IMG/VR virus record: IMGVR_UViG_3300028886_000037
Coordinates: 183,924 to 247,923 of that record
From: a virus
Taxonomy: Duplodnaviria; Caudoviricetes
DNA length: 64,000 bases
Reading direction: 5' to 3' (one strand)
Within the stretch, counting starts at the first letter, position 1, and each line of letters opens with the position of its first letter. Under the pieces are notes generated by a model. That model was not told the DNA's origin and searched no databases. It was given only the letters and a program-made list of their open reading frames with translations. Both the position numbers and the translations under genes were made by a program. Shown piece by piece: positions 1-64,000 of the stretch.

Positions 1-495
1 GAACTTCTGCTCGCCACGCTCATCGTCTGTGCCTTCGAAAGTCACGACGAAGCTTCCAGGCTCTGGTACGGGCTGCTCTTCAGTATTGGCGAAGTCGACG
101 AGTTCTAGACCATCATATTTCAGAATGAAGAAAAAGTCATTCTCTCCGATTGCAGTTCTACCGTGATGTCCGATCAAGCACTCGTTCTTTTCGAGTTCAG
201 GTGCGAGATAGACCTTGATGACTCCATTGAGAGTTCCCAAGTAGCCATATTCAGAGACTTTATCCGGACGTTCGGCCATGAAGATCGGATCAGCATTGAG
301 AGCAGTTCCTACAGCTTCGCCCACATAGAGACAGTCGCCACAGTAGTTGCACTTTGCTTGACAGTCGTTAGCAGCGTGCAGGATAGTAGCGATGAGGCGT
401 CCAATTCTAGCACGGCTCCACGTCATTCCATCGTTCTATGCTAGAGTGAAGTTTCTCGGTTCTGCATTTTCCTTTAGTTTCTTGATGTCGATCAT
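1..495 (-). pseudogene. gp23 major-capsid A-domain-like protein, interrupted by in-frame TAG at codon 20 (436-438); runs off window
   Basis: Manual translation from ATG 495 (SD AAGGA): MIDIKKLKENAEPRNFTLA*NDGMTW...LIATILHAAND...VGEAVGTAL...YLGTLNGVIKVYLAPELEKNECLIGHHG, resembling gp23 'AGVLNGRYKVYIDPY..Y..VGYKG'. Confidence 0.55.
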
Positions 496-527
496 TTGTG
501 TTCCTTTTTTTTGAATTTCCCTGTCCT

Positions 528-797
528 TTATGCTCGATGGCGGAAGTTGCCTTTCTCATCTTTCACGATCTCGTCGACGAATTCGAACTTCCGTCTGATC
601 TTGATAACTGCATGGTCGTGTGAAAACTTGTGATGAGTCTTGTAAAAAGTCATCATTCTGTAAGCGCTTCTAGGAGACCTGAAGGTTTTAGCTGCAGGAA
701 GAAAGTCTGTCACTGGTACATTTTCTCCGATATACATAGCTTTTCCGGGCTGTTCTGGTCTCTCGAACTTGACTACATAGATGAAATCTTGGATCAT
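528..797 (-). CDS. hypothetical protein (paralog of 935-1210 and 20395-20679)
   Basis: ORF; shared YVVK...YI...T....AK.F pattern. Confidence 0.75.
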   Translation of the reverse strand: MIQDFIYVVKFERPEQPGKAMYIGENVPVTDFLPAAKTFRSPRSAYRMMTFYKTHHKFSHDHAVIKIRRKFEFVDEIVKDEKGNFRHRA

Positions 798-801
798 ATT
801 A

Positions 802-966
802 TTAGGATTTGATCTGTTTTTCCAAGTACCTTATGTACTTTTCAAGTTTCTTGATGTATTGGTCTCTATCGTCGCATGCGTTGTACCAAGCACTAAGAGA
901 CGCCATCTCTTCGATGTCGCCTATGCACTCGTACTCAGGCTTTTCTGGTTTCTTTACACTTCTCAT
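802..966 (-). CDS. small hypothetical protein (54 aa, MRSVKKPEKPEYEC...)
   Basis: Manual translation; fills gap between neighbouring genes. Confidence 0.6.
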   Translation of the reverse strand: MRSVKKPEKPEYECIGDIEEMASLSAWYNACDDRDQYIKKLEKYIRYLEKQIKS

Positions 967-1210
967 TTTCAATAATTCCTGTGATCTCGAAGGTGCGCTT
1001 CACTCGCAGAATTACGAAGTCATGTGCGAACCCGTTGTTGCGAGAGTGATACGATACGGATTGATTAGCGTTCTTCATAGTCTTGAAGAACTTAGCTTCT
1101 GAGAGCTCGGTCGTGTAGTAAGCGTCCTGACTGATATACTGCAAAATATCTTCGCCGTCTTTGCCACACGGCATCTTGCACTGTACTACGAAGTTCTCTA
1201 GTGTGATCAT
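935..1210 (-). CDS. hypothetical protein (paralog family)
   Basis: ORF; similar to 528-797 (AK.FK/R, HD.vIl.v.R.FE). Confidence 0.75.
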   Translation of the reverse strand: MITLENFVVQCKMPCGKDGEDILQYISQDAYYTTELSEAKFFKTMKNANQSVSYHSRNNGFAHDFVILRVKRTFEITGIIENEKCKETRKA

Positions 1211-1863
1211 TATAACCCCAGTTTGCTCTTGAGGTCAGCCAATACTGCTGGATCTTCAATATCGGTGACGTTGTTGATCTCTTTGTCCATGTCGATGATA
1301 TAGTCTTCCTTCTGGAAACGCTTGAGAACGACCTGAGGGCCAAACGTGTCTCGATTGATCTTACGCTGGTAAACTACGCCGTGCATATCGTTCTTGAGGA
1401 GCCACTGTCTCATCTGCTCGTCTTGAGGGTTCGATACGATGTCGACTAAGAGACTCTTCGTTGTCGGATTGATGTGAAGATGATGGATCTTGTCAGAGTT
1501 CCGGTCGATAGAAATTCTAGAGTACACTCTCATCATGCCGATGAAAGAATCTTCGCCTAGGACGAACTCCATGCTGCTCGATGGTTGAGCTATCCAGCCG
1601 CCGTCGTCGTTCGAGTGGACCTCTTCCTCACGCACTGCGACAGACAGCATGATTCCGCCGTCCCTGACGTTGGGTGTGTGCCATTGGAGAATGCTCGGAA
1701 TGTACCACTGCTTGAGTTTCTCATATTCCATGAGTTTCGGTATGAAGTATAGATCGATTCCTTCATTAGCTGTCGCCCATTCCTTGCGCTCCCAGTCATT
1801 CGCTTCATCCATAGACACTTTTCTGAAGCGCATAATCGGTTCGGCATTAGTTTCTTCGCTCAT
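1210..1863 (-). CDS. degenerate prohead protease (gp21)-like protein, catalytic His/Ser apparently lost
   Basis: FVLGEDSF..YSRISIDRNSDKIHHLHIN..LLVDIVSNP..HGVVYQR aligns by eye with this genome's gp21 ECLGELEH..YAKVNSKEAAIKICSLRMD..AKVLEYMP..MGVSSR. Confidence 0.55.
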   Translation of the reverse strand: MSEETNAEPIMRFRKVSMDEANDWERKEWATANEGIDLYFIPKLMEYEKLKQWYIPSILQWHTPNVRDGGIMLSVAVREEEVHSNDDGGWIAQPSSSMEFVLGEDSFIGMMRVYSRISIDRNSDKIHHLHINPTTKSLLVDIVSNPQDEQMRQWLLKNDMHGVVYQRKINRDTFGPQVVLKRFQKEDYIIDMDKEINNVTDIEDPAVLADLKSKLGL

Positions 1864-1884
1864 AAGTTCCTCTTGTTTTTGTAC

Positions 1885-1925
1885 AATCTAGAAAAAAGCG
1901 GTGCAAAACTAAATAGCCTTGCACC
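1885..1925 (-). promoter_or_regulatory. early promoter (TTTAGT-17-TAGATT) overlapping a terminator hairpin
   Basis: -10 at 1885-1890, -35 at 1908-1913, stem GGTGCAA/TTGCACC. Confidence 0.55.
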
Positions 1926-1950
1926 ACATTTTCTTTGATTTTACGTATTT

Positions 1951-2340
1951 TTAAGCGGGAATGAACGAAATGTGGATGTCTGTGATCTGATTGTCATCTT
2001 GTCTCTTGACTTTTATGGAGTCGACCGAGACTAGATTGATTCCTAGCTGATTGACGATGAATTCGCCGAGCTTGTTCGCTGCAGGATCTTCTTTCATATC
2101 TTGCATGAGATTGTTCTGCTTTTTCATGTACTTGTCCACGTCGAAGGGGAGTTCGACATGCAGCGAGTAGCCGTTGTTGATGACGCCATACTTCACCTTG
2201 CAGTCTTCCTTGCATTTCTTCATCGCTTCACGTAGTCTTTCCCAAGACTTCTGAGAGACATCATACTCCAGAACGCCATCGGCATAGTCTAGAAAGTCGT
2301 AGAGTCTCTCTTCGAGATTTGTTAGTTCACGTTTGATCAT
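1951..2340 (-). CDS. hypothetical protein
   Basis: ORF with SD GAGG. Confidence 0.75.
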   Translation of the reverse strand: MIKRELTNLEERLYDFLDYADGVLEYDVSQKSWERLREAMKKCKEDCKVKYGVINNGYSLHVELPFDVDKYMKKQNNLMQDMKEDPAANKLGEFIVNQLGINLVSVDSIKVKRQDDNQITDIHISFIPA

Positions 2341-2355
2341 ACTCTTTCCTCTTCT

Positions 2356-2913
2356 TTAGTCTTCTTTAGGAGCGAACGGGTTCTTGATGACCTTAGCCTT
2401 AGTGCTCTTCAACTGGCCAGGATCGTCGTCCCAGATGTGAAGATGGTCATACTGGAATGTTCCGGAGAAGGATCCAGTCAGCGAGAGTGCGATGCCGAAG
2501 CCCTCGTTAGCCATAGCTGTCAGAAGCTCGATGTTATCTTGCGTAGGAATGACCTTCACTTCTGCGTAGATAGTGCCCTGCCATTCCTCTTTCTCGTCTG
2601 GATTCCTGACGAGCTCGGGTCTGCGAACGAAGAACATCGGCTTGCCGTTCACTTCGAGGATCATCTTGCCAAGGATCCAGTAGCGATGATCTTCAGTCGT
2701 CAGATATTCGGCATCCATGCCCTTGAGAGAGTCAAAAGCAGTTCCACCGCCAAATCCGCCATAGTACATGTAGTTCGATCCGAAGGAAACCTTGATCCAT
2801 AGCTCGTCTGAATTGTTCTGATCTTTTTCACAGACCCAACGCCCTTCGCGAGTCTTAAGTATCTCTTTCAGCATCTTGCTCGTGATTAGCGGTCTGAATA
2901 GATTGTCTAGCAT
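2356..2913 (-). CDS. second degenerate gp21-like protein (weaker similarity)
   Basis: TIYAEVKVIPTQDNIELL..GIALSLTG..DHLHIWD vs gp21 FAIGKAKVLEYMPNGKML..MGVSSRG..FHLITID. Confidence 0.4.
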   Translation of the reverse strand: MLDNLFRPLITSKMLKEILKTREGRWVCEKDQNNSDELWIKVSFGSNYMYYGGFGGGTAFDSLKGMDAEYLTTEDHRYWILGKMILEVNGKPMFFVRRPELVRNPDEKEEWQGTIYAEVKVIPTQDNIELLTAMANEGFGIALSLTGSFSGTFQYDHLHIWDDDPGQLKSTKAKVIKNPFAPKED

Positions 2914-4238
2914 TCTTCATTCTCCATAGGCTTAATTCTATCTACGATAGCTCGTTCAAGTTCGTGAAGCTTCTCGTAGGAACAGATCATTCCCTGCCAT
3001 AGACCTTTTCGTTCGCCATATCCCTTTTCTGATAAGACGGCAAAGTAGGACCCTGGCAGGACTTCATCTCTGTTCTCGAAGTACACGCAGTATTCTTTAT
3101 ATCCGTTCTCGTATCTGATGTAGTGGCAGCTTCCGTTGTCCTCGCGCTTGTACTCGATCCGGTAGTTGTAGAGCAGCTTCTCGATTTTCTCGATTGGCAT
3201 CTTCCAGACGGGAATATCCTCACTCTCTTCTGACTGTTCCTTAACAGGTTCTTTAGGAGCCTCTTCTGGCTGTTCGTTGTTAGCCTCTTTAGGCTTTTCA
3301 TCTTCCAGAATCGAATCGAGCTCAGCGAGATATTTCTCCATGCTCTCTGGATTGAACACGTCGTCTCGGTAGATTACGCAACCGACCTTTACATCTGGAT
3401 CTATGTCGAACTTGCTGATCGTAACGAGGTTGCTCAGATCTTGTTTCAGTTCGAACTTGATTCTGTACTTGTGATTGCCGAGTTCGAATCTTACTGTATA
3501 GGCAGATCCATAGTCTTTAGCCTCAAATGGAAGTCCGTGATCATTCAGCTTTCTCTCAGTGAGTTCAGCTACGCAGTCCCACTCGACCCTGGTAGGTTCT
3601 AGCTTCTTGAAACCTATCTGGTCGTCTTTTCTGACAGCGCCCGCCTTAGCCATCTTAGCTTTCTGACAGCAGACCCCATGAATGCACTCGCCGCATGTCT
3701 CTGTGCTAGGAATGCAGATATCCGGATCGAACACGTACTTGTCTCCGACCTTTTCTGCTACCTGAAAGTATCTCGGATCCTTAGGTTGTTCATCTACTGG
3801 AGACAGATCGCTAAGGTAGCGCTCCTGGAACTCTTCATCAGTCTCTTGATTATCATCAGGCTGTGTCTCTTCGGTCTTACCCACGATGCTGTCGAATCCA
3901 GCTACGCCCATCATGTGTTCCTCGAACTCGATTAGCGTGACCGTGTCAGCGTCAACATATCGGATGAGAATGTAGCCAGGCTTGTTCATCGGATGGAAGA
4001 TGTCGGGAATGAGCTCGAACTGATTACCCTCGATCTGACCCTGCCACAGCATATTGCCAATTGGCTCTAGACGCATGATGAGACTCAGCGCCGTGAGAAT
4101 GTCTGGCGTAGTGATCATCACGAATCTGCGCTTCAGATTAGCAGTGATCTTGATGAATTCGGTGATCTGACGGAACTTGTCGATCGGAAACAAGTCGTCT
4201 GACGGTTGAAAGTGAAATGTGCTCTTTAAGATTTTCAT
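2907..4238 (-). CDS. multidomain hypothetical; N-terminal gp23 A-domain-like segment, CxxC cluster, acidic linkers
   Basis: FVMITTPDILTAL...WQGQIEGNQFELIPDIF...YILIRY resembles gp23 FIICSxDVASAL...AGVLNGRYKVYIDPY...YYVVGY. Confidence 0.45.
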   Translation of the reverse strand: MKILKSTFHFQPSDDLFPIDKFRQITEFIKITANLKRRFVMITTPDILTALSLIMRLEPIGNMLWQGQIEGNQFELIPDIFHPMNKPGYILIRYVDADTVTLIEFEEHMMGVAGFDSIVGKTEETQPDDNQETDEEFQERYLSDLSPVDEQPKDPRYFQVAEKVGDKYVFDPDICIPSTETCGECIHGVCCQKAKMAKAGAVRKDDQIGFKKLEPTRVEWDCVAELTERKLNDHGLPFEAKDYGSAYTVRFELGNHKYRIKFELKQDLSNLVTISKFDIDPDVKVGCVIYRDDVFNPESMEKYLAELDSILEDEKPKEANNEQPEEAPKEPVKEQSEESEDIPVWKMPIEKIEKLLYNYRIEYKREDNGSCHYIRYENGYKEYCVYFENRDEVLPGSYFAVLSEKGYGERKGLWQGMICSYEKLHELERAIVDRIKPMENEEC

Positions 4239-4240
4239 AG

Positions 4241-4540
4241 TTATTCCTCTGTGCTCTCTATCCAGAAGTCAGCGCTTACGAGCGCATCACGCTCGTCTAG
4301 ATGGTAAGTGCGATTCCTGAGCTTGAAGTTGTTCTTTTCAAGAACATTTTTGATCATAGTGTCGATTGGTGCTAGATCTGTGTACTTGTTTGAGGGACGG
4401 ATCTTGATCATGCCCTTCACGATGGGTTCGTAGCATTGATGACGGAATCTCGTCATCTCTCTAGAGTGGCCAGGCGTCTGCTCGGCATCGTCGATGATGT
4501 CAAGCTTACTGCATAGAACTCCGCTTAGCTTAAATTTCAT
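4241..4540 (-). CDS. hypothetical protein
   Basis: ORF in operon. Confidence 0.7.
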   Translation of the reverse strand: MKFKLSGVLCSKLDIIDDAEQTPGHSREMTRFRHQCYEPIVKGMIKIRPSNKYTDLAPIDTMIKNVLEKNNFKLRNRTYHLDERDALVSADFWIESTEE

Positions 4541-4835
4541 AGTTTGGTGTCCTTGAGTTGATCTTGAATTCTTTCGACATAGCGTCGATCTCTCGGTAAG
4601 TGTTTCCGATCAAGACGAACATGCCGTCGTCTGGAAGCTTGTTCTCTTCCCACTGTTTCTGAACACGATAAGCGTTTACGACGGTCATCAGATTCTCTTG
4701 AAGAGTCTTGAACTCCTCTTCCGCATCCTGATGGTAACGGATCTCGATGTTGAACGCTTCGTGATCCGTGTCTTTAGCCTTCGTGATCATCACCACGAGC
4801 TTGTAGTCATCAAGTATCTTTTTTACAATTTCCAT
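4530..4835 (-). CDS. hypothetical protein
   Basis: ORF in operon. Confidence 0.7.
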   Translation of the reverse strand: MEIVKKILDDYKLVVMITKAKDTDHEAFNIEIRYHQDAEEEFKTLQENLMTVVNAYRVQKQWEENKLPDDGMFVLIGNTYREIDAMSKEFKINSRTPNYEI

Positions 4836-5067
4836 GTGTTTTTCCTGTGACTCCGCAGTCGAAGATCATCTGGATCGGTCTTCCTTGCTTTGTCCTGTTC
4901 AGCCACGGCACATCGAGCTTGAAGTGTCTGACACGGCCTTCGATCTCTTTCTGCAAATCCCAGCCGTTCTTGTTTGAACGGAAGCTGAAAGTCTGAATTA
5001 CAGTAGATCCGCCTCCATCAGACGTGTAGAACGTGACCATGTAGACGTGATGTCTATCTCCCTTCAT
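4810..5067 (-). CDS. hypothetical protein
   Basis: ORF in operon. Confidence 0.65.
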   Translation of the reverse strand: MKGDRHHVYMVTFYTSDGGGSTVIQTFSFRSNKNGWDLQKEIEGRVRHFKLDVPWLNRTKQGRPIQMIFDCGVTGKTHGNCKKDT

Positions 5068-5183
5068 TTTTTCTTTACCTCTCTGTCGTATTGCTGATTG
5101 AGACGAAAAAGCATCGTGTCGACTTCCTCGGGCTGGAGTCTAGCCAACCAGTCGACTAAGCTCTTCTTTACGTTCTCTTTCAC
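5064..5183 (-). CDS. small hypothetical protein (39 aa, MKENVKKSLVDWLARL...)
   Basis: Manual translation; GTGA/ATGA overlaps at both ends. Confidence 0.6.
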   Translation of the reverse strand: MKENVKKSLVDWLARLQPEEVDTMLFRLNQQYDREVKKK

Positions 5184-5707
5184 GGTTCGCCCTTTAGGAA
5201 GCTCTTCACCATCTCGTCCTGCGCTTCTCGAACACGATTCACGATCTCTCTCACTTCGTCTTCTGTGTACTCACGCTCGATCTCGTCCAGATCGACTCTG
5301 ACCTGCTGAGAGTTGAAGATAGAGAAGTCGACCTTCTCGAAGTTGTGGTCTACGATGTGATTCGCAGCGTCGAATCCGTCTGGATTCATGTTGACGTCGA
5401 GAACACGTCCCTCGAACTCGATAGTAGTCTCCCAGCAGTATCTTACGCCAGTCACGTACAGGAAGTAGTATCGGTAGATCAGCTCATGCTTGTTCAACGG
5501 AGACAGTCCACGCCAGTACTGCTTGACGCGAATGATCTTGCCCTTGTACTGCTTCAGTGCAGCTTCCTTGCGGTTGTTGCCCTGACTGTTTCTGTACTCG
5601 TCCAGCTCGTTCTGCTTCGCATTGAGCTGCTCTTTGAGCTGATCACGTTCTGCTTTCAGTCTCAGTTCTGTCTCATCGATATGCTTTGAGAATCCCTTAA
5701 TCATCAT
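5180..5707 (-). CDS. hypothetical protein, N-terminal coiled coil
   Basis: ORF, ATGA overlap. Confidence 0.75.
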   Translation of the reverse strand: MMIKGFSKHIDETELRLKAERDQLKEQLNAKQNELDEYRNSQGNNRKEAALKQYKGKIIRVKQYWRGLSPLNKHELIYRYYFLYVTGVRYCWETTIEFEGRVLDVNMNPDGFDAANHIVDHNFEKVDFSIFNSQQVRVDLDEIEREYTEDEVREIVNRVREAQDEMVKSFLKGEP

Positions 5708-6177
5708 TTATCACCTCTCGGCCAGTAGAATAGAAATATAGCTAAATTTGCGATACCCAGGAATAGTGCATAGAGGATGTAGAGCAGGATGTAGACTGTG
5801 ATCTTCAGAATGTACCAGCCGCTCATCCACTGAGCAGCTTCGATGAAGAACCAGCCTCTGTCTGTCGGCTCGTCTGTCCTGTTAGTCACGTTTCCGTGTG
5901 TCTCGTACTTCAGATCGCATGCGCCGAGTCCGTAGAAGAACAGCATCAGAACTGCGTTTCCTATCAGCACTGATCCAAGGAGAGCAGGAGCGAAGCCCAT
6001 GATGACTCCAGGAAGAGAGTACCCCAATGAGACGATAGCTGCGAACAGAACCCAAGCGAACGCAGTAGATCTCCGAAAGAAGTCCTTTCCAGCGTACTCT
6101 AGCGGAGTTTCGATTCGGTAGTATTGCTTCACGGCAGACTCCAAGTTAGTGCGACTTGCCTGTCGATTACGTGACAT
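5704..6177 (-). CDS. membrane protein (3-4 TM)
   Basis: Hydrophobic segments. Confidence 0.75.
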   Translation of the reverse strand: MSRNRQASRTNLESAVKQYYRIETPLEYAGKDFFRRSTAFAWVLFAAIVSLGYSLPGVIMGFAPALLGSVLIGNAVLMLFFYGLGACDLKYETHGNVTNRTDEPTDRGWFFIEAAQWMSGWYILKITVYILLYILYALFLGIANLAIFLFYWPRGDK

Positions 6178-6716
6178 GTCTCTCTGACGGTCATTTCATT
6201 GTCGCCAGCCAACAGAGCGATGGGACACTTGATTGGCACTTCTGGACGTATAGCACGGATAGCGAAGATGGTCGATACGATCTGCTCTTCGATCTTAGTT
6301 CCAGCGATCACGATGTCAGAGTAAGTCATGATGTTGTTAGCCCAGTCGTGCCAGGTCTGACCATAAGCTTCGACAGTGCGGAACTTGCAGCTCTTCTCGT
6401 TCTTCTGCTGGAGCACCGGAAGCAGATCGGGAACGATCTGCCATCCCTCGGACCACTTGATGCAGTGTTCAGCGAAGCCCGTGTAGATGTACTCGCGCAT
6501 CTGATCCCACGGCTTGACGTCTGGAATGCAAGCTAGACCGTCTTTTATCTGATCTTCGGTTAGGCGTGTCTCTTTTACGACAATTATGTCACCGTCCCAA
6601 TTTTGCACATAATCGGCGATTCTAGGGAGAACTGGCGTCATCCGGGTATTCCCAAAGGGAAGGCGGAAAAAGTCGTTCTGCACGCCCGTAAGGACCAATA
6701 AACGGTTAGGCTGCAT
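6129..6716 (-). CDS. isochorismatase/nicotinamidase-family protein, degenerate catalytic triad
   Basis: LLVLTGVQNDF and HCIKWSEGWQIVPDL motifs; catalytic Asp and Cys positions substituted. Confidence 0.7.
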   Translation of the reverse strand: MQPNRLLVLTGVQNDFFRLPFGNTRMTPVLPRIADYVQNWDGDIIVVKETRLTEDQIKDGLACIPDVKPWDQMREYIYTGFAEHCIKWSEGWQIVPDLLPVLQQKNEKSCKFRTVEAYGQTWHDWANNIMTYSDIVIAGTKIEEQIVSTIFAIRAIRPEVPIKCPIALLAGDNEMTVRETCHVIDRQVALTWSLP

Positions 6717-7095
6717 CCTCTCCCTCCGTTTCGAGTTTCTTTAGGATCGTTTTTGCCTGTTTAGCGAGCTTCTCGCCCATAGCAGCAGAGTATTTGTCCA
6801 TGATTTCGAGAAGCGCTAGCTTCACTTCCTTCTTGAACTGCTGGTCGTCCTTCATGATGAAGCTAGTAGCGCTCTTCTTTTCTTTCCACCACAGAATGTC
6901 AGTCATGGTGAAGTCGAAGATGCCTATATTGCTATCGGCACTCGGATTGAGCTTCTTGTTGCCGAGCTTCTGACGAACTTCGAACGGCAGATTCTCGGTC
7001 AGATATTCTGCGAGCTTCAAGAACTCCTGCCAGCGGCGTTCGTTCTCTTTCTCGCTATATGTGAAAAATTCGATCAATGCGTCAAAGAATTTCAT
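6706..7095 (-). CDS. hypothetical protein
   Basis: ORF with SD GGAG. Confidence 0.7.
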   Translation of the reverse strand: MKFFDALIEFFTYSEKENERRWQEFLKLAEYLTENLPFEVRQKLGNKKLNPSADSNIGIFDFTMTDILWWKEKKSATSFIMKDDQQFKKEVKLALLEIMDKYSAAMGEKLAKQAKTILKKLETEGEDAA

Positions 7096-7117
7096 TGTTT
7101 CTCCTTAGAATTTCTCA

Positions 7118-7510
7118 TTAGTCGTGAGGTCTGTCTCCGTGTGCGAACTGATCAAGATACTTGATCAACTTCTCGTCTCCGATGTAGTCTGATTCTGGAA
7201 TGCAGCCGAGGAAGTTGACTAAGAGCTGACCGAAACGCCAGTCTGGGAAGTAGTCCTTGTGAAGATCTCGGAACTTGTCGTAAGTGGAAGAGTCGAACTT
7301 AACCTTTCCGTCCCACTCTGGCTGTGTGCGTTTAGTAGCCCACTTTTCGACATCTTTGAGATACTCATCTTCTTCAGGGAAGAAAGGATCTCGATTATAG
7401 TCCTTCAAGAAGCCATATATGAACTGTTCGAACGTGAGATCGGGACAGTAAGTCGATTGGATCTTCTGGAGTTCAGCGTAGAATTTGTAGAGTCGGTTTG
7501 GATCACGCAT
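7118..7510 (-). CDS. YihD/DUF1040-like protein with internal duplication (PDLTFEQF / PDWRFGQL)
   Basis: MRDPNR...PDWRFGQL motif; start corrected to 7510. Confidence 0.6.
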   Translation of the reverse strand: MRDPNRLYKFYAELQKIQSTYCPDLTFEQFIYGFLKDYNRDPFFPEEDEYLKDVEKWATKRTQPEWDGKVKFDSSTYDKFRDLHKDYFPDWRFGQLLVNFLGCIPESDYIGDEKLIKYLDQFAHGDRPHD

Positions 7511-8054
7511 TGTAAGTCTCCGTTGCGGGCTTCTTTCCCTTCTTGATGATTGCAGTGTTCGGCTTCTTTGCCTGTTCGTAGTGAACGAGAGTCTTGTCTT
7601 CCTCGCCAGCGAGCCAGTCACCCCAGTATTCCTGAACTCGGTTGCCAGTGTCGAGCGCATATTCGATAGCTAGAATGAGCTTCTTCTTTACGTTCTTCCA
7701 GTCGGCGAGGCAGTAGTCCATGTTGTATGCGAAGCACGCGAGATCGTCTGGATTGCACTTGATTCCATCTTCTGTGATCCGGATATTAGGAATCTTACAA
7801 ATTCGAGTGAGATAGGGCAGAAACTTTCCGTTGACCGGTGCGTACTTGAACTGTATGAACCAGTCCTTGTTTGCGAAGCTGTCGAGATAGAAGCTCTTGC
7901 GCTTCATCTTGTGGCGCTTCGCTTGTTCTTCAGGATCGTCGGTGGGTACGACAGCTTCGACCTGATACTTCAGGCGATACTCCTTGATGATGTCACAGGT
8001 TTCTCGGTAGATTTCAGCTCCGCTGATAGAGCGGAAGTTATCAAAGATTGACAT
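7503..8054 (-). CDS. hypothetical protein
   Basis: ORF directly after promoter, SD AAGGA. Confidence 0.8.
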   Translation of the reverse strand: MSIFDNFRSISGAEIYRETCDIIKEYRLKYQVEAVVPTDDPEEQAKRHKMKRKSFYLDSFANKDWFIQFKYAPVNGKFLPYLTRICKIPNIRITEDGIKCNPDDLACFAYNMDYCLADWKNVKKKLILAIEYALDTGNRVQEYWGDWLAGEEDKTLVHYEQAKKPNTAIIKKGKKPATETYNA

Positions 8055-8088
8055 AGTTAGTCCTTCAGCTTAAATTGTTGATAGTGCA

Positions 8089-8129
8089 AATATAAGAAAA
8101 TCTGAGAGGATAGTAAACCTCCCAGATTT
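8089..8129 (-). promoter_or_regulatory. early promoter TTTACT-17-TATATT with -35 in loop of a terminator hairpin
   Basis: -10 8089-8094, -35 8112-8117; stem 8098-8109/8118-8129. Confidence 0.75.
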
Positions 8130-8147
8130 GTAAAGAATTAGTTACGT

Positions 8148-8453
8148 TTAGTTGGGAATCTCTTTTCTCGGATGATCGATGTTCGTGATGTCCAGGTCAA
8201 GGATTCCGTCCTCTGTGATAGCGAAGAGATCAGTCTTGAGATGATCGAAGTCGTCGATCGCGAATCCTACGTGAGTTGCGAGTCTCGGACTTCCATCTGG
8301 GTATTGGCCGAAAGTCAACGGCTTCGGAAGCTTGATGAGCATTGGACCGTCTGGATCCATCTTCTGCATCTTGAGCATCATCCAGACTTCGTTCCATGAC
8401 AGAACTGTGCCTGGCGGAAGAGGTTTCTCTTTCGGTTTCTTTCTCTTAGCCAT
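8148..8453 (-). CDS. hypothetical protein
   Basis: ORF. Confidence 0.7.
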   Translation of the reverse strand: MAKRKKPKEKPLPPGTVLSWNEVWMMLKMQKMDPDGPMLIKLPKPLTFGQYPDGSPRLATHVGFAIDDFDHLKTDLFAITEDGILDLDITNIDHPRKEIPN

Positions 8454-8851
8454 CAGATCTCCGTTTCGATCTTCTTCTGTGCAGCGTCCTTGATCTCGTT
8501 GATCACAGACTCGAACTCTTTGTTCTTCGCCTGATAGTTGAGGTCGTTCAGATGACGCTTTTCGAAGTCAGAGTAGGTCCAGCAGTACACGACAGGCTGA
8601 TTGTAAGCGACCGTCTTCACTTTTCTGACGCCGACCGAGCTAGTACCGATTGAAGCTTCTGCGAGCTTGTCGATCAAGTACTTGCGATATTCACGAATGA
8701 TCAGATCGAGAAACTGACTGAACTGACCGTAATCGTACTTTGAGCTTACGAGCTGCTGACATGCAGTGTTGAGCAATGTGTGCCATTGCTCGTTGAGAGC
8801 ATCAGCTTCTTTTCTGACCTTAGACTTGAAGAGGTCTTTGAAAAAACCCAT
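8453..8851 (-). CDS. hypothetical protein (start MGFFKDLF)
   Basis: SD GGAGG before ATG 8851. Confidence 0.75.
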   Translation of the reverse strand: MGFFKDLFKSKVRKEADALNEQWHTLLNTACQQLVSSKYDYGQFSQFLDLIIREYRKYLIDKLAEASIGTSSVGVRKVKTVAYNQPVVYCWTYSDFEKRHLNDLNYQAKNKEFESVINEIKDAAQKKIETEI

Positions 8852-8862
8852 AGTTGTCCTCC

Positions 8863-9423
8863 TTAGAATCCGTGGCATTCGAAACATTCGAGCCATTCTT
8901 TGTTGTCTGGATCGTTTGCAGTTTCCTCGCTGATCTCGAGGTTGCCGAGCCATTCCCTCAGCATATCCTCTGTCGGAGGATTGACGAAGCCGAACTTGTC
9001 GAAGTCGTAGCAGCGGTCCACGTCTCCATCGAGATCGCCGTCAACGAAAGCCTTCAGTTTCTTGAAGAGAAGATCGAAGTTAGCGCAGTCCTTGAGCTTG
9101 ATGTTCATCTTCGGATCCGGTTCGTATTCATTAAGTGCGGGATCATTGTAGACGAACGGAAGTAGATCTTCGTTCGTTACGAAGTAACCCCATTCGAGAG
9201 TGTCGTAGAACCTATCACCGCTGCATTCATAGCAGCAGCCAGTGTAGTGTCCTTCCCAGTTGAAGATACGATCCACGAGAGGCTGATTCCGCTTTGCTTT
9301 GATCTTGTCCTGTTTCTGTTTCACGTAGCGTGGCTGGCACCATTCGCCGCATTCATCGTAGAGTACCTTTTCCTTCAAGAAGGCGATGAGATTTTCTTTA
9401 GTCAGTGCTTGTTCTGAGAACAT
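8863..9423 (-). CDS. hypothetical Cys-containing protein
   Basis: ORF, SD AGGA. Confidence 0.75.
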   Translation of the reverse strand: MFSEQALTKENLIAFLKEKVLYDECGEWCQPRYVKQKQDKIKAKRNQPLVDRIFNWEGHYTGCCYECSGDRFYDTLEWGYFVTNEDLLPFVYNDPALNEYEPDPKMNIKLKDCANFDLLFKKLKAFVDGDLDGDVDRCYDFDKFGFVNPPTEDMLREWLGNLEISEETANDPDNKEWLECFECHGF

Positions 9424-9435
9424 TTTGAGTTTCCT

Positions 9436-10731
9436 TTAGATAGAGTAGTTGGGGTTCTTGACTTTGAAGGACACGTTGTAGTCGTCCTTGAGACGGAGAA
9501 CGAAGCCCTCACGCTTGTGCTTGAGATTGCGACCGAAGATGGTGTTCTTGTCGGACTGCTGGAGCATGATGTCAGCGCCAGAGACCTTGACCCCCTTCTC
9601 GTTCACAGTGCTCTCGGGGAGCTTGTAGTTATCGTCGAGCAGCGGAACCATCGGAAGATTCCACTTCTCAGCGAATTCCTTAGACTCTTCGTAGTTGAGC
9701 TTCACCCAGCGAGACTTCTGCTTCTTTCCGCAGGTCGTGTCGATGTAGTACTCTTTGCGGTAGAAGTCGAAGAAGTAGATCTCTGTTCTCGGAAGCTGGT
9801 AGATGTTCTTCTGGATTCCCGGACCCACGTGTTCTCCACGGCAGAACCATTCACCAGGGATCTGTTCAATGATCTTGTCGTATCCGAGACGCTTGACAGT
9901 GTCCCAGAAGTTCTTTCCGCTGCCATTGCCGTTGAGTTCACGAGTGCGAGAGCAGACGCCCACGTGCTTGACGCGCTTCTTGAAGAAGAGCCACTTGACC
10001 TTGTCTTCATACTCGGTGAAGATGGTGATGTTCTGACCTTCGAGCTTCTCAGTCGCTACCCAGACCTTGTCCTTGTACTTCTCGTACATCTTAGTGTAGA
10101 TCTTCTGGACGTTCTCTTCGTCGGACTTGCCCGGATGAGTCGGATCCCAAGTCTCGGGATGCTTCTTGCGCTTGCGCCAATCGCGGAACCACTTGAAGCG
10201 CATGAGCTTCTTAGTGAGCCAGCCGTCTTTCTCGTACTGAGCAGCGAGACCAGCTTCCTCTTCGTCCTGAACGATCTCAGTGATGCTGAAGTGCTGAGTG
10301 TAGTCCTGTCCCTCTTTGACGTTAGTCAAGCCGAGATCAGACGGCTTGAACAGAATTCCCTGAGATACGACGCCGAACTTGCTCAGCTTCATAGACTTGA
10401 TCTTGAACTTCTTGTCGCGGAGGAATTCGAAGTACGGGTACTTGCTCTGATTCTGGATCTCTGCCAGTGCAGCAGCGCGTTCATCTTCGGTAGCTTCTGC
10501 GAGATCAGTTCCGTCCTTGATTGCCTGATACTTGGCTCTCAGTTCGTCGCTGAGACCATCGGGAAGCAAGCTGTCGACTTCGACATAGATGCCAAAGTCC
10601 CCAGGCTTGTATTCGCCCTTCTTTACGACTACAGTATAGTCCATCACGGATGCGAGCTCGATACGATCGGCTCCCGGAATTTCACGGATTTCGCCTACTC
10701 TTACGACGTAGGCAAGCGGTTTTCCATACAT
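9436..10731 (-). CDS. RNA ligase, Rnl2/DRB0094 family with N-terminal OB-like domain
   Basis: EIPGADRIELA...VVKKGEYKPGD..YVEVDSLLP; nucleotidyltransferase motifs TEKLEG, GEHVG, YFFD, EGFV, FKVKN. Confidence 0.9.
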   Translation of the reverse strand: MYGKPLAYVVRVGEIREIPGADRIELASVMDYTVVVKKGEYKPGDFGIYVEVDSLLPDGLSDELRAKYQAIKDGTDLAEATEDERAAALAEIQNQSKYPYFEFLRDKKFKIKSMKLSKFGVVSQGILFKPSDLGLTNVKEGQDYTQHFSITEIVQDEEEAGLAAQYEKDGWLTKKLMRFKWFRDWRKRKKHPETWDPTHPGKSDEENVQKIYTKMYEKYKDKVWVATEKLEGQNITIFTEYEDKVKWLFFKKRVKHVGVCSRTRELNGNGSGKNFWDTVKRLGYDKIIEQIPGEWFCRGEHVGPGIQKNIYQLPRTEIYFFDFYRKEYYIDTTCGKKQKSRWVKLNYEESKEFAEKWNLPMVPLLDDNYKLPESTVNEKGVKVSGADIMLQQSDKNTIFGRNLKHKREGFVLRLKDDYNVSFKVKNPNYSI

Positions 10732-10765
10732 TTAGTTATCTCCAGTTTAGTTGAGTGTGAAAGTT

Positions 10766-11032
10766 TTAGTCTTCGCCGTGTTCGTGATTCGATACCTTGT
10801 TAGCGATCCAGAACTTGACGGTAGCGAGACTGTCAGTGCAGCTTACGCCGCCAGGAACTTCCCAGCTCACCGAGTAGAAGTCACGATCACGGTAGATTCG
10901 AATGTCGCAGTCGTCGTAGAAGAGAATGTCTACCGAGTCTGGGTGCAGATCGGCGGTCTTGTGTTCTACGCCAAAGAAGTCAAGGTCTTTGTTGATAGCG
11001 TCAACGGCATTTGAAAGTTCCAGATATCTCAT
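10766..11032 (-). CDS. hypothetical protein
   Basis: ORF after promoter; start corrected. Confidence 0.65.
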   Translation of the reverse strand: MRYLELSNAVDAINKDLDFFGVEHKTADLHPDSVDILFYDDCDIRIYRDRDFYSVSWEVPGGVSCTDSLATVKFWIANKVSNHEHGED

Positions 11033-11054
11033 AAGGTAAATCTCCTGTATTGTC

Positions 11055-11083
11055 AATATAGGAATTTATCACGATTTTGTAAA
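11055..11083 (-). promoter_or_regulatory. early promoter TTTACA-17-TATATT
   Basis: Consensus match in intergenic gap. Confidence 0.8.
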
Positions 11084-11099
11084 TAGTGAAAATTGAAAT

Positions 11100-11390
11100 T
11101 TATTCAACTTTCGGAGAGATTACGATAGACCAGCCAGCGTTGTTGTACTGAAGCAAATCGCCATCCATGTCGTAGAACTGGAAAAAAGCGTGTTCCATGA
11201 TGATCTTCTTGGCTTTGTACTCGACGCAGTTCTCGCCAGTCTGGTCGCCAAGAGAGCAGACCTTCACTGGCCAATAAGGTTCAGCAGATCTTCGCTTTTT
11301 GCTGTACTTGTGTTCGTGATCATGTCCGCAGAGTTGGTCACATGAAGTTAGAAATAGGGCAAATGCCAATAGAGTTAAGATTCTCTTCAT
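11100..11390 (-). CDS. putative lipoprotein
   Basis: Signal peptide with lipobox LTSC. Confidence 0.7.
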   Translation of the reverse strand: MKRILTLLAFALFLTSCDQLCGHDHEHKYSKKRRSAEPYWPVKVCSLGDQTGENCVEYKAKKIIMEHAFFQFYDMDGDLLQYNNAGWSIVISPKVE

Positions 11391-11393
11391 TAG

Positions 11394-11813
11394 TTATTCC
11401 TCTTCAGTTTCGATGTCTGATCGTTTCCATTTGAGTTCGTTCTCGCCAGATTCTATGAATCCCTCTTTGATGTAGAAGAACTTAGCTTCAACGAGATAGC
11501 AGAGCGTGATCTCATCAGCGTCCCACTTGAGCTCTTCCATGAGCTTGTGTCCGAATCCTCGACCGTGCTCGCCGAGCGCTACTTCGAAGCAGAAGATCCT
11601 GCGTCTCGTCATAGCGTTGTCGTCATTGTACTTGTCTCGGTAGATCACGATAGCCGATGGCTTCGATCTAGTATCTCTGAACAGCTTACGGACACGCACT
11701 GTCTCGTCATAGCGGTTCTTGTGGATCATCTCGTAAGTGAGCGGAAAGTCTTCCTGATCGATCTCGTTAGCGAGATCCATGCTGAACTGGACGTCTTTCA
11801 ATTCTACTGACAT
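11394..11813 (-). CDS. GNAT-family acetyltransferase
   Basis: FEV...HGRGFGHKLM and A..FY.K.GF motifs. Confidence 0.7.
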   Translation of the reverse strand: MSVELKDVQFSMDLANEIDQEDFPLTYEMIHKNRYDETVRVRKLFRDTRSKPSAIVIYRDKYNDDNAMTRRRIFCFEVALGEHGRGFGHKLMEELKWDADEITLCYLVEAKFFYIKEGFIESGENELKWKRSDIETEEE

Positions 11814-11814
11814 G

Positions 11815-11979
11815 TTAGTCCCACGGCATGCTGTTGAGCTGATTGAAGACCGTACCCATGTCCTTGCCCTTAGCCCACTCTAGATGCTTAGGGTCGTTGC
11901 AGAACTTGCGTGCGCCTGGGTTGAATTGAAGGAGCATCTCGGGAACCTGAAGTTCGCCGTCTTTGCACTGAATTACCAT
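11815..11979 (-). CDS. small hypothetical protein (54 aa, MVIQCKDGELQVPE...)
   Basis: Manual translation; SD GAGG. Confidence 0.65.
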   Translation of the reverse strand: MVIQCKDGELQVPEMLLQFNPGARKFCNDPKHLEWAKGKDMGTVFNQLNSMPWD

Positions 11980-11981
11980 AC

Positions 11982-12581
11982 TTATTCCTCTTTCGGTTTG
12001 TCACTATTTATAGCTTTTCTTAGCTTCTCGTTAGCTTCGTCGACCATAGCGATCAGTTCGTCGCTGGAGTCAAGGAGTTCCTTCGCTTCGGCCTGCTGAC
12101 TCTTGATGCGCTGGATGCACTTCTCGATGTCGAGCTCTGCACCCAGCTTCTCGAGCATCTTAGCGATCCATTCGCCCGACTTCTGGTAGTCGATCTCGTC
12201 GAAAGACTTCATGTTCTCTTGAGCGTAGACAGAGTCCATTCCGCATTCACGTTCAGGGATGAACGCTGCCACTCGGTACACGTACCTGGTCTTGTCGTTC
12301 GGGTCAGAAGACCAGTAGTCATCATTCTTGTCGAAGTCTTCGATGAGCTTGATGCCCGACATAGATTCTCTCATGTAGTCGATGAGATCATCCGATACGA
12401 AGTTGTGTTCTCCGTGATAGTTGTCTAGATTTCGATAAAAGCCATCATCCGCTTTCTCCTTTTTGATCAACTTGGGGAACTTGTACCACAGGTTGAAGCG
12501 GTAGTCGCTGTTTCCGATCTTCTGATAGTTGCCACGGTCCGGCATATCATCCGGATCAGGAATCACGTCATATTTTTCCAT
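11982..12581 (-). CDS. hypothetical protein
   Basis: ORF. Confidence 0.75.
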   Translation of the reverse strand: MEKYDVIPDPDDMPDRGNYQKIGNSDYRFNLWYKFPKLIKKEKADDGFYRNLDNYHGEHNFVSDDLIDYMRESMSGIKLIEDFDKNDDYWSSDPNDKTRYVYRVAAFIPERECGMDSVYAQENMKSFDEIDYQKSGEWIAKMLEKLGAELDIEKCIQRIKSQQAEAKELLDSSDELIAMVDEANEKLRKAINSDKPKEE

Positions 12582-12793
12582 TATCCTTCTCTCTTCACGA
12601 CATCGTCGTAGGTTGTAGGTTGATTGAGTCTCTTGTTCATTGGATCAAGTTCTAGGGTCTTCTCTAGAAGCGCATAAGCGCACTTATAGCAGACGTTCGA
12701 GAACTTCCTGTGTAGATACTTGTCCAGACAGTTTTCGAACGTTATACAGGTCCCTGGGACGCTAAACGGCTGTTGACAGATGGAGCACTTCAT
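12581..12793 (-). CDS. small zinc-finger-like protein (CxxC...CxxC)
   Basis: MKCSIC...VCYKC; start corrected. Confidence 0.6.
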   Translation of the reverse strand: MKCSICQQPFSVPGTCITFENCLDKYLHRKFSNVCYKCAYALLEKTLELDPMNKRLNQPTTYDDVVKREG

Positions 12794-12794
12794 G

Positions 12795-13019
12795 TTATGC
12801 CTCTTTGATGACGTGGTACTGGTCGTTGGGCAGAATTCCAAGACCTCCCCAAGTGCCGTGAATGTCTCCCATGTCACCGACATAAGTGACGACGCCAGAC
12901 TTTCCGATCAGACGTTTTTCAGATTCAGGAATAGTCCCGTCGCGATCAGTAGCGAAGCCGTCTATCATGATAGTGTCGCCCTCTTTAGCGCGAGCGTCTT
13001 TCTTGGTAGTGTAGTTCAT
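12795..13019 (-). CDS. DUF4314-like small protein
   Basis: GVVTYVGDMGDIHGTWGGLGILP motif. Confidence 0.6.
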   Translation of the reverse strand: MNYTTKKDARAKEGDTIMIDGFATDRDGTIPESEKRLIGKSGVVTYVGDMGDIHGTWGGLGILPNDQYHVIKEA

Positions 13020-13375
13020 TAGTTTTCCTCCTCGGCGTCGCCTTCATCTTCGTCTTCGAGAGAATCGGGATCGAAGATAGCCTTGAGCAGCTTTCTCGCT
13101 GCATCCTCTTCAATCTTGTTCGCGTAGACTTCGATAGTCTCTTCAGCGATACGGACCGAGGAAGCCCTGAGAACGACTGGGTTGATAGAAGCGGGCATAT
13201 CTTCGTCGAGCCACTTGGCGTAAGCCATGTCTTCTGCGAGGTCCGCGATCTTAGCCACGAGAGCTTCATAAGTGTCGTTTACGTCGCCGACCAGACTTTC
13301 GCGTTTCTTTCTCATGACCACGAACTTGCGGATTTCGGTTTCAACGGTTTCAGGCACTTCTATGTATCTCAGCAT
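13019..13375 (-). CDS. hypothetical protein, acidic tail
   Basis: ORF after promoter, SD AAGGAG. Confidence 0.8.
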   Translation of the reverse strand: MLRYIEVPETVETEIRKFVVMRKKRESLVGDVNDTYEALVAKIADLAEDMAYAKWLDEDMPASINPVVLRASSVRIAEETIEVYANKIEEDAARKLLKAIFDPDSLEDEDEGDAEEEN

Positions 13376-13421
13376 AGCTTTTTCTCCTTGAAGGAAAGAG
13401 GTTTAACGGGTTGTACATTAT

Positions 13422-13450
13422 ATTATAGTAATTTTTGAGCATTTTGTAAA
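13422..13450 (-). promoter_or_regulatory. early promoter TTTACA-17-TATAAT
   Basis: Consensus match. Confidence 0.85.
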
Positions 13451-13470
13451 CTGTAAAAATGAAAAAGTGC

Positions 13471-13499
13471 AAAAAAAGACAGCCCACTCGGACTGTCTT
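13471..13499 (-). terminator. intrinsic terminator
   Basis: AAGACAGTCC-GAGT-GGGCTGTCTT + U-tract. Confidence 0.8.
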
Positions 13500-13542
13500 G
13501 CTTATCGATGGATTGGGAAACTCTTACTTAAGAAGACAAGCT

Positions 13543-14838
13543 TTACTTAGCCTTCATTCCATTGATGACTTCGAAAGCCTTTGCGCTTGCGAGAGCGTCT
13601 ATGCCGCTTACGCCTTTGCTGCCACCTTCGATGTTGTATTCAGGTACGATCGGCACTTGAATGCGAGAGATAGCGTCCCACTTGTCCTTGTTCATCTGGA
13701 CTTCAGCAGCGAGACGTTCCTGCGGAGTAAGACCTGCCTGAACCTTCAAGCGGTTTGCTTCAGCTTCTGCTCGGCCCGCTTCACGAGTAGAGTCAGCCTG
13801 ATACTTCGCCTTGAGGGCGTTACGCTTTGCAACTTCAGATTCACGTTCGGCCAAGATGATTGCAGAGTCCTTAGACTGTTCCATCTTCACGATGACCCGT
13901 GCCTTCTCAGCTTCTGCGTCCCACTTAGCCTTTGCTGCGTTCGCCTTACCGTTTGCTTCGTTAGTGATAGCGAGCTGCTTAGCGGTCTCAGCTTCTGTGA
14001 TGTTAGCGACACGCTGAGTTTCACGCTTCTTGACGACGTCCAACTGATTCTGAGACACCTCGTCTAGCTTGACGCCACGGATCTGGAACTGGGTAACCTT
14101 GATCTCGAACTCCTTCAGAGCAGACTCGTTCATGACGATGCGACGGCCTGTAGAGTCGAGCTTCAGACTAGTGACCTTATATTCGGCATATTCTGGCTTC
14201 TTGATGACCTTGCCGCTGGAGTCTTTTTCCTCTTCAGATACGAGTTCCTTTTCAGTGCGAGTCTCTGTGAGATATTCGCCCTGCGTGATCTGATCGTAAG
14301 CTAGAGCCTGGAATTCGGCCAAGTTAGTGACCTTCGCAGCTTCTGCGGTGAACATCGGCGCAGTCTTAGCGATACCTGACATCACAGCGTTACGGACTAG
14401 GTTGTGCTTGATCTCGTCGTCGGTGTGATGCTTTTCACGAAGTCGTAGCAATACAGAACAGTCGGACGGGAGTTCATACATGAGGTAGCCAGAGATCCAT
14501 GCCTTGGAGTTACGAGACAGCGTCACTTCAATGTCGTCTTCATCCGTTTCGTCTCCTTCCCAGTTCTTGTCTCCGACCTTCTCTGTCGAAGAGTTGAAGT
14601 AGAAGGAACGAGCCTTGAGGAACGTCCAGGTCTTAGAGAAGCCCTTGAAGTAGTAGCCCTGATCCTCGACACAGCTCATATCGCCGAACGGGCTCTGTTT
14701 GATCACGATTTCCGTAGAGTCCTTGTAGCCCACGTTTTCCACGAGAAACCAGATGACGAGTAGAAGCGCTGGAAGAGCACAGACGACGAGGCACTTTTGC
14801 CAGAACTTGAGTTTTTCGAACGTGAATTTCTTTTCCAT
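13543..14838 (-). CDS. SPFH/band-7 (prohibitin-like) membrane protein
   Basis: N-terminal TM, SPFH domain, EA/AE-rich coiled coil, C-terminal VP...GG. Confidence 0.85.
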   Translation of the reverse strand: MEKKFTFEKLKFWQKCLVVCALPALLLVIWFLVENVGYKDSTEIVIKQSPFGDMSCVEDQGYYFKGFSKTWTFLKARSFYFNSSTEKVGDKNWEGDETDEDDIEVTLSRNSKAWISGYLMYELPSDCSVLLRLREKHHTDDEIKHNLVRNAVMSGIAKTAPMFTAEAAKVTNLAEFQALAYDQITQGEYLTETRTEKELVSEEEKDSSGKVIKKPEYAEYKVTSLKLDSTGRRIVMNESALKEFEIKVTQFQIRGVKLDEVSQNQLDVVKKRETQRVANITEAETAKQLAITNEANGKANAAKAKWDAEAEKARVIVKMEQSKDSAIILAERESEVAKRNALKAKYQADSTREAGRAEAEANRLKVQAGLTPQERLAAEVQMNKDKWDAISRIQVPIVPEYNIEGGSKGVSGIDALASAKAFEVINGMKAK

Positions 14839-14881
14839 TTAGTTTATCTCCTTTTGGATGATTGTTTAGTTGATGTTCGAT

Positions 14882-14909
14882 AATTTAGAAAATGTTTTGG
14901 AGTCGTAAA
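14882..14909 (-). promoter_or_regulatory. early promoter TTTACG-16-TAAATT
   Basis: Motif match upstream of SPFH gene. Confidence 0.6.
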
Positions 14910-14923
14910 CCATAAATCTCAAA

Positions 14924-15640
14924 TTATTTTCGAGAATCCGAGAAAGCGAGCTTTTCAGCGAGCTCTTTCTGGTCCTTCTTTGAGAGCTTCGGTTCGACAT
15001 CTGCTGCCTTGAGCTTCTTTGGACCTTTAGCAGTGAAAGCGTAGAAGTCATGTATAGACTTAGTCTCGCCATACGGAGACTTAGCAGAGATCACGTAGCA
15101 GATCTCGTTGCCATGTTCGTCGCAGAGATTGTCGAATTCGATCATGCGGACCTGATAGCGGTCAGGCGACGGGTAGTACGGGAACTTGATAAGCGGTCCG
15201 AAGAACTTCTCGGCGATAACGTCGCCCTTGTTAGAAGTGCAAGTGCAGAAGTGATCCTTCTCTGCGTAGCAAGTGCATACGAGATCGATGTCGTGATACT
15301 TGTAAGTTCCATCGGGCATCTTTTTGCGGAACAGAGAGAATCTGCGGAGACACTGGTCTTCGCCAGTGAGGGAGTCCTTGCTGGACCAGCAGTCTTCGTC
15401 TTCCTCGATCGCGGTGAGCGGAGCTTCTCTCAATAGACGGATGAGAATGTTCGCAGTGATCGACCAAGACATTCCCGAGTGATCGTCTTCGCACATGCAG
15501 TGATATGCCTTGAGCGCAGATTGGTAGCAAGCATTCGCATAGCCGACTCCGATACCTTTGTCATCGTCTTTATCGGCTGCCTTGCGTTCCTTGTCCATCG
15601 CGATAGCGACTTCGTTCTTCGCCCACTGTTCTGTTGTCAT
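14924..15640 (-). CDS. conserved phage hypothetical protein (DHSGMS motif)
   Basis: ORF; EDDHSGMSW..PLTAI..QC.R...LF pattern. Confidence 0.75.
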   Translation of the reverse strand: MTTEQWAKNEVAIAMDKERKAADKDDDKGIGVGYANACYQSALKAYHCMCEDDHSGMSWSITANILIRLLREAPLTAIEEDEDCWSSKDSLTGEDQCLRRFSLFRKKMPDGTYKYHDIDLVCTCYAEKDHFCTCTSNKGDVIAEKFFGPLIKFPYYPSPDRYQVRMIEFDNLCDEHGNEICYVISAKSPYGETKSIHDFYAFTAKGPKKLKAADVEPKLSKKDQKELAEKLAFSDSRK

Positions 15641-15842
15641 AGTTTACCTCTTTCCAGATTTGTTCGTGTTCTTTGTAAGTTATTTTGTCAAAAAGATATG
15701 ATCCGAGTGCTAGCAATAACAGCATGCCGATTGCTATACCAGCGATACCCCACAGCTGTGGCGGATATATCAGCTCTTCGCCGTTGCCTCCTGCGTATTG
15801 AGCAGCGAGAATAGTTGCGCGATTAGCGAGTTCTGGGCTCAT
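15570..15842 (-). CDS. small membrane protein
   Basis: One TM. Confidence 0.55.
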   Translation of the reverse strand: MSPELANRATILAAQYAGGNGEELIYPPQLWGIAGIAIGMLLLLALGSYLFDKITYKEHEQIWKEVNYDNRTVGEERSRYRDGQGTQGSR

Positions 15843-16089
15843 CTTTGTTCCATCTCGGTACGCTCATCACGATGTGCTCTTCGTGATGAAGTGGATATTT
15901 CCCTTCGATCTTTCCGACAAAGGGAGGTTTAGTTCTCAACCAAAAGACGTTTCCGTCAACGGTAACCTTCTTTGGATTTGAGAAGTTGCTGATGTTGTAG
16001 ATAGCGCGTGTGAGCGCTTTGTTGAGCTCGGCCATCTGCTTTTCTGTGAAGTCAGCGCCGTCAAACTCGATCTCGATTCTCTTTTTCAT
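15823..16089 (-). CDS. hypothetical protein
   Basis: ORF. Confidence 0.65.
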   Translation of the reverse strand: MKKRIEIEFDGADFTEKQMAELNKALTRAIYNISNFSNPKKVTVDGNVFWLRTKPPFVGKIEGKYPLHHEEHIVMSVPRWNKDEPRTR

Positions 16090-16300
16090 CTGGTACCCTC
16101 ATTCCTAAGCTGATTGCTTTGTTGATGCACTTTCCTGCGGCCTTGCCGAACTTTACAGACTTCTTGAGTAGTTCTTTGTAGTCTTGGATCTCGCCGATAG
16201 CGAGCTTAGCGCAGGATAGTGCGTGAAACTTCTGGGACTCCGCAGAGCATCTAAGGCTTCTCGCTTCCCATAGCGCGAGCAGGAGTTCTTTCTCAGTCAT
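16061..16300 (-). CDS. hypothetical protein
   Basis: ORF. Confidence 0.65.
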   Translation of the reverse strand: MTEKELLLALWEARSLRCSAESQKFHALSCAKLAIGEIQDYKELLKKSVKFGKAAGKCINKAISLGMRVPDEKENRDRV

Positions 16301-16829
16301 CAGTCTTCTTTCTCCTTCTGACTGGCTTCTTTATTTCGGACTCTTCAACTTTCGCTTTCTGCTTAGACTTAGTCTTGTTTGGAAGTTCTGTCGGCTTGGG
16401 CGCATTTTCCTCGCGTAGCTTCTTGAGGATCTTGTCTGTCAGCTCGATGGTGTCAGACATATCGAGGATCTTGTGAATGCGTATATTGTATAGGTAGAAA
16501 TCGGTCTTAGGATCAACCTTCGGCTTCTCGTTCTCGCACTTGAAGCGGAACTCTGCCATGAGCTCGCAGTATCTCTTCTTAGCGTCGTCTGGATCGGTGA
16601 AGACTTCGGTAGTGTTCATCCACTGCCATCCAGTCGGCTCGTTTCCGTAGAACTCGTAGTGCTGGATTCTGTACTTGTCGAATCCGTCGAGAATGATTCG
16701 ATACGGGTTGTTCATTGCTGCGCAATGTTCTTCCTGTTCAGACTTGATTTTTGAGCCAGTCCAGATAGCGTAGATTGCTGCAGCTGCGATGAAAAATACT
16801 AGTACTGTTGCTGCGATTAGAAGCGGCAT
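16293..16829 (-). CDS. membrane-anchored hypothetical protein
   Basis: N-terminal TM, SD GAGG. Confidence 0.75.
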   Translation of the reverse strand: MPLLIAATVLVFFIAAAAIYAIWTGSKIKSEQEEHCAAMNNPYRIILDGFDKYRIQHYEFYGNEPTGWQWMNTTEVFTDPDDAKKRYCELMAEFRFKCENEKPKVDPKTDFYLYNIRIHKILDMSDTIELTDKILKKLREENAPKPTELPNKTKSKQKAKVEESEIKKPVRRRKKTDD

Positions 16830-16854
16830 TTAAGTTGTCCTCTTGTTTTAGTTC

Positions 16855-16891
16855 AATATAGAAACTCTGGCGCCGTTGTAAACCCAGAGTT
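16855..16891 (-). promoter_or_regulatory. early promoter TTTACA-16-TATATT nested in terminator hairpin
   Basis: Stem AACTCTGG/CCAGAGTT around the -35. Confidence 0.7.
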
Positions 16892-16894
16892 ATG

Positions 16895-17149
16895 TTAAAG
16901 AAAATTTACTTTATGAAATATGATGAGTGTCGTGCAGACAACAATTCCGAAGATCATGGCACCGATTGCCAAGTCATACCAGAATCCGCTGTCTTCATCT
17001 CTTCTCACATATTATTTATCGTCTGGTACGTGCACTAGATCAGTATTGACGTAGATAGTCGAATCAGGAAATTCTCTGATCAGCACTTCGATCAACCTGT
17101 CTTTCTCGTACTCGTGCTTGTAATCGGCTTCGACTTCGATCACGTTCAT
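16895..17149 (-). pseudogene. small membrane protein interrupted by in-frame TAA (17012-17014)
   Basis: MNVIEVEAD...VPDDK*YVRRDEDSGFWYDLAIGAMIFGIVVCTTLIIFHKVNFL; ends just before the hairpin. Confidence 0.5.
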
Positions 17150-17445
17150 TAGTACACTCCGTTGAACTTCTCGAGCATCTCTTCAACATCCATTCTGAAC
17201 TTCATCGAAGCGCCAGACGGAATAGCGTCGAGAACACGTGTCTTGAAGTCTTGAACGTCTGCGGACGGAAGATCTTCGGGATCGAGTTCAAGCAAGTCAT
17301 CGTCATCGTCTGAATCCTCGATGTCGCTGAGGTAGCCTCTAGCCCTGCGGACCGCATCTTCGATCTCTGTCTGATCGTCTGCGAGTTCTTCGATCTCATC
17401 GAGAATGTCATCAAGTCGCTCTACTGCGTAATTGTCAATGCTCAT
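17149..17445 (-). CDS. acidic hypothetical protein
   Basis: ORF; start MSIDNY with SD AAGGA. Confidence 0.7.
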   Translation of the reverse strand: MSIDNYAVERLDDILDEIEELADDQTEIEDAVRRARGYLSDIEDSDDDDDLLELDPEDLPSADVQDFKTRVLDAIPSGASMKFRMDVEEMLEKFNGVY

Positions 17446-18070
17446 TTTGTTGTTCCTTATCAAATTCTGTCCTGTAGTTCACTAGCCAGGTGTGATCTTT
17501 GTTGTACTTGTATCTCTTCATGATTGAGCCAGTTCCGATCCAGCGCTTATAGCCGAACGTGTCGCCATAGCGCTTCATAGATTCTAGATCTTCAGTCTCG
17601 TTTAGCGACTTCAAGCAGTCCTCACAGAGATTAGTGATCCAGCCAGAAGTCTGGTAGATGTATTGGCGGCCGTGTTCGTCGATCAACTCTTTTCCGCAGT
17701 GCTCACAGATGAACTCAGACATCCACTCGAGGATGAATTCCAAGTCGTCGGGCAGAGCGAACGAAGTAGAGATTCTGAGACTTCCGAACTTGCTCTTCGT
17801 ATCTAGGATCTTGAAGTTGTTCTTTTTCTCTTCGTCCCACGAGTTGTAAGCTTCGAACAGCTTGGGCATAAAGTAGACTTTCCAGAGTTTCTCCCACCCT
17901 GTACCGTCCCAGTCCTTGTACCAGTTGTTCCTGATGTCCTCTTTCTCTGTATTGAAGCAGAGTGTCGGATCATCTCTATAATCAGAAAAACGCTTCCTCA
18001 GGAAGGGGTACTTCTGAAGAAGCTCGTGCATAGCTGCATCGGCTATCGGGTATCTAACAAGTATCTTCAC
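17435..18070 (-). CDS. phage hypothetical protein with K.KFG.LR motif and zinc ribbon
   Basis: TKSKFGSLRI...ICEHCG...GWITNLCEDC. Confidence 0.7.
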   Translation of the reverse strand: MKILVRYPIADAAMHELLQKYPFLRKRFSDYRDDPTLCFNTEKEDIRNNWYKDWDGTGWEKLWKVYFMPKLFEAYNSWDEEKKNNFKILDTKSKFGSLRISTSFALPDDLEFILEWMSEFICEHCGKELIDEHGRQYIYQTSGWITNLCEDCLKSLNETEDLESMKRYGDTFGYKRWIGTGSIMKRYKYNKDHTWLVNYRTEFDKEQQNEH

Positions 18071-18088
18071 ATTCCAAATATAAGAATC

Positions 18089-18391
18089 TTAGAGCTCCTT
18101 GTACTTCGTCTTAGCTTGTTCTTCGTTTCCATCGAGGTAGAGTTCCAAGATGGAGATCGGAAGTTTGCCTTCATACTCGAAACTGTCTTCCTCGATCACG
18201 TAAGTAAGCTCATCCTCGCCAGACTGGTACATGTAGCTGTTCTTGAGATACGGATCGCCGATGTTCAGAGACTTGATGTAGATGATACCTTCGACGGCTC
18301 TTGACTTGTACATCTCGCACCGTTCATGCATCTCGTCATATTCGTGGAATGTCACTTTACGTCTCCGTAGTACTTCCTGATCAGGTCGCAC
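18089..18391 (-). CDS. hypothetical protein (start uncertain)
   Basis: ORF. Confidence 0.55.
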   Translation of the reverse strand: MRPDQEVLRRRKVTFHEYDEMHERCEMYKSRAVEGIIYIKSLNIGDPYLKNSYMYQSGEDELTYVIEEDSFEYEGKLPISILELYLDGNEEQAKTKYKEL

Positions 18392-18672
18392 AGCGAGCTG
18401 TTGAAAGCGAGAATAGAGCTCAGCGAGATGTCGGAAGTGTTTGAGTTAACGGCGAACTTGATGCCGTATTGAAGGTTGTTGATGAGATTCCACGCTGGAT
18501 CTTTGCGGTTGATCGAACCACGATCGCTAGTGTGGTGCTCTTTGAGCCATTCCTTCAAGGCGAGGCGAAGTTCGAAGGCGAAGTCTACAGCGTCATTCAC
18601 GTTCTCGATTGGCTTGACCAGTTCATCGATCTTCGCCTTGATGAGCTTTCGTTTATCTACATTTCCTTCCAT
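18352..18672 (-). CDS. hypothetical protein
   Basis: ORF, SD GGAG. Confidence 0.7.
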   Translation of the reverse strand: MEGNVDKRKLIKAKIDELVKPIENVNDAVDFAFELRLALKEWLKEHHTSDRGSINRKDPAWNLINNLQYGIKFAVNSNTSDISLSSILAFNSSLCDLIRKYYGDVK

Positions 18673-18682
18673 CTTTCACTCC

Positions 18683-19582
18683 TTACGGCACGTAGAGAAT
18701 CGTCGGGTTGTCTTTGTGGATGTCTGGCTTCTCGAGGTAGAAGTTGTAAGCCAAGCACATAGACTTCCAGTGATCTTCGAAGTTTTCGAAGATGAACGTG
18801 TCGTTCTTGACGTGAACGATAGTCTTGTTCTTGTCCTTGATGTCGATCGCCATGATTGCGCCACGCTTTTCGTGGAAGGCAGTGAACCAGTCGAGACGCT
18901 TGAGATTCTTTCCAGTGAGCGAGAAGTGCGTGTACTCGGGATCACGTTCGAACTGCGGGATAGCAGCGGGGATGTCGTTCTCGATCACGTACTGATTCCA
19001 GCTCTTTTCGAAGCTGTTGCAGTTGAACGGATGAGGAATGAGATGAACGCCAGACTTGCTGGGAATTCTCGGAAGAGGCATCAGAATAGCCTGGCTGCTT
19101 GCATACGGCTCGCATTCGAAGATGAGCTGTTCGATCTTGTCGAGGTGCGGCTTATGTTCAGCGTCGCAGTCCACGATCCAAGTCTTGTTGCCCTTTCCAG
19201 CGCAGTTAGCGAGGCCAGCAGCAGAAGCGACGAGATGGAACGGAGAAGAGAAGCTCTGTCCAGAGATTTCCTGTTCCGCGATGTGCTTGAGCATGTGAAG
19301 CGAGATCTGCTTGTAGTTGCGCTTGTTGAGACGGATGTAAGCTCTAACGTTGAACGTCTGGCAGATCTTGATGATGTCGTCCTTGCGCTGTTCCAAGTGG
19401 TCTACCGAAGTGATGAAGTAGTCCTTGATGCTGCGGCTGTGCATGTTGCCATGATACGCAGGATCCGGAATTCCATCGATCATCGGGTCATCGGATTGAC
19501 GACGGAGAAGTTGAACGTAGTAGCAGTCGCCTTCATTCTCGAAGGTGAGAAGCCGCTTGATGATTTCGAAGTTGTCGACCAT
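18683..19582 (-). CDS. archaeo-eukaryotic primase (AEP)-superfamily-like protein
   Basis: WIVDCD (DxD) and PSKSGVHL (SxxGxH) motifs. Confidence 0.55.
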   Translation of the reverse strand: MVDNFEIIKRLLTFENEGDCYYVQLLRRQSDDPMIDGIPDPAYHGNMHSRSIKDYFITSVDHLEQRKDDIIKICQTFNVRAYIRLNKRNYKQISLHMLKHIAEQEISGQSFSSPFHLVASAAGLANCAGKGNKTWIVDCDAEHKPHLDKIEQLIFECEPYASSQAILMPLPRIPSKSGVHLIPHPFNCNSFEKSWNQYVIENDIPAAIPQFERDPEYTHFSLTGKNLKRLDWFTAFHEKRGAIMAIDIKDKNKTIVHVKNDTFIFENFEDHWKSMCLAYNFYLEKPDIHKDNPTILYVP

Positions 19583-19612
19583 TTAGGCCTCCTAGTTGAA
19601 GTTTACATGATC

Positions 19613-19641
19613 AATATAGAATCTTCAAGCCGTTTTGTAAA
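19613..19641 (-). promoter_or_regulatory. early promoter TTTACA-17-TATATT
   Basis: Consensus match. Confidence 0.8.
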
Positions 19642-19650
19642 TGGGTAAAT

Positions 19651-19920
19651 TTACTGTTCTCCGTAAGTATAGATGAATTTTCCTGCCAAGCTCTTCGAAA
19701 TGTCCAGGAACTTGAGCCCTGCGATCTTGAGCGGAAGTCGGTACTTCTCGTTGCAAGCTACCTTAGCGTAGTGCTTGAACTGCTCTCCGCTCTCGTAGTC
19801 GTTCTCTACCCACTTGACGAGTTCGCAGTCATAACCAGACAGCGCAAGCAGGAATTCACTCTGTACATTCGCAAATGCCGCAAAAGCGAGCACGCAGATG
19901 ATAGTCATTGTTCTCTTCAT
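19651..19920 (-). CDS. secreted small protein
   Basis: Signal peptide ending AFA. Confidence 0.7.
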   Translation of the reverse strand: MKRTMTIICVLAFAAFANVQSEFLLALSGYDCELVKWVENDYESGEQFKHYAKVACNEKYRLPLKIAGLKFLDISKSLAGKFIYTYGEQ

Positions 19921-19932
19921 GTTTTCTTCCTT

Positions 19933-20235
19933 CTATCGGAGGTTCTTCAGCTTCAGCTTCAGCATCTCGATGTCGACCAAGAGCTGAAGTCTGCGAGCCT
20001 CTTTTTCTCCGAATGTTGAATTTATAAGCTTCTTTCGGCTCTCTGTGTAGTTGTGATGGAACGTGATCGTGTCCGACTTGTAGAAGTTCCACAGCCACTT
20101 GTTGATCGTTCGATGCGCAGTGAATCTCACAGTCAACGGAATCCCCTTGATGTAGAACTTCACGAACTTTACGTCCACGTCCCAGTCTTTTGTCTCGAAA
20201 AACTTACTCATGGTCCTTCTTGTCTCGATCTTCAA
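19933..20235 (-). CDS. hypothetical protein (likely start MSKFF)
   Basis: ORF. Confidence 0.65.
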   Translation of the reverse strand: MKIETRRTMSKFFETKDWDVDVKFVKFYIKGIPLTVRFTAHRTINKWLWNFYKSDTITFHHNYTESRKKLINSTFGEKEARRLQLLVDIEMLKLKLKNLR

Positions 20236-20398
20236 GCTTAGCTAAGATGTAAGCCAGTGTAGCGACTACGCCAGAGCCAACGCCTAGAACTACTGCAGCA
20301 GATGTAGGAAGCTTATCAAGTCCGCAGATGTTCCTGACGGCAATTTCCATGCCACTCACTACAATGAACATTCCCAAGTAGAACCACAAATTTCTCAT
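20204..20398 (-). CDS. small 2-TM membrane protein
   Basis: Hydrophobic segments. Confidence 0.65.
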   Translation of the reverse strand: MRNLWFYLGMFIVVSGMEIAVRNICGLDKLPTSAAVVLGVGSGVVATLAYILAKLEDRDKKDHE

Positions 20399-20679
20399 TC
20401 CTCTACCTCATACTCAGTGTGGATCTTCAACTCTTTTACTGTACAAGAGCTCATTATATCAGCGAGTAGCTTTTCCGAGTTCCAACGCATAGTGTTTCTA
20501 TCTCTCTCTTTATTTCGTTTGATTGCAGACTCAGCTAAGTCACGAATAGAAAAACGTGTCGCTTTTACTGGATCATCAGTGAGATATTCAAATTCGAGTG
20601 GAGTAGCATTCTGAATCGAGAAGTACTTTCCACTTTCGTGCTTTAGGATATATCCTGTTTAGTCTCTTGTGTAGATCAT
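20395..20679 (-). pseudogene. paralog of 528-797 family interrupted by in-frame TAA at codon 7 (20659-20661)
   Basis: MIYTRD*TGYILKHESGKYFSI...YLTDDPVKATRF...EYEVEE; ATGA overlaps with both neighbours. Confidence 0.7.
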
Positions 20680-21500
20680 TTTTGTTTTCCTTTTCTGAAT
20701 GATGTCTTTGGATCGAAACCATAGGCTTTGATCCTCGTGATGTCGTCGCCAACGGGGACGACTGCGTCGTCTGGCCTTGCGTGGCTGTCTAACCAGTTCT
20801 CTAGTCTCAATAGAGCACGGTATGGATCCATGATCTTCTGGAACCCTATGGATTTCAGGCAGATGTTCTTGAAGATCCATATACGGCGCTTATCGCGATT
20901 TAACGTGTACTTGGATTGAACTGGAAATACGGCCATGAAGATCGGACCGAACTTGTCGAACGCTTCGTCCTTCCAGAACTCGGTCTCTTCTGGATTCTTG
21001 AATTCCTTGTTGAGAACGTTCGCTGGAATCTTGATGCCGCAGTGACGGTCGAAGTCGATCTCGAAAGACGAGTATCTCTTCACAGTCTCGAAAGAAGTCG
21101 GCATCACGTTTCTCTTGACTCCCGGATCGAAGAACGAGCCCCAGTTCTGATACTTCAACGGCTCTTCGATAGCGCCAGGATCCAAGCGTGACCATACCAT
21201 CTCTCCGAACGTTCCGCCCGCAGCTACGAAAGGATAATAGTGTCCAGCGAATCCCACCCAAAAGCTGTAGAGTTCAAGATGAGCCGATGGACTAAATTTC
21301 AGCATACGGTCTGGATCGCAGTCTCTTATGAAGGACTCTGCGCTGTATAGCCTTCCATCGAAGTCCTCGCCGAGAGAAGTCAGTTCTCTCGGATCATAGC
21401 TCACGATCTCTGGCGTGCGGTTGTATACTACGTCAGAGTCTGGAAATGATCCGATTGCGCTGTCGTAGTAGTCTTTGAACTTCGAGTTTATTTTGATCAT
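20676..21500 (-). CDS. conserved phage hypothetical protein
   Basis: I.SKFKDYYD...GFD.KTSFR pattern. Confidence 0.8.
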   Translation of the reverse strand: MIKINSKFKDYYDSAIGSFPDSDVVYNRTPEIVSYDPRELTSLGEDFDGRLYSAESFIRDCDPDRMLKFSPSAHLELYSFWVGFAGHYYPFVAAGGTFGEMVWSRLDPGAIEEPLKYQNWGSFFDPGVKRNVMPTSFETVKRYSSFEIDFDRHCGIKIPANVLNKEFKNPEETEFWKDEAFDKFGPIFMAVFPVQSKYTLNRDKRRIWIFKNICLKSIGFQKIMDPYRALLRLENWLDSHARPDDAVVPVGDDITRIKAYGFDPKTSFRKGKQK

Positions 21501-21691
21501 ACTTGCTCTTCCTCTGAGTATACGTTGTCAACAACTATCTTTATCGTAAGCTTCTGTGCGAACTTATCTCGCATTGCTTTTAGAGCGCTCTTCAAATCGA
21601 TCTGGTGCTCAATCAGAATGTTCTTGTGTTCCCATTCAGAGTCCCAGATGTTGCGGTATCTCACAGTGAATAGATAGGTTCTAAGTTTCAT
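21497..21691 (-). CDS. hypothetical protein, probably near-leaderless mRNA
   Basis: ATG 8 nt after -10 box. Confidence 0.6.
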   Translation of the reverse strand: MKLRTYLFTVRYRNIWDSEWEHKNILIEHQIDLKSALKAMRDKFAQKLTIKIVVDNVYSEEEQV

Positions 21692-21699
21692 ACGTTCAA

Positions 21700-21737
21700 A
21701 ATATACAAAAAGTCCGGGCTCTTGTAAACCCGGACTT
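21700..21737 (-). promoter_or_regulatory. early promoter TTTACA-17-TATATT nested in terminator hairpin
   Basis: Stem AAGTCCGGG/CCCGGACTT, -35 in loop. Confidence 0.8.
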
Positions 21738-21760
21738 CCCATTTAACATATCGGAGGTTT

Positions 21761-21943
21761 TTAGACTTTTACGGTCTTCGTCTTGTCAAGCTCGACGGAC
21801 TGGATCTGGAAGATATGCCCGTAGGATTCTCTCAGGAATGCCTGAAGTTCACTACGGACCGTCTCTTCATCCTTTCCATAGCGCTTGAAGACTTCGGCTT
21901 CGCCGCCAATGAGGACTTCGCAGCGGTAACGCTTCTTACTCAC
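21761..21943 (-). CDS. small hypothetical protein
   Basis: GTGA overlap with upstream gene. Confidence 0.65.
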   Translation of the reverse strand: MSKKRYRCEVLIGGEAEVFKRYGKDEETVRSELQAFLRESYGHIFQIQSVELDKTKTVKV

Positions 21944-23445
21944 TTGATGACCTCATAGCGCTTGGAAAGCAGAGTTTCCTTCAAGACTTCGAACGGATCG
22001 AGCTTGTTAGAGAGCGCCATGTTGAGCACGTTCTGGCTGAAGCCAGAGAGGAGCTTGAGACCATACTTGTTCTCCTGAAGCGGAACTGCGTTGGTGCGAG
22101 AGTTGACGTTCCAGAAGACCATGCCCGGAAGATCGTAACCTTCTGCCTTGTACTTCTGACGGATGGACTCGAACACGGTCGGCAGATCCTTCGTGGAAGT
22201 TCTCTGCCAGCTGTAGCAAGAGCAAGTAGTTGCAGAGTCGAACTCCATGTCGGAGATGATCAGCACATCCGGGATCTGGTCCTGCTTCATGTGATTGCTC
22301 TTAGCCACGTTCAGGATGAGATCCATAGTGGCCTCGATGTCAGTGTTGGAGCAGTCTGCTTCTCGGTAAGCCAAGTTCATCTTGTCTCGAAGAGTCATCT
22401 TCTGACCGAACTTCACGAGCTTCGGCTTGTTACCGAAGGTGATGAACTCGTTCTCGAAGCCAGGAGCAGCGTGCTCAGAGCAGTAGATTGCGAGAGCAGT
22501 TGCGACGTCGAGCGCATGGACACTAGTACCGCCGACCGGGCATTCCATAGAGCCAGAGCCGTCGCGAACGACGATCATCGGCTTGGTCATCTCGATGGAC
22601 TTCAGGTTCTTCCACATACCCTCGAGCGCCGGATCGACGGTAGAGCTGTATTCTCCAGACTGACAGCGGTACTTGTATACCACTTCGTGCGGGAAAGCAG
22701 CAGAAGCGTTGATCTTGGCTTCGCCCTTGGTTAGCTTACCGAGGAATTCACGACGACGAGCTTCGTCATGCTTGAGGAACGCGTCCTTGTACTTCAGGTT
22801 AGCATGAGACGGAACAGCTTCGTAGTTCACGTCGCTCCATTCGTTCTTACATAGCTTGACTTCGATCACATTCGAGTAAGCGCGAAGCTTGGAGAGAGTC
22901 TTACGATATTCCGACGGCTTCATACCGAGGAGTGCGCAAAGCTTGTTAGCCTTAGCGACCGTTTCCTTGGAGGAAGTGTTCACAGACGGCATCCACTTAG
23001 CGAGCAGCGAGATCGGCTTTCCGGCCTTCATATCGGCGAGATCGATGTCGAGACGTTCCTTGATTAGTTCCACGACTTCCTTCTCGACAGCGGTGCCGAG
23101 CAGTTCAGTCACGATGTCCCAGCGAGAGTAGTCCGGGATGAACTTGATCAACCACGGGTACTTCGGCAAGACGTTCTTGACGAGGATCTTGAACAGACGG
23201 CGCTCGCCGAGACCTTCACGAACGTCACCCGCATAGAACATCCACTTGATAGCGAGTTCCGGGGTTTCTGCGAAAGCCTTCAGAAAGTCAGACAAGATAG
23301 TGCCCTCGTCCGCAGTGCGGTAAGACGCTACCTTGTAGTTCATATCCAAGAGGGCGTGGCCAGAGGTTTCATAACCGACACCACCGTTCTCGGTGAGAGT
23401 CTTGTTATTCTTGAGGATCTTTTCCATTTTGGAATAGAATGACAT
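21940..23445 (-). CDS. DUF2828 / TROVE-like protein with C-terminal vWA (MIDAS) domain
   Basis: TENG, DVREGLGER, SLLAKWMPS, VRDGSGSM, IISDMEFD, VFWNV, LSGFS motifs; start corrected to 23445 (SD GAAGGAAG). Confidence 0.85.
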   Translation of the reverse strand: MSFYSKMEKILKNNKTLTENGGVGYETSGHALLDMNYKVASYRTADEGTILSDFLKAFAETPELAIKWMFYAGDVREGLGERRLFKILVKNVLPKYPWLIKFIPDYSRWDIVTELLGTAVEKEVVELIKERLDIDLADMKAGKPISLLAKWMPSVNTSSKETVAKANKLCALLGMKPSEYRKTLSKLRAYSNVIEVKLCKNEWSDVNYEAVPSHANLKYKDAFLKHDEARRREFLGKLTKGEAKINASAAFPHEVVYKYRCQSGEYSSTVDPALEGMWKNLKSIEMTKPMIVVRDGSGSMECPVGGTSVHALDVATALAIYCSEHAAPGFENEFITFGNKPKLVKFGQKMTLRDKMNLAYREADCSNTDIEATMDLILNVAKSNHMKQDQIPDVLIISDMEFDSATTCSCYSWQRTSTKDLPTVFESIRQKYKAEGYDLPGMVFWNVNSRTNAVPLQENKYGLKLLSGFSQNVLNMALSNKLDPFEVLKETLLSKRYEVIK

Positions 23446-23454
23446 TTGAGTTAC

Positions 23455-23542
23455 TTCCTTCGGTTCAAAGTTGACGAGATGGAATTTGATTGTGCGAACC
23501 ATGCATAAAAAAAAATTGCTGTGACCATCTCTCGTTTTGTGT
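23455..23542 (-). ncRNA. candidate structured 5' leader of the DUF2828 gene
   Basis: Stem ACGAGA(GA)TGG/CCATCTCGT enclosing CACAGCAA, U9 and GGTTCG, which can pair with TGAACC next to the SD. Confidence 0.45.
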
Positions 23543-23547
23543 TCTAC

Positions 23548-23576
23548 AATATAGAAAACTTTTGCGGATCTGTAAA
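23548..23576 (-). promoter_or_regulatory. early promoter TTTACA-17-TATATT
   Basis: Consensus match. Confidence 0.8.
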
Positions 23577-23590
23577 TAGTAAACTTTATT

Positions 23591-23776
23591 TTACAGAAGA
23601 TCGATCGTCGGCTGGACTAGTTCAGTGCTGCCGTTCGGACGCACCAGAACACCAGCTTCGACATAGTTGTTCTCGTCCTTTATCTGGTACTGATGGATCA
23701 TGGAAACCCAACCAGTCTTAGTGATCTTTACTCCATTGAGTTCGTTCGTCTTTCTCTTATTCGTCGTTGTCGCCAT
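23591..23776 (-). CDS. small hypothetical protein
   Basis: ORF, SD AAGGAG. Confidence 0.6.
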   Translation of the reverse strand: MATTTNKRKTNELNGVKITKTGWVSMIHQYQIKDENNYVEAGVLVRPNGSTELVQPTIDLL

Positions 23777-24911
23777 CGTTGTCTCCTTGTGATTTGAGTT
23801 CTTCTACTGCGAACTTGAAGACGAGATCGTTGATCTTCCTTCCAGTCGCTAAGTTGATTGCCAGGCAAGCGTATCTCTTGCCCATGATTTCCACAGCCTT
23901 CTCGTATCGCTCACGGCCTTCAAGATTCAATAGCTCAGCAGCAGAATCTTCAGCCTTAAATTTGATCTCTTCGCATTTACGTTCAAGTTTATCAGCGTAT
24001 TCACGCATATCCCAGAGCTCTTCCGGAATCATCTTTTTGTACTCTGGCTCTACTATCAATGCTTCTTTATCGAAGTGAGCACGGATGTCCTTCTTAGAGA
24101 TCGCAGACATCATCTTGAACTTCTCTAGATATTCTACGCCCTTGATCTTCATCTTGAACCCGGACGAGAATGTCACTACGAATCCCTCGTGATCTACGTC
24201 AAGCTTCTTAGCCTGTTCGATCATCTTCTCCATCGAGTCGAAGTAGATCATTTCAGAGTAACGGATGTCCAGCTTGTAAGCGAGATCCGCGATCTCGACC
24301 ATCTCTGCCTCTGTGTGATTCTCGTCGAAGAATCCCAACAGAACCAAGCCCTCGTAGTCGTAGTGACATACGTGCGGATCTTCGTTGGAGATGATCTCGA
24401 AGCAGTAAGTCCAGTCCTTGTCCAAGTGCAATTCCTTTCGGTCATTGTCGATCTTAGTGTCGAACCAGTTCTGAGCCCACTTAGCCTGATCTGAGTCGAA
24501 GGATCCAGCAGTCTTGATGATCCACTTATCCTCGTAGTAGAACAAGATTCCGAGCGAGCCGTCAAGCTTGTCCATAGCACGGAAGTTCTTCGTGATCCTC
24601 GGCTCAAACCCGTGTCCCAGTCTCGTGAGAGTTTCTCCGAGCTTAGTGAGACGCATGTAGCCGTCATCAGTAGTCACGTCGTAGATCTCTTCGTAGTTGA
24701 AGAACTTGTTGAACGGATGAGCGATGATGTCGCCCGTAGACTTATCGAACACGATGCCACGGCACTGGAGAGTGATCTCGTCCCAAGCGCCGTCGTATAC
24801 GGTCTGTCGAGAGTACTTGAAGCCGACAAGCTTTCCGTCAGCAGACTCGTGCTTGTCGAGCCATCCGAGATCTGCATATTCTAAGCACTTTTCAAGAGTT
24901 AATTCGTTCAT
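23757..24911 (-). CDS. rnlA: T4 RNA ligase 1-like
   Basis: QCRGIVFD, HPFNKFFN, DKLDGSL, FEII, EGFVV, KIKG; start MNELTLE. Confidence 0.9.
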   Translation of the reverse strand: MNELTLEKCLEYADLGWLDKHESADGKLVGFKYSRQTVYDGAWDEITLQCRGIVFDKSTGDIIAHPFNKFFNYEEIYDVTTDDGYMRLTKLGETLTRLGHGFEPRITKNFRAMDKLDGSLGILFYYEDKWIIKTAGSFDSDQAKWAQNWFDTKIDNDRKELHLDKDWTYCFEIISNEDPHVCHYDYEGLVLLGFFDENHTEAEMVEIADLAYKLDIRYSEMIYFDSMEKMIEQAKKLDVDHEGFVVTFSSGFKMKIKGVEYLEKFKMMSAISKKDIRAHFDKEALIVEPEYKKMIPEELWDMREYADKLERKCEEIKFKAEDSAAELLNLEGRERYEKAVEIMGKRYACLAINLATGRKINDLVFKFAVEELKSQGDNDGDNDE

Positions 24912-25243
24912 GCTATTTCCTCGCCTTTCCACTCGAGAACCGGAGTGGTAGAGTGTGAGTAGGGATCCGGGTTCGGTTCAATTGACAGATTTTGTCGGAC
25001 CTCTTTCTCGACTACTTCAGCAGCGATACGCTTGATCATGTCGTTCAAGGACTCGTTCTTAAGAGCGTCGTAGCGAGCCTGCAAGTCCTTTTCACGTTGG
25101 AGAAAGAACTTCTTCTGTTCTTCGAGCTCATACTGCATGCAGCGGAGAGTCTCTTCGGTCAATACGGAAGCGAGCTTATTCGCACGATCGATGCTGATCT
25201 TGAGGTGTTCTCGTAAGAGAAATGCGAACATCGGAGTTTTCAT
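24908..25243 (-). CDS. hypothetical protein
   Basis: ORF after promoter. Confidence 0.75.
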   Translation of the reverse strand: MKTPMFAFLLREHLKISIDRANKLASVLTEETLRCMQYELEEQKKFFLQREKDLQARYDALKNESLNDMIKRIAAEVVEKEVRQNLSIEPNPDPYSHSTTPVLEWKGEEIA

Positions 25244-25273
25244 AGTAGTGGTCCTTGTTGAAGTTACATATAC

Positions 25274-25302
25274 AATATAGGCATTTTCGGCCTATTTGTA
25301 AA
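25274..25302 (-). promoter_or_regulatory. early promoter TTTACA-17-TATATT
   Basis: Consensus match. Confidence 0.8.
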
Positions 25303-25310
25303 TAGTGAAA

Positions 25311-25853
25311 CTAAGAATTTTCAAGCATTTTGTCGTGATCTTCGCACAATTTGTCGAATTCTCTGTCATCGCATAGAATCATATCCAGGCTGACCAGTGC
25401 AGACTTTGCGTCCGTGAACACGATGCCGCGAGAGTCTGGATGCGCCTTTACGTGCAGATCGACGTTGTCCCTGTTGTCATCGATCAGGATGTCGGACTCC
25501 TGGAGGAAGTGCCACTTGTCGATTCCCTTGTTGATGATCTCGATGTTCTGCATCTGGAACTCTGTACAGTTAGCAGCGATCCACTCGCGCTTACCCTTCT
25601 TGCCGTTGTGCAAGAAGATAGCAGAAGCGATGCCAAGCTCTAAGTCCGGGTTCTGCTTTACCAGTTCGAGAAGAGCATTGTAGAGCTTGTGTCCCTCTTC
25701 GATCCACTTCATGTTCGACCAGAACTGCGGTCCTATCTTGTCCATCAGCTTCCAGTCGCACTTTCCGTTCTCTTTGATAGCGTGAAAGTTTTTCACTTGC
25801 CAGTCGAAGTCACAAAGCACTCCGTCCATGTCTAGCACGATTCGTCTTTTCAT
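25311..25853 (-). CDS. HAD-family 5'(3')-nucleotidase (NT5C-like)
   Basis: LDMDGVLCDF, GKREWI, ILIDD. Confidence 0.85.
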   Translation of the reverse strand: MKRRIVLDMDGVLCDFDWQVKNFHAIKENGKCDWKLMDKIGPQFWSNMKWIEEGHKLYNALLELVKQNPDLELGIASAIFLHNGKKGKREWIAANCTEFQMQNIEIINKGIDKWHFLQESDILIDDNRDNVDLHVKAHPDSRGIVFTDAKSALVSLDMILCDDREFDKLCEDHDKMLENS

Positions 25854-25862
25854 AGTTGTCTC

Positions 25863-26030
25863 TTATAAGTTTTCTGAGAGGATTTGTTCCGTGATCTCTT
25901 CCACTTTCTCTTCTGCCTTTATCGCATTGAGCTTCTCGTCGGTGACCACGTCAGTGTCGAATCGATCAACGTGCATGATCATCCGCTTGAGCTCTTCTGC
26001 GTGAAAGACAGACAGCATGGAGTCGCTCAT
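25863..26030 (-). CDS. small hypothetical protein (start MSDSML)
   Basis: TAATG overlap with upstream peptide gene. Confidence 0.6.
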   Translation of the reverse strand: MSDSMLSVFHAEELKRMIMHVDRFDTDVVTDEKLNAIKAEEKVEEITEQILSENL

Positions 26031-26173
26031 TACGGGCACCACCACGGAGTATCACAGCCCTCTTTCTCTTCAGGCGGTTCCCAATACGGATTGTCTCCAG
26101 ATCCTGCCAAGAGCTGTTCGTGGCTACCCATGTCGATGATGTCCATTGTAGGCTTCACATAAGTCTTACGCAT
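26030..26173 (-). CDS. 47-aa RiPP-precursor-like peptide (YxKPxM leader, LLAGS)
   Basis: Manual translation MRKTYVKPTMDIIDMGSHEQLLAGSGDNPYWEPPEEKEGCDTPWWCP; SD AGGGA; overlaps both neighbours. Confidence 0.7.
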   Translation of the reverse strand: MRKTYVKPTMDIIDMGSHEQLLAGSGDNPYWEPPEEKEGCDTPWWCP

Positions 26174-26612
26174 TTTTGTCCCTTTGTATTGCTGTAATTA
26201 CGATTTCGCCAGGCCAGTCGATTTCCTTGGCCTTCATCTTTTCAAGGGTCTCTTCCGGAACGCCATGAACATTTCCAAACATGGTCTTCATGTGGAAGAC
26301 TTCCATCTTCGCGTTCTCAGAGCTAGCGATCTGCTGCCAGAGATCCATTTCTTTCTTCGAGAGGTTTGTGTTCGCGACGATCACAGTAGTGCAGTTGCGC
26401 AAGGCTTCACGAACCTTGTTGCGGCACCAAGCGTGCGCGTCCCCGAGTCTCTTCGGATCGAAGTGATACTGTCCGTCTTCTCCGATCCAGTACATGTCTG
26501 CTTCGTAGTAAGCTACAGTTTCACCCTGCTGGATGAGAGATTCCTGAAGCTTCTTTGCAGAAGTGGACTTGCCAGAGCCCGGGAGGCCACGATATACTAC
26601 CAGTCTTTTCAT
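26166..26612 (-). CDS. P-loop polynucleotide-kinase-like protein (AAA_33)
   Basis: RGLPGSGKST, YEADMY, VANTN, NVHGVP; start MKRLVV. Confidence 0.85.
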   Translation of the reverse strand: MKRLVVYRGLPGSGKSTSAKKLQESLIQQGETVAYYEADMYWIGEDGQYHFDPKRLGDAHAWCRNKVREALRNCTTVIVANTNLSKKEMDLWQQIASSENAKMEVFHMKTMFGNVHGVPEETLEKMKAKEIDWPGEIVITAIQRDKNA

Positions 26613-26623
26613 AGTTTCCTTTT

Positions 26624-26884
26624 TTAGTTGAAGTGTGTAGTTAGGTACTCGATAGTCTTGTAAGATACATAGAACCACGAGCAGAAAAAGTGCAGAATGT
26701 TCCAGCCGATTCCGTTGCCAACGAAGTGAGACAAGAAGGCAGCAGTCATACAGCCAAAGAACGGCATCTTGATCGTAAGTACGGGTCCTTTGTGATTCTT
26801 TAGCGTCTCGATCAGCTTCAGGAACAGTTCCTTCCAAGTGATCTTCGGCTTTTCCTCATATACGGATCCCAATTCATCTTCCAT
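26624..26884 (-). CDS. small membrane protein
   Basis: IGWNILHFFCSWFYV motif; SD GAGG. Confidence 0.7.
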   Translation of the reverse strand: MEDELGSVYEEKPKITWKELFLKLIETLKNHKGPVLTIKMPFFGCMTAAFLSHFVGNGIGWNILHFFCSWFYVSYKTIEYLTTHFN

Positions 26885-26901
26885 GTTATACCTCACTATT
26901 A

Positions 26902-26938
26902 AATATAAGAAAATTCCCGAGTCTTGTAAACCCGGGAA
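26902..26938 (-). promoter_or_regulatory. early promoter TTTACA-17-TATATT nested in terminator hairpin
   Basis: Stem TTCCCGGG/CTCGGGAA around -35. Confidence 0.8.
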
Positions 26939-26965
26939 CTTTCTGTATTAGGAGATAATACGGAA

Positions 26966-27379
26966 TTACTTGGTCTTCGGAAGCACCAGTTCTTTCGTCT
27001 TCAGATCGAACTGGAACACCTGAAGCGGATTCGCCTGACCCTGCTTAGTCTTCGGAAGGTTGCTCGGAGAGTCTACGATCTCTTCGTAAGTTGCGAACGG
27101 TTCGAAGTTCACGCGCTTCGTTCCGTCAGGAAGAACGATCGTCGTGTACGGATTCTTGCTAGTTACGCCTCTCCAGAGGTTTGTCTTGTAGTTGCCGTTC
27201 TTGTCGCGATCGAGCTTGAAGAATCCAGTAGCGACGCCCTTTCCCTCGTGAGTCACGATGTACTGCACGTCCTTGAGGTTCACCTTTGCGATGTTCCACC
27301 AAGCGAGCTTATGGATAGTGTTCAATCCCTTAGTGTGAATTGCGAGGATTTTGACGGTCTTGTTTTCTGTTTTTGTCAT
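26966..27379 (-). CDS. basic hypothetical protein
   Basis: ORF, SD AAGGA. Confidence 0.7.
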   Translation of the reverse strand: MTKTENKTVKILAIHTKGLNTIHKLAWWNIAKVNLKDVQYIVTHEGKGVATGFFKLDRDKNGNYKTNLWRGVTSKNPYTTIVLPDGTKRVNFEPFATYEEIVDSPSNLPKTKQGQANPLQVFQFDLKTKELVLPKTK

Positions 27380-27701
27380 CGGATTTGTCCTTTTGTTCAT
27401 TGTTAGTGTCAAGTACAGTAGCGTTCAATTTAGTCGGATCGTACTGGAAGCTGAGATTCTCTTTGAACGGATCAGACGGATCTATCCTTGGAATCTCACA
27501 GCCATAGAGAGCTACGACGCCAGGCCAGTTCTGATATGGCTTCTTTTTAGGAGACGGAATGACGATCTTCTCGCCGTCATGTCCCTCAAGTTCCACCTTC
27601 AGATCGTCTAGCTTCTTTCCGATTAGCCCTCGTGCGATGAGCTCTTCATACTCATCCACGGTGCAGTCGATTGTAGTCAGATCAGGAAGCGTTACTTTCA
27701 T
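27330..27701 (-). CDS. hypothetical protein (VVALYGC motif)
   Basis: ORF. Confidence 0.7.
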   Translation of the reverse strand: MKVTLPDLTTIDCTVDEYEELIARGLIGKKLDDLKVELEGHDGEKIVIPSPKKKPYQNWPGVVALYGCEIPRIDPSDPFKENLSFQYDPTKLNATVLDTNNEQKDKSDDKNRKQDRQNPRNSH

Positions 27702-28098
27702 TCTTGCTTCTCTCCTCGAGATCTTCGATATGCTTCATGACCTTTTCTGGAACTCCATTCGGCCAATTAGTCTTAGCCAGTTGACGGGCTTCATCGAAAC
27801 GGCCCATAGCAGCTAGCTTTGCGACATCAAGCTGCTTCTTAGCCTCTTCGGACTTCTTTTTCTCACGCATAAGCTTGATGATGTAGAAGAGCGCAATTCC
27901 CGAGATTACCAGGACTATGATTGCGGTCCACCAGATAGCGATGCAGAAGCAAGACCAGTGCCACGGCCATGCGATTACAGGCCATTCAGCGAAGGCGCCA
28001 AAGCCCGCGAAGTGGAAGACAGTAGCGAGAATAGTCCAAAGGCCTACGAGGCCAATGCCAGTTGTGGGGCTACCAGATTTTGTGTTGTTCGTTGACAT
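27682..28098 (-). CDS. membrane protein (2 TM)
   Basis: GIGLVGL..IAWPW motif; SD AAGGAG. Confidence 0.7.
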   Translation of the reverse strand: MSTNNTKSGSPTTGIGLVGLWTILATVFHFAGFGAFAEWPVIAWPWHWSCFCIAIWWTAIIVLVISGIALFYIIKLMREKKKSEEAKKQLDVAKLAAMGRFDEARQLAKTNWPNGVPEKVMKHIEDLEERSKNESNAS

Positions 28099-28798
28099 GT
28101 AGTGTATCTCCTTTCCATTCAGGAATTCCGTGCCAGTGATCAAGGCACACATTCTTATAGTTGTCTAAATTTATTTTTCTTTCAGGCCACTTCAGTTCAG
28201 GTACAATGCCTTCACGAACTTGCTGTGCGTAGTTTTCCTGATCATAGCAGAAATAGTCTTCAGGAATGAGCAGATCGTGAGTGTGGCCGTAGAGGTTCAC
28301 GAAGTGAGATCCAGGTTCGATCCATACCGGTTCATGAGAGAGGATCCACTTGTCTTCCAAGATGACTGGAGTGTCATAGACCTCATCGAATCCTCTAGAC
28401 TTATAGTAGTCTATTCGAGACTTGCTATAGTTGGGGATATTCCATGCGCGTTTCCCGTTATCGTGATTTCCGAGAACTAAGAACAGTCGTCTGTTGTCGT
28501 TTCCATTCCTGATTCTATATACGAAGTCTTCTATTTCTCTTTTCAGTTCGTCGCTGTCAAAATCAGAATGTCTGCCTCCAGCGAACCAAAAGTCGCCCAA
28601 GTGCCAGATGTCGCAGTTATCAGGAAGTCTTTCAAACAACTGGAGAATATCTTCATTCATGCGCTTCACTTCGGGAATGTTAGCTGGATTCTTGTTTCCG
28701 CCCTCGACGTGATACGGCCTTCCGCAGTACTTGATGATGTTAGAGTGGCCGAAGTGAGTGTCGGACGTGATGAAAGTTTGTCTAGTTCTCTTTAGCAT
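28070..28798 (-). CDS. calcineurin-like metallophosphoesterase
   Basis: SDTHFGH, HLGDF, GNHD, SHEP, GHTH. Confidence 0.9.
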   Translation of the reverse strand: MLKRTRQTFITSDTHFGHSNIIKYCGRPYHVEGGNKNPANIPEVKRMNEDILQLFERLPDNCDIWHLGDFWFAGGRHSDFDSDELKREIEDFVYRIRNGNDNRRLFLVLGNHDNGKRAWNIPNYSKSRIDYYKSRGFDEVYDTPVILEDKWILSHEPVWIEPGSHFVNLYGHTHDLLIPEDYFCYDQENYAQQVREGIVPELKWPERKINLDNYKNVCLDHWHGIPEWKGDTLHVNEQHKIW

Positions 28799-28821
28799 AG
28801 TTCTTGGTCCTTGTTTAGTTA

Positions 28822-28850
28822 ATTATATTAATTTTGTGCAGTTTTGTAAA
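28822..28850 (-). promoter_or_regulatory. early promoter TTTACA-17-TATAAT
   Basis: Consensus match. Confidence 0.85.
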
Positions 28851-28867
28851 CTATGTAAAGAAAAGAT

Positions 28868-29191
28868 TTACAAACTGAACTCCATAGGAACTGCAGAGCT
28901 AGAGTGTCGCTCACTCATGTCACGCTCGACCAGCAGTCCCAGTTTGCCCAGATACTGCTCTAGTTCTTTGAAGCTGCATTCGAACATAGTGTGTCCATCG
29001 AACGCATTCGTAAGCTTCGCCGTGTTGGTCTTGATGTCGTAAGACAGTTCGTATTGCTCAAGCCCATGATCGATTTTCGTCAGATACATGTCGGAAGATC
29101 TAAAGCCCTTCAAACGGCCCTCTAGACGCTTGAACTTCCAAAGTATAAAAGAATCTAGTGTCATGATTTTTCCGAGATCATCTTTTTCCAC
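28868..29191 (-). CDS. hypothetical protein
   Basis: ORF (start may be 29164). Confidence 0.6.
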   Translation of the reverse strand: MEKDDLGKIMTLDSFILWKFKRLEGRLKGFRSSDMYLTKIDHGLEQYELSYDIKTNTAKLTNAFDGHTMFECSFKELEQYLGKLGLLVERDMSERHSSSAVPMEFSL

Positions 29192-29451
29192 TTCGATACA
29201 CGGAAGGTGATGTCAGTGGGAAGATACTGTAAGTTAGTTGTGTTCAAAGTTGTCATGGCGTCCCATTCATCCACCACGAAGATCTTAGAATTTCCGAAGA
29301 TGTAAGAGAACGTCAGAATGTGACCGCTGTCTACTACCTTCAGCGTAAGAGACTTGTTGCTCTCGTTGACGATCAGGTCATACTTGTAGTCGTTGCTCAT
29401 GCGGATGAAGAGTCCCTTCATCACTTCATACTCTTCTCTTGCTCTATCCAT
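29161..29451 (-). CDS. hypothetical protein
   Basis: SD GGAGG. Confidence 0.65.
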   Translation of the reverse strand: MDRAREEYEVMKGLFIRMSNDYKYDLIVNESNKSLTLKVVDSGHILTFSYIFGNSKIFVVDEWDAMTTLNTTNLQYLPTDITFRVSKWKKMISEKS

Positions 29452-29560
29452 TCGTTCCTCCAATTGCGATGATGAACATTTTCAAGCCGATCAGGAATAT
29501 AGCCATAGATCCTAGACAAATGAAGAACCAGACCACGACATCTATCGGGTCTGCGTCCAT
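29444..29560 (-). CDS. small 1-TM peptide (38 aa)
   Basis: Manual translation MDADPIDVVVWFFICLG... Confidence 0.5.
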   Translation of the reverse strand: MDADPIDVVVWFFICLGSMAIFLIGLKMFIIAIGGTNG

Positions 29561-29612
29561 GATTTTTATTAGAAACTCGAAAATTCTTTTCATCTACTAA
29601 AATATATGAAAA

Positions 29613-30065
29613 TTACACGTAGTTGATTCTTCTCATCTCTTCAGTCTCCGGACAAGCGCCGCTGTGGAAGAACTGGATTCCTTCTAGCTTTCGACACATC
29701 TTCGAGAGAAGCTTGAACAGCTCAGAGTTCTTGTCGTGGTCGATAGCGCGATAGAGTTCGTCAGCCATCTTGTCGAAAGGCTCGGCTACTTCTTTCTTGT
29801 AGAGCTTGTTTATTCGATCCTTCTCTTCCCGAACGGACTTGTAGTCTTCGTTAGCTAGAGCACGGCTGATCCAAGGCGCTTCGAGTGCTTGATCGAAGTC
29901 GATGACTCGATCATACATCTTTTCGAGCTTAGCCATGAGCTCAGGAGTCTTCTTCTGAGCCCTGCGGACTTTAGCTCTCCAGCGACGACGTGCGATCTGC
30001 TCTGGAGACTTTACGACTTTCACTTTTTCAGATTCTAGGATCTGTAGAGCCTTCTTGATTTCCAT
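29613..30065 (-). CDS. hypothetical protein
   Basis: ORF, SD GAGG. Confidence 0.75.
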   Translation of the reverse strand: MEIKKALQILESEKVKVVKSPEQIARRRWRAKVRRAQKKTPELMAKLEKMYDRVIDFDQALEAPWISRALANEDYKSVREEKDRINKLYKKEVAEPFDKMADELYRAIDHDKNSELFKLLSKMCRKLEGIQFFHSGACPETEEMRRINYV

Positions 30066-30083
30066 TATTCAATCCTCAAATTG

Positions 30084-30440
30084 TTATTGTTTAAAGTAGT
30101 TGTCTACGATGCCGTCGATGTCCATGCTGTCGTAGCTATTGTACTCGTTCGAAACGATGTCGGCGCGTTCTTCTGAAATGTCGCCGTTTGCGACAGCCTT
30201 AGAGATGCACTTCTCGAATGCCCTGTCGCCAGCCTGATTGATTCCGTCTCTGACACCCTCAAGCACAGCACGGATGACTTCAGATACTGCATTGTTGTAG
30301 CTGTTGTCGAACTCTGTGATCACTTCTGTCGGATCATCGCTGTCATGGAATCTGAATGTGTTGGCAAAATCGATAGAAGCATTTAAGATACGCTTCTTGA
30401 CTTCATCGGTGACGGTAGCCTTTAGCTTTTCGTAGTTCAT
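30084..30440 (-). CDS. hypothetical protein
   Basis: ORF after promoter. Confidence 0.75.
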   Translation of the reverse strand: MNYEKLKATVTDEVKKRILNASIDFANTFRFHDSDDPTEVITEFDNSYNNAVSEVIRAVLEGVRDGINQAGDRAFEKCISKAVANGDISEERADIVSNEYNSYDSMDIDGIVDNYFKQ

Positions 30441-30461
30441 GATTTCCTCTTTGATATTTCA

Positions 30462-30501
30462 AATTTAAGAAAATCCTGAGTATTTCTAAACCCAGGATTT
30501 T
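30462..30501 (-). promoter_or_regulatory. early promoter TTTAGA-17-TAAATT nested in terminator hairpin
   Basis: Stem AAAATCCTG/CAGGATTTT. Confidence 0.7.
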
Positions 30502-30517
30502 AGATTTTTCAGAAAAA

Positions 30518-31207
30518 TTAGATGTGGCGATATACTTCGAAGAATTCTTTGAACGCCTCGGCGACAGCCTTAGATCCGCCAGCGTCAAGCTTCTTGTCGA
30601 AAGCTTCCTTAGCGGGCTCAAGAGTCTTGATAGCCTCTTCTGGTGTGTGCTGGATGCGCTTCTCGATGTAGAGACCAGTGGACTCGTTCAATACCCACTC
30701 ATAGGACTCGTTCACTGCGTTGACGTAAGCGTCCGGACATGAAGGTCCGAGAACTGCGTCAATAGTGATCAAGTGGAAGTTGGACTCCACGATACCAGTG
30801 TCTTCGTTCACGTCGCCAACGCCTCTAGAGGAGACGCCCATTCTCACGTCGACGAGAAGACCAGCGAGCATCTTGCCGTTCGGCATATACTCAAGAACCT
30901 TAGCCTTGCCGATAGCGAAGTCCTCGTCCATGCGTAGAGAGCAGATCTTGATTGCTGCTTCCTTGGAGTTCACCTTCGCATATTCCGGGTGCTCTAGCTC
31001 ACCAAGGCACTCGTTGCTGTTGATCAGCTTGTTCAAGGACGTTACTTCTCGTTCGATCAATTCACGCGGATAAGTTCTACCATTTCTGTTCTTCTTTCCA
31101 GCTCCCATGAAGACGCCCTCGATGTACAGAGACTTAGACTCGTTGTCTCTATTAGAAGTGACGTCGCTGAGATACGCTTCGTTCAAAAGTTTCTTATGTT
31201 CAGCCAT
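30518..31207 (-). CDS. gp21: prohead core protease (T4 gp21)
   Basis: LYIEGVFM, KNRNGRTYP, GELEHP, GVSSRG, D.V..PS.PDAYV. Confidence 0.95.
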   Translation of the reverse strand: MAEHKKLLNEAYLSDVTSNRDNESKSLYIEGVFMGAGKKNRNGRTYPRELIEREVTSLNKLINSNECLGELEHPEYAKVNSKEAAIKICSLRMDEDFAIGKAKVLEYMPNGKMLAGLLVDVRMGVSSRGVGDVNEDTGIVESNFHLITIDAVLGPSCPDAYVNAVNESYEWVLNESTGLYIEKRIQHTPEEAIKTLEPAKEAFDKKLDAGGSKAVAEAFKEFFEVYRHI

Positions 31208-31237
31208 TTTACAGCTCCTTAAACTCTTTGTACCTAT

Positions 31238-31245
31238 TATTTATA
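31238..31245 (-). promoter_or_regulatory. T4-type late promoter TATAAATA
   Basis: Exact motif upstream of gp21. Confidence 0.8.
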
Positions 31246-31254
31246 CAAAGCCGA

Positions 31255-31343
31255 TGTCTCAATACTGTCTAAACACAAGAAAAACGAGACAAAAATGTCT
31301 CGATTCTTGTCTCGATTTTGTCTCTTAAAGCTCGATTTTCTCG
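31255..31343. repeat. clustered TGTCTC(GATT) direct/inverted repeats
   Basis: Copies at 31255, 31266 (partial), 31286 (inverted), 31296, 31308, 31319. Confidence 0.65.
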
Positions 31344-31834
31344 CAAATTACTCCATTTTGAAGCAGATACTCGATGCCTTTTCGATCATCATACTCCTCG
31401 ATGTAGTACACTTCCTTGATCCCAGAAGTGAGAATGAGCTTACAGCAGTTCAGACATGGACTGGTAGTCAGGTACAGCTGTGCTCCGGTGATGTCCGTGT
31501 TGTTCTTCAGTGCGAATCCCAAGCAGTTCATCTCTGCGTGAATCTCGTACTTGTCTGCGAACTCATGATGCTCTTTGCGGTACTCTTCCTCTGTCAAGAA
31601 CCTGGTCTGACGCGTGAGAGCGCTATTCCAAGTGATCTTGCCGTCAGGAGTTCTCTTGTAGATCTTGTTGCACTCAGTGCAGCCCTTAGCGACGCCGTTG
31701 TAGCCAGAGCTGAGAATTCTAGAATCCTTCACCAAGATCGCTGCGACTTGGAGTCTTGAGCATGTCGAGTACTTCTTTAGCGAGTTGAGCACGTCGACAT
31801 AGAAACGGTTGAATTTCTTTGGATTGTTACACAT
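31325..31834 (-). CDS. cd: dCMP deaminase
   Basis: STCSRLQV, GYNG, HAEMN, SPCLNC. Confidence 0.95.
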   Translation of the reverse strand: MCNNPKKFNRFYVDVLNSLKKYSTCSRLQVAAILVKDSRILSSGYNGVAKGCTECNKIYKRTPDGKITWNSALTRQTRFLTEEEYRKEHHEFADKYEIHAEMNCLGFALKNNTDITGAQLYLTTSPCLNCCKLILTSGIKEVYYIEEYDDRKGIEYLLQNGVICEKIEL

Positions 31835-32702
31835 CGATTCTCTCCAGTCTGATGAACGTGTTAGCGTATTCTGGCACCTTGTCGAACTTGTTAGCGAGAC
31901 CAGCAGCCATCAGGAACTCTGACATGTCTCGCATGCTCATGCTGCTGAAACGAAGTTTCTTGAACTCTTCCATGATCTTGAGCTGGACGTGAACTGGAAT
32001 GTAGTCGAAGTCGATGAGCTTCTTGTTGCGCTCGAAGTTCGCTTTCACCTCATCAGTCTGTTCATTCAGCCAGTCTTCGAGACCGTTCTCTACGATGTCA
32101 GCAGCCGTCTTTACGGAGACTCTCGGCTTGATGTGTGGAATGCCGTCACCTTTGTCTCCAACTACGACTTTTTCGAGAAGATAGCGTTCTGGATTCACGA
32201 CGTGAATGAACTGTCGCTTGATCGGATGGTACTGCTTGTAGCCATCGTATTTCAAGAGCTGGTAGAAGTCACGGTCAGTCGATACGCAGATCACCTCGTA
32301 TTTTGGCGTGAGATTCTTGGTCAAGACAGCGACGAGATCGTCTCCCTCTGAACCTTCAACCTTGAGTTGATAGATGTTCGGAATGTATTGACGGAGTTTC
32401 TCACAGAATGCGTCTGCTACTGGATAGAACGTGTCGAAGTCGAGCTTGGCTTTAGCTTTCTCTTCTTTTCTGTGAGCTTTGTAAGCGTCGAAGATCTCGT
32501 ATCTCCAGTTTCTCTTTCCTTCCTGGCAGAGAATCACAGAGTTAGCTTCGGTCTTCTGCACTAGAGTTGCGAGATTTTCTAGAATTTCGCACTTCCAGTT
32601 ATTATATGTCGTGTCGGTCGGATCGTCTCTGTAGCACTTGCAACCAGTACGAATTGCCATGTTGGCCAAATCGACCAATAGGATTCTTTTTCTTTGCTTC
32701 AT
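31827..32702 (-). CDS. rnh: RNase H / 5'-3' exonuclease (T4 rnh-like)
   Basis: LLVD, NWR..F..YK..R, EGDD, STDRDFYQL, GDKGDGIP. Confidence 0.9.
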   Translation of the reverse strand: MKQRKRILLVDLANMAIRTGCKCYRDDPTDTTYNNWKCEILENLATLVQKTEANSVILCQEGKRNWRYEIFDAYKAHRKEEKAKAKLDFDTFYPVADAFCEKLRQYIPNIYQLKVEGSEGDDLVAVLTKNLTPKYEVICVSTDRDFYQLLKYDGYKQYHPIKRQFIHVVNPERYLLEKVVVGDKGDGIPHIKPRVSVKTAADIVENGLEDWLNEQTDEVKANFERNKKLIDFDYIPVHVQLKIMEEFKKLRFSSMSMRDMSEFLMAAGLANKFDKVPEYANTFIRLERIDV

Positions 32703-32795
32703 TGTAAATTAGCGCTTTGTGTTGCGCTCTCCTTATGAACAATTATAGTAAAATTTCGCAAAAACTATTTAGAATGACCAAAAGATTACTAAATT

Positions 32796-34448
32796 TTGAA
32801 CATGAACTTTCAATTCCCTTATGAAAAAATCCGTCCAGAGCAGCAAAAGTTCCTGGACACTGTGGCTGGTACCGACAAGAAGTATATTGTAGCTCAGATG
32901 CCTACGGGCTCTGGAAAGTCGGGTATCGCAATCTATGAATCCCTGTTGGCTAACTCGAGCTACATCGTCGTGACCAACAAAGCTCTGCAGGATCAGTACT
33001 GGAGAGACTTCAAAGACAAGTTCCCTATCCAGATGCTGAAGGGTATGCAGAACTACGACTGCGTAGTGAACGACAATGTCAAGTGCGACAGAGGTCCATG
33101 TCAGGGATCTGACTCTACTTCCATCGGCATCAAGCGTTACTGCAAGATCAACGACATGTGCCCGTACTACAACACGCTAAAGAAAGCGTTCGACTCTAAG
33201 GTCTTCCTCGCTAACACTTCCATCATGAGATCGGCTGTTGCGCCGAAGGGAGAACAGGTCAAGCGAGACGTGATGATAATCGACGAAGCCCATCTTCTCG
33301 AAGATTTCCTAGTCGATGTCGGAACGATCAGCTTCAGCGCCGACAAGATGATCAAGGCTTTCGAAGCCGAGAAGAGATTGACCAGCGAAGATCTCCACTA
33401 CATCAAGCACTGTGACTTCGAGTCCTCCTCTAAGCCGACTGCCAAGATGGAGAAATACATCAACATCTGCCAGAACCTCGCACAGAGTATCGCAAAAGAG
33501 CTGATCGAGTACGAGGCCGAACAGCAGAAGAAAGTCGTGGACAGCAAGGTAAAGAAAGCGATGGAAGATGCTGCAGATCCACGCAAGTCTAAGTACAAGC
33601 ACAAGCGTGAGATTCTCGAAACGATCGCAAAGATTGACGCATACAAGGACAGCGACGAGACAGACTCTTGGGTCTACAACTGGGACAAGAAAGAACGCCG
33701 TCTTGACATCGTTCCTGTGAACGTGGACTGGATCTTCAAGAAGTATTTCGATGGCCTCGCAGACAAGATTATCTTCATGTCCGCTACCATTCTGAACCTC
33801 TCTAACTTCGCTAACAGCCTCGGCATCCGTCCAGATCAGTGCTGCTTCGTAGATGTCGAATCCACTTTCGATCCGAGAAAAGCCCCCATCGTCATTCTGG
33901 GAAACTGCAACACCAACTACAAGGATCTGCAAGATGAGTCGAACATGGCGAACATCGTGAAGTCCGTCAAGTACATCATGGATCAGCACAAGGGACAGCG
34001 TGGCATCATCCATACGGGTAACATGAAGATCTCGAAATACATCAAGGAGCATCTCCACGACCCTCGCATTCTGGTGCGCCTTGACGAAGTGAGAAACGAA
34101 GATATTCTGGAAGAGCACTACGTCAGCAAGGACTCAGTTCTCGTGTCGTCTTCGATGACAGAAGGAATTGACCTTCACGACGACCTTTCTACATTCCAGA
34201 TCATCGTCAAGCTTCCGTGGGAATCCCTTGGCAACCTCAGAACCAAGACTCTGTCAGAGGAAGTGCCGCTATGGTACTCGAACAAGATGTGGCAGAAACT
34301 GCTTCAGGCTAGTGGCCGTTCCGTGAGAAGCCACGAAGACTACGCTGAGACTTTCGTCCTCGATGCCTCGTTCAGTTTCCAACACAAAAAATTCTCGAAA
34401 TACCTGCCTGAGTATTTCGAGAAAAGATTGATCGATCCTAACGCTTAG
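32796..34448 (+). CDS. DinG/XPD-family helicase with Cys (FeS-like) cluster
   Basis: PTGSGKS, LKG..NY.C, DEAH, MSAT, EGID, QASGRSVRS. Confidence 0.9.
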   Translation: MNMNFQFPYEKIRPEQQKFLDTVAGTDKKYIVAQMPTGSGKSGIAIYESLLANSSYIVVTNKALQDQYWRDFKDKFPIQMLKGMQNYDCVVNDNVKCDRGPCQGSDSTSIGIKRYCKINDMCPYYNTLKKAFDSKVFLANTSIMRSAVAPKGEQVKRDVMIIDEAHLLEDFLVDVGTISFSADKMIKAFEAEKRLTSEDLHYIKHCDFESSSKPTAKMEKYINICQNLAQSIAKELIEYEAEQQKKVVDSKVKKAMEDAADPRKSKYKHKREILETIAKIDAYKDSDETDSWVYNWDKKERRLDIVPVNVDWIFKKYFDGLADKIIFMSATILNLSNFANSLGIRPDQCCFVDVESTFDPRKAPIVILGNCNTNYKDLQDESNMANIVKSVKYIMDQHKGQRGIIHTGNMKISKYIKEHLHDPRILVRLDEVRNEDILEEHYVSKDSVLVSSSMTEGIDLHDDLSTFQIIVKLPWESLGNLRTKTLSEEVPLWYSNKMWQKLLQASGRSVRSHEDYAETFVLDASFSFQHKKFSKYLPEYFEKRLIDPNA

Positions 34449-35023
34449 ATTACCCAGTCAATGTATGGTATAGGCTGTGAGATGACAGATTCGTCTAGAT
34501 CAGATTCCCAAGGCTCATCTTCAGCTTGTACATACTTGATCTTAGCGTCATCCAGAGTCTTCAGAGCATCAGAGATATTCATCTGCTTTGCGTACTCGGG
34601 ATGCTTAGCGACGTTTCTGCCCTTGAGAACTTCGTACACGTAGTAGCAGTCAGCTACAGTCGAAGGCTGCTTGCTCTTTCTCCAGGATGTATCAAGATAG
34701 TCAGTCTCATCTGAGTTGTCTCTCTTCCAGTCAAGACCCTCTTCTTTGATGACCTGCTTGATCTTCTTAGCGAGCCACTTCTTGACATCGTCATCAGTCA
34801 TCTTGAGGAATCTGTTGTCTAAATAACCTCCGCTATGGTAGTGCTTAGATACGTGTAGAACGACTTCTCCACCCTCGAGCTCAGCGTCGATATATGGCCA
34901 ATAGCCTTCAGCAGCTCTGCTGTTCTCCCACATGCCGTCAGACAGCTGTCCGAAGACTCCGTCTAGGATGTCGCACTCTTTCTGAGTCTTCAAACCAGTC
35001 TTGATAATTCTATACTGATCCAT
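34445..35023 (-). CDS. hypothetical protein (GQLSDGMWENS motif)
   Basis: ORF, SD AAGGAG. Confidence 0.75.
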   Translation of the reverse strand: MDQYRIIKTGLKTQKECDILDGVFGQLSDGMWENSRAAEGYWPYIDAELEGGEVVLHVSKHYHSGGYLDNRFLKMTDDDVKKWLAKKIKQVIKEEGLDWKRDNSDETDYLDTSWRKSKQPSTVADCYYVYEVLKGRNVAKHPEYAKQMNISDALKTLDDAKIKYVQAEDEPWESDLDESVISQPIPYIDWVI

Positions 35024-35025
35024 CT

Positions 35026-35892
35026 TTACTCCTTTACAAACTTCACAACCTGGTCACGGACCGAGTCGTAGTATTTATCCCATACTTCGATGATGTGATT
35101 GATAGTCTTGTCGTCTGTCTTGTCCATCTTTATCTTTGTCGGATGCTCAGGAGAAGCACGGAAGATATTGTTGTAGCCTACGTTCGCTCTCGCCTCGAAG
35201 AAGTTAGCGTTACCAGTCGTAGCGACCCAGTCCTCCAAGATGTACTCGCCCCAACCGAGTGCTGTCTTGTTGCCTCTCGAGGTATTGGGAGTCATCATGC
35301 AGGTAGCGAACGTGAGAATCTTGTACTTCTTGTTGAAGCACATGTTCTTCAAGCCAGACTGTAGACAAGAGACTGGATCGTTAGCCCACATACCACCATC
35401 GCAGTAGGAGATTCCGTCTCGGTCGATCACGTCGAAGTAGCGAGGTGCAGCAGCGCTCGTAAGAACAGCGAACCACTTCTCTACCTTCGGATCACCAAGG
35501 TCCCATACCTTCTCACGAGACTTGCCGTTCATAGCAGTCGTAGGGATGAAGATCGGCTTTTTCCAGTTCATGATGTTGCCATCAAGATTCTTCTTGAGCA
35601 GATCCTTCAGAGTCGAGTTGTCGTAAGTCGGACACTTCGGCTCGATTCTCTTGTACCACGGGTACTTCGTGAAGATCTTCTTCAGGTTGTTCTTGTACAG
35701 ATTGAAGATGTCGTGAGCAGACATGCCCTCTGCTAGGCATGCTGCGATGATAGCGCCTGTTGAAGTTCCTGCGAAAGCGACGCTCTGATCTGTGAGCTTC
35801 TTTCCAAGATCTGATTCCAACCTGCACATGAACTGAAGCGGTCCGATGCCGAGTGCTCCGCCGCCAGAGATTGAGATTGCTAACTTAGCCAT
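35026..35892 (-). CDS. patatin-like phospholipase
   Basis: SGGGALG, GTSTG, SAAAP.YF, DGG; start MAKL. Confidence 0.9.
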   Translation of the reverse strand: MAKLAISISGGGALGIGPLQFMCRLESDLGKKLTDQSVAFAGTSTGAIIAACLAEGMSAHDIFNLYKNNLKKIFTKYPWYKRIEPKCPTYDNSTLKDLLKKNLDGNIMNWKKPIFIPTTAMNGKSREKVWDLGDPKVEKWFAVLTSAAAPRYFDVIDRDGISYCDGGMWANDPVSCLQSGLKNMCFNKKYKILTFATCMMTPNTSRGNKTALGWGEYILEDWVATTGNANFFEARANVGYNNIFRASPEHPTKIKMDKTDDKTINHIIEVWDKYYDSVRDQVVKFVKE

Positions 35893-36028
35893 TGTGTTCG
35901 TCCTCATCAAAAATCGAATCGACTATCCTGAACTGCTTGTCAGACTTCTTGACGCACTTCACTACACAAGCGACGAGAAGTCCCACGTACAAGACTGCTA
36001 TGCCTATGAGAATTCCCAATACGATCAT
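35885..36028 (-). CDS. 47-aa single-TM protein (holin/spanin-like candidate)
   Basis: Manual translation MIVLGILIGIAVLYVGLLVACVVKCVKK...; overlaps both neighbours. Confidence 0.6.
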   Translation of the reverse strand: MIVLGILIGIAVLYVGLLVACVVKCVKKSDKQFRIVDSIFDEDEHNG

Positions 36029-36558
36029 TTCAGCTCCTTGTAAGTCTTGCCGTTGTCCAAGCTCATCAAGAACTTGTTTCTCTTTACAGTGATGCCCTTC
36101 TTGAAGATCAGTTCAGGATCGTTGCCCAGATGGATCCACTCAGCGCCAGTAGCCGGGTTCTTCTCGTAGATTACCTGACCGAAGTTCACATCGTAGCTCA
36201 AGACGAGCTGCTTGATGTAGAGTGCAATCTGCTTAGTAGTCATCGAGCAGTTGTAGACCTGAATGTCTGCTGCACCCAGCGTAGGAGTCCCTTCGACCTG
36301 ATACCCGCAGAAGTGGTCAGAAGTCTTGCTCGGATTGTAGCCCTTCTTTACGAGACGATCATAGTCAGCTTTAGTTCTGACGCCTGACGTGATCAGGACA
36401 TAGACGGGCTTCATTCCCTCTTTGAACTCCTGAAGTCGATTTCTGACGATCTGTAGCTCACCCGCGAGAATCCTCAACAGATCAACCTGGTAGCTCGTCA
36501 ATTCACCCTTAGAAAACTCAGAAAGCTTAAAGTTATCGCTCAGTTTCTCATCTTTCAT
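36025..36558 (-). CDS. peptidase M15-family protein (candidate endolysin)
   Basis: LSDNFKLSEF, ITSGVR, SKTSDH, GAADI, WIHL; ATG 5 nt after late promoter. Confidence 0.8.
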   Translation of the reverse strand: MKDEKLSDNFKLSEFSKGELTSYQVDLLRILAGELQIVRNRLQEFKEGMKPVYVLITSGVRTKADYDRLVKKGYNPSKTSDHFCGYQVEGTPTLGAADIQVYNCSMTTKQIALYIKQLVLSYDVNFGQVIYEKNPATGAEWIHLGNDPELIFKKGITVKRNKFLMSLDNGKTYKELK

Positions 36559-36563
36559 ATTGA

Positions 36564-36571
36564 TATTTATA
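36564..36571 (-). promoter_or_regulatory. late promoter TATAAATA (leaderless transcript)
   Basis: Exact motif. Confidence 0.75.
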
Positions 36572-36574
36572 CAC

Positions 36575-36607
36575 AAAAAAAACGGCGCAGATTTGACCAT
36601 GCACCGT
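36575..36607 (-). terminator. intrinsic terminator
   Basis: ACGGTGCA/TGCGCCGT stem + U-tract. Confidence 0.75.
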
Positions 36608-36627
36608 CACCCAACCATAAAGGAAAC

Positions 36628-37062
36628 TCATGTTAGACAGAGATAGAGAATAGTGCCTACGAACATGATGCCTAGCAGACCTGCAGTCCAGACCTTCTCT
36701 CTATTCTGATATAGCTCATATTGCCACTTCCAGTATTTGCGCTGCATCTCCGAGATCGAACGACGGAAAGACTCCTTGATCTGTTCCTTGTCATACTTGA
36801 TCTTCAAGCACAGCAGCGTGACAACGAGCGTAGTTGCGATAGTGTAGTTGAAATACTGAGGAATCTGCCAGTAGCCAGAGACCCAGTTAGTGTAGAAAAT
36901 GTAAGATGCGCTACACAGATTTCCGCCGAGAGACAAAAGAATAAAGAGCAGGCTGATGTCAGCCGTACTCTTTCTCTTCAATACTCTCAGAATTTGTGGG
37001 GCCGTGCATAGTGCAAAGCAGCCAGCTCCGATAAAACCAAGAACAGTGATAAATGCTGTCAT
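36628..37062 (-). CDS. PQ-loop (SemiSWEET-like) membrane protein
   Basis: APQILR..K.KST.DIS motif, 4 TM. Confidence 0.8.
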   Translation of the reverse strand: MTAFITVLGFIGAGCFALCTAPQILRVLKRKSTADISLLFILLSLGGNLCSASYIFYTNWVSGYWQIPQYFNYTIATTLVVTLLCLKIKYDKEQIKESFRRSISEMQRKYWKWQYELYQNREKVWTAGLLGIMFVGTILYLCLT

Positions 37063-37067
37063 ACGAT

Positions 37068-37712
37068 CTATTTATCGTCCTTCTTGTCCGGATCTTCAGC
37101 GAGTTCACGGAGATCAGATTGCACCTTCCAGTAACCGCACGGCTTGAACTCGGGACACTTGTGAAGATATTCACAGTTCTTGACCAAGACAGTTGCGAAC
37201 TCGGGGTTAGTGCTGAGTACAGCCATCTTGATCATCTCCATGATCTTTCTTGCGTTCGGTGAAGCCATGTTGCAGAGACGCTTTCTAGCCATGAACATCA
37301 GTTCAGCTGCGTTGATGACCATCACATGTGTGACATAGTGTCCCTGCGGTTCCTGATAGCGGTCATATTTGTCCTGCCTATCATTGCGCTGAGACTGAAC
37401 GTAATGCTCTACGCCAGTGTGATGACGGCAGAAGCATACAGAGTCGCAGTACGGAATATGCATACGGATGATGAACTGGAGGTATCGGATCGGCGAGTGT
37501 TCTGAAGTCAGATATCTGACTTTGAGCTCATCGCTGAGAGGCTTTCCGTCATCGAGAATGTAGTTCTTTCCGATCGTGTTGAGAGCAAGAAACTTGACCC
37601 ACTGCCAGTCCATCGAAGTGGGGTACTTCAGGACTTCAACGGTCATTCCGTAGATTCCCTCTTCCGTGCATACGCCGTGGAATTCGTTGTTGTTTACGAT
37701 TTGAATCGACAT
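37068..37712 (-). CDS. thyX: flavin-dependent thymidylate synthase
   Basis: EHSPIR, RHH....VQSQR, RLC..AS, C-terminal Cys cluster. Confidence 0.8.
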   Translation of the reverse strand: MSIQIVNNNEFHGVCTEEGIYGMTVEVLKYPTSMDWQWVKFLALNTIGKNYILDDGKPLSDELKVRYLTSEHSPIRYLQFIIRMHIPYCDSVCFCRHHTGVEHYVQSQRNDRQDKYDRYQEPQGHYVTHVMVINAAELMFMARKRLCNMASPNARKIMEMIKMAVLSTNPEFATVLVKNCEYLHKCPEFKPCGYWKVQSDLRELAEDPDKKDDK

Positions 37713-37714
37713 AC

Positions 37715-38164
37715 TTAGACTCCCGTGCTACCGAATCCGCCGCGATCCTTCTGATCTTCTAGCGTAGAATCTTCGAAGACGATCTTTGGCTGTTTCTTGA
37801 TGATGCGGAACTGACAGATGCGTTCACCCTTCTTGATGAGCGGACCCTTGAGTCCAGCACCAAGCTTGAAGGCCGGAAACTTCCACATGTCGTTAGGACC
37901 GCAGTAGCTGTTGTCTACGACGCCGACCGAGTTGGTCATGATGATTCCGTAGTTCTTGAAAGTAGAGGAGCGAGGAGCGATGTGCGCTTCATAGCCAGCG
38001 GGCAGCTTCATAGCGACGCCGAGTGGAATGAGACGGAATTCACCCATGCCCATGAAGACATCTTCCATAGCCTTCAAGTCGATCCAGTCTCCATTTTCGA
38101 TAGCTTCTGGTCTGCACGCTTCATCGAAGACCTTGAGTTGCACCATTTGAAGTTTGTCAGCCAT
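37715..38164 (-). CDS. dut: trimeric dUTPase
   Basis: GDWIDL, PRSS, GVVDNSY.G, ERICQ, RGGFGSTG. Confidence 0.95.
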   Translation of the reverse strand: MADKLQMVQLKVFDEACRPEAIENGDWIDLKAMEDVFMGMGEFRLIPLGVAMKLPAGYEAHIAPRSSTFKNYGIIMTNSVGVVDNSYCGPNDMWKFPAFKLGAGLKGPLIKKGERICQFRIIKKQPKIVFEDSTLEDQKDRGGFGSTGV

Positions 38165-38577
38165 TAGAGAATCCTACCTCTGCGATCAGTGTGAATCTTG
38201 AACTCTACGAGCTCATCTTCCTTAGTCTCGGAAGAACGGTACAGTTCGATCAACTTTGCGCCGAGTGCGCCGATTTCCTTCTTGTTCATCTTCAATGAGA
38301 CAGTGTGCGTGAAGGTAGCGATCGCAGCCTGATTGAGGTAGCGCTTAGCTTCCTGATACTTCTTACGAGCAGCAGTCAGATTTTTGTAGAGTTTCTGGAT
38401 CATCTCGATCGTGTTAGAGTTCATGCGCATGACCTTGTAAGCCTTGAACTTATTGTAGGCCTGCTTAGCGTCATGATACTCCCTTCGAGCATTTACGAAA
38501 GCGACGTGAGCAGCGTTGAACTTACGAGTGTCGATCGTCATGTCTTTCAGTTGTTTTCTGTCGATAATTGACTTCAT
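38164..38577 (-). CDS. basic hypothetical protein
   Basis: SD AAGGAG. Confidence 0.7.
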   Translation of the reverse strand: MKSIIDRKQLKDMTIDTRKFNAAHVAFVNARREYHDAKQAYNKFKAYKVMRMNSNTIEMIQKLYKNLTAARKKYQEAKRYLNQAAIATFTHTVSLKMNKKEIGALGAKLIELYRSSETKEDELVEFKIHTDRRGRIL

Positions 38578-38615
38578 AGTCAATCTCCTTTAAGTTTGGT
38601 GTGTAAAATTTAAGT

Positions 38616-38870
38616 TTATTGTAGAGCTTCTTCTTTCTCTTCTAGTTCTTTAGCTTCGTCGGCAGCGTCGATCTTCTGTAGGAGATCTTCGAGGCCGACT
38701 AGATCATCACGTCTAGCGAGAGCCAAAACGATCTGACGTTCGCACTCGCTCAAGCCATACCATAGCGAGACCATGTTGTCTGCGAACTTCGGTCGATAGA
38801 AGCGATCGTTCTTAGTGCCTTTGAAATAGCGTTCGAGAAAGTTTCTGACCACGGTGAACATCTTCATCAT
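38616..38870 (-). CDS. hypothetical protein
   Basis: ORF; GATAAATA upstream. Confidence 0.65.
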   Translation of the reverse strand: MMKMFTVVRNFLERYFKGTKNDRFYRPKFADNMVSLWYGLSECERQIVLALARRDDLVGLEDLLQKIDAADEAKELEEKEEALQ

Positions 38871-38940
38871 ATCAGTACCTTTTCCTTTTGTTGTAATTCT
38901 GTGGGGAATCATGTTCCGGACTGTTTCCTCTCTATTTATC

Positions 38941-39798
38941 TCATACTCCGAAGATTACGTTCATGTTGCATTCACCGATATGATTAGTGTATTGGAACTT
39001 GTTCTCTTTGATAAGCTTGCGTAATGCGTTTTTAGCTACGATCTGTGCTCTGTTTCTCTTCTGCCTTATACGTTCTCCAGAGAGGCCAAACTCTTCGCCA
39101 ATTTGATTCTGTGTCTTCCCGTAGAAGTAAGTGTCTTTGATGAGCTTATATTCCTTGCTGTCTAGAATTCCTTTCAGAAGGATGCCGAACTTTCGATCTT
39201 CCTCGTCTGAGTAGATGTTGTCGATCTCCTTGTAGTCTGCCTTTAGCGTGTCCGCGATAGTCATTCTGTCATCGTCGAACGCGCTATTTCCGTCATACAT
39301 CGGAATGTCGGTCGATAGAACAATAGGCATCGCATGGAGATATTTTCGTCCTTTGCTGTCTTCAGAAGCGAACTGCTCGACGCAAAGACGCCGAGCAGCT
39401 TCAGCCTTCGAGTACATCGGACAGTGAACCTTGCAGTTCTCGACATAGATCTCTTCTTGAATCTTCTGAGTGATCCACCAGATAGCGAATGAGGTAAACT
39501 TGACGCCTCTTCTCGGATCATACTTCAGCGTAGCGTTGAACATGCCCATATAGCCAGCTTGGAACATGTCTCCGACGACTTTGTTGTATCTCCGTGCATA
39601 CATATAGGCGACCCCGTAAACGAGCCGTATATGCGATTGTAGGAGCCTATTTCGAGCGGCATTCTGGATAGCCTTGCCATGCTTCGGATTCATCATGATG
39701 GCGATAGTGGCTTCCTCTTCCTTGGGATCCATGTGGATATAGTCTTTCAAGCGTCCACGAATGTAGCTTGAAGAGTCGACGGAGTCTAGTTCAATCAT
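38941..39798 (-). CDS. sigma-70 family RNA polymerase sigma factor
   Basis: Region 2 (HIRLV..VA..Y, KYDPRRGVKFTSFAIWWI) and region 4 (QIGEEFGLSGERIRQ). Confidence 0.9.
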   Translation of the reverse strand: MIELDSVDSSSYIRGRLKDYIHMDPKEEEATIAIMMNPKHGKAIQNAARNRLLQSHIRLVYGVAYMYARRYNKVVGDMFQAGYMGMFNATLKYDPRRGVKFTSFAIWWITQKIQEEIYVENCKVHCPMYSKAEAARRLCVEQFASEDSKGRKYLHAMPIVLSTDIPMYDGNSAFDDDRMTIADTLKADYKEIDNIYSDEEDRKFGILLKGILDSKEYKLIKDTYFYGKTQNQIGEEFGLSGERIRQKRNRAQIVAKNALRKLIKENKFQYTNHIGECNMNVIFGV

Positions 39799-39833
39799 AG
39801 TAGTTAGCCAAAATATAAGTTTATTTGTCAAAT

Positions 39834-40007
39834 TTATAGCAGCATTCCGACGAAACGCATCAAGCAGATTAGAGAGATGCAGTAAGTCAATGGAAACACT
39901 ATGCCGTCGCAGAACCAGTCTTTGACCTGTTCGTGATACACAATACGGATGAATTCGCGCTCTTGCGGACTCAAGTCCTTTTCAAGATCGATTTCTTCTA
40001 TTGTCAT
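39834..40007 (-). CDS. small protein with C-terminal TM (57 aa)
   Basis: Manual translation MTIEEIDLEKDLSP...; SD GAGG. Confidence 0.6.
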   Translation of the reverse strand: MTIEEIDLEKDLSPQEREFIRIVYHEQVKDWFCDGIVFPLTYCISLICLMRFVGMLL

Positions 40008-40030
40008 TGTTTACCTCATTTCACATTGTT

Positions 40031-40056
40031 AAAAAGAGGCCCGGTCGGGACCTCTT
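40031..40056 (-). terminator. intrinsic terminator immediately downstream of an early promoter
   Basis: AAGAGGTCCC-GACC-GGGCCTCTT + U-tract. Confidence 0.75.
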
Positions 40057-40066
40057 CTACATTGCT

Positions 40067-40095
40067 AATTTAGACTTTCTATCGGAATTCGTAAA
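40067..40095 (-). promoter_or_regulatory. early promoter TTTACG-17-TAAATT
   Basis: Motif match. Confidence 0.6.
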
Positions 40096-40128
40096 TATCT
40101 ATTTCATTACTTTTTCTTTACAAAACCC

Positions 40129-40473
40129 TCAATTATGTTCTCTTTCGTCTCTTTCTCGCTCAATACGATCAATTCTCTGATTCATTGAACTAAGATTTTC
40201 TCGGATTGCAGCTAGATTCTCGTTCATCTTACTCAACAGATTCTGTAGTGTGTCCCAACGATTAGAAAGAATGTTTACTTGTGCTTTGAGATTCTCTATG
40301 TCTTTCTCTTGTAACGCTATCTTTACTTCCTGATTTCTTTTATCCTCATTTCGTATGCTCGCTGTCTTCTCTCGCTGTCCCTTGATGACATAGTAGAGAA
40401 GCAGCACGAGTGCTGCAGCGAATATCATTGCAGGTGAATTCGTTTTGGCCGCTGCTAAAAGAAATTGGTCCAT
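40129..40473 (-). CDS. N-terminal TM + coiled-coil protein (holin-like candidate)
   Basis: TM then heptad repeats; late promoter at 40500-40507. Confidence 0.55.
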   Translation of the reverse strand: MDQFLLAAAKTNSPAMIFAAALVLLLYYVIKGQREKTASIRNEDKRNQEVKIALQEKDIENLKAQVNILSNRWDTLQNLLSKMNENLAAIRENLSSMNQRIDRIERERDEREHN

Positions 40474-40499
40474 TGGTCATTTTCCTCTGTGTTACTATT

Positions 40500-40544
40500 T
40501 ATTTATACAAAAAGAAAATCTGTTATTTTCTCAATAACAGATTT
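40500..40544 (-). promoter_or_regulatory. late promoter TATAAATA preceded by terminator hairpin (40516-40544)
   Basis: Exact motif; AAATCTGTTATT/AATAACAGATTT stem. Confidence 0.75.
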
Positions 40545-40565
40545 GTAAAGATTTGTTAGGATCTT

Positions 40566-41990
40566 CTAGATCAGATAGATCGTGTTAGCGTCTTGACCCA
40601 GTGTCTTGCTTATCGAGAACCAGCAAGGCGTTGCTGCACCTCCAGTTATAAATACCGGTGTATCAGAAGATCCAGCGTCACCTATACCTCCACCAATATC
40701 CAATACAGGCAATTCTGACCATACATTATCAGAGCCGAGCTTTAGTCTATAGAGTCTCGGCGTATCACTACCTACCGCGGTAGTAGCAGTTGCGAATATG
40801 ATACCAGCATCTGCATCATTGCATACTCTATATATGAATCTAGCCATACCCTTGTTTTTCTTAATTATGACTTCAGTACCATCAGCTATCAAAGCCTTCA
40901 TTTCCGTATAGTCTGGAAGTTTTCCAGTTACTCCCATCTTACTGCCGTTTAGAACCATGATTACTCGATGCTCCGATTTTGTCCATGTACCGCCATCACG
41001 AACATCGCCTTTGCACTCTAGATTACTTACTACTATGCTCTTTTCAGCATATCCACCATAGTCTCCAGCGTAGTTATCTATGAGCTCTGTAGCAGTGAAT
41101 GAGAACGAGAAAGTCGGCGGTGTAACAGAAGCAGTAAATGAACGATGTTTGAGGTGATAAAAGTTAGCTCCGCTCTTTCCAGAATATCCACCACCGATTT
41201 CTACTACTGGAGAAAAACCAGCGTCTATAATACCTTGAATAGTAGTATAGCTAGTATTCTCTGTATCTAGGCTAGTAGCATTGATGGTAATAATCACTTC
41301 CTGGCTAAGTGAGATAGTAGTTTTCGTAAGTCCAGTCGTCTTGTAAGTCAAGATGACTAGTTGCTTGTTCGTCTCGTCGACTCTGCTGAATATAGGCTCG
41401 GTATTTCCAGTGATGCCAGAGAACGTATAGATCATTCTACCAGTTCCGTATGTATTTTCATATACTACTGGAATTTGGCCCTGACCATCAGCATAAGCTT
41501 CTAGAATTTCAGTTCCTGATGCCGAAGTCGAATTGTAAGCTTTTACTGCATTCTCATAAGTTATCTGATAGTAACCATGACTTGCGCCTGAAGCAGTAGA
41601 TCTAGTGTAGTAACTCAGACGTCCTAGCTTAGTACCCTGATAAGAATAGAATAGCAGAGATCCACCGATATTTCCAGAATATGTCCAGTAAACTCGATTA
41701 TTTCCAGTCGTGCTATAGAGGATCACGTTCTCGTCATTGTCGATATAGCTTTTGATCAGATTATACTGTTCAAGCGTTCCGCCTTCTCCAAGAGCGACGA
41801 TTCTAGCGCCAGATCCGCCTCCGCCTTCACCGAAGTCGAGACCGCTACCGTCTCCGTTCACCTTCAGATACTCACCAGCGTGAGACTCAAGATCGCCGAG
41901 AATGTTCCGTTGAGCTTGCTGTCTCTCTTTAACATCAGTATTGTCGGTCTGATCTACGTTATAAAGAACAGGTTGTATTTTTCCTGCCAT
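40566..41990 (-). CDS. tail fibre-type structural protein
   Basis: Late promoter 42028-42035; repeated 'Y..I...I..G..V' modules; ends DANTIYLI. Confidence 0.65.
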   Translation of the reverse strand: MAGKIQPVLYNVDQTDNTDVKERQQAQRNILGDLESHAGEYLKVNGDGSGLDFGEGGGGSGARIVALGEGGTLEQYNLIKSYIDNDENVILYSTTGNNRVYWTYSGNIGGSLLFYSYQGTKLGRLSYYTRSTASGASHGYYQITYENAVKAYNSTSASGTEILEAYADGQGQIPVVYENTYGTGRMIYTFSGITGNTEPIFSRVDETNKQLVILTYKTTGLTKTTISLSQEVIITINATSLDTENTSYTTIQGIIDAGFSPVVEIGGGYSGKSGANFYHLKHRSFTASVTPPTFSFSFTATELIDNYAGDYGGYAEKSIVVSNLECKGDVRDGGTWTKSEHRVIMVLNGSKMGVTGKLPDYTEMKALIADGTEVIIKKNKGMARFIYRVCNDADAGIIFATATTAVGSDTPRLYRLKLGSDNVWSELPVLDIGGGIGDAGSSDTPVFITGGAATPCWFSISKTLGQDANTIYLI

Positions 41991-42041
41991 AAAATTCCTC
42001 TTGAAGATTTAGCAAATCCTTACTCTTTATTTATAAGCCGA

Positions 42042-42776
42042 TTATACGCTTTCAAAGCCATAGAACATGAACACTCGGAAGAGAGTATTAGTATTGTATC
42101 TCTGTGTTCCTATTAGTGGTAACGGGAAGAACTTGTAGTCTCCTTCTGCTCTCCAAGCGAACACAGCAGTACAATTAGCACTAATAGCGCCTTCCGGATC
42201 TAATGTCTTTTTCACTACAGTGCCATCACTCTTTATGCCGCCTATAGAAACTTTAGGATTCAATGAGCCGATGGTGGAGTAAGAATTAGTCAATTGCAGA
42301 ACTACGAGTATTTCTGCTACCTTGAGAGTGTAGCCGTCATCGATTCTGAAGCCTATCAGATTTCCACTAAACGATCCTATCTGCGTCATACCATCGACCA
42401 TCGTAGCGCGACATGGATGTGAGCCCTCTACCGAGTAACGTGAGAATCCTCCTGTTGTGCTTGGATACATATAGCTATTAGCAAAGGCATCATCCCACGG
42501 GAGGAATCCGTGATTGTTGTAATTCGGCTTATTGTAGTATTTAAGGTAGTTCTCTTGCCATCCAGCAGTGTGTATAATTCCAGCCTGCAACACGTTAGCG
42601 TCAGTTACTGACGGATCTGCCAGATTCGAGTACACAGTACCATCAACTGATGGACTCCAGAAACGGCCGTTCATCCAAACAGCTTTCGGTCGATAGACGT
42701 TTATACCAGCATGGACTCCAGTATTAGACTGGCCTATGTAAAATGTCGGTACTGTATACTTAGTTCCCAATTTCAT
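42042..42776 (-). CDS. putative receptor-binding/fibre-tip protein
   Basis: Late promoter 42800-42807; N-terminal MKLG..V..FYIG motif. Confidence 0.5.
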   Translation of the reverse strand: MKLGTKYTVPTFYIGQSNTGVHAGINVYRPKAVWMNGRFWSPSVDGTVYSNLADPSVTDANVLQAGIIHTAGWQENYLKYYNKPNYNNHGFLPWDDAFANSYMYPSTTGGFSRYSVEGSHPCRATMVDGMTQIGSFSGNLIGFRIDDGYTLKVAEILVVLQLTNSYSTIGSLNPKVSIGGIKSDGTVVKKTLDPEGAISANCTAVFAWRAEGDYKFFPLPLIGTQRYNTNTLFRVFMFYGFESV

Positions 42777-42802
42777 AATCTTACCTTATGAATTCGCTTT
42801 AT

Positions 42803-44692
42803 TTATATTTCTCCCCAGCCACCGTTTCTAAAATCGATTCCAGATACTCTACCGTCCATTACGATTTTATCGCCTACGGCTAGCGTACTTGTATCGCTGA
42901 ACATGATTCTGAAAGACGGTCCTATAAACTGAGCTCCATTATTTTGGCCATGAGCAACTCTTCTCACTACTTTATCTAATGTAGGATAACCGGGAACTCT
43001 TGCCAATTCAGATCCAAGTATATCATCTAAAATCATTCCATGAGGATCATTACCGTGTGCATTGTCATTAGAGAACCAAGTTCGTGTTTCATCACATAAT
43101 GAACACTTTATTTTACTTACGATATTGTTCAAAGGATAATTTGAGCTACCTTTGTTAAGATACATATCGTCTATGGTGAGTGCAAATAGAAAATTATACA
43201 CAACGTTTAACAATCCATAAGAACCAGTCTCAGTGCTCCATGTGATAGGTATATCACAATACTTATTATCGATATCTGTTTGCGTGATAGTGTGTACCCC
43301 ATCTTCGCTAACGTAATGATTCAAATCGGTGTTATACATGTACTTTTTACGCTTATACCAATACATGTTACCGTTTGAACTACCGCATAGATATACTGAA
43401 CTAGTAGGAGTAGGCAGCTTAGGTTGAAGTCCTGATGCAGTGATGACATTATTTTCATCAATGTGAATGTATTGTCCTTCTCTATAATAGTCAGCAGACA
43501 TCGTGAAGACAGTCTTGTCGTTCACGACTGCGCTCGTGACGTGAAGATTGTCTGTTCCAGCTTTGACTTCTACGTTGTTTCCACCAGCAGGTTCGTCCCA
43601 GTATAGTTCTCCGTATTCGCCAACTGTAAGAACCTTGCCAACATCACTACCCATCTGATTTGGCTCTGGAATGTTCGGAATGAGAACCTCAGCATTCCAT
43701 ACCCATGTCTCCTCAGTCTCGTCGTTTGCATGCTGACAAATGACAGTTTGCATTCTCTCGCTTGTGAAATATCTAGTGTATTTACTTCCAGGAAATAAAG
43801 CAGTGAAGATGAAGGCTGGAGTATAGCCTTTAGCTATAGCACCAGTGAGAATATATCTCGTATGAATTCCGTTAGGGTTTATTTCTGGTACAAAGATCGG
43901 ACGATAACCAGCATCGACTAGACGCTTAACCTCCGCATAAGAAGTTGATTCATTTACTGTCGGGTACATGAAGTGTGGATCTGCTGAAGTAATGACACCA
44001 GAATCCATGAATACTGGAAGTGCTCGATTACCGACAGTAGCAGAGCAAGTGCGGTACTTGACTGTGTCGTCGGCGTTCTTCTCGATGCTTGTTACGAAAG
44101 GCGCTAGAGTGTCTTCACCGACGATGTCAGGTGCGCCGTGCCAGTAACCATCAAGAGAGATAGTCGATTCATCCGTGAGAACATAGCTGTTAGTCTTCGT
44201 TCTCCACTCGTACATGTCGTACTGGTCGTTTCCAGTGCCCTTAGGACCGACATAGTAGATCTTAGAAGCGTCACCTGGCTGTGCTGACTGAGTCTGCCAC
44301 TCCTGAACTGTCCAGAACGTAGCTCTAGCCTGAAGAGCTGCGCTTAGACCGTCAACTGCCTCTTTGATTACTCTCGAGTTAGGAATGACGTTCTGATTGT
44401 CCTTGAGCTCGTTCACTACCTGAACGACACCCCACTTAGTGTCTGTAGCCTTGGGAATGTCGATAGCGCCAGCAGCAGACTTCGTTAGAGCCTGGCCGTT
44501 CGAAGTGACCGATTGAACAGAGCTGTCAGCCTTGCCGAGAGAAGACTGAACGTCAGACGCTAGATCGGCTTTAGGAATTCCTCCAGCAGCTGTCTTATCT
44601 TCGTATGCGCCTATGTTATTACGCGCAATCTGCTTCTCATCTTCTTCCAAGTGTTGAGGGATATTGGAAAGAACCTTGTTAGTGAGTGACAT
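42803..44692 (-). CDS. tail fibre protein
   Basis: EK.IARNNIG, GGIPKADLASDVQSSLGKAD, ATDTKWGVVQ, DVGKVLTV..G...W motifs. Confidence 0.75.
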   Translation of the reverse strand: MSLTNKVLSNIPQHLEEDEKQIARNNIGAYEDKTAAGGIPKADLASDVQSSLGKADSSVQSVTSNGQALTKSAAGAIDIPKATDTKWGVVQVVNELKDNQNVIPNSRVIKEAVDGLSAALQARATFWTVQEWQTQSAQPGDASKIYYVGPKGTGNDQYDMYEWRTKTNSYVLTDESTISLDGYWHGAPDIVGEDTLAPFVTSIEKNADDTVKYRTCSATVGNRALPVFMDSGVITSADPHFMYPTVNESTSYAEVKRLVDAGYRPIFVPEINPNGIHTRYILTGAIAKGYTPAFIFTALFPGSKYTRYFTSERMQTVICQHANDETEETWVWNAEVLIPNIPEPNQMGSDVGKVLTVGEYGELYWDEPAGGNNVEVKAGTDNLHVTSAVVNDKTVFTMSADYYREGQYIHIDENNVITASGLQPKLPTPTSSVYLCGSSNGNMYWYKRKKYMYNTDLNHYVSEDGVHTITQTDIDNKYCDIPITWSTETGSYGLLNVVYNFLFALTIDDMYLNKGSSNYPLNNIVSKIKCSLCDETRTWFSNDNAHGNDPHGMILDDILGSELARVPGYPTLDKVVRRVAHGQNNGAQFIGPSFRIMFSDTSTLAVGDKIVMDGRVSGIDFRNGGWGEI

Positions 44693-44699
44693 GAAAAAC

Positions 44700-44740
44700 C
44701 TCAGGCTATAAAAATGCTTACTGATTATTTATAGCCTGAG
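44700..44740 (-). promoter_or_regulatory. late promoter TATAAATA inside a 13-bp hairpin that covers the downstream SD
   Basis: CTCAGGCTATAAA...TTTATAGCCTGAG-GTTTTTC-ATG. Confidence 0.7.
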
Positions 44741-44750
44741 AGAGTTTACA

Positions 44751-46175
44751 TTACATATAGCCGTTGCTCTTGCAACGGATCGGGAATGCCTCGAAAGTAT
44801 CATCGCTGTGCAAGATGATTCCAAGACCAGCTTCGTAGTTCAGCCACTTACTGCTATCCGATTTTGAGCACTTGATGTCGGTCATAGCAGCTACCAACGG
44901 AACGAGGTAGTAGTCATGAGTAACGAAGACGTTCAAGCGCTTATCAGCTAGAGCGATGATCTCTTGTGTAAACTGCTTTCCTAGTTCTGTAAGCTTTTCA
45001 GTAGCCTCTTCAGGAGTAGAGACTCCAATATTGACAGTGAGCTCTTCCTGAGTCAAAGAAGACGGATCATTTATCCAACGGCTGAGCAAGTCGCTGTTTC
45101 CGCTCTCCTTAGACTCTTTCAAGAATCTTTCAGCTACTAGTGTCTCAGTAGCGTCAGTAATGCCAGAGAAGTCAGATGCAGCAGAATCGGTATCAAGTCG
45201 AGAAGTAGCTAATGCCTGCGCAGTGTGCTTAGTTCTAGTATAGTCAGTAGAGAAGTAATGAGCATCGTTTGCATCACAGTCGATCTGGTAAGTTACGCCA
45301 TCTTTAGTCCAGCTCATTCCGTCTTGCATCTGTTCACCTACCGTCTTACAAGAGTTCAAGCCAGTCTCGTTGATGTCGCCAGTTACGCCGGTGTCGCCGC
45401 TGTCTCTGTCAGCATGACGAATGATCATGATGTACTTGTCATCTGCGCCGATCTTAGCTAGAGCGTTGCGATAGGAGTTCCAGTCGCTTTGAGACCAAGA
45501 AGTAGTGACGCGATTGTATGTCTCTTCGATATGCTTCTCCTCTTCTGCAGTGAAGAGGTATTCACCAGAGTCAGCGTACTCGATAGAGTCTGCAGCATCT
45601 AGCATGTCGATGTACTTCTGCTTTCTCTCAGAAGTCAAGAACGGGTCAGTCTCGATGCTCATGAAGATCTGCTTCGCTTCGCGGAATGAACCAGTCATGA
45701 CGAGAGGGTATGCCTGAGCTAGCTTAGCAGCGATCTGCATAGGAGTGATTCCCTGGAAGTCAGTCAAGATGCATTCCTCTTTGAAGAGTGCGATCATCTC
45801 GTTTCCGACTTCGATGTTGTAGCAGACTTCTCCAGCACGGCCGTCTATATTCGAAATTCTGGACGAGTTAGAGTTATATTCTGTCTCGAAGCGAAGTCTG
45901 TCTACCGGTTTACCCAAGAAGTCAAGTACTTCGTGTGTATCATACCCAGGCAGAATAGATGGTGCAGTTAGTGTCCAAAAATCAGTATTGTTATAAACGC
46001 ACTCACCGTCTACATAGACAATGCGTGAAATGTATTTCATATCGACATCCTCGGTGAATAAAAAGTCATCTATGCTCTTTTTATCGTATTTGATTATATC
46101 CTTTAACAGAAATAAACTTGCAGACTGATATGCAATTTTCTGCGTCGCTTTTTCTATCGCATAATACTGATTCAT
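44751..46175 (-). CDS. tail-associated domain fused to histidine phosphatase domain
   Basis: IIRHADR, STDYTRTKHTA, VTHD motifs in C-half; N-half similar to 48979-49302. Confidence 0.75.
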   Translation of the reverse strand: MNQYYAIEKATQKIAYQSASLFLLKDIIKYDKKSIDDFLFTEDVDMKYISRIVYVDGECVYNNTDFWTLTAPSILPGYDTHEVLDFLGKPVDRLRFETEYNSNSSRISNIDGRAGEVCYNIEVGNEMIALFKEECILTDFQGITPMQIAAKLAQAYPLVMTGSFREAKQIFMSIETDPFLTSERKQKYIDMLDAADSIEYADSGEYLFTAEEEKHIEETYNRVTTSWSQSDWNSYRNALAKIGADDKYIMIIRHADRDSGDTGVTGDINETGLNSCKTVGEQMQDGMSWTKDGVTYQIDCDANDAHYFSTDYTRTKHTAQALATSRLDTDSAASDFSGITDATETLVAERFLKESKESGNSDLLSRWINDPSSLTQEELTVNIGVSTPEEATEKLTELGKQFTQEIIALADKRLNVFVTHDYYLVPLVAAMTDIKCSKSDSSKWLNYEAGLGIILHSDDTFEAFPIRCKSNGYM

Positions 46176-55986: not shown

Positions 55987-56276
55987 ACGCACCATCCGCA
56001 AGGACCGAACGATAGAGCCTGAGAGATCTCGAAAGCGATGATCTTGTACTCATCTCCGTCAATTCCATACTTGGCCAATACCTCCGGAGTGGAGGCCTTG
56101 ACGTCTGCCTGCATGTTGCCACAGCCATATTCCGGCGCGTTACCTGAGTCGTGGTCATACTTGTCGACGAAGTCGTCCACGTCTATGTACTTGTGATTGA
56201 TATGGCTTGCGCTAGAGAGCGAACAGATCGCATCAAGTGGTTCGATCTTGTAGTCAAGCTGGTCGTGGAGATTCAT
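55983..56276 (-). CDS. conserved phage hypothetical protein (C-terminal CGWC)
   Basis: YGCGNM...LAKYGI...EY..I...LSFGPCGWC. Confidence 0.75.
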   Translation of the reverse strand: MNLHDQLDYKIEPLDAICSLSSASHINHKYIDVDDFVDKYDHDSGNAPEYGCGNMQADVKASTPEVLAKYGIDGDEYKIIAFEISQALSFGPCGWCV

Positions 56277-56307
56277 AGTTAGTCCTTTTCTTGAAGTTTA
56301 CACAGCT

Positions 56308-56336
56308 AATATAGGTAAATCCGTGAGAATTCTAAA
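56308..56336 (-). promoter_or_regulatory. early promoter TTTAGA-17-TATATT
   Basis: Motif match. Confidence 0.7.
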
Positions 56337-56418
56337 CACTTTATAAATAAAAATGTCACACGAAAACTTAAATTTACACAACAAGAGAGCAGATCAGTTC
56401 TGCTCCATTTCATTGTTG

Positions 56419-56859
56419 TTATCGTCTTCCTCTAGTATTTGTGTTGATTGCGCCAGACTTGATATATCCCGCAGCTTCTGAGTCGAAGGCAGCGAGCATA
56501 GATGCGAGATCCTGAGTCATTTCCGGTGGAGGCAGTAGATCCTCTGCTGGCTCTGAGTTCTGGATCAACTGCTTTTGATCTGGCTGAGACAGATCGTCTT
56601 GTGTAGGCAGCAACGCTAGATCCTCTGCTGATAGTCCAGCGTCTCCGAACACCATCGGTCCGAACTTAGCACGATCGGCTGCTGGAGCTGCAAACTCTGT
56701 GTAAGTGACGGATTGAGGAATCTCACGGAATTCCACTTCGTCGCCGTAGAGCTTGCGCACCATGTCTTCGGTGCTTCTAGGCTTATCTGCAAGAAAATCG
56801 CCAGGTCTTCCGAAAGGAAAGAACACTGGCATATCGATTGGATTCGCTGGATCGATCAT
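56419..56859 (-). CDS. hypothetical protein
   Basis: TAATG overlap. Confidence 0.7.
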   Translation of the reverse strand: MIDPANPIDMPVFFPFGRPGDFLADKPRSTEDMVRKLYGDEVEFREIPQSVTYTEFAAPAADRAKFGPMVFGDAGLSAEDLALLPTQDDLSQPDQKQLIQNSEPAEDLLPPPEMTQDLASMLAAFDSEAAGYIKSGAINTNTRGRR

Positions 56860-57185
56860 TATACGTCTAGCTGATATCCGAGACTTCTAAAGCCTTCGTC
56901 GATCGTATCCATCACTTCATCATAAGAAGGAACGCCGGGGAGCTTCTTGTAGAACTCCATTGAGTTGAAGTTGACTGTGATGCCCTTGCCTGGATAGACA
57001 TAGATGCCGAGTGCAGCGTTCTTGTGTTCGCCGTCTTTGGTGAGAACCGGAACCTTGACCCAGTAACCGGTATTTTCAACGTCCACGTCGCGATATTCTA
57101 GGCATTCCATGTCGCCGAGAAGCTTATCTCGGACAGCGAGAATAGTGTCGATGTTTGTCCTGAGGTCAAGCAGATTGTTTTTCAT
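56859..57185 (-). CDS. hypothetical protein
   Basis: SD AGGAG after promoter. Confidence 0.75.
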   Translation of the reverse strand: MKNNLLDLRTNIDTILAVRDKLLGDMECLEYRDVDVENTGYWVKVPVLTKDGEHKNAALGIYVYPGKGITVNFNSMEFYKKLPGVPSYDEVMDTIDEGFRSLGYQLDV

Positions 57186-57220
57186 AGTAACTCCTGAATT
57201 CTTTTTTTATTTACATGAGA

Positions 57221-57249
57221 AATATAGGTAATTCTATGAGAAATCTAAA
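57221..57249 (-). promoter_or_regulatory. early promoter TTTAGA-17-TATATT
   Basis: Motif match. Confidence 0.7.
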
Positions 57250-57967
57250 CCTCATTTTCTGCTTTTTCTTTGGCTTTCGCTGCTTCTAGATAGGGTGCCA
57301 GAGGTCCTATTCCCATCTCGTCTCTCACTTTGTCTACACTTGCGCAGAACCTGATCCAGTTCTTGTACTTGCATGTCGGACGTGAGCCTCTGGTGTAAGC
57401 TGCTATCATAGACTGACCGAAGCGAGTCTCGCATATCTTCTCGGGCGTCCAGCCGTTCAGGAGGTACGTGTAGAGCGCATGAATGACCTTCGTCCGGATA
57501 TAGCCGATCTTGAACGTGATCTTAGACGGATTTAAGCCGAGTTCGCCCAGAAGATCGGAAATCATGACCAAGTCGAACTGAAGATTCCAAGGAATGACAG
57601 ACGCACGCAGCGTGATGGTGACTTCGTCGTTAGTCAAGTGCATAGCTGTGAGACATCCGCCCTGAATGTGGTCGAACTCGTGCTGGACGTTCTTGAAGCG
57701 GAAGTCGGAAGAACCAGTCTTGACGAGCTCAGCGTGGGAACGGTCAAGCTCGCCCTCCTCCACGTAGATTCCTCTAAGGTGTGTCATCTTGTTCAGATGA
57801 CGCTTAGCCATTCTGTCGATGTCGCCGCCCTTGCTGTAGTTTCTCGATGTGCATTCGATAGTGACATCCTCCTCTCTGGAAGTGTTGCACTTGAAGTTGT
57901 TCATGGCCCAAGTGGCCGTCTGCTCGAAAACGTCGTCAAAGTCAGTGCAGTTGAAATGTAAACTCAT
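57245..57967 (-). CDS. divergent thymidylate-synthase/dCMP-hydroxymethylase-fold protein (paralog A)
   Basis: GGCL...LRASVIPWNLQFDL: Cys, Arg and Asp at R+11. Confidence 0.55.
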   Translation of the reverse strand: MSLHFNCTDFDDVFEQTATWAMNNFKCNTSREEDVTIECTSRNYSKGGDIDRMAKRHLNKMTHLRGIYVEEGELDRSHAELVKTGSSDFRFKNVQHEFDHIQGGCLTAMHLTNDEVTITLRASVIPWNLQFDLVMISDLLGELGLNPSKITFKIGYIRTKVIHALYTYLLNGWTPEKICETRFGQSMIAAYTRGSRPTCKYKNWIRFCASVDKVRDEMGIGPLAPYLEAAKAKEKAENEV

Positions 57968-57969
57968 AT

Positions 57970-58620
57970 TTACTTTTGATCCTTTAGTTTCTCTTGAATC
58001 TTTCTCGCAATAGCCTTCATGCTATTGAATTTACATCTGTCCGTCAGAGCACGCTCGTAAGAAGTCCAGATCGATCTGCCGTAAGCTGTGTCCTGAATGT
58101 CTTCTCTGCTCATCCCGTATAGCACGAATGTGTAGAGATTGTGTACTGGCTTGGACGCCATGTAGCCGATCTTTATCGTGATCTGCTTCGGTGACAGACC
58201 GAGCTCATGGATCAGATCCGAGATCAATACCAAGTCGAACTGCAGGTTGTATGGTGCGATGGATGCTCGAATGTTGACGTTCACTTCGTCCTGCGTGTAC
58301 TCCATGCTAGTGAGACACGCGCCGTTGATGTGATTGTTCTTGCGATTCACTGAATTGAAGTTGAATGTTCCCTTTCCAGTCTTCATGTACTCGCGATGAG
58401 AACGATCTATCTCAGCTTCAGTCACGTATAGCTTACGCAGCTGATCCATCTTCTTTGGAAACGCTTTGATCACTTCTCGGATATACTGGCAGTCTGTCTT
58501 CTGAGCTGTAAGCGTTACGTCTTCCTCTTTAGCGAAGACAGAAGTGAAGTTGTCGAGTACGCACATCATCGTCTGACACAGCAGATCGTCGAAGGATATT
58601 CCCTTTATCTGTAAGCTCAT
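57970..58620 (-). CDS. divergent thymidylate-synthase/dCMP-hydroxymethylase-fold protein (paralog B)
   Basis: GACL...IRASIAPYNLQFDL; clear paralog of 57245-57967. Confidence 0.55.
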   Translation of the reverse strand: MSLQIKGISFDDLLCQTMMCVLDNFTSVFAKEEDVTLTAQKTDCQYIREVIKAFPKKMDQLRKLYVTEAEIDRSHREYMKTGKGTFNFNSVNRKNNHINGACLTSMEYTQDEVNVNIRASIAPYNLQFDLVLISDLIHELGLSPKQITIKIGYMASKPVHNLYTFVLYGMSREDIQDTAYGRSIWTSYERALTDRCKFNSMKAIARKIQEKLKDQK

Positions 58621-58621
58621 A

Positions 58622-59272
58622 TTACGTCCTCTTGTAGCCGAGAATGACCTCACGAGTTCTGTTCTTCCAGAATTCTTTGATGTGCTTAGGGAATTTCTCT
58701 GGTCCGTCGCGTTCGATTAGAAGCTCAGTTATGAGGGTCATAGCAGCGCCATAAGCGTCGATTACGTCACTTGCGCCGGGTTGTCCCTTCTTGCCATTAG
58801 TCACTGGAGGAAAGATGCTCAAATCTGGCTTTACGAGCGTAACTCGCTTGTAAGCGTCGAACATACCCTTCTTGTCTGAGTTTCCGTGACCCGAGAAAAC
58901 CTTCTTGATGGTCATCGGAGAATAGAGGTATAGAGGCTTACCCATGCGCCAGACCGACTGTCTGATCCAGCCTTCGAACTCAGCCAAGTCGAACACTAGG
59001 CCAGTCGCTCCAGCAGCGCCGAAAGCGTAGTCTTCTGCTGAGACATAGTCAGCGTCTTCGACAAACTTCAGGATTCGATCCTGCATGAACTTGTATTTGT
59101 CGTATTTGCTGTTCCAGTCGTCGTTAGAGTACCAGATAGACTTTTCGCTAGCATACTTCTTGGTAGTCGTGAACGTCAGCCAGTCCGCGTTCAGGATATT
59201 CAATCTCTCGTCCAGTTCCAGTTTCACAGCGCCCGTGTGGGTCACTGACATGTCCAGTCCCGCTATCTTCAT
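58622..59272 (-). CDS. RuvC-like Holliday junction resolvase
   Basis: IAGLDMS..TG, AEDYAFG, P.TIKK..SG.GNSDK, DVIDAY. Confidence 0.85.
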   Translation of the reverse strand: MKIAGLDMSVTHTGAVKLELDERLNILNADWLTFTTTKKYASEKSIWYSNDDWNSKYDKYKFMQDRILKFVEDADYVSAEDYAFGAAGATGLVFDLAEFEGWIRQSVWRMGKPLYLYSPMTIKKVFSGHGNSDKKGMFDAYKRVTLVKPDLSIFPPVTNGKKGQPGASDVIDAYGAAMTLITELLIERDGPEKFPKHIKEFWKNRTREVILGYKRT

Positions 59273-59585
59273 CTTGTAGTTCCTTCATCCTTCTCAGGAC
59301 GGATTCTAGTTTCTCTAATATAGTAAAATCTTCGCCTTTGGTGAGTTCCCACAGCCAATGCACTACGCGGTGAGTCGTCTCAGTCAGAAGCATAAAGTCT
59401 TCATCTTTCGTGAATTCTCCATACTTCTCTGCTGTCAGACGCATGTGATGACAAGTGAGTTTGTCGTCTCTAGTGAGCTGATGTCCAGTGAGTTCATCGA
59501 TTTTGCCTCTTGAGCTGATCAAACGTGTTTTTAACTCCCTCCACTGTCTCGTGTGGCGGAGTTTCTGCTTCCGTTTCTGATCCAT
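59148..59585 (-). CDS. HNH-like endonuclease
   Basis: W.EL...DELTG..L...CHH...Y....FMLL...H..VH; start uncertain. Confidence 0.6.
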   Translation of the reverse strand: MDQKRKQKLRHTRQWRELKTRLISSRGKIDELTGHQLTRDDKLTCHHMRLTAEKYGEFTKDEDFMLLTETTHRVVHWLWELTKGEDFTILEKLESVLRRMKELQDEDSGTGHVSDPHGRCETGTGREIEYPERGLADVHDYQEVC

Positions 59586-59667
59586 GTTCTTGTTAGAGTG
59601 CCGAAGTGACTTTTCTTCTAATTCTTTCTTGCGCCGAGTGACTCGCTTACGCTCACCCTTATGCTCG

Positions 59668-60750
59668 TCAGAATGTCCAAACTCCGTCGTCTTCGTCCGG
59701 AAATACCGTTTGTGGAACTTCAACTAGCTCCTCCCTCTTGTTCATATCGACTTTGAGGTTGTCCAAGTCGATCTCTGGCTGGAAGATCGCGTATACTGCC
59801 CAATATAGAGCAGATACGAGGTCGTCGTGTGAACCCGCTGTCGCTTTAAAGACATTCGGGCTAACTTCAATGAAAGTCGTCAATTCCTTGAGAGTAGCTG
59901 AGTCGTGAATGATCAGAGAGTCCCTGTTCACTTCTCGCTGGAGCATCAGACACGCGTCGAGCTTAGAAGCCTTGTTGGCGTTTGTACCGATTCCGTGCGG
60001 GTCTGTGTTGATGATGTTCTGGCAATCCAGTGTGTACCATAGCTCCTCGGCGACTTGCTTACCTGGGCCGTTGTTCTCGATGATGATTAGAGCGTCGTTG
60101 TACCACTCGCTCAGATCCTTGATGATCTGACTGAACTTGCCGCCTAGTGTTCTATCGTCGTGGAAGGTGCATACCTGTTCGAATTTGTCCTTGCTGACGA
60201 GTTTTAGAACTTGCACTGCCGAGAAGTCGAGACCAGAGCCAGTCGCCGTGTCCACTCCCATCACGTACATAGCGCCAGGAATCGGCTCTTCCCAGATCGA
60301 GACGAGGTAGCCGTACTTGAATTCCTTTGGCTCTGTCGGGAACAGCTTAGCGAGCTTATCGAGTTCGATGAGAGTCGTCGAAGATCCCATGAACTCACAG
60401 TTGTGGTGCATCTGGACTTTCTCGCCGTTCTCGTCCACTGTGCTGTACTCATGGCCTCTCACCGAGTAAGGACCATAGAACGTGTCAGTGACTTCCTCTA
60501 TGTCGACGATGGTAGAGCCAGCGATAGAGTCTCCGACAGAAAGTGACTCGACATACACTTCCCAGCCATCGATCATGAACCTGTGGCCGTCAGAGTATTT
60601 GAGCTCTCGGCCGTCTTCAAGCTTCAATTTGTACCCGTGGCTCTTCTTCTCGATTAGTCCCCAGAACGGCTCAAAAGTGCCGTTCTCGGACATAATCTCT
60701 AGACCAGAGTTGTTCTTAACGATTGAAATTGATCTCTTTTCTTCTGCCAT
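59668..60750 (-). CDS. gp17: terminase large subunit C-terminal (nuclease) half fused to the C-part of a split intein
   Basis: CEFMGSSTTLI, YVMGVDTATGSGLDFS, IIENN, HDDLVSAL; no ATPase domain; late-like CATAAATA at 60789-60796. Confidence 0.9.
   Translation of the reverse strand: MAEEKRSISIVKNNSGLEIMSENGTFEPFWGLIEKKSHGYKLKLEDGRELKYSDGHRFMIDGWEVYVESLSVGDSIAGSTIVDIEEVTDTFYGPYSVRGHEYSTVDENGEKVQMHHNCEFMGSSTTLIELDKLAKLFPTEPKEFKYGYLVSIWEEPIPGAMYVMGVDTATGSGLDFSAVQVLKLVSKDKFEQVCTFHDDRTLGGKFSQIIKDLSEWYNDALIIIENNGPGKQVAEELWYTLDCQNIINTDPHGIGTNANKASKLDACLMLQREVNRDSLIIHDSATLKELTTFIEVSPNVFKATAGSHDDLVSALYWAVYAIFQPEIDLDNLKVDMNKREELVEVPQTVFPDEDDGVWTF
60400..60750 (-). mobile_element. atypically split intein, C-fragment (117 aa)
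   Basis: Block B SDGHRF, L.VGD, terminal HHN followed by Cys+1; no Cys1/block A. Confidence 0.85.
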
Positions 60751-60876
60751 AGTGCCGTTTTTTGCTAGTTTTTGACCAGTTGATAGAGTATTTATGCTAA
60801 AATTGACACGCGCATCTCCGCGTGGTACCCCTTATTTTTGCGCTTTTTCGTAAATCGGTATAAATGTCCTCTCAGA

Positions 60877-62280
60877 TCACTTTTTGAGGTCTTGAGACGG
60901 TGTCTCGTTCTCTGTCGGGTGCAGTGAGTCGGAAGCCACTCTTACGAAGAGGACCAAGTCGCTTCCCTTCTTGAATCTCCAGTCTATCGAGTGAACGATG
61001 AACTTGCCGTTGTCGATAGTCGTCTCTCGCTCTGGAGAGCTGAAGTCGATGTTTAGAACGTCTCCGATGCGCAAATCTTGGTCTCCAAAGCAGTTTAGCT
61101 GCTTTCCCGAGTTGATCATCAGCGTGTGTCTGTTGTCGAAGAACTCGGATCTCAGGATCGAATTCTGCGTCGGTGCGAAGTCCCATGCTGCGTGAGCGAA
61201 GTCGACTGAAGCGTAACCAGTGAACTTGCTCTCACGAACAGTACCACGGTCGGTGACATCTGTGCTCGGTGTGCCTGGCAGGAACTGTTTGCCCGTGATC
61301 TTGTGAGTCATGTGCGCCCAGTCCATCTTCATATCCTCGGACTTGTACAGTGCGCTGCGTCCAATCGGATCGTAAGTTCCAACTTCGACAGAGTTTCCGT
61401 AAAAGTCACTCACCCAGCCGTCGTCATTTCGTTGATCCTCACTGAGAAGGATGTACATCTTGTTCTTGTATTTCGCAGTGAGTTCGTCTTCACTCAGCTT
61501 CTTGACGTCAGCATAGAACACGTCAGAGAAGATCACGTTCTTTTTCTTCTCTTGTAAATTATTGTTTACATCAGTGTCAAAGAAGAACGGAATGCCGTCT
61601 TCGAGATCGGCGCGAATGCCATAGAATGCTGCTTCGCCGTTCTTGTTGATCCAGAACATTCCAGCGTCTTTCTCGCTGATGAACGAGTGATTCACGACAT
61701 ATCGAACGAACTTCTCAGCCGTCATGCTCGGGTTGAACCAAGCCATCTGGTCAGCTGTGTCCACGTTAGTGTAGAACTTGAGTCCGCAGCTAGAGCATAC
61801 GCTTCGAAGAGCGTCAATCGACTGACATGGATATTCTGAGCTGTTCTGCGGGAACTTCGGAATAGAGTTTACGAAACCGAGCGCATCATATACGAAAGTC
61901 ACTTGATATGTGACCATCGATGCTGTCGACAGCTGCATCTTAGTGCCAACGATGCGGTAGCGTCCCTTCGATATGTTCTTCTCTTTCACGTTCGGATCAC
62001 TCGACACGTACTCGAATCCGATATAGAGCAGACGACCGTCATAGAAGCGGTTAGTGTGCTTGGAAGTGCCGTCGTCGAAGTAGCTGAACTGGCCGATTGG
62101 CAGATTCAAGAACATGGACTCACGAAGCTCGAACTGTTGGATGTTCTGGATCGATACCGGAAAGCCCTTGTCAGAGTCGTAGTCGTCAAGCCATATCTTC
62201 AGAGAGAGTCTCGGGTTCTTCGCCTGATCCGAGAACTTGACCTCTTGAATTAGTTTAGGTATTGAGATTTGATCGGCCAT
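60877..62280 (-). CDS. baseplate hub-type tail protein (gp27/GpD-like)
   Basis: LRESMF..PIG...D near N-term; GD.DLRIGDVL.I...NGKFIV..I.W.F at C-term. Confidence 0.55.
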   Translation of the reverse strand: MADQISIPKLIQEVKFSDQAKNPRLSLKIWLDDYDSDKGFPVSIQNIQQFELRESMFLNLPIGQFSYFDDGTSKHTNRFYDGRLLYIGFEYVSSDPNVKEKNISKGRYRIVGTKMQLSTASMVTYQVTFVYDALGFVNSIPKFPQNSSEYPCQSIDALRSVCSSCGLKFYTNVDTADQMAWFNPSMTAEKFVRYVVNHSFISEKDAGMFWINKNGEAAFYGIRADLEDGIPFFFDTDVNNNLQEKKKNVIFSDVFYADVKKLSEDELTAKYKNKMYILLSEDQRNDDGWVSDFYGNSVEVGTYDPIGRSALYKSEDMKMDWAHMTHKITGKQFLPGTPSTDVTDRGTVRESKFTGYASVDFAHAAWDFAPTQNSILRSEFFDNRHTLMINSGKQLNCFGDQDLRIGDVLNIDFSSPERETTIDNGKFIVHSIDWRFKKGSDLVLFVRVASDSLHPTENETPSQDLKK

Positions 62281-62281
62281 A

Positions 62282-63208
62282 CTACCTCAATGTCACCTTG
62301 ATTCCGTACTCGCCCTGGTGCCAAGGCTTCACTGACAGTTTGTCTAGGATGTCGTAAGCGTCGTAGAGCGTGTCTGGCGCCTTAGCCATGTAGAACTCTT
62401 TGTCGTTTAGAATGAGCAGAAAGTCATCTTGCTCCAGCTTCATGTAAGCATACAGGTGCATCGCTGCTACCGTCCTAATGAGCTGTTTCTTGTCAAAATA
62501 GAGCTGGACAGCGTCTCTTGCGAGGGACTCGTTCTCTTTTCTCAGATTCTGCAAATATGTAAAGATTTGTTTAGCTTTATCTTGATCGAGTCCGATAGCA
62601 GTCTTGATCTTCTTTGCGACGTTCTCACTGAGATAGTACTCGCTCTTAGGAACATCTACGATCTCGAGCGTCCTGAACACAGTTCTCATCGTCTCACCAG
62701 ACATCTGTCTGAACTTGCCGTTCTGTGCGTTTCCGAGTGTTGCGCTGATTCCCTTGACCTCTATCTTAGCCTTCGTGTCAAGATCGATCAAGTCTCCAGT
62801 CTCCTTCGAGAATCCGAGATTGGAGAATGATGCAGCGAACAAGAACTCGCCCTTTCCGATTGCGGGACGCTCTGTCGTTACGCCTAGGCACATCGAGAGA
62901 TATGAGGATCTAAGATCTCCGTTCAGCTTTGTGCTAGTGATGATTCCAGTTATAGGTGAACGGACTTCACGTAGGTTGAAGCGGTTGTTGAACAAATCCT
63001 TCTTGAAGATCTCTGGCTCAACGAGGAGAGTCTTTTGAAGTATTTCTAGATAGTCGCCCTTGAGCTCAGTGTGCTTACCGAGCTTCTCTTCAGTCCAGTA
63101 CTCATTGACTAACGCAGTCAAGTCTGGCTTGGCCGCTAAGTTCTTCATCTGCTGTGCAGTCGTCTGGTCGACGTTTATGGACTTTCCGTTCAAGTTGATT
63201 TCAGGCAT
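62282..63208 (-). CDS. PD-(D/E)XK nuclease-like protein
   Basis: IGKGEFL...GDL....IEVKG. Confidence 0.6.
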   Translation of the reverse strand: MPEINLNGKSINVDQTTAQQMKNLAAKPDLTALVNEYWTEEKLGKHTELKGDYLEILQKTLLVEPEIFKKDLFNNRFNLREVRSPITGIITSTKLNGDLRSSYLSMCLGVTTERPAIGKGEFLFAASFSNLGFSKETGDLIDLDTKAKIEVKGISATLGNAQNGKFRQMSGETMRTVFRTLEIVDVPKSEYYLSENVAKKIKTAIGLDQDKAKQIFTYLQNLRKENESLARDAVQLYFDKKQLIRTVAAMHLYAYMKLEQDDFLLILNDKEFYMAKAPDTLYDAYDILDKLSVKPWHQGEYGIKVTLR

Positions 63209-63230
63209 ACTATACTCTTCTCTTATAGCT

Positions 63231-63269
63231 TATTTACACAAAAATTCCGCTGAGTCCATCAGCGGAATT
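63231..63269 (-). terminator. terminator hairpin followed by late-like promoter TGTAAATA
   Basis: AATTCCGCTGA/TCAGCGGAATT + U-tract. Confidence 0.7.
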
Positions 63270-63276
63270 GATGTTA

Positions 63277-64000
63277 TTAGTAATTTTCTGGCTTCTGCGG
63301 CTGATGCTTGTTGAATGAGTAGTTGTCATCAACGAGGTCAGCCAAGCACGTGCTTCCAGATTCAGAGAACGAGCACCACGGAACTGATCTGGTAGAGTAG
63401 ATATGCTTATAGTCGCCATCCTCTGTGTCTCCACCAGCCATTGAGCTGTCATAGACTAGATAGCCCTTGTTAGCGCTTCCGTCATAGCTATCTGGAACCC
63501 ACATGATTCTCTGGAGTAGAGCGTATAGCTTGAAGAGGTTGATTCGTCCCATAGAGAAGAAGTTGTAGTTTCCGTAGTTTGCATCGCTTCTTCTACCCTT
63601 GAGGAATCCGAGCTGGATTGCGCTAGAACCGTAGTCGATCGTTCTACCCTTGATGTCTGTCAGAGTTGACGTCGTCTCACGATTGTAGATAGTTCCAGTC
63701 CAGTCACCAACTGTCTGCTTTAATGTGCTGTCAGTGACTGCTATCTCCATAGCGTTGTACTTGAACTGCGGAATAGAGCTATTGCCGAAGTGATTGCCTC
63801 CGCCGAGAACGAACAGCTTACGCATGTGATTCTGGTAATAGCGCTGATTGTTCCAGCCCATGATGATGGTCGGGCCCTGAAGACTCGAATCCGTGTTGGA
63901 CATGTAGTAAGTCTGACGGATGTCGTTTCTAAGGCCCTTACCGAAGAGGAAGACGTTAGATTCACTGTCATACTTCGGATTCTGAGTAGTTTCGTCAAAT
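63277..64000 (-). CDS. C-terminal part of a probable structural protein; frame open to the window edge
   Basis: No stop between 63903 and 63999 in frame. Confidence 0.65.
   Translation of the reverse strand, partial: FDETTQNPKYDSESNVFLFGKGLRNDIRQTYYMSNTDSSLQGPTIIMGWNNQRYYQNHMRKLFVLGGGNHFGNSSIPQFKYNAMEIAVTDSTLKQTVGDWTGTIYNRETTSTLTDIKGRTIDYGSSAIQLGFLKGRRSDANYGNYNFFSMGRINLFKLYALLQRIMWVPDSYDGSANKGYLVYDSSMAGGDTEDGDYKHIYSTRSVPWCSFSESGSTCLADLVDDNYSFNKHQPQKPENY

What the first reader, a model, noticed from the sequence alone, without database searches (positions are those of the whole stretch)
1..4238. Early-region cluster of degenerate head-protein copies (two gp21 protease-like, two gp23 A-domain-like): possible immune decoys
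Seen: 1210-1863 aligns by eye to this genome's own gp21 (LGE..YSRISIDRNSDKIHHL vs LGE..YAKVNSKEAAIKICSL) but lacks the ELEH His and the GVSSRG motif. 2356-2913 resembles the C-half of gp21 more weakly. 1-495 and the N-terminus of 2907-4238 resemble the gp23 axial-domain segment (GTLNG.IKVY). All lie under host-type early promoters, far from the real gp21 under TATAAATA. Known: prohead proteases and major capsid proteins trigger anti-phage systems (CBASS, CapRel, Lit/Gol). Inference: early, inactive mimics could titrate such sensors, or poison head assembly of competing phages.
Basis: partly seen in the sequence, partly recalled or inferred. Interest (0 to 1): 0.8.

Follow-up and report, generated by a model that had tools for sequence, protein, structure and literature searches.

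The report
Early capsid-fragment genes in rumen phage
A large uncultured T4-like rumen phage keeps a conserved loose piece of its own coat protein, and probably a dead copy of its head protease, among its early genes; these may serve as decoys for bacterial virus sensors, but that role is untested and two of the four proposed copies could not be confirmed.

Summary
Partly confirmed. The window lies in a 248-kb T4-like phage genome whose relatives come mostly from rumen-type metagenomes. ORF A (1-495, running off the window) is a real stand-alone copy of the gp23 axial domain: profile probability 94-97%, 21/21 family members hit Pfam Gp23, best match is the lineage's own capsid. ORF C (2356-2913) is probably a dead gp21-fold protein: weak structure and language-model hits both point to prohead proteases (about 60%). 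ORF B (1210-1863) is not supported: its confident model matches no gp21. The D N-terminus is unproven and lacks the cited motif. All four are under purifying selection and behind two host-type early promoters, with no late promoter nearby. Relatives carry more gp23-fragment mini-genes and a clear dead gp21 in the same region. Best reading: head-gene pieces recycled as early decoys for capsid or protease sensors (about 0.33); reuse for unrelated jobs is nearly as likely. I found no paper describing this. The scan noted similar fragment genes in other phage genomes.

The parts
1..495 (-). ORF A: stand-alone gp23 axial-domain fragment (about 95-110 aa matching own gp23 279-381) fused to an unrelated C-terminal module of about 50-70 aa; runs 102 nt off the left end (genome 183822-184418); 197-200 aa in close relatives
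   Evidence: dN/dS 0.16-0.25 over the gp23-like part
436..438 (-). In-frame TAG at codon 20 of ORF A (GAG in aligned relatives); a downstream ATG at 424-426 could give a 175-aa product holding the whole gp23-like part
   Evidence: same TAG in a Logan assembly identical over 3400 nt; genome uses TAG as an ordinary stop
528..1210 (-). Two paralogous small ORFs (528-797, 89 aa; 935-1210, 91 aa) and a 56-aa ORF between B and A; no head-protein likeness found
1210..1863 (-). ORF B, 217 aa, conserved lineage-specific protein; gp21 origin not supported (about 20%); model is an alpha/beta protein with a long beta-meander and no clear structural match
   Evidence: dN/dS 0.23-0.36
1885..1927 (-). Terminator-like hairpin (1927-1898) whose loop holds the -35 box of an early-type promoter (TTTAGT at 1913, 17 nt, TAGATT at 1890); ends the D-C unit and starts the B-to-A unit; conserved in relatives
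1951..2340 (-). 129-aa ORF between C and B, present in some relatives only; no family
2356..2913 (-). ORF C, 185 aa, probable degenerate prohead-protease (gp21) fold; His position is Arg in 40/48 rows, Ser position is Ser 22, Asp 15, Thr 7 of 48
   Evidence: dN/dS 0.18-0.27
2907..4238 (-). ORF D, 443 aa multidomain protein overlapping C; N-terminal about 120 aa (3879-4238) is the most constrained part and only weakly gp23-like (about 35%)
   Evidence: dN/dS 0.06-0.09 for residues 1-120
8089..8117 (-). Early-type promoter (TTTACT-17-TATATT), nearest one upstream of D and C
30518..31245 (-). Reference: the real gp21 prohead protease (30518-31207, intact catalytic His73 and Ser126) behind a TATAAATA late promoter (31238-31245)

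Best explanation
These are early accessory genes of a rumen T4-like phage lineage that has repeatedly recycled pieces of head genes. SHOWN: A is an excised gp23 axial domain from the lineage's own capsid gene, kept under purifying selection, behind an early-type promoter about 100 kb from gp23; relatives add other gp23 excerpts and a dead gp21 in the same region. PROBABLE: C is a gp21-fold protein without a conserved catalytic pair. INFERRED: being made before any real head protein, the fragment (and possibly C) occupies host sensors that recognise the capsid A-domain or the protease without completing their activation, so the sensors are blunted when real gp23 and gp21 appear late. B and the D N-terminus are neighbours of unproven origin. 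In this particular genome A is either decaying or made as a 175-aa re-initiated form.
For: A vs gp23 hhalign 94-97%; A-family fragments score best against this phage's own gp23 among 84 capsids; dN/dS 0.06-0.36 for the four ORFs over the tested parts; early promoters at 1913 and 8117 and no TATAAATA below 12005. Relatives carry separate mini-genes matching gp23 about 109-139, 345-387 and 78-91 plus 409-426 and a dead gp21 (L195, hhalign 75%). This genome has another 30-aa gp23 excerpt at 83% protein but 72% DNA identity. Avs7, Avs8 and Avs10 bind the penton/hexon-forming face of the capsid A-domain (10.64898/2026.01.04.697583); CapRel contacts A-domain loops (PMC9712102); CBASS is triggered by active but not H85A/S140A gp21 (10.64898/2026.03.04.709575). 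A Tad3 anti-Thoeris gene lies at 14924-15640 in the same early region.
Against: No sensor, host or phenotype is identified. A is only 28% identical to own gp23 over 98 aa and lacks the P-domain and E-loop, whereas Avs7 buries 3,700 A2 across the whole fold; a fragment could fail to bind or could trigger the sensor. CBASS responds to proteolysis, and unrelated proteases also work, so a dead protease need not block it. A carries a premature stop here. B is not supported and D is weak. A carries a conserved unrelated C-terminal module and cysteines absent from gp23, which suggests a new job.
Confidence: 0.33

Rival explanations
1. Exaptation: duplicated head-gene pieces were reused as generic folded modules in early host-takeover proteins, and their present jobs have nothing to do with looking like a capsid or protease.
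For: Deep divergence (A 28% to own gp23; C and D at or near noise in sequence); A is fused to a module that also occurs alone (L003) and to other partners (P0016, P0017); D's N-terminus is replaced in one clade; A has its own conserved cysteines.
Against: Several different gp23 segments recur as tiny genes in one region across relatives, some too short to be useful scaffolds (48-63 aa). The retained residues are the gp23-conserved ones, and the 52-81 excerpt is conserved at protein level.
Confidence: 0.3
2. Assembly modulators or competitors: the fragments join or block head assembly, either tuning the phage's own head or poisoning co-infecting T4-like phages or satellites.
For: The A-domain forms the capsomer centre; the 63-aa mini-gene of relatives scores higher against foreign T4-like capsids than against this lineage's (own rank 38 of 84).
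Against: Early, not late, promoters; A is closest to the phage's own gp23, so a poison would hit self first.
Confidence: 0.17
3. Only A is head-derived; B, C and D are unrelated orphan proteins and the 'cluster' is by-eye pattern matching in an accessory region.
Against: For C, the named target gp21 came joint first of 48,161 chains and the language-model hits point to the same kind of protein; the sequence alignment gives the same register.
Confidence: 0.15
4. Neutral recombination debris or pseudogenes.
For: Premature TAG in A here; patchy presence of the mini-genes.
Against: dN/dS well below 1, intact lengths in dozens of relatives (clusters of 91, 40 and 169 members), conserved order and promoters.
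Confidence: 0.05

Closest known systems
T4 gp23 major capsid protein and its paralogue gp24 (Pfam PF07068; PDB 6UZC, 1YUE)
   Same: A matches the stretch of the axial domain from the W-x-x-x-R helix to the G-x-L-x-G strand and the following L-x-G strand (own gp23 279-381, about T4 343-440).
   Different: No N-arm, E-loop or P-domain; unrelated C-terminal module; early promoter; outside the head operon. gp24 is a near full-length late virion paralogue.
T4 gp21 prohead protease (PDB 5JBL; Peptidase S77/S80, clan SH)
   Same: C's model aligns over 103 residues ending at the catalytic Ser140 position; strand-helix-strand core in register.
   Different: No conserved His or Ser at the catalytic positions; no detectable Pfam match; early promoter. 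B shows no structural match.
Phage anti-defence mimics and sponges (DNA mimics such as Ocr, nucleotide sponges, antitoxin mimic Gp145; EVADES set of 268, 10.1101/2025.06.06.658234; review PMC13728456)
   Same: Small early proteins proposed to bind a defence component without being its true trigger or substrate.
   Different: Known mimics copy DNA, signals or antitoxins; the EVADES text does not contain the word capsid and I found no paper on decoys made from the phage's own structural trigger.

Membership tests
T4-type major capsid protein gp23/gp24 (ORF A) | Homology to the gp23 family | tested here: met
   hhalign 94-97%; 21/21 members hit PF07068, best E 3.9e-6, query below the curated cut-off
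T4-type major capsid protein gp23/gp24 (ORF A) | Complete HK97 fold (N-arm, E-loop, P- and A-domains) | tested here: not met
   Match covers only about 95-110 of 449 residues; family length 128-200 aa
T4-type major capsid protein gp23/gp24 (ORF A) | Late gene in the head operon | tested here: not met
   No TATAAATA between genome 178558 and 195935; early-type promoter at window 1913
T4-type major capsid protein gp23/gp24 (ORF A) | Present in the virion shell | not testable with these tools
   Needs virion proteomics; phage is uncultured
gp23 A-domain fragment (ORF D N-terminus) | Significant sequence or fold match to the A-domain | tested here: inconclusive
   hhalign 1-5%, 0/40 to 5/100 shuffles, rank 5 of 262; no model made, no ESM hit
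Prohead protease gp21 (ORF C) | Clan-SH beta-barrel fold | tested here: inconclusive
Prohead protease gp21 (ORF C) | Conserved catalytic His and Ser with the G-V-S-S-R-G motif | tested here: not met
   His position Arg 40/48, His 1/48; Ser position Ser 22/48; Arg position Thr or Tyr
Prohead protease gp21 (ORF B) | Clan-SH beta-barrel fold | tested here: inconclusive
   pLDDT-84 model; gp21 not among listed matches in pdb, pdb_via_wide, viral, atlas, pdb_via; alignment shallow (Neff about 1.7) and no direct superposition possible
Prohead protease gp21 (ORF B) | Conserved catalytic His and Ser | tested here: not met
Phage anti-defence protein | Binds or suppresses a named defence system | not testable with these tools
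   Host unknown; needs experiments
Phage anti-defence protein | Early expression, accessory region with other anti-defence genes | tested here: met
   By promoter consensus only; Tad3 at 14924-15640

The most novel reading that the evidence does not exclude
This phage lineage encodes a dispersed early arsenal of decoys cut from its own immune triggers: several separate capsid excerpts and dead head proteases that pre-occupy capsid- and protease-sensing receptors (Avs7/8/10, Dsr1, CapRel, Thoeris, CBASS types) before the real head proteins are made. That would be an undescribed class of counter-defence.
Probability: 0.25. Interest if true: 0.85.

Novelty: new variant of a known kind. Interest (0 to 1): 0.55.

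Why it matters
Head proteins are among the commonest triggers of bacterial immunity and are hard for a phage to change. Known escapes are point mutations, signal sponges and direct inhibitors. A conserved, early, stand-alone A-domain, the surface that three Avs families bind, gives a ready test of whether phages can use their own trigger as a decoy. Even if not, it documents repeated recycling of capsid and protease pieces into accessory genes, which annotation pipelines miss or mislabel as capsid genes.

Full report
SETTING. The window is the last 64 kb of a 247,923-nt single contig with a terminal repeat. It is a T4-like myovirus: its gp21 (window 30518-31207) heads a family that hits T4 gp21 5JBL at E 3e-28, and its gp23 (genome 84982-86331, about 100 kb from the finding) heads one that hits T4 gp23 at E 3e-73. 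Relatives come from metagenome assemblies whose dataset names I recognise as rumen studies (own knowledge). The host is unknown. I call the four ORFs A (1-495), B (1210-1863), C (2356-2913) and D (2907-4238).

ORF A IS A REAL CAPSID FRAGMENT. It hits Pfam Gp23 (E 0.0014) and own gp23 280-377 at 28%. Family profiles give 94.1% (E 1.3e-7) and 96.6% (E 6e-10). No shuffle of 100 reaches the score, and among 262 genome ORFs only gp23 itself scores higher. All 21 family members hit PF07068. The matched stretch is about T4 gp23 343-440, which I place in the axial domain from own knowledge. Three A-family proteins each score best against this phage's own gp23 among 84 capsids, so the piece most likely came from the lineage's own gene. 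The rest of A is an unrelated module that also occurs alone. The TAG is also in a Logan assembly, possibly of the same sample, and the genome uses the standard code. An ATG at 424-426 could yield a 175-aa form with the whole gp23-like part; that is inference.

ORF B IS NOT SUPPORTED. The by-eye register is not recovered by any program, and the Glu of its LGE is Lys in 51/64 rows. The best profile match uses another register at 9.8% (0/100 column shuffles, 3/100 block shuffles; rank 4 of 262, within noise) and falls to 6.6% when a distant homologue is added. A pLDDT-84 model lists no prohead protease in four fold searches and one second look. A rearranged gp21 descendant is not excluded (about 20%).

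ORF D IS UNPROVEN. It lacks the GTLNG motif. Its N-terminus aligns to the same gp23 helix-strand as A but at 1-5% probability, 3-5/100 shuffles, rank 5 of 262. It is strongly constrained (dN/dS 0.06-0.09) and replaced in one clade. About 35%.

CONTEXT. The phage has a sharp host-type promoter consensus, 42 minus-strand copies versus 1.6 in shuffles. One at 8117 precedes the run holding D and C, which ends at a hairpin at 1927-1898; one at 1913 inside that hairpin precedes B and A; both are kept in relatives. TATAAATA is enriched (10 versus 0.74), absent below 12005 and present before gp21. So there are two early-type units, by consensus only. All four ORFs have dN/dS 0.06-0.36 over the tested parts (D's remainder 0.25-0.44), and order D-C-B-A recurs in several relatives, with parts missing in others. 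Relatives hold further excerpts in the same region: gp23 345-387, 109-139, and 78-91 joined to 409-426, plus a clear dead gp21 in L195 (75%). This genome has a further 30-aa excerpt elsewhere, 83% identical as protein and 72% as DNA. A Tad3 gene lies 10.7 kb upstream.

MECHANISM. Origin is shown for A and probable for C. Function is inferred. Avs7, Avs8 and Avs10 bind the capsomer-forming face of the A-domain (10.64898/2026.01.04.697583), CapRel contacts A-domain loops (PMC9712102), and CBASS is triggered by active but not dead gp21 (10.64898/2026.03.04.709575). An early fragment could fill such sensors without activating them. Against this: sensors read large surfaces, a fragment might activate or not bind, A is far diverged, and this genome's copy is interrupted. 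I give decoy 0.33, unrelated reuse 0.30, assembly interference 0.17, only-A-is-real 0.15, debris 0.05.

COMPARISON AND NOVELTY. A descends from gp23 but is not a capsid protein; C works at most like a dead gp21 and fails the catalytic test. Capsid paralogues (gp24) and anti-defence mimics are known; I found no paper on stand-alone early capsid excerpts or on decoys made from structural triggers, within a library that lacks most subscription papers. Other agents in this scan noted similar fragment genes in other phages, unchecked by me; one such bold reading was later rated 8/100, which tempered my odds. Verdict: new variant of a known kind, interest 0.55; if the decoy role holds, 0.85.

Noticed in passing
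genome G000 C1:135859-136524 (L202:1860-2525, minus), outside the window: 221-aa ORF with a 30-aa insert 83% identical to own gp23 52-81 (72% at DNA level), starting at a likely gp21 cleavage site; early-type promoter at 136585 and TATAAATA at 136851; cluster of 4.
   Followed up: partly
L010:11499-11690, L018:12210-12401, L195:10148-10355, L198:16431-16715, L008:14533-14808: 63-94 aa mini-genes matching gp23 about 345-387 (Pfam Gp23 E 5e-6, above cut-off for L010); not found in this genome.
   Followed up: partly
L010:12370-12516; L198:14853-15035; L018:11538-11702: 48-60 aa mini-genes matching gp23 109-139, or joining gp23 78-91 and 409-426.
   Followed up: partly
L195:3624-4082: 152-aa clear dead gp21 (hhalign 75%, no catalytic His or Ser motif) about 1.3 kb from a remote C homologue; not an orthologue of B or C.
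   Followed up: partly
window 14924-15640: Tad3-family anti-Thoeris gene (Pfam E 5e-20), also near the cluster in L198.
   Followed up: partly
window 1898-1927, 8098-8129, 16882, 21728, 26930, 30490: Many early promoters have their -35 box inside a terminator-like hairpin, so one element appears to end one unit and start the next.
   Followed up: no
window 38941-39831: Phage-encoded sigma-70-type factor (Pfam r2 and r4).
   Followed up: no
window 57245-57967 and 57970-58653: Tandem paralogues (42% identical) with possible thymidylate-synthase-like features (my impression, untested); may relate to DNA modification.
   Followed up: no
window 528-797 and 935-1210: Paralogous 89- and 91-aa ORFs between B and A; one is fused to A in relative L018 (P0016).
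   Followed up: partly
genome ends (window 63741-63998 and genome 1-244): Terminal repeat, so the contig is a circularly complete genome of about 247.6 kb.
   Followed up: partly
window 21940-23502: 520-aa DUF2828/DUF7788 (Ro60/vWA-like) gene.
   Followed up: no

What the first reader, a model, noticed from the sequence alone, without database searches (positions are those of the whole stretch)
57245..58620. Tandem divergent thymidylate-synthase-fold paralogs with the cytosine-specifying Asp: candidate new base-modification system
Seen: two adjacent paralogs with G(G/A)CL...RAS..P(W/Y)NLQFDL. Known: in ThyA the catalytic Cys is followed by RSxD and an Asn 11 residues after the Arg; dCMP hydroxymethylases (T4 gp42) have Asp there. 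Both proteins have Asp at exactly R+11 but replace RSxD with RASV/I and lack the HxY motif. The phage already has ThyX for dTMP. Inference: a possibly heterodimeric enzyme making a modified cytosine nucleotide, perhaps with a non-folate donor. GATC/TCGA/AGCT sites look abundant by eye, consistent with protected DNA, but I did not count them.
Basis: partly seen in the sequence, partly recalled or inferred. Interest (0 to 1): 0.75.

Follow-up and report, generated by a model that had tools for sequence, protein, structure and literature searches.

The report
Divergent thymidylate-synthase-fold phage enzyme pair
Two neighbouring genes of a 248-kb rumen phage encode stripped-down, unannotated relatives of thymidylate synthase that keep the reactive cysteine and the cytosine-selecting aspartate. 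They belong to a widespread, unstudied phage protein family that nearly always travels with the genes for replacing cytosine in viral DNA, so they probably carry out an unknown step in making a modified DNA base.

Summary

Cys105, Arg121 and Asp132 align with TS Cys146, Arg166 and Asn177. With Tyr68, they are conserved in 86-87 of 87 family members that are only 12-22% identical. The folate residue Asp169 and the HxY motif are absent.

The family includes phrog_34294, phrog_13667, Clostridium phage Clo-PEP-1 gp2 and Mycobacterium phage Muddy gp47. In 66 of 80 phage loci it lies within 6 kb of an Asp-type canonical TS homolog, mostly directly upstream, usually beside an NTP pyrophosphatase and often a dNMP kinase. 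This phage carries that trio 84 kb away.

The duplication is not conserved: most relatives have one copy, so an obligate heterodimer is unlikely. Both copies are under purifying selection.

Best reading: these are active, folate-independent enzymes in the cytosine-replacement pathway, directed at cytosine nucleotides. The chemistry is unknown. The scan flagged this family earlier in other genomes.

The parts
57245..57967 (-). Paralog A (P0001, 240 aa). TS-fold protein and the core copy of the family in this phage lineage; it is the copy present in every relative.
57970..58620 (-). Paralog B (P0002, 216 aa). TS-fold protein and an accessory copy found only in the closest relatives.
57653..57655 (-). 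Codon of Cys105 in paralog A, the putative catalytic nucleophile (equivalent to ThyA Cys146).
   Evidence: TGT read directly from the sequence. Conserved in 87 of 87 family members. Aligned to the PC motif of canonical TS homologs by hhalign. It sits just before beta-strand 106-112.
57605..57607 (-). Codon of Arg121 in paralog A (equivalent to ThyA Arg166).
   Evidence: CGT. Conserved in 86 of 87 members, the other being Lys. Aligned to the RS motif of TS homologs.
57572..57574 (-). Codon of Asp132 in paralog A (position of ThyA Asn177 and T4 gp42 Asp179, the pyrimidine-specificity residue).
   Evidence: GAC. Conserved in 87 of 87 members. R+11 spacing as in ThyA and AfhB. Aligned to the conserved Asp (the N177-equivalent position) of Asp-type TS homologs.
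57764..57766 (-). Codon of Tyr68 in paralog A. It is universally conserved and a candidate general acid/base. Its equivalence to ThyA Tyr94 is not established.
   Evidence: Conserved in 87 of 87 members. The hhalign alignment is of low confidence in this region.
58315..58317 (-). Codon of Cys102 in paralog B, the counterpart of Cys105 in A.
   Evidence: TGT. Invariant column in A4.
58622..59272 (-). RuvC-like Holliday-junction resolvase gene immediately upstream and translationally coupled. It is a conserved neighbour only within the jumbo-phage lineage.
   Evidence: phrog_159, E 3e-26. The block TerL_C-HNH-RuvC-TS-like is conserved in L003-L011. No homolog occurs in the small-phage modules.
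31325..31834 (-). dCMP deaminase, part of the phage's ordinary route to dUMP/dTMP.
   Evidence: PF00383, 72 bits. phrog_174, E 2e-45.
37715..38164 (-). Trimeric-type dUTPase.
   Evidence: PF00692, E 4e-11. phrog_135, E 4e-32.
37068..37712 (-). Candidate divergent ThyX (214 aa). The assignment is weak.
   Evidence: Pfam Thy1 19.5 bits, below the 24.8 cut-off. No PHROG or PDB sequence hit. RHH...QSQR motif present.

Best explanation
Both genes encode catalytically competent members of an unnamed, very divergent branch of the thymidylate synthase / dCMP hydroxymethylase superfamily.

Inferred mechanism, by analogy with TS chemistry: the protein binds a cytosine (deoxy)nucleotide. Asp132 reads and protonates the N3/N4 edge, Arg121 holds the phosphate, and Cys105 attacks C6 to activate C5. 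The one-carbon/folate site is gone.

The family almost always accompanies an Asp-type canonical TS homolog, usually with an NTP pyrophosphatase and often a Tmk-like kinase. That is the gene set phages use to replace a canonical pyrimidine before replication. The enzyme therefore most likely performs an extra step in that pathway.

My preferred version (about 30%) is that it acts on the 5-substituted dCMP made by the neighbouring TS homolog, for example by re-forming the exocyclic methylene intermediate and exchanging the substituent.

Shown: the fold, the conserved residues, the gene association and purifying selection. Inferred: the substrate, the chemistry and the product.

Paralog A is the core enzyme of this phage lineage. 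Paralog B is an older, dispensable duplicate that also keeps all key residues. TS-family enzymes are dimers, so A and B may form homodimers, heterodimers or both. A heterodimer is not required.
For: Fold:
- Two high-confidence AF2 models match TS-family chains only.

Residues:
- In an 87-sequence family alignment whose non-jumbo members are 12-22% identical to P0001, Tyr68, Cys105 and Asp132 are 87/87, Arg121 is 86/87 and Lys/Arg60 is 87/87.
- hhalign of this family against 72 canonical Asp-type TS homologs (E 1e-4, probability 58%) places Cys105 on the PC Cys, Arg121 on the RS Arg and Asp132 on the conserved Asp at the N177-equivalent position.
- Strand-strand-helix context and R+11 spacing match ThyA and AfhB.

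Family:
- hhalign of the narrow family against 65 TS-adjacent ORFs gives probability 99.2%, E 1.5e-19.
- Those ORFs belong to phrog_34294 and phrog_13667, both of unknown function.

Association:
- 66 of 80 IMG/VR loci holding an Asp-type TS homolog have a family member within 6 kb, mostly ending at the TS start codon.
- Conserved clusters: TS in 66 loci, NTP-PPase in 61, TS-like in 61, kinase in 43.
- The same order occurs in Muddy (gp49 kinase, gp48 dUTPase, gp47, gp46 TS), Curtobacterium phage Shrew and Clo-PEP-1 (gp4-gp1).
- All three complete genomes that hold the family also hold the Asp-type TS.
- This genome has the NTP-PPase/kinase/TS trio at G000:C1:155564-157563.

Selection: dN/dS is 0.07-0.15 for both paralogs against close relatives.
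Against: - No sequence-profile method places P0001 or P0002 in PF00303, and hhalign with the narrow profiles finds nothing. Homology to TS rests on structure plus one modest profile-profile hit.
- Three of the four phosphate-binding arginines of TS (R21, R126', R127') have no clearly conserved counterpart. Ser167, Asp169 and H207-x-Y209 are also missing, so binding of a mononucleotide is not assured.
- I could not superpose coordinates, so the geometry of the putative active site is unmeasured.
- In this phage lineage the genes sit with the resolvase and terminase genes, 84 kb from the nucleotide module.
- The family is basic (median pI 8.95, against 5.0-6.9 for the TS homologs). That would also fit a nucleic-acid substrate or a protein partner.
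- The family evolves much faster than the TS homolog (56% against 94% identity between the same two genomes).
- No experiment on any member was found in the literature searched.
Confidence: 0.5

Rival explanations
1. One reading: an autonomous, obligately heterodimeric (A+B) enzyme that converts dCMP directly into a new C5-modified dCMP using a non-folate donor, for example flavin/O2 as in AfhB.
For: The best structural matches are the flavin-dependent dCMP 5-hydroxylases 9iqc/9iqu. Asp is at the specificity position and Asp169 is missing. Both copies keep every key residue and are under purifying selection. Tandem or flanking pairs recur in other phage groups: L033, L037, L048, L097, L031, L045, L068.
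Against: Most relatives have one copy, so the heterodimer is not obligatory. The D169N residue diagnostic of 5-hydroxy-dCMP synthases (PMC13326640) is V/I here and variable across the family. An autonomous dCMP modifier would compete with the co-occurring Asp-type TS homolog for the same substrate, which makes their near-universal pairing hard to explain.
Confidence: 0.17
2. Covalent-catalysis deaminase. Cys attack at C6 saturates the 5,6 bond and promotes hydrolytic loss of N4, converting the TS homolog's product (5-methyl- or 5-hydroxymethyl-dCMP) into dTMP or 5-hydroxymethyl-dUMP. The four-gene module would then be an alternative thymidine-type nucleotide pathway rather than a cytosine modification.
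For: The enzyme needs no external carbon donor, matching the lost folate site. Module kinases are Tmk-like (phrog_761, Pfam Thymidylate_kin) and the NTPase is dUTPase_2-like. Established chemistry: DNA C5-methyltransferases deaminate cytosine this way without SAM (my own knowledge). Phage deaminases that prefer 5mC nucleotides exist (abstract of bioRxiv 10.1101/2024.12.05.627091, listed).
Against: This phage and 21 of 74 module loci also carry a zinc dCMP deaminase. This phage also has a dUTPase and a ThyX-like gene for dTMP. No direct evidence.
Confidence: 0.13
3. The enzyme works on polynucleotide rather than on free nucleotide, modifying cytosine or 5-substituted cytosine in replicated phage DNA before packaging. 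This would be a TS-fold counterpart of DNA C5-methyltransferases.
For: The family is basic (median pI 8.95) with a basic C-terminal helical extension absent from TS. Most phosphate-clamp arginines of TS are missing. In the jumbo lineage the genes are co-transcribed with the resolvase, next to the terminase.
Against: No TS-fold enzyme is known to act on DNA (my own knowledge). In most phages the gene lies among mononucleotide enzymes. The jumbo-lineage neighbours are not shared with the other phages.
Confidence: 0.1
4. Non-catalytic TS-fold protein: a nucleotide sensor, a scaffold of the dNTP-synthesising complex, or a partner or inhibitory subunit that pairs with the acidic Asp-type TS homolog or with the host ThyA.
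For: Opposite charge to the TS homolog. Start/stop-adjacent genes in most loci. Fast sequence evolution and a mosaic A allele (dS 1.30 for A against 0.32 for the flanking RuvC gene in the same genome pair).
Against: Absolute conservation of Cys, Asp and Tyr and near-absolute conservation of Arg across members only 12-22% identical is typical of catalysis, not of a scaffold. In jumbo phages the gene is 84 kb from the TS homolog and diverges independently of it.
Confidence: 0.1

Closest known systems
Flavin-dependent 5-hydroxy-dCMP synthases: phage HY126 AfhB (PDB 9iqu, 9iqc), RB69 gp48, DLP3 gp80 (PMC13326640)
   Different: Only 11-13% identity and no sequence-profile match, whereas the phage's canonical TS homolog family hits 9iqc at E 2e-19. 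The diagnostic D169N is V/I here. The hairpin between Cys and Arg is 4 residues shorter. There is no SRR motif. A different, basic C-terminal helical extension is present.
T4 gp42 dCMP hydroxymethylase (PDB 1b5d, 6a9a), working with gp56 dCTPase and gp1 dNMP kinase
   Different: gp42 is a PF00303 member with folate-binding residues. In this phage that role fits the separate 229-aa TS homolog at G000:C1:156874-157563 (RSCD...ND). The pair studied here is an additional, folate-site-less protein with no T4 counterpart.
Thymidylate synthase ThyA (EC 2.1.1.45, Pfam PF00303)
   Different: No PF00303 match at E up to 10. Asp instead of Asn177. Ser167, Asp169, His207-x-Tyr209 and the Arg126'/127' pair are not conserved. 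About 40-50 residues of TS insertions are absent.
phrog_34294 and phrog_13667 (unknown function): Clostridium phage Clo-PEP-1 gp2, CPD4, CP3; Mycobacterium phage Muddy gp47; 68 Gordonia phages; Curtobacterium phage Shrew gp74. Pseudomonas phage PMBT14 A0A2I6PI74 is a structural match only; its PHROG membership was not tested here.
   Same: Homologous by profile-profile comparison (hhalign 99.2%, E 1.5e-19; 86.6% to gp2 alone). Same invariant Tyr, Cys, Arg and Asp. Closest BFVD structures are uncharacterised phage proteins including PMBT14's (TM 0.62-0.66).
   Different: P0001 and P0002 do not reach these PHROG models directly and are only 12-22% identical to their members. Those members sit directly upstream of the Asp-type TS gene, whereas the jumbo-phage genes have moved next to the resolvase and terminase genes.
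MilA CMP 5-hydroxymethylase (PDB 5jnh, 5b6e)
   Different: MilA is folate-dependent, a PF00303 member and about 320 aa. It acts on a ribonucleotide in antibiotic biosynthesis.

Membership tests
TS / dCMP hydroxymethylase superfamily (structural level) | TS alpha/beta fold with the central sheet, and the catalytic Cys at the start of a strand followed by a hairpin and helix J | tested here: met
TS / dCMP hydroxymethylase superfamily (structural level) | Nucleophilic Cys (ThyA C146) | tested here: met
   Cys105/Cys102 is 87/87 in the family and is aligned to the PC motif by hhalign.
TS / dCMP hydroxymethylase superfamily (structural level) | Phosphate-binding Arg of the RS motif (ThyA R166) | tested here: met
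   Arg121 is 86/87 and is aligned to RS. The following Ser is displaced (RAS) and is not conserved in the wider family.
TS / dCMP hydroxymethylase superfamily (structural level) | Specificity residue 11 residues after the Arg (Asn for uracil, Asp for cytosine) | tested here: met
   Asp132 is 87/87. The spacing was checked against ThyA and AfhB sequences and the residue is aligned. The reading 'cytosine' follows from Hardy & Nalivaika 1992 and Graves et al. 1992, as cited in PMC8670742 and PMC13326640.
TS / dCMP hydroxymethylase superfamily (structural level) | Obligate homodimer with Arg126'/Arg127' donated across the interface | not testable with these tools
   No conserved Arg-Arg pair precedes the equivalent strand. 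The oligomeric state could not be established here.
Pfam PF00303 Thymidylat_synt (sequence family) | Match to the Pfam model above the gathering score (24.3 bits) | tested here: not met
   No PF00303 hit even at E up to 10 for either protein, or for the distant members P0029-P0031. The phage's other TS homolog scores 55 bits.
Folate-dependent TS / hydroxymethylases | Asp169 (RSxD) contacting the pterin, and the His207-x-Tyr209 motif | tested here: not met
   RASV/RASI here; RVCE, RTGY, RTSY and RVSY in other members. H163 is conserved only in the narrow family, as HxxY.
5-hydroxy-dCMP synthases (AfhB, RB69 gp48) | D169N substitution, proposed as diagnostic in PMC13326640 | tested here: not met
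   The position holds V/I (or E/Y in relatives), never a conserved Asn. AfhB has RSQN.
5-hydroxy-dCMP synthases (AfhB, RB69 gp48) | Bound flavin cofactor | not testable with these tools
TS-adjacent unknown family (phrog_34294 / phrog_13667) | Homology to the family profile | tested here: met
   Direct hmmscan finds no hit at E up to 1. However, the A2 HMM finds members at E down to 4e-9, hhalign gives 99.2%, and hhalign to Clo-PEP-1 gp2 gives 86.6%.
TS-adjacent unknown family (phrog_34294 / phrog_13667) | Gene lies directly upstream of an Asp-type TS homolog within a kinase / NTP-PPase / TS module | tested here: not met
   In this genome the pair lies about 84 kb from the module (window start = G000:C1:183924; module at 155564-157563). 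Co-occurrence within the genome does hold.

The most novel reading that the evidence does not exclude
A widespread, folate-independent TS-fold enzyme family carries out a so-far-unknown second chemical step on 5-substituted dCMP, or on cytosines already in DNA. If so, many phages make an undescribed DNA base. These would include this rumen jumbo phage, Clostridium perfringens phages, dozens of Gordonia phages and the therapeutic mycobacteriophage Muddy. Recurrent duplication of the gene, as in the A/B pair here, would diversify that chemistry or create heterodimeric enzymes.
Probability: 0.3. Interest if true: 0.88.

Novelty: new variant of a known kind. Interest (0 to 1): 0.7.

Why it matters
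Every known pre-replicative pyrimidine modification in phages starts with a recognisable thymidylate synthase homolog. Here a second TS-fold family, invisible to Pfam and annotated everywhere as 'hypothetical protein', is about as tightly linked to the Asp-type TS homolog as the NTP pyrophosphatase is, and more often present than the kinase.

If it is an enzyme, the textbook three-enzyme scheme (NTPase, TS homolog, kinase) is incomplete for a large group of phages. A new nucleotide chemistry on the TS scaffold would then await discovery, as happened recently with the flavin-dependent 5-hydroxy-dCMP synthases.

Members occur in cultivable phages, including the therapeutic phage Muddy and Clostridium perfringens phages, so the question can be tested directly. 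The answer bears on how these phages evade restriction and CRISPR, and on sequencing and engineering of their DNA.

Tried and rejected
- **Pfam, PHROGs:** neither library gives a significant hit for either protein.
- **PDB profile search with A1:** only chance-level diphthine synthase matches, E 0.35.
- **GenBank phage collection:** blastn and tblastn with the locus, P0001 or the 282-aa distant member found no match.
- **hhalign of the narrow family:** no match to the phage's own TS homolog (A1 vs P0026) or to its family (A2 vs A3). Only the 87-sequence profile gave a modest hit.
- **ESM Atlas:** best scores 0.85-0.86. One cluster has PF00303 in 23% of members. This is a lead only.
- **Complex prediction of A with B:** the job returned 'no answer', with scores under the mark and controls not run. 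It says nothing either way.
- **Fused or longer forms:** a search with a 30-sequence family alignment found none among proteins of 591-2000 aa. This is weak evidence.
- **The look-up of encoding contigs:** Context came from the search for related loci instead.
- **Jumbo-lineage neighbours as part of the module:** the 108-aa and 146-aa ORFs, RuvC and the o117 family have no homologs in the 80 small-phage loci. Rejected.
- **T4 beta-glucosyltransferase (PF09198) and GT2 (PF00535):** neither was found in the genome. PF09198 also rang in no control genome, so that search is uninformative.
- **Palindrome abundance as evidence of protected DNA:** rejected after counting.
- **Model coordinates:** they are not exposed to the script box. 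Active-site distances and a superposition on dCMP-bound AfhB could not be computed.
Full report
**Observation.** The window is bases 183924-247923 of a 247,923-bp virus record judged 98% complete. Earlier notes of this scan describe it as a T4-like rumen phage.

Two minus-strand ORFs lie at the reported place: 57245-57967 (240 aa, P0001, 'A') and 57970-58620 (216 aa from its ATG, P0002, 'B'). B starts 1 nt after the stop codon of a RuvC-like resolvase gene and A starts 2 nt after the stop of B, each behind a Shine-Dalgarno-like AAGGA/AAGAGGA. The three genes therefore look co-transcribed and translationally coupled.

A and B are 42% identical over 218 residues (E 1e-60).

**Fold.** Neither protein matches any Pfam or PHROG model, and a profile of 20 homologs finds nothing in the PDB by sequence.

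AlphaFold2 models are confident: A has pLDDT 92.2 and pTM 0.88; B has pLDDT 91.6 and pTM 0.89.
- Foldseek against the PDB returns thymidylate-synthase-family chains only. The best are the phage HY126 flavin-dependent dCMP hydroxylase AfhB (9iqu/9iqc), T4 dCMP hydroxymethylase and MilA.

The TS fold is therefore real for both paralogs. Residues of A after about 160-175 form a basic helical extension with no specific match.

**Residue equivalence.** I could not read model coordinates, so equivalence rests on three indirect lines.
1. Context. Cys105 sits just before strand 106-112. Arg121 sits near the end of the next strand (115-124). Asp132 is in the first turns of helix 127-142. This mirrors Cys146, Arg166 and Asn177 (helix J) of ThyA.
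2. Spacing. Asp is at R+11, as is Asn in ThyA (RSADIFLGVPFN) and Asp in AfhB (RSQNCAVVMQLD). The Cys-to-Arg hairpin is four residues shorter.
3. Profile-profile alignment. An 87-sequence profile of the family, aligned by hhalign to 72 canonical Asp-type TS homologs (E 1e-4, probability 58%), puts G-x-C-L on P-C, R-A-S on R-S, and D-L on the conserved Asp at the N177-equivalent position.

Narrow profiles gave no signal, so sequence-level homology is at the edge of detection.

Missing relative to TS are Asp169 (V/I here, variable elsewhere), Ser167 in register, His207-x-Tyr209, and a conserved Arg126'/Arg127' pair.

**The family.** Sequence searches find 23 close relatives, all unannotated and on contigs up to 262 kb. 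A full HMMER scan of 1.8 billion representatives finds only a handful of distant ones.

Three results link the pair to a larger family.
- The family HMM detects ORFs of about 245-320 aa in many other phage contigs.
- After three rounds the set is stable at 78 ORFs.
- A direct profile-profile test of the narrow family against 65 of those ORFs gives 99.2% probability, E 1.5e-19, over 207 columns.

These ORFs belong to phrog_34294 and phrog_13667, both 'unknown function'. Cultured members, all annotated as hypothetical (one record mislabels it a colanic acid glycosyltransferase), include:
- Clostridium perfringens phages Clo-PEP-1 (gp2), CPD4 and CP3;
- 68 Gordonia phages;
- Mycobacterium phages Muddy (gp47) and FF47;
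- Streptomyces, Microbacterium and Curtobacterium phages.

The best BFVD structures are likewise uncharacterised phage proteins, one from Pseudomonas phage PMBT14 (TM 0.62-0.66), ahead of annotated TS and gp42 proteins.

In the 87-sequence alignment the non-jumbo members are only 12-22% identical to A. Even so, Tyr68, Cys105 and Asp132 are invariant (87/87), Arg121 is 86/87 and position 60 is always Lys or Arg. That pattern is what one expects of catalytic residues.

**Gene association.** I scanned IMG/VR for relatives of the phage's canonical TS homolog and kept 80 loci.
- 66 of the 80 carry a TS-like ORF within 6 kb.
- Six of the 14 without one (L021-L026) belong to the jumbo-type group, most similar to this phage's TS homolog. 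In this lineage (this genome, and L007/L022) the TS-like gene lies elsewhere in the genome.
- In most of the 66 the ORF ends at or a few bases from the TS start codon.
- Clustering the genes of 74 loci gives TS in 66, an all-alpha NTP pyrophosphatase (dUTPase_2 / phrog_12184) in 61, the TS-like family in 61 (68 genes), a Tmk-like kinase in 43 and a zinc dCMP deaminase in 21.
- The order kinase, NTPase, TS-like, TS is found in Muddy (gp49-gp46), and in Shrew and Clo-PEP-1.

The accompanying TS homolog is always of the Asp type: invariant P-C, R-S-x-D, H, then Asp at R+11. It is a clear PF00303 member whose best PDB match by sequence is AfhB (E 2e-19). It keeps Asp169, so by the criterion of PMC13326640 it is not a 5-hydroxy-dCMP synthase.

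**This genome.** The trio lies outside the window at G000:C1:155564-157563: NTP pyrophosphatase (208 aa), kinase (184 aa) and Asp-type TS homolog (229 aa, CPC...RSCD...ND). An earlier first-stage note of this scan made the same reading.

All three complete genomes holding the TS-like family also hold this TS homolog.

Inside the window are a dCMP deaminase (31325-31834), a dUTPase (37715-38164) and a weak ThyX candidate (37068-37712).

I found no T4-type beta-glucosyltransferase or GT2 domain. Other notes mention glycosyltransferases elsewhere in the genome; I did not verify them.

**Duplication.** Only the closest relatives (L003, L005/L006) have both A and B. L004 (80% identical to A), L007 and L008-L011 have a single A-type gene after the resolvase.

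In a quick maximum-likelihood tree the B clade is sister to the whole A clade, which includes all single-copy genomes (SH-aLRT 89 and 97; the careful search did not finish). B is thus an older or fast-evolving duplicate that has been lost repeatedly, or gained once by a sub-lineage.

Both copies are under purifying selection (dN/dS 0.07-0.15 against close relatives) and keep all key residues.

Pairs of family members also occur in other phage groups, either in tandem upstream of TS (L033, L037, L048, L097) or flanking it (L031, L045, L068). They fall in several separate clades. Duplication is therefore a recurrent habit of the family, but a heterodimer cannot be obligatory.

**Mechanism.**
- Shown: the fold, a TS-like set of invariant residues, loss of the folate site, purifying selection, and tight linkage to the Asp-type TS / NTPase / kinase module.
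- Inferred: the protein binds a cytosine nucleotide and uses Cys-C6 covalent catalysis.

It nearly always accompanies a complete, apparently functional folate-type dCMP enzyme. I therefore think a sequential role is the most economical reading: it acts on that enzyme's 5-substituted dCMP, for example by regenerating the exocyclic methylene and exchanging the substituent. I put this at about 30%, within a 50% confidence that it is an active cytosine-nucleotide enzyme of this pathway.

Rivals are:
- a covalent-catalysis deaminase that would turn the module into a thymidine-type pathway;
- a DNA-level modifier;
- a non-catalytic partner.

Three observations keep the last two alive. The family is basic (median pI 8.95, against 5.0-6.9 for the TS homologs). 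Most phosphate-clamp arginines are lost. In the jumbo lineage the genes sit with the resolvase and terminase.

**Palindromes.** GATC (2273), TCGA (2217) and AGCT (1687) are 1.8-2.4 times the mononucleotide expectation in the genome. Given their trinucleotides they are 1.12, 1.03 and 1.00 times expectation. Their abundance therefore reflects oligonucleotide and codon usage.

Some 6-bp palindromes are strongly avoided: CATATG 0 against 42 expected, AATATT 3 against 56, CCATGG 2 against 28. Restriction pressure is thus still visible.

**Novelty and prior work.** Full-text searches found the recent work on TS-fold 5-hydroxy-dCMP synthases (PMC13326640) and the MetaGPA study linking TS homologs to cytosine modification (PMC8670742). 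They found nothing on this family or on Muddy gp47.

This scan has flagged the same family before on other DNA (e1-5768753 and e1-5768758 in a sheep-gut giant phage, and several first-stage notes), with similar conclusions. I re-derived the phrog_34294 link and the AfhB similarity independently here.

**Limits.**
- There is no experimental evidence for any member.
- The complex prediction gave no verdict.
- The 80 TS loci were selected with patterns that include the Asp-type motif, so the association is measured only for Asp-type TS homologs.

Noticed in passing
window 54560-54830 (within an ORF-poor stretch of about 54457-55040): A cluster of short A5T4-5 palindromic repeats (AAAAATTTTKS). 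All 7 matches in the 64-kb window fall here, against 0.06 expected. TRF reports periods of 12-14 nt. This may be a protein-binding array, origin or regulatory region.
   Followed up: partly
window 59148-60750: The terminase large-subunit nuclease domain (PF17289) is encoded by a 360-aa ORF (59668-60750). Its N-terminal part gives a weak intein-splicing match (PF14890). The ORF overlaps an HNH endonuclease ORF (59148-59723), so the terminase looks split or intein-bearing. The arrangement is conserved in L003-L011.
   Followed up: partly
window 57245-57967 compared with L005:8001-8720: The A gene is mosaic. Synonymous divergence from L005 is 1.30, while the flanking RuvC gene (0.32) and the B gene (0.46) of the same genome pair are far closer. 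This suggests allelic replacement of A by recombination among related phages.
   Followed up: partly
whole genome (G000): Several 6-bp palindromes are almost absent: CATATG 0 of 42 expected, AATATT 3 of 56, CCATGG 2 of 28, ATTAAT 1 of 8.5. CGCG and CCGG are at about 0.6 of Markov expectation. This points to restriction avoidance despite the presumed cytosine modification.
   Followed up: partly
G000:C1:156874-157563 (outside the window; L001:1489-2178) and its family (alignment A3): The canonical Asp-type TS homolog family has an invariant Arg three residues before the catalytic Cys (R-x-P-C). ThyA has Leu143 at this position and hydroxymethylases have Asp/Glu. It also has R-Q instead of the R126-R127 pair. 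Its product (methyl, hydroxymethyl or other) is therefore not predictable from known rules.
   Followed up: partly
window 55391-56001, and L003:9962-12855, L005, L007: A family of small paralogous genes (about 85-145 aa, related to the 117-aa ORF at 55648-56001) is repeated 5-8 times in tandem downstream of the TS-like genes in related phages. No family match was found.
   Followed up: no
window 35026-35910 and 36628-37062: A patatin-like phospholipase (PF01734, E 2e-18) and a PQ-loop membrane protein (PF04193, E 1e-12) lie near a gene with endolysin-family PHROG matches (36025-36600) and next to the ThyX-like gene. These are unusual phage cargo, possibly lysis-related.
   Followed up: no
L033, L037, L048, L097 (tandem) and L031, L045, L068 (flanking the TS gene): Independent pairs of TS-like paralogs occur in unrelated phages of about 45-77 kb. 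All copies keep Cys, Arg and Asp. Duplication of this gene is recurrent across the family.
   Followed up: partly
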